Made by a program: the position numbers and the translations under genes. From the IMG/VR virus record IMGVR_UViG_3300038475_000107, positions 1-27,257 of that record: a stretch of 27,257 bases of DNA. One strand, given 5' to 3'. Positions 1 through 27,257 of this stretch are shown piece after piece. Below the pieces are notes generated by a model. It searched no databases. It was not told the origin of the DNA and saw only the letters and a list, made by a program, of their open reading frames with translations. This DNA comes from a virus. Lineage: Duplodnaviria; Caudoviricetes. Numbering within the stretch: the first letter of the stretch is position 1; the number at the start of each line of letters is the position of its first letter.

Positions 1-1
1 G

Positions 2-628
2 TCAGAAACTTACTGCCAGAGTGTGACGGCCGCCATGCAGCGCTACGGCGTTAGCAGCGTCTTGACGACCCTGAAGGCAGATTTCTTCGCCAACAGCTTC
101 AAGTCCGGAGATCTGGCCGTGGAGATTCGTGCTTCGGTACAGGACGAGCTCGGCTCCGACTACACCACGCGCGTCGTCGCCATGCGCGAGAACTTGCTCG
201 ACCGCACCAGCCTGGTCGTCGCCGGCCTGGCCAAGGGATACTTCGCCAAGCTCTCCAATCCGCTCTTCACCACCGCGAAGGCCGTACTGGAAGCCAACGG
301 CGTGCATCCGATGGCCGTCGAAGCCGCCGCGTTGCAGATCGTGTCCGCCGCTCCCGAGTTCTTCGCCGTCGCGACCGAAAAGGCCGTGGACTTGATGGAC
401 AAGAGCGACGAAACTGTCGCCGAGCTTCGCGAGAACATCGACGATGCCGGATCACGTGCACCCGCCGAAACCGCGACCGCATCGTTCAGTCATCGGCTGG
501 CCGACTCGTCTCTGACTCGCGAGGCTCCGGCCGAAGTCCGTCAGACTGCGAAGGCATCGGCTCCGGTTGCCGGCTTCGATCGCAGCAAGCTGGCGTCGCT
601 GGTCGGCACCCTCGGCCGCAAGCACTGA
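2..628 (+). CDS. 5'-truncated helical head-assembly (scaffold-like) protein
   Basis: Frame is open from base 2 (SETYCQSVTAAMQ...), so the track's start at 23 is probably internal. Ala-rich, helical, strongly C/G-ending codons, directly upstream of the head genes. Function inferred from position. Confidence 0.5.
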   Translation, partial: SETYCQSVTAAMQRYGVSSVLTTLKADFFANSFKSGDLAVEIRASVQDELGSDYTTRVVAMRENLLDRTSLVVAGLAKGYFAKLSNPLFTTAKAVLEANGVHPMAVEAAALQIVSAAPEFFAVATEKAVDLMDKSDETVAELRENIDDAGSRAPAETATASFSHRLADSSLTREAPAEVRQTAKASAPVAGFDRSKLASLVGTLGRKH

Positions 629-635
629 GATAGAC

Positions 636-673
636 AGGGACGGTGACGGCCAGTAGTTCGTCACCGTCCTTTT
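636..673 (+). terminator. Intergenic hairpin (intrinsic terminator or mRNA stabiliser)
   Basis: GGACGGTGACG (638-648) and CGTCACCGTCC (659-669) form a perfect 11-bp stem with a 10-nt loop, followed by TTTT. Confidence 0.65.
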
Positions 674-727
674 GATCCAACTGAACTTGCAACTCAATCC
701 AAACCCATCATCAAGGAGAAATGCATC

Positions 728-1453
728 ATGGCATTCGATCTCGCCCGGACCCGTTACTCGCTCGTTGAAGAGCTGACGGTCGCCGCAGCAAACACCGTCG
801 CAGTGGAAGGTGCCTTTGTCAAGCGCGTGCTTGCCTCTGGTGTCGCAAACGCTCAACTCATCTCGGGTACCTCCTCATCTGAGCTGCTGATCGGTTTCTC
901 GATCAACAACAACATCGTGCCCGGCACCGACGTGGTGACCGAGACCGGCACCGTGCCGTCGACTTCGACCTACACGATCCAGTTGTCTCACGGCAACCTC
1001 GTGTCTGGCCAGGTCTACGTGTACGACGTCGCGACCTCCGCCGCGTTGTCTATCATCACCACTGGTTCTCCCGTGGCCGCTACCTCCGTCCTGGTCAACC
1101 TGACCTCCGGATTGCTGACCTTCGCTTCGGGCGACGCCGGCGTCGCCGTGCAGGTGCGCTATCGGTACAACCTGACCGTGGCCGAACAGACCATCATCTT
1201 CCGCGAACGTCCGGTCAACGCCAAGAGCAACACCGCTCAGGGCACGATCTCCGTCGGCCGTGGAAACGGAAACCTGTTCACCGACCAGTACGACGTGACC
1301 ATCGACTTCTCCTCGGCCACGGCGCTCTACGCCGGTGCCAACGGACTTGTCACCACGACCAGCACCAACAACGTGCTGATCACCGGCGCTCAGGTGCTTC
1401 AGGTGCCCACCGCCGCGGACAAGTACCTCGGTCTCACGTTCAACCTGGCCTGA
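728..1453 (+). CDS. Virion head structural protein (decoration/cement-like), 241 aa
   Basis: AAGGAG SD. Thr/Ser/Val/Gly-rich beta-type sequence, highly biased codons, immediately upstream of the capsid gene. Confidence 0.7.
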   Translation: MAFDLARTRYSLVEELTVAAANTVAVEGAFVKRVLASGVANAQLISGTSSSELLIGFSINNNIVPGTDVVTETGTVPSTSTYTIQLSHGNLVSGQVYVYDVATSAALSIITTGSPVAATSVLVNLTSGLLTFASGDAGVAVQVRYRYNLTVAEQTIIFRERPVNAKSNTAQGTISVGRGNGNLFTDQYDVTIDFSSATALYAGANGLVTTTSTNNVLITGAQVLQVPTAADKYLGLTFNLA

Positions 1454-1512
1454 TGCTGGTCTTCCAGCGCAACGGCTAACAACCAAAACTCGAAACAGGA
1501 GAGACAAGCATC

Positions 1513-2637
1513 ATGGCATACCAAGTCGCACGGACCGGCGAATCGATCCGCGAAAACAAGGCATTCACTCCGGCCGGCGTCGCCGCCGCCGCGGCTCAGG
1601 CGGGCTTCCGGGGCATCGACCCTTCGAAGTTCTCCGGGAGCTCCTTCCTGGACGCCAAGGGCCAGGTCAACGCTCACTCCCGCAAGGAGCTGATGCAGGC
1701 CATCGGCGTTCTGGCAACCGCCGCGGCGACCGGACTGGTCGACGAGGCTCCTGCCGAAGACGCGTCCAACCATCAGGAGGCCATCGCCGCTGCTATCTCC
1801 GACCCCACCGGTCAGGGCTGGCTCGCTCTCGGCGAGATCATCGGCACTCAGGTCGTGGAGACCATGGGTCGTCAAGGCTTCGCCCGTCGGCTGCTCCAGT
1901 TCAACCCGCTGGCCAAGGGCGACATCGCCCGCGTGCGCGTGCGCCAGCGTGACGTCGTGGCCATCGTGTCGACGTCCGACCCCAACGTCGTGGCCTCTCA
2001 GGTCCGTCAGCCTGTCGTGTACCCCGCCTTCTTCCAGATCATCGCCAACATCCTCATCGAGGATTCGGAGATCAATCTGGACTACGGCGACTTGCTCGAC
2101 GACCGTTACCAGGACGGCCTGGAACAGCTGATGGTGGCCGAAGACAAGGCAACCAAGAAGTTGTTCGACACCGCGGCGAGCATCTACAATCCGCTGTACC
2201 TGTTCCCCAGCCTGACCCCCACGGTCTGGCAGGCGATGAAGATCTCGGTCGAGGAATACGGCAATACGCCCGTGACCAACGCCGTGATCTCATACGATCT
2301 CTGGTCTGACATCACGTCCGACCCTGAGTTCGTGTCCTGGTACTCCGAGCTGGAGAAGCATGAAGTGGCCGTCGACGGCACTCTCGGCAAGATCGCCGGC
2401 GTGGAGATCATCACTGACGGTTTCCGTCTGCCCAAGCTGAAGGTCCTCGACCCCGGCCAGATCTACATGACCGCCGGTCCTCAGGCACTCGGCGTCGTGT
2501 CGCAGCTGGGCGACCTCAACGTCCAGAGCATCAACAAGTACGCCGAGGGCATCCCCAAGCGCGGCTGGTTCATGTCTCAGATGGAGGCCCTGGCCGTCCC
2601 GAACGCTCACGCCCTCGTGCGCGGACAGAAATCCTGA
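1513..2637 (+). CDS. Major capsid protein (HK97 fold expected), 374 aa
   Basis: AGGAG SD, strongly biased codons, followed by a strong terminator. Segments G-x-VNA-x-S-x-KEL, RQGFARRLL, MVAEDK, DGFRLPKLKVL and IPKRGWFM match my recollection of PaBG/Lu11/Y3-type jumbo phage capsid proteins. Confidence 0.88.
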   Translation: MAYQVARTGESIRENKAFTPAGVAAAAAQAGFRGIDPSKFSGSSFLDAKGQVNAHSRKELMQAIGVLATAAATGLVDEAPAEDASNHQEAIAAAISDPTGQGWLALGEIIGTQVVETMGRQGFARRLLQFNPLAKGDIARVRVRQRDVVAIVSTSDPNVVASQVRQPVVYPAFFQIIANILIEDSEINLDYGDLLDDRYQDGLEQLMVAEDKATKKLFDTAASIYNPLYLFPSLTPTVWQAMKISVEEYGNTPVTNAVISYDLWSDITSDPEFVSWYSELEKHEVAVDGTLGKIAGVEIITDGFRLPKLKVLDPGQIYMTAGPQALGVVSQLGDLNVQSINKYAEGIPKRGWFMSQMEALAVPNAHALVRGQKS

Positions 2638-2677
2638 TTTAACATCAGGCAACGGACCATGCTTGATCAGCTGGTTC

Positions 2678-2712
2678 AAGGGCTCCCTGGAAACGGGGAG
2701 CCCTTTCTTTTT
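2678..2712 (+). terminator. Rho-independent terminator after the capsid gene
   Basis: AAGGGCTCCCTG-GAAA-CGGGGAGCCCTT stem with a GNRA tetraloop, then TCTTTTT. Confidence 0.92.
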
Positions 2713-2760
2713 CTGTTCAATGACTGAATCGAACTCTTATCAGGTGTTAGTGCCCGTCCG

Positions 2761-2773
2761 CAACCTTGTAAAG
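2761..2773 (+). promoter_or_regulatory. CAACCTTGTAAAG motif upstream of primase (putative phage promoter or initiation signal)
   Basis: Identical 13-mer at 22973-22985. The TTGTAAAG core ends 7 nt before the ATG. Confidence 0.6.
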
Positions 2774-2780
2774 GACGTGC

Positions 2781-3833
2781 ATGACCTGGAAAGTCTTCAT
2801 AGATCAATACCTGGAATCGCGCAAGTACGACCCCCTTGCTCGTGATGCCGTGCCTCGGATCATCGAGATCGCACGTACGTATCTCCAGAACACGATCGTA
2901 GGCGACAAGGATGTGAGAGCTCGTTGCCCGTTCCATGCGGCCGATGCGAGCAGCCAAACATTACGTATCAACTTGGATCCCATGAGCAAATATGGGATCG
3001 GGTTCACACACTGTCACAGCTGCAAGAAGAACGGGCACTTCAACGTCTTGGCCGAACATCTCGGGGTCGACCTTCTCCACGGCGAGGCGAATCCGGAGAT
3101 ACGCAACATGCTGCATACACCGAAAGTCGACTCGTACGAGTATAACGTGATTCCAGCCGAACTGCGCTCTCCGATGCCGCCAGGCTATTCATGGTACCGT
3201 GAAAAAGACGACGTGACGATCTCGCACGAGGCCCTCGAGATAGTCGGCGCCGAACTTTGGAGACGTCGGCAGGCCGTACCGAAGCGAGACGGGAAGTTGA
3301 AGATCGTCGTCGACCTGGACGGACGACCGATCATCGACTATTACGTGCCGGAACTCCGTATTTGGATGCCGGTGCTCGAGATGGGAATCCCGGTCGCACA
3401 CGTAGCAGCGCTAGACGGCAAGCGCGAATGGTACTCGCGCAAATATCTCAACAGCAAGGGCGATTGGCCCAAACGTTTTGTCTGGCCGTTCGAACAAGTG
3501 CGACGTGCATTCCCGAGTCAAGACACGTTGGTCATCGTCGAAGGTCCGGCCGACGCGTTGCGTCTCATCGACAACGGCGTCGCAGCGGTGGCTAACTTGG
3601 GCGTCAGCGCCTGGACGGCCGAAAAGGCCGAACTGGTCGCATGCCATTATGCACGGGTCTTGGTCTGCTTGGACTCGGACTCGGCCGGACAGGGGAGCAA
3701 GGAGTCGATCAAGCAATCGTTCGACGGCTATCTACCGGCATACACCGTCGGGTTGAAGGGCGGCAAGGACGTCGCTGCGATGCCTCAAGCGCAACTGGAT
3801 TCGTTGGTTCGAAAACTCATCCGAGGAGAATGA
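2781..3833 (+). CDS. dnaG: DnaG-type DNA primase (CHC2 zinc finger plus TOPRIM)
   Basis: CPFH...HCHSC zinc finger, KYLNS, IVEGPADAL and CLDSDSAG TOPRIM motifs, KDV motif. Confidence 0.92.
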   Translation: MTWKVFIDQYLESRKYDPLARDAVPRIIEIARTYLQNTIVGDKDVRARCPFHAADASSQTLRINLDPMSKYGIGFTHCHSCKKNGHFNVLAEHLGVDLLHGEANPEIRNMLHTPKVDSYEYNVIPAELRSPMPPGYSWYREKDDVTISHEALEIVGAELWRRRQAVPKRDGKLKIVVDLDGRPIIDYYVPELRIWMPVLEMGIPVAHVAALDGKREWYSRKYLNSKGDWPKRFVWPFEQVRRAFPSQDTLVIVEGPADALRLIDNGVAAVANLGVSAWTAEKAELVACHYARVLVCLDSDSAGQGSKESIKQSFDGYLPAYTVGLKGGKDVAAMPQAQLDSLVRKLIRGE

Positions 3834-3835
3834 TC

Positions 3836-4003
3836 ATGCCAAATGAAATTGAAATCGTGACCGCGTCCGAAGGGACTCCGGAAGACATCGACGTCGAGAC
3901 GATCGCGGCGCGTGTAAGACAAGAACAGGCGGGAATCCAGGTTTCGGCTTCGGTCGAAGTGCACGGCGACGCAGTTGCACAAGAAGGGCTCTACACGAAC
4001 TGA
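3836..4003 (+). CDS. Small acidic hypothetical protein, 55 aa
   Basis: GAGGAG SD at 3823-3828 and ATG at 3836 (alternative ATG at 3830). Stop overlaps the helicase start (TGATG). The track's start at 3641 lies inside primase. Confidence 0.6.
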   Translation: MPNEIEIVTASEGTPEDIDVETIAARVRQEQAGIQVSASVEVHGDAVAQEGLYTN

Positions 4004-5703
4004 TGAACCAGTATTATCGGCGCCAACAGACGGTACGCCGCATCGAGCGGCTCGACGTCGAGCAGGTCAAACGCGAGCTGCCGAAGATCGTGCTGCGCGA
4101 ACGGCTGTACATTCCGAAGGTGTTGTTCACGCCGGAAGTACGCCGTGCATTTTCGACTATCATCGAGAACTACTACCCGGAGTACGACCCCGACACCGGC
4201 GAGGTGAACGAGAACCGAGACCTTTTGGTCAAAGGCTGGCAGAACGCCGGCGACGACTACATCTCGCTTGCACGCGGTGACTTGGACAAGGTCTGGGAGG
4301 TGTTTGCGAACAAGGCCGAGATCGTCGATCGCCGGGCATATCCGCACTTGAGTTTCGACTTGCGTTGGATGGGCAAGCTGATGCCCGACGGCTCGCGCAG
4401 TCCGCTCAAGCCCGAACAGGTGCCCTTCATCGAAGGGTTGCTTGAGAAGGGATACGGCATCGGAGAAGCACCGCCGGGATTCGGCAAGACAATCTGCATG
4501 TCTAACATGACGTGCCGACTGGGCATGAAGACATTGGTCATCGTGCATCAGATCGAGTTGGCACAACAATTCGAAGCCAAGTTTAGAAGTTGCACGAACG
4601 TCGGCGCTGCCGAGAAGGCATTGGGTCGCAAGTTGGTCGGGATCTGTCGCAGCAAGGCCGACTTCGACACGTTCGACATCTGCATCTCTACTTGGCAGCA
4701 ATTTCACGCACCGTTGCCGAAGGCCGATGCGGAACAATGGCTGATCGACCAGCAGATGCGTCGGCGCAAGGCCGGCGAGATCGCCATGCGCAAGTTGCGT
4801 GACAAGTTCGGGCTGGTCATCGTCGACGAGACGCACCGTGCGGCCTCGTCCTGTTTCTCGTCCGTCGTCACGAAGTTCAATCCATGGTACCGTTTCGGAG
4901 TCACTGCGACCCCGGACCGTAAGGACCAGTTAGACGCGGTCATCAAGCTGATCGTCGGACCGGTCGTTTCGGTCGGCGAGGAGAAACAGATTCTGTTGCG
5001 CGTGCGCCCGGTATATACCGGGTTCGAAGCCAAGTTCATGAAATGGTACGCGTACGAATCGCAGATCATGCGCGATGCCCGACGCAACAAACTGGCGGTC
5101 GAGCTGATCGAGAAAGACGTGAAGGCCGGACATCACGTCGTGGTCGTGTGCAACCGGACGCAACACATCCTCCAACTAGTCCAGGCGTTGTGCAAGCACA
5201 ACATCCGGGCCGAGGGTTTCTGGTCCGGACAGAAAGACCGCAAGGGCGTGCTGACCCGTGCCGAAAAGGGGCATACTCAGGTCGTCGTATCGATGCGTGC
5301 GATGCTGCTCGGCATCGACGTGCCGTGCTGGTCTTCAATCCATATCCTGACTCCGTCGAACAACGCGCCGAATCATCGCCAAGAAGTGTCGCGTGTGCGC
5401 CGTATCATCCCCGGCAAGAACTTCGCCGTCGTACGCGACTATCTCGACGCCTGTTCCGCGTCGAACGGTTGCTATACGACTCGACATCAAGTCTATACTA
5501 GTGCGAAGATGCAACCCGTCGTCTTCGAAGACGAATACGGCAACGTGATGAAGAAGATCTCGTTGGCTTATATCAAGAGTCGTGCCGTGCAACCGCGTTC
5601 CAGTACCAAAGGCGCCACGTCTCTCGAAGAGGCGGACCGGTCTTTCGGCGCCGGCGGTCCGAAGCTTCCGAACTTCTCGACTTGGGAAGGCTTCGGCCAG
5701 TGA
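4003..5703 (+). CDS. Superfamily 2 DExH helicase (UvsW/ResIII-like)
   Basis: Q motif LKPEQ, Walker A APPGFGKT, IVDETH, motif III TATPDR, GIDVP, motif VI QEVSRVRR. Confidence 0.92.
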   Translation: MNQYYRRQQTVRRIERLDVEQVKRELPKIVLRERLYIPKVLFTPEVRRAFSTIIENYYPEYDPDTGEVNENRDLLVKGWQNAGDDYISLARGDLDKVWEVFANKAEIVDRRAYPHLSFDLRWMGKLMPDGSRSPLKPEQVPFIEGLLEKGYGIGEAPPGFGKTICMSNMTCRLGMKTLVIVHQIELAQQFEAKFRSCTNVGAAEKALGRKLVGICRSKADFDTFDICISTWQQFHAPLPKADAEQWLIDQQMRRRKAGEIAMRKLRDKFGLVIVDETHRAASSCFSSVVTKFNPWYRFGVTATPDRKDQLDAVIKLIVGPVVSVGEEKQILLRVRPVYTGFEAKFMKWYAYESQIMRDARRNKLAVELIEKDVKAGHHVVVVCNRTQHILQLVQALCKHNIRAEGFWSGQKDRKGVLTRAEKGHTQVVVSMRAMLLGIDVPCWSSIHILTPSNNAPNHRQEVSRVRRIIPGKNFAVVRDYLDACSASNGCYTTRHQVYTSAKMQPVVFEDEYGNVMKKISLAYIKSRAVQPRSSTKGATSLEEADRSFGAGGPKLPNFSTWEGFGQ

Positions 5704-5732
5704 TTCACAAATTGTCAACTTAGGAAGCAGAC

Positions 5733-6329
5733 ATGCCGTTAGACAACAACGTGAAGACGTCGACACAGCGCATCGTGGCTCGGATCCAGCAAGACCCGAT
5801 CGTCAAACAGATTTTCCGGTCGATCTCTCTGGTTTCGGTCAACGCCAAGCTCGCACAAGAACTCGAGCAGTACTACGTCACGACTCGAAGCCTTGCGACG
5901 CCGGGGCATTACGACTACGGTGTGAACGTCCAGTTCCGGAACCCGCCGGCCGACCTGCGCGCATGCTTGAGCGCGATCTTGCGCATCCAGGGATACCGAG
6001 ATCGCGTATGCGAGATCCAAGTGAGCCTGCTCGACGCCCGACGTCGACTCCGACGCGCCATGGACTTGGGACAACGTCACATCTACGAGATGTACGCGTT
6101 CGACATCAAGGCACGGGGGACAGCCGAGTTTCAACGGTCGTTCATCGCGACCATTTTCACGCCGGTACAGGCACAAGAACGTGCCGACATGATCGGCGCG
6201 CAGTTAGATCAAGTCAACGCCATCTTGACGAATCTCGACAAGGCCGCTTGGGCTTACAAAGAAGTCGCGGACATCGGCATCAAGCTGATCGACCGGTTAG
6301 AAGGAGGGCACATTGTCGCAAGAGCATAA
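5733..6329 (+). CDS. Hypothetical alpha-helical protein, 198 aa
   Basis: AGGAAG SD, genome-typical codons, coiled-coil character. A UvsY-like role is suggested only by its position after a UvsW-like helicase. Confidence 0.7.
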   Translation: MPLDNNVKTSTQRIVARIQQDPIVKQIFRSISLVSVNAKLAQELEQYYVTTRSLATPGHYDYGVNVQFRNPPADLRACLSAILRIQGYRDRVCEIQVSLLDARRRLRRAMDLGQRHIYEMYAFDIKARGTAEFQRSFIATIFTPVQAQERADMIGAQLDQVNAILTNLDKAAWAYKEVADIGIKLIDRLEGGHIVARA

Positions 6330-7218
6330 AGACGAACGCAAGGGCTTCACGAAGATCCCCGCCGGAGAACATCCGGGCATCCCGAAGTTCAATATCGAGG
6401 CGCCGAGTCACGAAGAGGATGTCCAGGTCTCGATCGTCGGCCAAGACTCCGGGCTTGAAGATCTGTATCGGAAACCGACGACGCCCCCGTCACCTCCGGA
6501 AGCCGAGCCGATCTTGGACGAGGATCCGAGGTACACAGCGATCCCGGAGCACGTCGAACCGGATCCACCTTTCATCGATCCGATCTTGGAACTGGCCGGC
6601 TTGCCGACCCCCGACGCGTTGCAGGAACAAATCCGTGCCGAGATCGAGGCACAGGCTTCGATCGGTATCTTCCGTACGACAAAGTTGGCTAACTTCATCC
6701 GCGAGGCATCCACGTCTCCGACTACGATGGTCGACGAGAAGCTGCGCGACGAGATCGACGACTGGCTGATCGAGACGATCAAGTCGTACGGGGCCGCGAA
6801 GACCTCGGTGCTCGATGTCGGCTCGGCCATCACTGAGAACGGTGCGAAGCTGTACGAGAACGTCGTCGAGCTCGAAAATTTGATCAACAGTCTCGTGACG
6901 CTTCGAGCTCAGAAGCAACTTATCAAACTGTTCGACCTCGAGGAATACGAGTCAGTGCTGCTGTTAGCCGAGATCGACAAGACGATCGGACGGTCGGAAC
7001 GGCTCGAACGCGAGCATGCGAAGACCCAGTCGAAGGAGACCGTCCGTTTCCAACAGATGTTGGATTCACTGTCGGCGATCCGTGAGAGCGTGCGCGAACT
7101 CAGCAACTTGATCCCGTCGGCGTCCGTTTCAAAGCCCAGCGTGTTCTTGAAAGAGAACGCGTTCGCTTCAAGGCGCTCGACATTGACGACGAACGACGGC
7201 AATTCGTCCGAAGACTGA
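6313..7218 (+). CDS. Hypothetical protein, Pro/Glu-rich N-terminus and coiled-coil C-terminus, 301 aa
   Basis: GGAGG SD before the TTG start. Fills the gap between neighbouring genes. Confidence 0.7.
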   Translation: MSQEHKDERKGFTKIPAGEHPGIPKFNIEAPSHEEDVQVSIVGQDSGLEDLYRKPTTPPSPPEAEPILDEDPRYTAIPEHVEPDPPFIDPILELAGLPTPDALQEQIRAEIEAQASIGIFRTTKLANFIREASTSPTTMVDEKLRDEIDDWLIETIKSYGAAKTSVLDVGSAITENGAKLYENVVELENLINSLVTLRAQKQLIKLFDLEEYESVLLLAEIDKTIGRSERLEREHAKTQSKETVRFQQMLDSLSAIRESVRELSNLIPSASVSKPSVFLKENAFASRRSTLTTNDGNSSED

Positions 7219-7256
7219 GATAGGCGGATCACATGGCGACGAACGACGGCAATTCG
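7187..7256 (+). repeat. 20-bp direct repeat across a gene junction
   Basis: CGACGAACGACGGCAATTCG at 7187-7206 and 7237-7256. Both copies encode TNDGNS. Confidence 0.9.
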
Positions 7257-10200
7257 ATATTCAACGAATTCAATTTTCACAATGCAGACGACGACACGCA
7301 GTCGGCTCGTTACACCGGTGAAACTGTAAACTACAGCGACCTTGTTTCGAAGATTCGATATCGAGACCACGCCGGAAGCGATCAGTCTCGCAACGAAGTC
7401 GTCATGTTCGTCGACATACGTCTGTTCGTCATGGGCGTCGAGGTGTCTAACTGGTTGATCGGCGACGTGTCGGTCACACGCGCCAAGGGCAGTACCGACG
7501 GAACTATGTCATTCACGTTGGACAACAACTACGACCGCTTCATCATCCGTCCCGAAAATCTAGGGGGCGATACTCCGGGGTACGATTTCAACCAAGACCC
7601 GTCTAAAGGGGTGCCCAAGATCAACATCCCGACCGGTGCCAAGAACCGTTGGATCGAGAGCTCTGGAAACCAGAAGCGCGGCACGTTCGAGTACGACGAA
7701 GAAGCCAAGAAGAAGTTATACGCGTACAAGTCGCCTCAGACAATTACCGGCAAGAATCTCAAGAAGTCCGCCGGCGATACCAACACGACCAGCCAGACGT
7801 TGCCGAAGTTCGACTTGACGATCGGCGCATGCGTGATACATCTTCACGACGAGGTGCGCGCCTTCGTCGCCGACCCAAATCACGACCCGATGAACGACGC
7901 AGACCGACGTTGGATGCCTTTGTTTTCCGGCGTCGTCAGTTCGGCTCCAGTCTCACGCAATCGGATGACCGGCGAGAGTACGATCACCGTTTCATGTTCT
8001 GACGTGCGCTATCTTATGCGTAAGATGCGTGTCGCGACGAACATCCAGTCGGCGGACCAGAAGAAGATGATGGTCGCCTTCGACGAACCGATCGGAATTT
8101 TCCGTGACTGCATCGTACTGTCAGCGGCGGAAGAAGGTAAAGTCAAGTTCGAGAATTCTCTGTCGAATTACAGTTATCGTCAACTCACGCGTGCGTTGAC
8201 CTGCGGCGACACGATTCAAGATGTGCAAGACGGCGATGCTTATAACAAAAACAGCGGCAGCACCGTCGATTTCATGGATTTGAAGCATAACGTCGATCCA
8301 TATGTCGGCAAGCCGAAAGCGCATCAGGGAAGTTCGGACGCGACGGTCAGCACCGGCATCGGTGGTTTTTCTATCGGTCTTGAGATCGGCTTTTCACCGG
8401 CGAAGACCGTTGCCCAGATCACAGACACGGTCACCCTCGCGGCTGAACAGAGTTCAGAGCACAAGCAAGCCTTGGTAACTGCTATTGTCAAACTTCAAAC
8501 CGACGTTGCGTCCATTTCAGACTATCTCAACAACACAGCTGCGACGGATCCGTTGTCAAGTGCGATCAACCGTGCTCTTGCCGTCGCGAATACGATCACG
8601 ACGGCGACGGCCGACAATCATGACAATTCTACAGTCACAGTACTTGATCAACAGATTTCGAGCTTGCAGAGCATCGTCTCAGAGATCTCGAAGCTGTTTC
8701 CATCAGTGCAGAGTCAGCTAAGCGCATCGGCACAGAAGGCGAAAAAAGTAGCAGCGACTGAGAGCGCGACTGATACGTCGTCCACGTCAACAAGTGCAGG
8801 TCAGACAAAAGAGAAAGCCAACGCGAACAAAGCGGCCGATGTCTTGCCGACCGATGTTCAGAACGTGTCTGATTTGGCGACAAAGGTGAAGGACGAGGCG
8901 TCCTCGACTTTGAACAAGCAGACCATCGCGTCAGACGCGTCAACCCAGCGCACGGCAAATATCAGCACGCTCGAAGACTGGAACGATATGGTGGTGTTCG
9001 GCGCCAAGCGCGACTGGTATACCGACTGGGAAGTCGACGTGATCGGATCTAACACCCGACCGATCATGTACTTGACCGAATCGGCCGAATCGAACGTCGA
9101 CGCGGACAAGGCCTCTCCGTCGCCGCACTCGGTCTTGAACGGATTCGTGCACTATCTCATGCCCGACAAGGTCACCGGAGCACTCGGCATACGAAATGCG
9201 ATCGAACAGGCGCTGGTGACACCCGACGTGAACTGGACGAACCGGTTGGATGCCTTGGCACAGGCGTCCGAGACGATCGACTACCAGTTCTACGTCACCC
9301 CGATGGGCGACATCGCGTTCGAGTTTCCGATGTACGACTTCGATCCGACGCTTTTCGGCAAGTTCGCCGCATGCTATGTCGTACGCGACTCGATCAAGTC
9401 CGACGAGCACAACGACGAGGGAGACGGCAATGTCGTGACGGGGTTAGTCGTGCGCGGTGCATATCAGTCCGCTGAGAAGGGATCAAATACACCGACGAGC
9501 GACACCGCTCAAGACCAGGCATATTCGTACATTGTGAAGTCCGATTTCATGGCCGAGAAATACGGACCAGTCGTTGAGGAATACTCGATCCCCTGGCATC
9601 ACAAGGTATGGGCGGACGGCAAGGAAGACGATGCGCGCGAGAAGAACTCGTTGATCACGTTCGGCATCATCGAATTCTATCGACGCATCGCCGCAATGTC
9701 GTCGATGGGTTTCTCCGGGTGCTACAACCCGTTTCTGCTGCCGAACCGACCAGTGCTCAACCTTTTGCAACGTCGCATGGCACTGACGACCAGCTGTCAG
9801 CTCTCGATTCCGATCGGAGGGGCTCCCAGCAGCAGCGTCGACACGTACTTCGTACGCAAGGCTGACCAGGACGGAAAGTTCATCTCGATCACCGGGCAAT
9901 CGAATACACCGTTCAGTTACGGGAATGCCGACTATCTCGATCTGTTCACGAATACCGACTTGGCCAATATCCGTACCCCGTACGGGATCGAACTGATCGA
10001 CCCGCGCAGCAGCATGGTGCAAGAGATCGACAAACAGCTTACGTCGAGTCAGCTTGGGGTCAACACCTCGTTCGACAACTATTCGACGAATTCTACCTAC
10101 GATGCGAATAAGAAAAAGTGGAATACGCTTCAACAATCAAATCCGAAGCTAGCCGCAGCCATTACGAATGCAGCCAAAAATTCTAGAAACATGGATCCGA

Positions 10201-10709
10201 TGGTGCTTTACACCATCATGAATCATGAAAGTTCTATGAATGCAAAGGCATACAATGGTGCGGGCGGCGTTGGTCATTACGGTGTGATTCAAATTTCGGC
10301 TACTAACTTGCTTAAGATGAACGTCGATCCGAACACGTTTTACCAGAAGTATCCAACAGTCGAGTCGCAACTTAGTTTGGTTTCTCAGTATTATCGAATG
10401 ATTACAAAGCAAGATTTAAGCAACCCCGTAAAGGCGCTTGCCGCCACGTTTTGTCCAGCTTCACTGACTAACGGTGAAGGACCGTCTACGGTATTGAGTG
10501 CGAAAGCTCAAGCGGCTAATCCCGGATTCGTCATAATGAATGATTATTCGAAAGCATCTGGATACGACTGCTCAGTCGGCTCGACAAATTCATCGACTAC
10601 AGCCGCTCTTCCGGCCTCTACCACTACAACTGGGCTTCAAGTCACGCTGAACACCTCGAAATCGGCGTCTGACAACACAACTACGCATACTACCGGGAGT
10701 CATAAGTAA
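7233..10709 (+). CDS. Baseplate hub-like protein with C-terminal lytic transglycosylase (SLT/lysozyme-like) domain, 1158 aa
   Basis: Hub-like patterns (MSFTLDN, LFSGVVSS, ITVSCSDVRYLM, YQFYVTPMGDIAFEFPMYDF, NPFLLPNRPV). C-terminal IMNHESSMNAKA...YGVIQ carries the SLT catalytic Glu and GxxQ motif. Followed by a spike-like gene. Confidence 0.75.
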   Translation: MATNDGNSIFNEFNFHNADDDTQSARYTGETVNYSDLVSKIRYRDHAGSDQSRNEVVMFVDIRLFVMGVEVSNWLIGDVSVTRAKGSTDGTMSFTLDNNYDRFIIRPENLGGDTPGYDFNQDPSKGVPKINIPTGAKNRWIESSGNQKRGTFEYDEEAKKKLYAYKSPQTITGKNLKKSAGDTNTTSQTLPKFDLTIGACVIHLHDEVRAFVADPNHDPMNDADRRWMPLFSGVVSSAPVSRNRMTGESTITVSCSDVRYLMRKMRVATNIQSADQKKMMVAFDEPIGIFRDCIVLSAAEEGKVKFENSLSNYSYRQLTRALTCGDTIQDVQDGDAYNKNSGSTVDFMDLKHNVDPYVGKPKAHQGSSDATVSTGIGGFSIGLEIGFSPAKTVAQITDTVTLAAEQSSEHKQALVTAIVKLQTDVASISDYLNNTAATDPLSSAINRALAVANTITTATADNHDNSTVTVLDQQISSLQSIVSEISKLFPSVQSQLSASAQKAKKVAATESATDTSSTSTSAGQTKEKANANKAADVLPTDVQNVSDLATKVKDEASSTLNKQTIASDASTQRTANISTLEDWNDMVVFGAKRDWYTDWEVDVIGSNTRPIMYLTESAESNVDADKASPSPHSVLNGFVHYLMPDKVTGALGIRNAIEQALVTPDVNWTNRLDALAQASETIDYQFYVTPMGDIAFEFPMYDFDPTLFGKFAACYVVRDSIKSDEHNDEGDGNVVTGLVVRGAYQSAEKGSNTPTSDTAQDQAYSYIVKSDFMAEKYGPVVEEYSIPWHHKVWADGKEDDAREKNSLITFGIIEFYRRIAAMSSMGFSGCYNPFLLPNRPVLNLLQRRMALTTSCQLSIPIGGAPSSSVDTYFVRKADQDGKFISITGQSNTPFSYGNADYLDLFTNTDLANIRTPYGIELIDPRSSMVQEIDKQLTSSQLGVNTSFDNYSTNSTYDANKKKWNTLQQSNPKLAAAITNAAKNSRNMDPMVLYTIMNHESSMNAKAYNGAGGVGHYGVIQISATNLLKMNVDPNTFYQKYPTVESQLSLVSQYYRMITKQDLSNPVKALAATFCPASLTNGEGPSTVLSAKAQAANPGFVIMNDYSKASGYDCSVGSTNSSTTAALPASTTTTGLQVTLNTSKSASDNTTTHTTGSHK

Positions 10710-10713
10710 GTCC

Positions 10714-11958
10714 ATGAACAACAATCCGCTTCTACCTGGGAGTTTCCAACGTCAGCTCGGTCGGTCGCAACTCGATCGGTCTGCCCCGTTCGTGGTGGTC
10801 GTGAAGGCGATCGACAACCAGCGCGAGATCATGACGACCGACGACGATTCGAAGGAGACCGAGATCCGGTTTCCGTTCACGTCGGCTAACTCGTGGATGC
10901 GCTCGATGCCGTCGGCCGGGGTACGGGCCGTCGTCGCGTACAACAAAGACGACCGCAAGCTCGAGTTCTTGGGATACCAGAATGCGCGGGCTTCCGACGC
11001 GATCACCTCGTACAAGGCCGGAACTGGTCTGTACCGTCCGTTGAGCGAAGGCGAACACGACATCATGAGTTCGGGCAAAGCCAGTTCGTATTGGGGGAAA
11101 CAACCATTCAAAGTAGATCGCGCCGGGATGGTGAGCTCGCGTCTCGACGGGTTGAAGCTCGAGGCCATGACGCATGCCCCGACTGTGATCTGGCGTGGAA
11201 CACGCAACCGGCCTGACATCATCTGTCATGAGATGCGATTCGGTACGGTCAAACGTCCGTCATCGGCCGCGAAAGAAGACTACGCATTGAAGATCGGTTC
11301 GGCAATCGACGCGGACAGTGCCATCTATGCGAACGAATTCTTGATGGCGATCAACGCGGATGTCACCGACGCACCATTGATCGACATGCGTCTGGGAGAG
11401 GTATTCGACGACAGCCTGTCACCCGGGTATCCGATGGACAATCCAAGATACGGGTCTAACAATCTTCCGTTGCGCGCGCACGTCAAATACTACGTGACGG
11501 CCGAACCGGGCACGACCCCGATGGTCGGACAAGCCACTGAGTACGAAGTCGACACGTTGGGCAACGTAAGTCTGACTTTGTCGAAACTCTCGTTGACCGG
11601 CGTCATCGTCAAGGCTCCGGTCGGAAAGATCGCGCTGAGCTCGGGCCTCGACATGAGCTTCGACTCTTACGGCAATTTGAACATCACCGCATTGGGCAAG
11701 ATCACGATCAACGGCAAGACGGGAATCGATTTGTCGACTGCCGGTGCCGTGACGATCTCAGGCGATCAGGGAGTTTCGATCAAGAGTCGCACCGGTCCCG
11801 TTTCAGTCGAGTCGACTGTCGGTGCGGTCGAGATCAACGGCAAGACCGGAGTCTCGTTGATCGGCGCTCTGGGCAAGACTCGCCGTCCGATTGCGACGCT
11901 GTCGAACGATCCGGTCACTGGAATTCCCCTGTTCCTCGATGCAACATTGAGCACCTGA
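10714..11958 (+). CDS. Baseplate central spike (gp5/gpV-like), 414 aa
   Basis: OB-fold-like N-terminus (WMRSMPSAGVRAVVAY) and C-terminal ~8-residue beta-helix repeats (GNLNITAL, GKITINGK, GIDLSTAG, AVTISGDQ, GVSIKSRT). Confidence 0.72.
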   Translation: MNNNPLLPGSFQRQLGRSQLDRSAPFVVVVKAIDNQREIMTTDDDSKETEIRFPFTSANSWMRSMPSAGVRAVVAYNKDDRKLEFLGYQNARASDAITSYKAGTGLYRPLSEGEHDIMSSGKASSYWGKQPFKVDRAGMVSSRLDGLKLEAMTHAPTVIWRGTRNRPDIICHEMRFGTVKRPSSAAKEDYALKIGSAIDADSAIYANEFLMAINADVTDAPLIDMRLGEVFDDSLSPGYPMDNPRYGSNNLPLRAHVKYYVTAEPGTTPMVGQATEYEVDTLGNVSLTLSKLSLTGVIVKAPVGKIALSSGLDMSFDSYGNLNITALGKITINGKTGIDLSTAGAVTISGDQGVSIKSRTGPVSVESTVGAVEINGKTGVSLIGALGKTRRPIATLSNDPVTGIPLFLDATLST

Positions 11959-12785
11959 TGCCGTTCGTACTTTCGGCTTTGTCGTCTTCCGCATTGTCTA
12001 ACATCGAGTCGAACTGGCCCGGCGATTGGAAGCTGATTACCGAAAATGCCCAAAAGTTGATACTGGCTTTCGCACAGGCCTTCGCCGACGGATTCTCGCA
12101 GAGCCTTCGAAACGCGATGATCAACGGCGGGATCATCCTCGGAGGGGCGGCCCCGACCGGAGGACCGGTCGTCGGCGCGACCCTCAACATCCCCGTCGGC
12201 GGATTGACCATGGCCGCGCCTGATCTGCAATCGCATTTCATCGCACCCTCGTATCAAGTCGTCGCCTCGTTCAACAGACAGATACAGCCCGGTTCGAACA
12301 GTACCTGGCACAAGGCCTTGGTGAAGGAATGCAGCAAGGCGTTGGACGACGCCTTCACCGCTTGGACCCCTTCCTGGATGCTTACCGGAGGATCGGCCTA
12401 CGGAGGCGTCTCTACTTGGATCCCGACACCTCCGGCGCCCGGGGTCTGGACGGCCGGTACGATCGTGCCGTTCACGTTCATCGGACAGGGAACTAACGCG
12501 TCGCCGGCCTTGGAAACATTTCCGACGACTTTCACGACCGAAGCGCAAGCCGTTTCAGTGACCGTCTCGACCGACCGCACACGTACCGAACAGACGAAGC
12601 TGTCGAACAGTTCGTCACGTCCGATGCTTCAGGCAATCGCTAAAGGGTTACTTCAGACCATCGACGATGCGTTTCAACAAATTATGGTCAAGGATCCGTC
12701 TGGCACAGGCGCATCTGGTGTTTCACTCGTCGGAGGCGTCGTGGCCTCCGGCGTCATCTCCGGCCTCGTGCTGGACGTCGCATAG
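11958..12785 (+). CDS. Putative baseplate/spike-associated structural protein, 275 aa
   Basis: Translationally coupled to the spike gene (TGATG). Gly/Pro/Ala-rich. Confidence 0.55.
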   Translation: MPFVLSALSSSALSNIESNWPGDWKLITENAQKLILAFAQAFADGFSQSLRNAMINGGIILGGAAPTGGPVVGATLNIPVGGLTMAAPDLQSHFIAPSYQVVASFNRQIQPGSNSTWHKALVKECSKALDDAFTAWTPSWMLTGGSAYGGVSTWIPTPPAPGVWTAGTIVPFTFIGQGTNASPALETFPTTFTTEAQAVSVTVSTDRTRTEQTKLSNSSSRPMLQAIAKGLLQTIDDAFQQIMVKDPSGTGASGVSLVGGVVASGVISGLVLDVA

Positions 12786-12798
12786 AAAAGGCAACAAC

Positions 12799-13185
12799 AT
12801 GAAGGTATTTCTCTGAGGCACATGCGCTGACAGTACTTGGCGCGAAAAGCTGATTCCGTTGCTGAAGATCGACTACTTCAACCCGGTCGTGCCTGATTGG
12901 ACTCCTGAATGTCAAGCCGAAGAGATCAAACAACGTCGTGCATGTGATTGCGTCTTGTACGTGATCACACCGGCGATGGAAGGTGTCTACTCGATCGCGG
13001 AAGTCGTCGACGACTCGAACAAGCGACCAAAGCGCACCGTCTTCTGCTATCTCCCGTCCGAAGACGACAAGAGCTTCAGCAAGGCACAGCTTAAGTCGTT
13101 GAAAGCCGTCGGAGATCTGATAGAGCGTAATGGAGGAGTCATGCTCCGAAGTCTGATCGATGTCGCCAATTTCTTGAACAAGTAA
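12799..13185 (+). pseudogene. Nucleoside 2-deoxyribosyltransferase-like gene with an in-frame TGA at codon 6
   Basis: ATG at 12799 reads MKVFL*GTCADSTWREKLIPLLKIDYFNPVVPDW...YSIAEVVDDSNKRP, in frame with the track's 12859 ORF. The family N-terminus as I recall it is KVFLGGT...WR...FNP. Confidence 0.8.
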
Positions 13186-13235
13186 GATCTAACTTCGTAA
13201 AGGATGGTTGTCCTTAAACCATCCAGGAGCACAGC

Positions 13236-14870
13236 ATGGCCGAACGCAGATATTCAGAAACAGAACTCGCCGTCCTCGATCGGTTTTTCACGGGGGTACC
13301 GACTCTTGCGCACGTGTACGCCGCGAAGCATACGTTGCCGATGCCGATGTGGGCTTTTCTGACTGGGAGCTATTCTCGTTCGGCTCTGACCATGCGCGAG
13401 AAGTTCTTGAGCACGATCAAGGAACTGGAAGGCGCCGACCGATACGATTTCGTGATCGAAGAACTGGCGATCGGACATAGTGACTTTTTCGACAAGTTCA
13501 TCACACGCGCCGAGAAGTTTCTCTCCAAATGGTCGGTAGAATACGGCCATTCGAGCCTCAAGGATTCCTGTACCGATCGATTCGCGGTCGAAGGCGTTTC
13601 GATCTTCGGTGCCAAGCTGTTAGAATGGCCGACACTCGGGGCATACCAGGAAAAATCCACGAGATACGCGGACTTCAGCAAGGTCGACTTCGTCACCCTG
13701 TTCTTGCCGGACGGCGCCGATCCGTCTGTCTTCCAGAAGGCCTTGAACGCCTATCAAGTCGTATTCGAGAGCGCGTTCAATGCATTCTACGAGACAGTGG
13801 ACATTCCCGACGCGACCGTGCGCAGCCGTACGGCTCGTGCCAAGGCGTTCGACATCGCCCGGTACATGCTTCCCGTTTCGACTCCGACATCTCTGGGGAT
13901 CACGATTCCGTCTCGTGAGACCGAGCGGTTGATCTCGGATCTGCTCTCGTCTCCGTTCGACGAAGCACAGTCGATCGGTCGGCAATTGGCGACGGCCGGA
14001 CAAGAGGTGAACCCGGCGTTGCTCACTCACATTTCAGCTCGGGAATCCGGCACGATCGTGACCCGTTTGGCCGAATGGCCGGAGACGATCTCGGACCGTT
14101 TCCCGCTTCCGTATCCGGGGTTGCACGACGTGTTAGGGCATGTTGCGACCGGCACCGACGTCGGCGCAACATGCCGAGCCGGAGGCACGACGCTTCAGAC
14201 CGAAACCGAACAAAACAGCACGCATCCGCGTTGGTTGGCCACTGCGTCTGGTCTAGTCGAGAAGTACAGCCTTCAGCAATTCCTGTTGATCGGTCTGGCC
14301 TCGGCGCTCTCGGTCGACCCGACGAGGTTGCAAGACCACGTCGATGCGATCTTCGAAAACCGCGGCGAGAAGGAAGCCGTCCCGGCCGGACTTGGCGTCG
14401 GACAGCTGATCTTCTCCGGGTTCATCGACTTCGGAGCCTATCGCGATTTGCAACGACACCGTCGTGGATTCCAGTTCAAACTGCAACCGACGATCCGTTT
14501 CGGATATCAGCTTCCGGAATTCATCGTCGAATGCGACGACTTGCTTCAGGTCTGCGAAGAGGCGATCGAAGCGATCGAAGCGGAGCACCGCAAGACAGGA
14601 TCCGAATACTTCACATTGCTCGCGCACAACGTCCAGTTCACGTATATCTGCACGGTCGAACAGGCCATCTATCTCATCGAACTTCGCACGTCACCGGCCG
14701 GACACGTCTCGTATCGACACTTTGCACAAGATATGGCCAAGTGCTTGTTCCAAGCGTTCCCGGAACTCGAAAAGCACGTTCGCGTCTGTTGGGACAACGA
14801 CACGGACCGGCGTCAACAGGAGGAGATTCGTCAGCGCAAGCTGAAGGTCGCTCACGATGACAAACAATGA
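13236..14870 (+). CDS. thyX: FAD-dependent thymidylate synthase, tandem two-domain form, 544 aa
   Basis: N-domain YGHSS, QEKSTRY, AFDIARYMLP. C-domain DFGAYRDLQRHR, IELRTSPAGHVSYR. AGGAG SD. Confidence 0.92.
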   Translation: MAERRYSETELAVLDRFFTGVPTLAHVYAAKHTLPMPMWAFLTGSYSRSALTMREKFLSTIKELEGADRYDFVIEELAIGHSDFFDKFITRAEKFLSKWSVEYGHSSLKDSCTDRFAVEGVSIFGAKLLEWPTLGAYQEKSTRYADFSKVDFVTLFLPDGADPSVFQKALNAYQVVFESAFNAFYETVDIPDATVRSRTARAKAFDIARYMLPVSTPTSLGITIPSRETERLISDLLSSPFDEAQSIGRQLATAGQEVNPALLTHISARESGTIVTRLAEWPETISDRFPLPYPGLHDVLGHVATGTDVGATCRAGGTTLQTETEQNSTHPRWLATASGLVEKYSLQQFLLIGLASALSVDPTRLQDHVDAIFENRGEKEAVPAGLGVGQLIFSGFIDFGAYRDLQRHRRGFQFKLQPTIRFGYQLPEFIVECDDLLQVCEEAIEAIEAEHRKTGSEYFTLLAHNVQFTYICTVEQAIYLIELRTSPAGHVSYRHFAQDMAKCLFQAFPELEKHVRVCWDNDTDRRQQEEIRQRKLKVAHDDKQ

Positions 14871-15030
14871 AATCACGATCCAAGACATCGACGCCAAATT
14901 GAAGGCCTACGAGTTGTTGTCATCGCGTCCGACGACGACTCGTCGTATCTCGAGCAAGAAATTGATCGAACAGTTCATCGCAGACATGCGTGAAATTCGT
15001 GATCGGCTCACCGCTGCGAGTGCGGCATGA
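14857..15030 (+). CDS. Small hypothetical protein, 57 aa (not in ORF track)
   Basis: MTNNEITIQDIDAKLKAYELL...RDRLTAASAA*. Overlaps the thyX end, and its stop forms ATGA with the next gene. Confidence 0.65.
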   Translation: MTNNEITIQDIDAKLKAYELLSSRPTTTRRISSKKLIEQFIADMREIRDRLTAASAA

Positions 15031-15374
15031 TCTGGCTTCTACTGTTCTTGACCCCCGCGATAGCACCGGCGATCCGACGCTCCTTCTTGATGACGCTGAT
15101 CCCGCGCCAGTTGCTTCCCATGTTCAACTGCAGTCTCTGTCTCGGCTATCATGTCGGCTGGGTCTCGTATTTGATCATCTTGATGCATCAGACGCTGTCA
15201 GAAGGACAGACGGTCGTGCACGAAGTCGACCGATTCATACCGATGTTCCTCATCGCCTTCGGCGTTTCGATTGCCTCGTATGCGATCGATCAGGTACTGC
15301 GTTTGATCGAATTGACAATCGACCATCTCAACCTTTCGGGAAATTCAGAGGAGTTGACAAATGAACGAACTTGA
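15027..15374 (+). CDS. Membrane protein with CxxC (DUF1360-like), 115 aa
   Basis: Two to three hydrophobic segments and FNCSLCLGYHVGW. ATGA-coupled start. Confidence 0.6.
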   Translation: MIWLLLFLTPAIAPAIRRSFLMTLIPRQLLPMFNCSLCLGYHVGWVSYLIILMHQTLSEGQTVVHEVDRFIPMFLIAFGVSIASYAIDQVLRLIELTIDHLNLSGNSEELTNERT

Positions 15375-15993
15375 TCAGAAACGCATCATCAACGTGAAGC
15401 GTATCGTCAAGAGAATCGAATCCGAACTTCGGTGCTATCTCACGAAACACGCATTTCCGTCGTTGGTCGTATCTGAGCATTCCTTGACCAACGACGACAA
15501 GTCTACTGATTTGTTCTACGTCGACGTGTCGCTCAAAGACCGAGAATTGAATCGGATCATTTGGTTCAAGTTTCACTTCATGCGATTGGAACCGAAACAT
15601 CCGACCATCATGCTGTATCAGATCGACAACGAAAATGACGAATGGCTCGGCAATTTCTCGATTCGACTTCTGTCTCCGGCGCTCATGTACCGTACCGCCG
15701 CAACGATCGTCACGCAGTCTGCGTTGATCGATCATCTGTTTCACTATTTGTCAAACGCGGTTTCGAAACAGAACGTCGGCACGTTGTGCACGCTCCCTCC
15801 GAGTTTCTCGTATGCAAGCACCATCATGTCGAACGGGTACGTTGCGATCGAACAGAATCGTCAAAACCGATTCGTCCGTTATGTGACACGAGCCGACAAG
15901 AACGGCGACACACACTTCATGAAGATCGACCAGAATACAGTCTCGACACCTATCTCGACTCTACGTCAAACATTGCGCGAGTGGATCGAGTGA
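15361..15993 (+). CDS. Hypothetical protein, 210 aa
   Basis: GAGGAG SD. Fits the operon tiling. Confidence 0.75.
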   Translation: MNELDQKRIINVKRIVKRIESELRCYLTKHAFPSLVVSEHSLTNDDKSTDLFYVDVSLKDRELNRIIWFKFHFMRLEPKHPTIMLYQIDNENDEWLGNFSIRLLSPALMYRTAATIVTQSALIDHLFHYLSNAVSKQNVGTLCTLPPSFSYASTIMSNGYVAIEQNRQNRFVRYVTRADKNGDTHFMKIDQNTVSTPISTLRQTLREWIE

Positions 15994-16118
15994 CGAAGCT
16001 TTCAACCGATACGGCCACGATTTTCGTGGCTGTTTTCGTATCCGGAGCTGTTTCGCTCTTGGCCATATTGCTGATTTTCAAACTCGTCAAATTTATCAAC
16101 TCGTCAAATCATCACTGA
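15990..16118 (+). CDS. Small single-pass membrane protein, 42 aa
   Basis: GTGA overlap with the upstream stop. IFVAVFVSGAVSLLAILLIF followed by KLVK. Confidence 0.55.
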   Translation: MTKLSTDTATIFVAVFVSGAVSLLAILLIFKLVKFINSSNHH

Positions 16119-16158
16119 ACACGACAATTCGTTGAGCATTCATTGGTGAGGATCTAGC

Positions 16159-16776
16159 ATGAGCATGCCTACCGATATCAACCCGAAACCAGCTTCGATC
16201 CCAGAAATGTCTGAACGAGCAAACGCATTGATCATGCGCCTCGGATTGAGACATAAGCTTGCGGACGAGGCACTCGAGTTGAAGACGATCTTGGACACGT
16301 TGCTTTGGATGTTGAGAGTCAACAGTCTTGCAAGTTCAGAGCTTTCGGAACGCCGTGACGAGAGTGAGATAGATCATGCAGTTGCTCATTTTCAGAGCGT
16401 CACACCGTCTCTCGACGATCTGTCGACACTGGTCCCGCAGGTCGCGCAATACTCGTCTGAGCTCAGTACTCAAGTCGCACAGCTTCTGTGCATGCTCGAG
16501 GCGACTCGAGAACCGAATACGCCTGAAGATTTGATCGTCTCGTCCGATCTATCCTCGCCCCCTGCCGTCGACTATTCGAGTGAACGTCCTCCGGTCGTGA
16601 GCTGGCGTGCGATCAAGAAAGACCATTCGATCTTGTTGGCACTCGTTCGCGGCTATCGCTTCTTGCTCGAGTCGGACGACGAGGCTATACACAGTTTGTA
16701 TCCGTCTCGGCTGGCGTTAGTCGGGAAGATCCGCGGCCTAGAGCTCAAAGCGGTTTCGACCGGAACGGAGATTTGA
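16159..16776 (+). CDS. Hypothetical helical protein, 205 aa
   Basis: GAGG SD. Coupled to the next gene by TGATG. Confidence 0.7.
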   Translation: MSMPTDINPKPASIPEMSERANALIMRLGLRHKLADEALELKTILDTLLWMLRVNSLASSELSERRDESEIDHAVAHFQSVTPSLDDLSTLVPQVAQYSSELSTQVAQLLCMLEATREPNTPEDLIVSSDLSSPPAVDYSSERPPVVSWRAIKKDHSILLALVRGYRFLLESDDEAIHSLYPSRLALVGKIRGLELKAVSTGTEI

Positions 16777-17243
16777 TGCCTCGTGTAATGCTCGAGAAAC
16801 CGAGAGACTGTTTCCAAGACCTTCTCGACCTCGGTTGCAAGCCTAAAGACCTCGGCACCGTGACCTACAACCCTCTCACGCACCGGGTCGACGTCTTGGG
16901 CACCGTGGATCTCGATCACAACGGCCTTACCCGGTTGCCCTTTGCCTTCGGCAAAGTCGGCGGGGATTTCTGGTGCTCTGACAACCGGCTGACCTCCCTG
17001 GAGGGAGCACCGAGAGAGGTCGGCAGGGATTTCGGGTGCTTTGGCAACCGGCTGACCTCCCTGGAGGGAGCACCGAGAGAGGTCGGCGGGAATTTCGGGT
17101 GCTCGGTCGACGGCCTCCGAGACGTCTCGGCCTTGAAAGGGTGCAAGATCAAAGGCGCGCTCTATTTCATGGGACCGACGGCCGACAAGGAGAGGGTGAC
17201 TCAGATGCTGAGGGCCCAGGGATACGAGGGGGAGATCAGATGA
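16776..17243 (+). CDS. Leucine-rich-repeat-like protein (21-aa NRLTSLEGAPREVGxxFxC repeats), 155 aa
   Basis: ATG at 16776 with GGAG SD. LDHNGLTRLP plus two NRLTSLEGAP units and a capping unit. Confidence 0.8.
   Translation: MPRVMLEKPRDCFQDLLDLGCKPKDLGTVTYNPLTHRVDVLGTVDLDHNGLTRLPFAFGKVGGDFWCSDNRLTSLEGAPREVGRDFGCFGNRLTSLEGAPREVGGNFGCSVDGLRDVSALKGCKIKGALYFMGPTADKERVTQMLRAQGYEGEIR
16956..17111 (+). repeat. 63-bp coding tandem repeat, about 2.5 copies
   Basis: Identical 43-bp core at 16982-17024 and 17045-17087. GTCGGC at 16956, 17019 and 17082. Confidence 0.92.
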
Positions 17244-17491
17244 CTCGAGTAATGTTAGAACGACTGGACATCGATCGAGAATACGAGATGGCCAACAAGC
17301 TGTTTCAAGAGCTGTTCGACTTCAACTCGACACTTATGCATATGAGAGGACCGCATGAGTCCGACATCGTAACCTTCAATCGAGAACTCCTTGCTCTCGG
17401 CATACGATCGTTCAAGCTAAAATGCATTTCGCAAGGCGTAGATCATCGCGGATACGAACCGAACTACGTTAAGACTGAACATGCCTGCTAA
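17240..17491 (+). CDS. Hypothetical protein, 83 aa
   Basis: GGAG SD and ATGA overlap at 17240 (MTRVMLERL...). The track's start at 17036 is an overextension. Confidence 0.65.
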   Translation: MTRVMLERLDIDREYEMANKLFQELFDFNSTLMHMRGPHESDIVTFNRELLALGIRSFKLKCISQGVDHRGYEPNYVKTEHAC

Positions 17492-18239
17492 ACAGACCTG
17501 GTACCGGCTCCCACGCAAGGCGTATTATTACCGTACGTTGGCGTTCAATTGGCTGCGTTACGAGCATGGTTGTTCATTGATCTCGTTCGAACGTACTCCG
17601 CTCGAGACGGACGGTCGTCCGGACGTCTTGGGCATGCTGCGCAATCGGCAGTTGGTCGAAGTCGAGATCAAAGTCGATCTGGCCGACATGCGTCACGACG
17701 CCTCGAAACGACACCGTCGTATGGTGATTCAAGACATACAACGTCCGGCTCCGGGAACGGCGAACTATCTGTACTATCTCGTTCCTGAAGAGATGGTCGG
17801 TCCGGCGCTCGAAGAGCTTCCGGCGCACGTCGGTGTGATCTCGCCGAATCACGCTGTCCGGCACGGCCATACGGGCATGCCGACCATCGCCTTGCATCGT
17901 CGTGCCGTACAGTTGCATGAACGCCGACTCTCGATCCGAGAGGCTTTGACATTGTCGTCGCAGATGAGCGCTTCGATGTGCTCTCTAGTCGTCGAGCTCG
18001 CATTGGTCCGGCTCAAGCAAGATCTCAACGTCGAGTTCGAACCGATCATAGAGGTGTCGACGAAGTTGCCGGCCTCGTTTTCGATGACTCGTCCAGAGGC
18101 GGTGTTCGATCAAGGCGACCGTACCGGACGGGTCCTCGGCTCGCACTCGTTAGATGCGAAATGGCGCGATGCTCGGGCGGTCGACAAGTCGACTCCGAAG
18201 GTCGTCTCGGATATCGTCCGCGTGCGACGGGCTTTGTAA
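17481..18239 (+). CDS. PD-(D/E)XK nuclease, MmcB-like, 252 aa
   Basis: RPDVLG...EVEIKVDLADMRHD..K and NYLYYLVP...GVI motifs. Confidence 0.75.
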   Translation: MPAKQTWYRLPRKAYYYRTLAFNWLRYEHGCSLISFERTPLETDGRPDVLGMLRNRQLVEVEIKVDLADMRHDASKRHRRMVIQDIQRPAPGTANYLYYLVPEEMVGPALEELPAHVGVISPNHAVRHGHTGMPTIALHRRAVQLHERRLSIREALTLSSQMSASMCSLVVELALVRLKQDLNVEFEPIIEVSTKLPASFSMTRPEAVFDQGDRTGRVLGSHSLDAKWRDARAVDKSTPKVVSDIVRVRRAL

Positions 18240-18241
18240 AG
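18234..18241 (+). promoter_or_regulatory. TTGTAAAG motif upstream of DNA polymerase
   Basis: Ends 7 nt before GTG 18249. It overlaps the TAA stop of the nuclease gene. Confidence 0.5.
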
Positions 18242-18248
18242 AACAATC

Positions 18249-21200
18249 GTGAGTGATTCCAATTTGCAAATCAATACAGTTGCGTTAGACGGAACCCCCT
18301 GGGTGCCGTTGGTCGTCGCCGGTCGCAAGGCCTTTCGTCGTCCGATCCCTTCGGACGTGCTGGTGCTGTTGCCTACCTCGACGTCTCTCGATCTCATGCA
18401 AGATCCGACTGTGCTCTGGATCTGCAAGAATCTTCGCGCCGTGCTCGGCGAACGTCAATTTGCCGTCGAGGCCGTACTTCACTCACAGCCGTTTCGCGGA
18501 CACGAATTGGTCGAAGACCTGTCGAAACAGAAACGGCGCATCGGAAACTTGTTTCGGACATATCGACCGAAGGTCGTGCTGGTCGTCGGACCGGAATTGA
18601 TCCGCATCTTGAAGCCGACGGTCGCGACTCGGTCGAACGCTAACATCGTCGGCTACGTACATCCGCTCGAGTTCGGGGACAAGGCCGTCGCCGTCTGCGT
18701 TCCGTATTTGCACGACCGCCAGTACGTGTTGCGCAACATCGACGAGATCTCGGTCGACTTCGCCAAAGTGCCGTTCATGCTCGACAATCCGAACGCGCAC
18801 AAGGAAGGCACGATCATCAAACTCGACACCGACAAGTCGGCGAACGAGTACATCGACTTCTTGCTGAACGACCACAAGGGATACCTGGCCTACGATACGG
18901 AAACGCGAAACCGAAACAAACGGTATCACAACCGTCTGGCCAGTATGCAGTTCGCGACCGATACCGAGACCAGTTACGTCCTGTACTGGAACCACGATTA
19001 CAACAACCGTAGTCGCGAGCATGACAAGTTAGTACTTCGGCCGAAGCTGCGTAAGATCTTCGGCGGCTATTCGAAGATCGCTGGTTTGATCGCACATTAC
19101 GCGGTATTCGATATCTCGAGCACTCGGATGGAGTTCGATATCGACTATTGGGGGATCCGGACTTACGATACTGTCTTGATCACACATCTGCTCGACCAGA
19201 ATCGTCAGCGTGACGATCGGATCACGAAACCGTTGCCCGGTGCCAAACCGCACGAGTTGAAACAACTTGTCAATGAGTTCTTCGCATACGACGGATACGA
19301 GGCCGAGACGAAGGCGGCGCGAAAAGACGGAAGCCTCATCGACCTTCCGGAACCACGACTGACTAAATACGCCGGACAGGACGGTTTCGCCGAATATCGG
19401 ATCTTCAAATTCCTGTTGCATTGGGCCAAGACGCTCGGGCGACTTGACGACATCATGCGTTTCTCTAACACGGTGCATGCACGTGCAATCCGGACCTTTC
19501 AGAACATGTCGTACAACGGCATGCTGGTCGATCTCGACTACATCGAGGCATTGGAACGGCCGGACTCGATCATCAACCGAGAGATCCAGTCGGTCAAAGA
19601 CAAGTTCAAGTCGGATCCGGTCGCGATCCGTGTGAACGAGGCACTGTTGCGCAAGAAGACGAATGCGTCTCACTTCTGGCAGATCCCGTGGGTGTTCGAC
19701 ATCGCGAAGCCGGCTTCCAAATTCATGCTGTTCTACGACAAGGAAGTCGGACTCGGGTTAGAGCCGCTTCCCGATCCGAAGAAACCAGAGGAGAAACCGA
19801 AGTCGTCATGCGACGACCATTTCCAGCAGCATTATGCGAAGATTCCGCAGGTCAAATGGCTTACTGAATTCTCCGAAGTCGAGAAGTTGCGCAACACGTA
19901 TGTTTCGAAGATGGGCGCCGCGATTCGAAACGCAAACCGTGACAAAACAGATCTTGCAGATGGTCGTGTACACCCAGATTACAACTTGAACGGCACTGAT
20001 ACTGGTCGACTTTCATGCATCGCAGATGGTTCGATAGTCGATGTCGAAGATTCAAATACGTTCGAATGGCGACAGGTCGAGATAGAAAATGTCAAAGAGG
20101 GCGATCGGGTCTATTGTTATACAGACTTAGGTCAGCCGACTACTCGTGAGGTGAAATGGGCTGGCAAGACCGGTGAGAAACGCTGCATGAAACTGTCTTG
20201 GGAAGGAGACGACCGAAATGGTTATCTCTACCTGACAGATGATCATGAAGTGAACACAGTCCATCATGGCTGGGTTCCAGCATGTGAACTAGTTGAAGGC
20301 GAACAGATCTATGCAATACTTCCGTATTACGGCATCCCGATAAAACAGAAAGTCAAATTAAGATCGGTCGAGGAAGATCTCATTCGAAATGTGTATTGTC
20401 TTGTCGTTGATGATGTGCACAATTTCATCGCCAATGGCATTTGTGTCAAAAATTGTACCAAGCCCAATTTACAACAGATCCCGCGTGCCGACAACGATTT
20501 CAAGAAGGCGGTCAAGAATACATTCATCACACCTCCCGGCACGTGTATCGTCCAGGCCGACTTTTGCGCAGCCGAAGTGCGCATGTGGGGATCACTCAGT
20601 CAAGATGCCTTCTTATGCGAATTGCTGACTAACGCGTTCAACAAGCGCGCCGCATACCGTGCCAACCCGACCGACAAGAAGTTGGAGGAAGATGCGATGC
20701 TCATGGGCGACGTCCATAAGCAGACCGCATCGCTCATGTTCGGCGTCACACTCAAGGAAGTGACAAAGGCTCTTCGCACTGTCACAAAGGGCATCACGTT
20801 CGGATTGATCTATGGTCGCGGCGAACGCTCGATCGCCGAACAGCTTGACAAGTCTGAACAAGAGACGCATGAACTGTGCCAGAAGTTCTTCGCCCAATTC
20901 CCAGAGGGAGTTGCCTGGCTCGAGGAACAGAAACGTTTTGTCCAGCAACACCATTACATCGAGACGCCGTTCAAGCGTCGCCGTTATCTTCCTTGGATAA
21001 ACGATCTCGACCGTAAGCTTCAGTCGTCCGCGTTGCGTCAGTCGATCAATTCTCCGGTGCAATCAGCGGCCGGAGATTTTGCAACTCTTTCTATCTCACT
21101 TCTGGACGAAGAACTCCACAAGCGCCGTTTGTCGAAGCACTTCAAGTTGACGAACGCGGTGCACGATTCGACTCTAGTCGAGGCCCCGGCATCTGCCGAT

Positions 21201-21554
21201 GCGTTGGCCGAGATCGTACCGATCATCCGTCAATGCTTCACGATCCGGTCACGCGACATCGTACAGAACGTATTCGGTTTCGAGACCAAGGCACCGATGG
21301 ACATCGACATCGAAGTATCGCAACGCAAGGCCTGGCACTGTACCAAGTGCGGTCATACTTACAAGTACTACAAGTCAAAATGTGACAAAACGATCCTCGG
21401 CGACGACAAGAAGCCGTTGATCGACAAGAACGGAGACGAGATCAAGTGCGCGCACACCGAGCGCAGCTTGGTCAAGTTGAACGGAGGCTGGGGAACCCTG
21501 ATCGCGCTGGACGAAACTATGTCTGGTTATCGGGAAGCCGCCTCGGGCTTTTAG
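18249..21554 (+). CDS. polA: Family A DNA polymerase with UDG-like N-domain, 3'-5' exonuclease and intein, 1101 aa precursor
   Basis: Exonuclease YDTET, AHYAVFD, YAGQD. Polymerase TGRLS/PNLQQIP, motif A ADFCAAEVR, motif B KGITFGLIYG, NSPVQS, motif C VHDS. Confidence 0.95.
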   Translation: MSDSNLQINTVALDGTPWVPLVVAGRKAFRRPIPSDVLVLLPTSTSLDLMQDPTVLWICKNLRAVLGERQFAVEAVLHSQPFRGHELVEDLSKQKRRIGNLFRTYRPKVVLVVGPELIRILKPTVATRSNANIVGYVHPLEFGDKAVAVCVPYLHDRQYVLRNIDEISVDFAKVPFMLDNPNAHKEGTIIKLDTDKSANEYIDFLLNDHKGYLAYDTETRNRNKRYHNRLASMQFATDTETSYVLYWNHDYNNRSREHDKLVLRPKLRKIFGGYSKIAGLIAHYAVFDISSTRMEFDIDYWGIRTYDTVLITHLLDQNRQRDDRITKPLPGAKPHELKQLVNEFFAYDGYEAETKAARKDGSLIDLPEPRLTKYAGQDGFAEYRIFKFLLHWAKTLGRLDDIMRFSNTVHARAIRTFQNMSYNGMLVDLDYIEALERPDSIINREIQSVKDKFKSDPVAIRVNEALLRKKTNASHFWQIPWVFDIAKPASKFMLFYDKEVGLGLEPLPDPKKPEEKPKSSCDDHFQQHYAKIPQVKWLTEFSEVEKLRNTYVSKMGAAIRNANRDKTDLADGRVHPDYNLNGTDTGRLSCIADGSIVDVEDSNTFEWRQVEIENVKEGDRVYCYTDLGQPTTREVKWAGKTGEKRCMKLSWEGDDRNGYLYLTDDHEVNTVHHGWVPACELVEGEQIYAILPYYGIPIKQKVKLRSVEEDLIRNVYCLVVDDVHNFIANGICVKNCTKPNLQQIPRADNDFKKAVKNTFITPPGTCIVQADFCAAEVRMWGSLSQDAFLCELLTNAFNKRAAYRANPTDKKLEEDAMLMGDVHKQTASLMFGVTLKEVTKALRTVTKGITFGLIYGRGERSIAEQLDKSEQETHELCQKFFAQFPEGVAWLEEQKRFVQQHHYIETPFKRRRYLPWINDLDRKLQSSALRQSINSPVQSAAGDFATLSISLLDEELHKRRLSKHFKLTNAVHDSTLVEAPASADALAEIVPIIRQCFTIRSRDIVQNVFGFETKAPMDIDIEVSQRKAWHCTKCGHTYKYYKSKCDKTILGDDKKPLIDKNGDEIKCAHTERSLVKLNGGWGTLIALDETMSGYREAASGF
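20016..20453 (+). mobile_element. Mini-intein (146 aa, no homing endonuclease) in PolA
   Basis: Interrupts GRLS|CTKPNLQ. Begins CIADGS, block B LTDDH, ends VDDVHNFIANGICVKN with Cys at +1. Confidence 0.93.
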
Positions 21555-21669
21555 CCCATGAACCGACACATATACGTCGAAATGAAGCAACTCATCATTG
21601 GTGGACAAGTTAGTGCCGGTAGGTTCCGGTGCAAATCGTCCAACTCACAACTCGCAATGGAGAAGAATC

Positions 21670-21957
21670 ATGTCAGTTGACATCAAGTCCAAGATCGCCG
21701 AAATCAAGGCCGCCGCATCCAAGAAGACTTCCGACCTGAAGGCCAAGATCACCGGCGTCAAGACCGACTCGGCCAAGAAGATCGCCGATCTGAAGGCAAA
21801 GGCCGCTGGCGCCAAGGCTCCCAAGACCGTGAAGGCCCTCAAGGTCGCCGCACCCAAGGTCGTGAAGGCTCCCAAGGCCCCGGCGGCTCCTGTGTCCAAG
21901 GCTCCGGCTCTGAAGGTCCCCAAGGCCCCCAAGCTGCCCAAGGCTCCTCGCCTCTGA
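21670..21957 (+). CDS. Histone H1-like Lys/Ala/Pro-rich basic protein, 95 aa
   Basis: GGAG SD before ATG 21670. 24 Lys versus 5 acidic residues by hand count, KAP repeats, capsid-like codon bias. Confidence 0.8.
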   Translation: MSVDIKSKIAEIKAAASKKTSDLKAKITGVKTDSAKKIADLKAKAAGAKAPKTVKALKVAAPKVVKAPKAPAAPVSKAPALKVPKAPKLPKAPRL

Positions 21958-21982
21958 TCTGAACATCGCTCAGGTCGCACCT

Positions 21983-22017
21983 GGGCCTGTAGGCGTCACA
22001 ACCTACAGGCCCTTTTT
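21983..22017 (+). terminator. Rho-independent terminator
   Basis: GGGCCTGTAGG and CCTACAGGCCC form a perfect 11-bp stem with an 8-nt loop, then TTTTT. Confidence 0.92.
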
Positions 22018-22062
22018 GTTAGTTACAACTTTCAACTTTCATATTGTCCCAGGAGGGACGCC

Positions 22063-22416
22063 ATGTCCGATTCCAGCTTGCCTGAATCAGAGGGGAACCG
22101 TATTCCCAGACCTCGTCCCAGGAGCGACCGGCAACCTCGAAACGAAACGTTCGTAGACGGACCGCGTGGTCCGATTCGCACGTCTCAACCTGAAGAGGAT
22201 ACTCTTCAACGAGACCTCGTATATGCACGTGAGCACGGCCATGCCCCGGTACGTACTCGAATCGCAAACAACCTGTTGGATGAATCGTCCTTCGCGGTGC
22301 TTGTTCGGATCGATCAGCTTGTCGTGTTGCGCGAGCGGTTGAACGACGACAAGTTCGTGCTCGACGAAATCGAGCGGCTCTTCACGAATCAATTTTCGGA
22401 TACCCTCGGGAGATAG
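22063..22416 (+). CDS. Hypothetical protein, 117 aa
   Basis: AGGAGG SD. Disordered N-half and helical C-half. Confidence 0.7.
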   Translation: MSDSSLPESEGNRIPRPRPRSDRQPRNETFVDGPRGPIRTSQPEEDTLQRDLVYAREHGHAPVRTRIANNLLDESSFAVLVRIDQLVVLRERLNDDKFVLDEIERLFTNQFSDTLGR

Positions 22417-22419
22417 ACG

Positions 22420-22506
22420 ATGCGTAACGGATTCACATTGATCGAACTTGCCGTCGTACTCGGCATTTTGTCAATACCAGCCGGCACCGTCCATTTCATC
22501 GGATGA
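22420..22506 (+). CDS. Mini type IV prepilin-like peptide, 28 aa (not in ORF track)
   Basis: MRNG|FTLIELAVVLGILSIPAGTVHFIG*. GGAG SD 7 nt upstream. Its stop forms ATGA with the next ORF. Confidence 0.75.
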   Translation: MRNGFTLIELAVVLGILSIPAGTVHFIG

Positions 22507-22688
22507 AGTTCGCTGACGGTTTTGTCGAAGCTTGCGCGATGCTCGCCGACCAGCCATACGATCAGCCGACGTTGGCATCGTCGCTGATTCGAGACGCCGG
22601 GATGGTCGACGCGTTGAAAAACACGAAGTCGGACCATCGCGGCATCAAGATCTTGAAACAACAATTGTTGACAAGGAGCACGACATGA
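22503..22688 (+). CDS. Hypothetical protein, 61 aa
   Basis: ATGA overlaps at both ends. Confidence 0.65.
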   Translation: MKFADGFVEACAMLADQPYDQPTLASSLIRDAGMVDALKNTKSDHRGIKILKQQLLTRSTT

Positions 22689-22963
22689 TCGAGAAGACAT
22701 TTTGCAAGAAATGTGGTTCGGACGTCGAAATCGAAATCCCATACATTCGATGGGACAAGCCCTGTCGTTTCGTCGTGAAGTTGTACGGTAATCGCAACGC
22801 AAAGAACCAAGGTTTCGGCGAGCACCAGACGCTCGGGATCGTCGCGTACGATATCGGATCGGTCGCCAAAGCGGCACAGGAGAAATATCCGATGCTGCGC
22901 ATCGAGTCGATCGTCGACACTGACGCGGTCGATCTTGTACTCGATTTCCCGACCGTCGGCTAA
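22685..22963 (+). CDS. Hypothetical protein with N-terminal CxxC, 92 aa
   Basis: AAGGAG SD and ATG 22685 (MIEKTFCKKCGS...). Confidence 0.7.
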   Translation: MIEKTFCKKCGSDVEIEIPYIRWDKPCRFVVKLYGNRNAKNQGFGEHQTLGIVAYDIGSVAKAAQEKYPMLRIESIVDTDAVDLVLDFPTVG

Positions 22964-22972
22964 CTCCACACA

Positions 22973-22985
22973 CAACCTTGTAAAG
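22973..22985 (+). promoter_or_regulatory. CAACCTTGTAAAG motif upstream of the DnaC-like/DnaB/clamp operon
   Basis: Identical to 2761-2773 and 7 nt before ATG 22993. Confidence 0.6.
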
Positions 22986-22992
22986 AATAGGC

Positions 22993-23655
22993 ATGACGTT
23001 CATCCGCCTCAAAAGTTCTTCGTTCTATTTCCGACTGTCAGATCATGAGAAGAAATGCTACAACGCCGGGCTTCCGATTCGGTATACGAGCAAGAACATC
23101 CATGATCTCACCTTCGCACCATATCTGATCGGTGAGCGCAAGCGCGTTACAGCTCAACGACAAGAAGACGGGTTGTCGAACTTCATCACAAAGCTTCATG
23201 TCAATTCCGGTTTCAACGGGATCATGGCATTTCATTCAGCACCGACCGACGAGGCCGCGTTTCAAGCCGCCGCGTCGATCTTCGAGAGTGCCATCGAGCG
23301 TGGATTTGCATGCCGTTGTCTGTCGACATCGCAGCTTCTTGCAAAAGATCCGATCGGCGCCTGTGACGTCTATCTCGTGCACGGAGTCAACGATTTGCCG
23401 AACCCACAGGTCATCTGGGCGTTACGCGATTTCATGCGTGATCGTGACGGATCGCTTCGTATGCTGGTGATGACCAGCGGAAAGGAACTGGCGTTGGACG
23501 TGCTGATACACGAGCAGCTGCGTATGCACTGTGATTTCTTGTTCTGCCTCCAAGACGAAGCGTCGACTATCGAAGCTGATTATCGTGCAAAACCCGTCTC
23601 GGCGTCCGGCACGATCCCAAAGCCGTCGAATGCGTATCGTCGGGTAAGGACCTGA
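22993..23655 (+). CDS. Degenerate DnaC/IstB-like AAA+ protein (putative helicase loader), 220 aa
   Basis: AGLPIRY, AAASI...ERGFACRCLS, DVYLV and LVMTS follow the DnaC layout, but the Walker motifs are eroded. Directly upstream of dnaB. Confidence 0.55.
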   Translation: MTFIRLKSSSFYFRLSDHEKKCYNAGLPIRYTSKNIHDLTFAPYLIGERKRVTAQRQEDGLSNFITKLHVNSGFNGIMAFHSAPTDEAAFQAAASIFESAIERGFACRCLSTSQLLAKDPIGACDVYLVHGVNDLPNPQVIWALRDFMRDRDGSLRMLVMTSGKELALDVLIHEQLRMHCDFLFCLQDEASTIEADYRAKPVSASGTIPKPSNAYRRVRT

Positions 23656-23656
23656 C

Positions 23657-25066
23657 ATGCGCAAGTTCGACACACGAACTGAAATTCAGGTACTCGCATC
23701 GATCGCGAACAGCACGCATTACAACTTCAAGTATCTCGGACTGGTGAAGCAAGAGATGTTCGGCAGTCCGGCGTCTCAGGAGATATACCAGCGCATTTCG
23801 AAGCTTGCCTCGGAAGGCGGGAAGATCCCGAGCTTCGAGGCGTTGGCACGTGATCCGAGACTGTCTCAGGCTTCTCGACAGATAGTCGTCAGCGCTCGAA
23901 CGGTCCGATACCGTAGTCCGGCCGACTTTGAACAGGGTGTCAAGACCCTTTCGACGTACTACAAGGCTCGGATGCTTCTCGATACGCACGAGAAGATCAC
24001 AGCCGCGTTGAGCGGTGACAGCATCGAAGACGACTTCGCCGACATCGAGGGAAGTCTCGAGAACACGTTGTTCAAGATGCGCACCGAAGGAGTCGAAGAG
24101 AAGATCTGGACAGGCAAGGCCGGCAAGGCCGATTTGAAGGATCTAGCAAAACGTGCGTTGGACAACGCGTCGACCGGACGCAAGTTCAAGACGGGTTGGG
24201 GAGAATTCGACGAGAACACCGGCGGACTCGAACCGGGCAACGTGATGCTGATCACGGCGAACACCGGCGGTGGCAAGTCGGTCGCGGCCGTCACGATGCT
24301 GACGAACATGTATCGCGGTCAGAATTTGAACGTGGCCTACATCTCTCTCGAGATGAACGAGAACGAGGTGATGGAGCGCATGATTTCAAACGTGACCGGC
24401 GAGGAATTCGCGCCGATCCATCTTGGGAGACTATCTCCGGTGCGCAAGGCTGAAATTCTCGAGAAGTTCGATCGGTTCAACGACAGCAGCACCGGGTCGT
24501 TGAATCTCTACACACCGAAGCAAGATTATACGATCGAGCAGCTGTTCAACCAGATCCAAAGTGCGAAACTCGACGTCGCCATCTTGGACTATTTGGGCCT
24601 TGTGCGCCCCGGAAACTACGGCAAGAATGCGACCGAGGAATACCAGCTTCGTCAGATGACACGCTTTGCAAAACGTGCGGCCGAACGCATGGGGTGCGCC
24701 GTCATCTTGCTGGCTCAGTTGAACGACGAGGGACAAATCATGTACTCGCGCGGCATCGGGCATCACGTGCATTACTGGCTCAAATGGTTCTGCCGTGATG
24801 AAGACATCCAGCGCGGATTCGTCGTCGTTGAGAACGGAAAGTCTCGAAACGCGGAGAAGAAGGACTTCTATCTCACGACGAACTTCAAAAGTATGAGAAT
24901 GGACAATGTCGCCAATCCGCCGGGTCTCGAGGACTTCAAGAAGTCTCAACAAGAGGCACGACCTCAAGGCAAGGGAGTCACACAGCATGCGACTCGGCGA
25001 CCTCCGAAGCCGCCGACTCCAGTCGGCACCAACATCGAAATCAACCTATTCGACAGCGTGGAGTGA
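23657..25066 (+). CDS. dnaB: DnaB-like replicative helicase
   Basis: GGLEPG, ANTGGGKS, ISLEM, ILDYLGL, LLAQLN, KSRN. Confidence 0.94.
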   Translation: MRKFDTRTEIQVLASIANSTHYNFKYLGLVKQEMFGSPASQEIYQRISKLASEGGKIPSFEALARDPRLSQASRQIVVSARTVRYRSPADFEQGVKTLSTYYKARMLLDTHEKITAALSGDSIEDDFADIEGSLENTLFKMRTEGVEEKIWTGKAGKADLKDLAKRALDNASTGRKFKTGWGEFDENTGGLEPGNVMLITANTGGGKSVAAVTMLTNMYRGQNLNVAYISLEMNENEVMERMISNVTGEEFAPIHLGRLSPVRKAEILEKFDRFNDSSTGSLNLYTPKQDYTIEQLFNQIQSAKLDVAILDYLGLVRPGNYGKNATEEYQLRQMTRFAKRAAERMGCAVILLAQLNDEGQIMYSRGIGHHVHYWLKWFCRDEDIQRGFVVVENGKSRNAEKKDFYLTTNFKSMRMDNVANPPGLEDFKKSQQEARPQGKGVTQHATRRPPKPPTPVGTNIEINLFDSVE

Positions 25067-25069
25067 CGA

Positions 25070-26257
25070 ATGACGAATGACACGTCCATCGACGTACTCG
25101 ACGGCGAGGCTCTTGCGAAGGTATCTCGTTCACTTGCCGAGCTCGTGCACATCGCGTCTCCCGGCATTGCATTCGACACATACGTGACATTGCGTGCAAA
25201 GACCGTTCCCGTCGAGAGCAAGACTGCGACGAAGTTAGTTGCCTCGATCTCATGCGGGGTACTCAGCGCCGAGATCGTTGCCGGAGAATGTATCGCGCAC
25301 GGCCCGCTTCCGTTCGTTGAGCTCGTAGCACGGTCTCAGTTTTTCACGAGCTTCGACAGCAAGAACGAAGTCAAACTTGCCGTTCAACAGGGAACTGGAA
25401 AGATCGCATACAAGAGAGGTCGTCTGTCTGGAACCGTCGCCGCGATCGACCCGACTTCGATCGTGCCGACGACCATGCGTACTGAGAATGCACCGATCGT
25501 GCTTCCGGCGAAGACCGTGCGCAGCTTGCTCAAGTCGACTAACTTCTCGTCGGACGATCCGAACTCGTCTACGACAGGCCCGATCTCGCGTCTTGAATTC
25601 GCAGACGTCAAGTACGGTCCACGCATGTTCAAGTACGCACAGTGCGTCACATATGATTCACTGTGCGGATCACGGTCTCAATTGCCGAAAGAGCTCAAAG
25701 ATGTCCCGAAGACATTCTCGGCTAAGATCGTCTTGCCGAACCGCCTGTTGAACACGTTGCTCAGTTTCATCGACGACTCGAAGAACTTCTCGTTGGCGGT
25801 CGATCCGAGCGTTTCGCTGCTCTTCAAAGCCGAAGGCATAAAGGTCTGTATGGCTTTGAGCGAGTACGCAGACATAGAGGTCGGCACGATGATCAGCCAG
25901 ATGAAGCACGATGCGACCGAGGGGATCAAGTTAGATCCCGGAGACGTCATCGAGGCGGTCGGAGGCATCATTTCGGTCGCAGCACTAGACAAGGAAGTCA
26001 CCAACTTGATCGTGTCGCATAAAGACAACGTTGTGACATTTTCAGTCAAATCGGACGTCATCAACGGACAACATGCGGTCGCATGCACCCCGGCTCGATC
26101 GGGGAAACAGATGAACATCATGGTCGACGCTCGTCGTTTCTTGAACTTCGTGAAACCATGCAGAGGCGTCGACGAAGGCACGTTCGAGATCTTGCATCAC
26201 AACGGACGCGTGATCCTTGATTCACCTACGGCCACTTTCGCGTTTTCGGTGATCTGA
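25070..26257 (+). CDS. DNA polymerase III beta sliding clamp-like protein, 395 aa
   Basis: Size and three-domain alpha/beta rhythm fit a clamp. LLKSTNFSSDD...CVTYDS and IMVDARRFLNFVK echo DnaN segments. Follows dnaB. Confidence 0.6.
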   Translation: MTNDTSIDVLDGEALAKVSRSLAELVHIASPGIAFDTYVTLRAKTVPVESKTATKLVASISCGVLSAEIVAGECIAHGPLPFVELVARSQFFTSFDSKNEVKLAVQQGTGKIAYKRGRLSGTVAAIDPTSIVPTTMRTENAPIVLPAKTVRSLLKSTNFSSDDPNSSTTGPISRLEFADVKYGPRMFKYAQCVTYDSLCGSRSQLPKELKDVPKTFSAKIVLPNRLLNTLLSFIDDSKNFSLAVDPSVSLLFKAEGIKVCMALSEYADIEVGTMISQMKHDATEGIKLDPGDVIEAVGGIISVAALDKEVTNLIVSHKDNVVTFSVKSDVINGQHAVACTPARSGKQMNIMVDARRFLNFVKPCRGVDEGTFEILHHNGRVILDSPTATFAFSVI

Positions 26258-26553
26258 TGATCAAGATCCGTTGCGCCCGCAAGGCACCGAACGCCAAGTT
26301 GTTCGATTCACGCGAGTTCACGGTGTTGACGAACGCACGTGGCGAGGTATTGGTCGACACGACGCTCTCGCACCGTGAATGGACAGATCCAGACGATCCG
26401 TACCAGCTCGTCGTCTTCACACGCAAGAAGCAAGCAGCTGGTGCCGAGCACAAGATAGTGTTCGAGGAGCATGACTTGAAAGTCGTAGAGCTTTCGTCTG
26501 CTGTCGGTAGACAATACGTGGTCGCAGTCAAACCAGGAGGAGCCAAGAGATGA
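26257..26553 (+). CDS. Hypothetical protein, 98 aa
   Basis: TGATG and ATGA coupling on its two sides. Confidence 0.7.
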   Translation: MIKIRCARKAPNAKLFDSREFTVLTNARGEVLVDTTLSHREWTDPDDPYQLVVFTRKKQAAGAEHKIVFEEHDLKVVELSSAVGRQYVVAVKPGGAKR

Positions 26554-27257
26554 GCAACAGGACAATCGAGAAGGTCGAGATCATCGGTGCTGAAAACCAA
26601 GACGATCAACCTGGATTTCTGAAGTTGCACGTATTCGATGCCGACGACGTCGACGAAGTCGTCGATGTCCCACGTTTCCCGAAACGTGACGATTTTTGGA
26701 AGCTGTTCATAGATGCAAAGGACGACGTGCTCATGTCAATCGGAGGGCCGGTTTGCAAGACGGCGCTCAACGTCTTCGAGCTTGAAGAGGATGCTTGGGA
26801 TACTGGATTTGCGATCCAAGGCATTCCAGGTTTCATCTTTCGGTACGAATATCAGCCAGAGAAGATCGTCAAAGACGGCAACTCGCCGGACGTCCCGGCA
26901 CATTTCAAGCTGATATTGCACGGGCGTGATCCGAAGTCCAATATCGACGAAGGGTTTCTCTTTGATCTGCTGGGCAATGCGGCATTGAACGCCGAACGGT
27001 TAGACCGAGCACTATCGTACGATGCTGAAAAGGCAAGACGTGAGCGCGATGAGGCTTCGAAGACTGTTGAAGGACTTCGTCGTGAGATCGCTGTTGCGCA
27101 TGACCAGCTTGCAAGCCTCTCGCTACGGCTCAACCAAGAGACCGCGAATTCAGCTGTTTCGGCAAAGAAGATCGACGTGCTCACTTGGACGGTCAAACAA
27201 TACGCCGAGAAGTCGAACTGGGGCGTTGGCGCAGTAGAGTTCAAAGGGCCGGCTCCT
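26550..27257 (+). CDS. 3'-truncated hypothetical protein with coiled-coil (at least 236 aa; not in ORF track)
   Basis: AGGAGG SD and ATGA overlap. MSNRTIEKVEIIGAENQDD... stays open to the window end. Confidence 0.8.
   Translation, partial: MSNRTIEKVEIIGAENQDDQPGFLKLHVFDADDVDEVVDVPRFPKRDDFWKLFIDAKDDVLMSIGGPVCKTALNVFELEEDAWDTGFAIQGIPGFIFRYEYQPEKIVKDGNSPDVPAHFKLILHGRDPKSNIDEGFLFDLLGNAALNAERLDRALSYDAEKARRERDEASKTVEGLRREIAVAHDQLASLSLRLNQETANSAVSAKKIDVLTWTVKQYAEKSNWGVGAVEFKGPAP

Follow-up and report, generated by a model that had tools for sequence, protein, structure and literature searches.

Type IV pili drive motility and DNA uptake and are major phage receptors. A leader ending in Gly, Phe+1, Glu+5 and a largely hydrophobic tract of about 21 residues are shared by type IV prepilins and the pseudopilins of type II secretion, and many of them, though not all, carry Pro22. 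Such class III signals are inserted leader-inside and cut after Gly-1 by prepilin peptidase, with leaders of 6-26 residues and with Glu5 needed for assembly and not for cleavage (PMC4471445, available excerpts). As far as available extracts of the literature go, described phage inhibitors of this machinery target PilB or PilC or take the place of FimU, and short pilin-like peptides are only proposed to act. Thus six Nankokuvirus phages, KPP10 and G1 among them, carry truncated PilA-like proteins (P-PilA) of 59-65 residues, for which the accessible part of PMC12952977 proposes either incorporation without phage-binding sites or blocked assembly. The superinfection-exclusion or jamming idea has already been put forward in print for phage forms of 59-65 residues, and both the headless phage pilin as a kind and the hypothesis attached to it are known. 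P-PilA resembles the peptide described here in joining a prepilin signal and helix without a head in a virulent phage, but differs in its long polar tail (~30 residues) after the helix (the mature form of G1 gp026 has 53 residues) and in having no HFI; P-FimU is a full-length protein with which pili stay functional. A further comparator is PfsE of Pf4, a 30-residue inner-membrane peptide with its N-terminus inside and a conserved aromatic cluster, which requires aromatic residues, interacts with PilC, and blocks both pili and the phages that depend on them (PMC8764522, in the portion available); its YXWGW motif is absent in our peptide, and the likeness is one of analogy only.

Shorter forms occur in cultured phages. 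A GFTLIEL-type start was found in 121 viral loci, 70 of which have the stop in view, and the mature form has at most 40 residues in 7 of these and at most 80 in 27; Aeromonas phage Ah1 is one of the short-form loci. A headless prepilin of 27-31 residues follows nrdB in seven phages, namely Aeh1, Ah1, AsFcp_2, avDM12-TAAL, PX29, phiAS5 and phiWae14, but is annotated in only two of the seven records, since GenBank describes Aeh1 ORF040c (AAQ17699.1, 28 residues) and PX29p038 (31 residues) as similar to a pilin N-terminus and leaves the 27-28-residue orthologues of Ah1, AsFcp_2, avDM12-TAAL, phiAS5 and phiWae14 without annotation. Among four Aeh1-type phages the variable codons comprise 4 synonymous and 2 non-synonymous ones, and it is supported that headless prepilins are selected genes in other phages, the Aeromonas T4-like ones. 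These genes share with ours a mature form of 24-26 residues, a very short basic leader (3 residues in the Aeh1 type and 4 in ours, below the published 6-26), Gly-1, Phe1 and Glu5, a large lytic phage as carrier and, in most, overlap coupling to a neighbor. They differ in their place after nrdB in T4-like phages, in keeping Pro21/22 and a strong helix (hydropathy 2.40-2.63 in the six Aeromonas peptides of 27-31 residues that are listed) and in having no HFI, and tblastn with our peptide did not reach them at E 10. Because phage and host are both cultured, the Aeromonas gene is the better experimental lead.

The window analyzed here, that is, the whole stretch of DNA, is an entire virus record of 27,257 bases, in which the gene of interest is laid out as follows:

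22408-22412, plus strand: Shine-Dalgarno-like GGAGA (-7.4 kcal/mol), overlapping the end of a 117-residue gene
22420-22506, plus strand: ORF of a 28-residue headless prepilin-like peptide, likely an eroded copy from the HFIxKFW phage micro-peptide family
22420-22431, plus strand: basic leader of 4 residues, with Arg, ending in Gly-1
22432-22491, plus strand: mature residues 1-20, with Phe+1, Glu+5, 15 uncharged residues after Glu5, and Pro+16; four residues shorter than in the family member at viral locus L281
22492-22503, plus strand: His-Phe-Ile-Gly, probably equivalent to tail residues 1-4 of the family, with the stop where the family has Lys-Phe-Trp

The ORF at 22420-22506 (plus strand, 28 codons, TGA stop) encodes MRNGFTLIELAVVLGILSIPAGTVHFIG. 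Its description as an open reading frame with a Shine-Dalgarno sequence and stop-start coupling was borne out: GGAGA pairs with the anti-Shine-Dalgarno motif at -7.4 kcal/mol (the 22 genes scored run from -1.4 to -10.8), the stop overlaps the ATG of a 61-residue ORF, and the stop of the latter overlaps the ATG of a 92-residue ORF. The anti-Shine-Dalgarno motif and the hydropathy scale values used for scoring are ones we assume to be correct. The prepilin signal, likewise claimed in the initial annotation, was confirmed by both profile models named there for checking it, as the peptide scores 27.6 bits with PF07963 (cut-off 21.2, E 2e-06) and 28 bits with TIGR02532 (cut-off 16.3), and with 15 uncharged residues after Glu5 it satisfies the PilFind rule, which asks for 14; PHROGs 13280 and 10597, both short and of unknown function, match weakly. 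The GFTLIEL codon pattern has one exact match in the window and two with at most two mismatches, against 0.11 expected from 100 shuffles, and the prepilin motif is thus not there by chance; a prepilin HMM run over the six frames of the window found no second prepilin ORF.

The codon adaptation of the ORF, 0.63, falls inside the in-frame range: in-frame 28-codon pieces (n=220) average 0.72 +/- 0.09, with 18% as low as the ORF, and out-of-frame pieces (n=214) average 0.51 +/- 0.07, with 5% as high. That we are looking at a chance frame, or at a membrane peptide whose pilin likeness means nothing, is nevertheless worth stating as the least probable of our readings, a very slim chance: its codon adaptation does lie in the lower fifth of in-frame pieces, and its residues 16-24 alone fit the profile of ordinary prepilins no better than random sequence (p 0.17), but against this stand the E value of 2e-06 to PF07963, a Shine-Dalgarno sequence and start that are rightly placed, and, near the end of the peptide, another motif independent of the prepilin signal. 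TGA is the stop of 16 of the 23 long genes checked, so that the TGA of the ORF is a true stop; recoding was rejected on the same count, TGA being the usual stop in this phage. Beyond it the frame stays open for only 26 more codons, which bear no resemblance by eye to a pilin head, and other frames do no better, in agreement with the earlier statement that read-through yields no head. The predicted mature form therefore has 24 residues and, unlike pilins and pseudopilins, is without the C-terminal half of helix 1, the beta-meander globular head and Pro22.

The same 24 residues are odd for a prepilin N-terminus. Their hydropathy of 1.80 (1.94 for the best 19 residues) is matched by none of 89 distinct viral prepilin N-termini (2.45 +/- 0.27) and by none of 115 bacterial N-termini with the same starting residues (2.33 +/- 0.18), so that of the short signal and helix initially annotated the signal stands and the helix is atypically weak, the lowest in hydropathy of 204 N-termini. 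Pro16 breaks into a stretch, residues 11-20, in which none of the 115 bacterial N-termini has Pro; position 22 holds the first Pro in 87 of 107 viral N-termini and in 47 of 116 bacterial ones, and position 16 in none, whereas our peptide has His21 and Phe22. Gly11 and Ser14, both present here, occur in 2 and none, respectively, of the 89 ordinary viral prepilins. Two simple repairs were considered. A frameshift inside the helix was rejected, with the annotated frame scoring best at nearly every split point tested, and a six-codon deletion that moved Pro22 to 16 is unsupported, as 24-27% of shuffled tails reach the best gapped scores.

A peptide of this kind could act through its class III signal alone, as a working minimal decoy that would occupy the peptidase, be taken into the growing filament and stall it, or mimic membrane pilin at the sensor PilS and so turn off transcription of pilin. 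This is the chief competitor of the reading preferred below, a possibility we regard as real but rather doubtful. It would fit the intact signal, the Shine-Dalgarno sequence and coupling, the PilFind pass, a helical register that is kept (see below), a mature length of 24 residues as in the short forms of phiAS5 and phiWae14, the codon conservation of the Aeh1-type gene, and a report, available to us in part, that slowed PilD processing leads to prepilin build-up, PilS feedback and phage resistance (PMC13170266). It sits poorly with Pro16, the missing Pro22 and the hydropathy of 1.80, where the Aeromonas short forms keep Pro21/22 and 2.40-2.63; with a secondary account, itself seen in extract, that P22A breaks the PilA-PilS contact (bioRxiv 2022.05.13.491915); with the failure of tblastn to connect the peptide to the Aeromonas genes; and with its tail, which points to another family.

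That family came to light through the end of the peptide. A joint pattern of prepilin start and KFW gave 30 loci, of which 26 were dropped as chance or out-of-frame matches, and 4 encode headless prepilins ending in HFIxKFW. The tail pattern by itself gave 120 listed loci out of an estimated 220 or so stored stretches, and in 81-82 of the 120 listed a stop directly follows KFW, against about 22 expected. This excess, together with the aromatic position described next, shows that the HFIxKFW family is real. The KFW-stop ending is found at 86 loci, and after removal of 12 with no hydrophobic stretch, 74 remain that encode at least 63 distinct peptides. Among the 63 distinct members listed, from viral contigs L281, L282, L286, L292 and L297-L416, 18 bear a prepilin-like signal and 45 do not, and Tyr, Trp or Phe stands four places before the His in 56, a position left free in the search pattern. 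The aromatic residue is also kept in 41 of the 45 leaderless members listed, which keep helix and tail; their pre-helix charge is positive in 30 of 45 and negative in 7, which fits an N-terminus inside. In signal-bearing members the His lies at mature position 24 (3 members), 25 (4), 28 (10) or 32 (1), positions that fall within a 100-degree arc (100-200 degrees) from Glu5 (p about 0.05), and stop-start overlap directly after KFW occurs in 17 of the 74 loci. When 24 members and the window peptide were scanned, Pfam, PHROGs and NCBIfam held no model covering the tail across members; matches of these 25 sequences were mainly to the prepilin start and, in the PDB, to pilin N-termini only. We found no description of the window peptide or of the tail family in the open-licence literature of PubMed Central and bioRxiv.

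Two members come from cultured phages, a 37-residue unannotated peptide of Aeromonas phage vB_AdhS_TS3 and a 42-residue one of Aeromonas phage Ahp1_CNU-2021 with the tail HFVTKYW. We also noted gp32 of Xanthomonas phage Xoo-sp13 (L419:586-732), a 48-residue prepilin-like protein with a divergent tail, whose annotation as "major head protein" is probably wrong, and a prepilin-start ORF at locus L055 that stops after 14 mature residues and is probably another broken copy.

The window peptide ends in Val-His-Phe-Ile-Gly, placing HFI at mature residues 21-23, a motif found in none of 230 ordinary prepilin N-termini and expected there by chance at about 8e-4, as judged by how often it turns up in the six frames of the window. 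The best alignment of residues 11-24 is to L281 (score 31, against 26 for the best of 226 ordinary prepilins), sharing Gly11, Ser14 and Gly18 across a single 4-residue gap that spans the Gly-Tyr block, with the last three residues absent. The initial view that the peptide is only a signal and an assembly helix is thus not supported, its C-terminus being the HFI of the HFIxKFW family, with which it also has in common the prepilin signal, the single helix, the near-C-terminal position of His-Phe-Ile and the Glu5-His register (160 degrees, inside the family's arc). It differs in having His at 21 and not at 24, 25, 28 or 32, in its helix Pro, in an Ala in place of the aromatic residue four places before the His, and in the stop after HFIG in place of KFW, a residue triplet that the search patterns themselves imposed. 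The eight residues before the His score -6.3 on the family profile, where members score 12.9 +/- 4.4 and none of the 63 is as low, and the family HMM gives the peptide only 11 bits. Since two defining features fail, we do not count the window gene as an intact member, and since KFW is fixed by the search patterns, natural members with no KFW are uncountable and the alignment score is partly circular.

From these alignments, the peptide is likely a homologous clipped copy, one that probably lost about four internal codons and KFW; stop-start overlap after KFW in 17 of 74 loci would make a short deletion to the next start a path to the present junction. That the gene is, in full, an eroded copy of the HFIxKFW family is our preferred reading, which we hold with about even confidence, and the decoy initially envisaged, taken as an optimized one, is not supported for this copy, which has lost two family features and whose helix is weaker than any in the 89 viral and 115 bacterial N-termini compared. 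Counter to erosion, the Shine-Dalgarno sequence, start, Gly-1, Phe1 and Glu5 are all intact, and an in-frame internal shortening that keeps the Glu5-His register could mean selection. In a tentative reading along these lines, which we would not rate as probable, the window gene is the shortest step (His at 21) of an HFIxKFW series whose helix changes in whole turns and in which about three in ten members add the leader so that host peptidase and assembly machinery carry the inhibitor to its target; HFIxKFW would then be an undescribed membrane-interface motif by which a large family of phage peptides shuts down type IV filament machines, and the window gene a natural allele separating pilin-mimic from tail function.

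The surroundings of the ORF are listed here in order:

21983-22012, plus strand: terminator-like hairpin (11-pair stem, T tail; consensus match only) upstream of the run of 117-, 28-, 61- and 92-residue ORFs
22063-22416, plus strand: conserved 117-residue gene, left flank, 33-43% identical in relatives
22417-22963, plus strand: three-gene accessory insert (28, 61 and 92 residues), flanked on both sides by a conserved gene and missing from two related phages
22503-22688, plus strand: 61-residue ORF whose start overlaps the peptide's stop, a stand-alone C-terminal module of longer hypothetical proteins and not a pilin head
22685-22963, plus strand: 92-residue ORF with one CxxC, for which only near-identical (96-98%) strain variants are known
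22993-23655, plus strand: conserved 220-residue gene before DnaB, right flank, 50-52% identical in relatives

The phage is, by protein identity, a PaBG/Lu11-like jumbo phage and uncultured: Pseudomonas jumbo phages HRDY3, Lu11 and PaBG and their Erwinia and Burkholderia kin have major capsid proteins 30-34% identical to its own, and its DnaB is 26-29% identical to those of this group. A DnaB alignment search gave one viral and three metagenome loci that represent two uncultured phages (L004 and L005 lie on one contig, and L006 and L007 are nearly identical), with DnaB identities of 67% and 51%; a scan with DnaB by itself and scans with alignments of the 92-residue ORF and of the 61-residue module confirmed none. 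Both relatives keep the order polymerase, 117-residue gene, 220-residue gene, DnaB, 395-residue gene, with a few dozen bases between the 117- and 220-residue homologues. As the 28-, 61- and 92-residue ORFs are missing between these flanks, they form an insert of about 550 bases in a replication operon, and one that is dispensable there. In the 278-kb record of the closer relative, which is 74% complete, nothing matches PF07963, either neighboring ORF or the tail pattern. A sigma-70-type promoter was not seen between 21400 and 23200 of the window, and pilus assembly genes are absent from the 27-kb contig, as had been reported for the vicinity of the ORF.

Several features of the same operon and contig are recorded in passing. 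A Lys/Ala/Pro-rich ORF of 95 residues (21670-21957) follows the polymerase and is 49% identical in L004, with no match in L006 or L007 and no library match; we take it to be histone-H1-like, and the terminator-like hairpin comes next. The primase and 220-residue genes are each closely preceded by a shared motif, CTTGTAAA or TTTGTAAA, a possible phage promoter (window about 2763 and 22975), which recurs in the same place in L004 (about 7299) and has a similar counterpart before the polymerase. Around residues 593-735 the family A DNA polymerase (18249-21554) carries an intein-like insert (weak PF14890); L004 has no such insert, and L006 has a longer one in this region. The N-terminal half of a 544-residue protein (13236-14870) holds a Thy1 (ThyX) domain, and an SLT transglycosylase domain lies near the end of a 1158-residue protein (7233-10709).

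The neighbors had been suggested as partners of the peptide, a suggestion that the data do not favor. Six matches to the 61-residue ORF, less two repeat artefacts (P0023 and P0027) and one self match, leave three longer and unrelated hypothetical proteins whose C-terminal module is 50-56% identical to it. These proteins (P0024, P0025 and P0026) are mosaics with modules apparently bounded by short Val/Ile-Pro linkers, and the last of these modules is what the window ORF encodes in free-standing form. Neither neighbor occurs in 412 short loci (flanks of 300-700 bases) around other prepilin or family genes, tblastn of the two against cultured phages gave E values of 0.4-0.6 only, and ESM Atlas look-ups of both gave leads under 0.9 only.

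The junction itself nonetheless raises the question of a split gene, in which a frameshift or assembly error would have separated the leader from the 61-residue ORF, the two forming one protein of about 89 residues with a small head. The 61-residue ORF has almost no Shine-Dalgarno sequence (-1.7), and its codons 2-3 read Lys and Phe, two bases past the peptide's last codon, as the family tail would continue, a match partly to be expected, since the family of the module itself conserves that Phe. In the long homologues the linker preceding the module matches Ile-Pro-Ala at p 0.005 for one offset, but at only 0.054 over 19 offsets, and this linker idea is weak and superseded by the HFI match. 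We judge a split improbable all the same, given a strain variant of the 61-residue ORF with the same length and start (48/61 identity), the exact 61-residue product on 3 recorded contigs, long homologues that by eye have no signal peptide, and no fused form of 33-144 residues among 199 candidates or 50% representatives. The variant and a DnaB variant (451/469 identity) both lie on a contig of 6,373 nt, so that we infer a single contig for them.

It is likewise distinctly unlikely that the ORF is the relic of a full-length phage or host pilin that has lost its globular head. Phages do carry pilin-like genes of 107-157 residues, and the prepilin ORFs of viral contigs grade continuously in length; on the other side, no other frame after residue 10 fits the prepilin profile better, the downstream ORFs have no pilin match, and the family matched by the tail is built without heads. 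Importantly, a full-length pilin at this place in relatives, which the initial annotation had named as grounds for a truncated relic, was looked for in the two relatives examined and found in neither. The window gene is most probably not the stub of a full-length pilin.

For intact HFIxKFW peptides we use PfsE as a working model, by analogy. Their aromatic, basic tail would lie on the outer side of the inner membrane and bind a membrane protein of the pilus machine, most likely the platform protein PilC as PfsE does, with PilD and PilS as alternatives. A tail that is constant next to a leader that is optional suggests that the tail is the likely binding determinant, and the absence of the leader from 45 of 63 members that it is an optional delivery tag; its presence in the other 18, together with the analogy, points to a type IV filament machine as target, although the leaderless 45 may mean that the target lies elsewhere than in this machine. 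The outcome would be fewer pili and an infected cell protected from pilus-binding phages, or, alternatively, a block of type II secretion. A feedback route has also been described, in which membrane pilin makes PilS shut off pilA (bioRxiv 10.1101/323923, as far as the accessible text goes); E5K or P22A reportedly breaks the pilin-PilS contact (bioRxiv 2022.05.13.491915).

The eroded window copy is predicted to be still made and cut. Having lost the Gly-Tyr block and KFW, it would likely bind the target weakly or not at all, and with neither Pro22 nor the tail it is likely weak on both the PilC and the PilS-feedback routes, but prepilin peptidase could still process it and be tied up by it for a short time. 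If active, this processed peptide of 24 residues would be about the smallest pilus inhibitor known. The family is thus a good lead and the window copy probably a weakened one, a poor lead compound and yet a useful natural control. The HFIxKFW family as a whole offers dozens of candidates of 30-45 residues, mostly under gene-calling limits, and its conserved tail, optional leader and members in cultured Aeromonas phages make the proposal directly testable. By analogy, we predict that this family, widespread among phages, would interfere with the host's pilus machinery.
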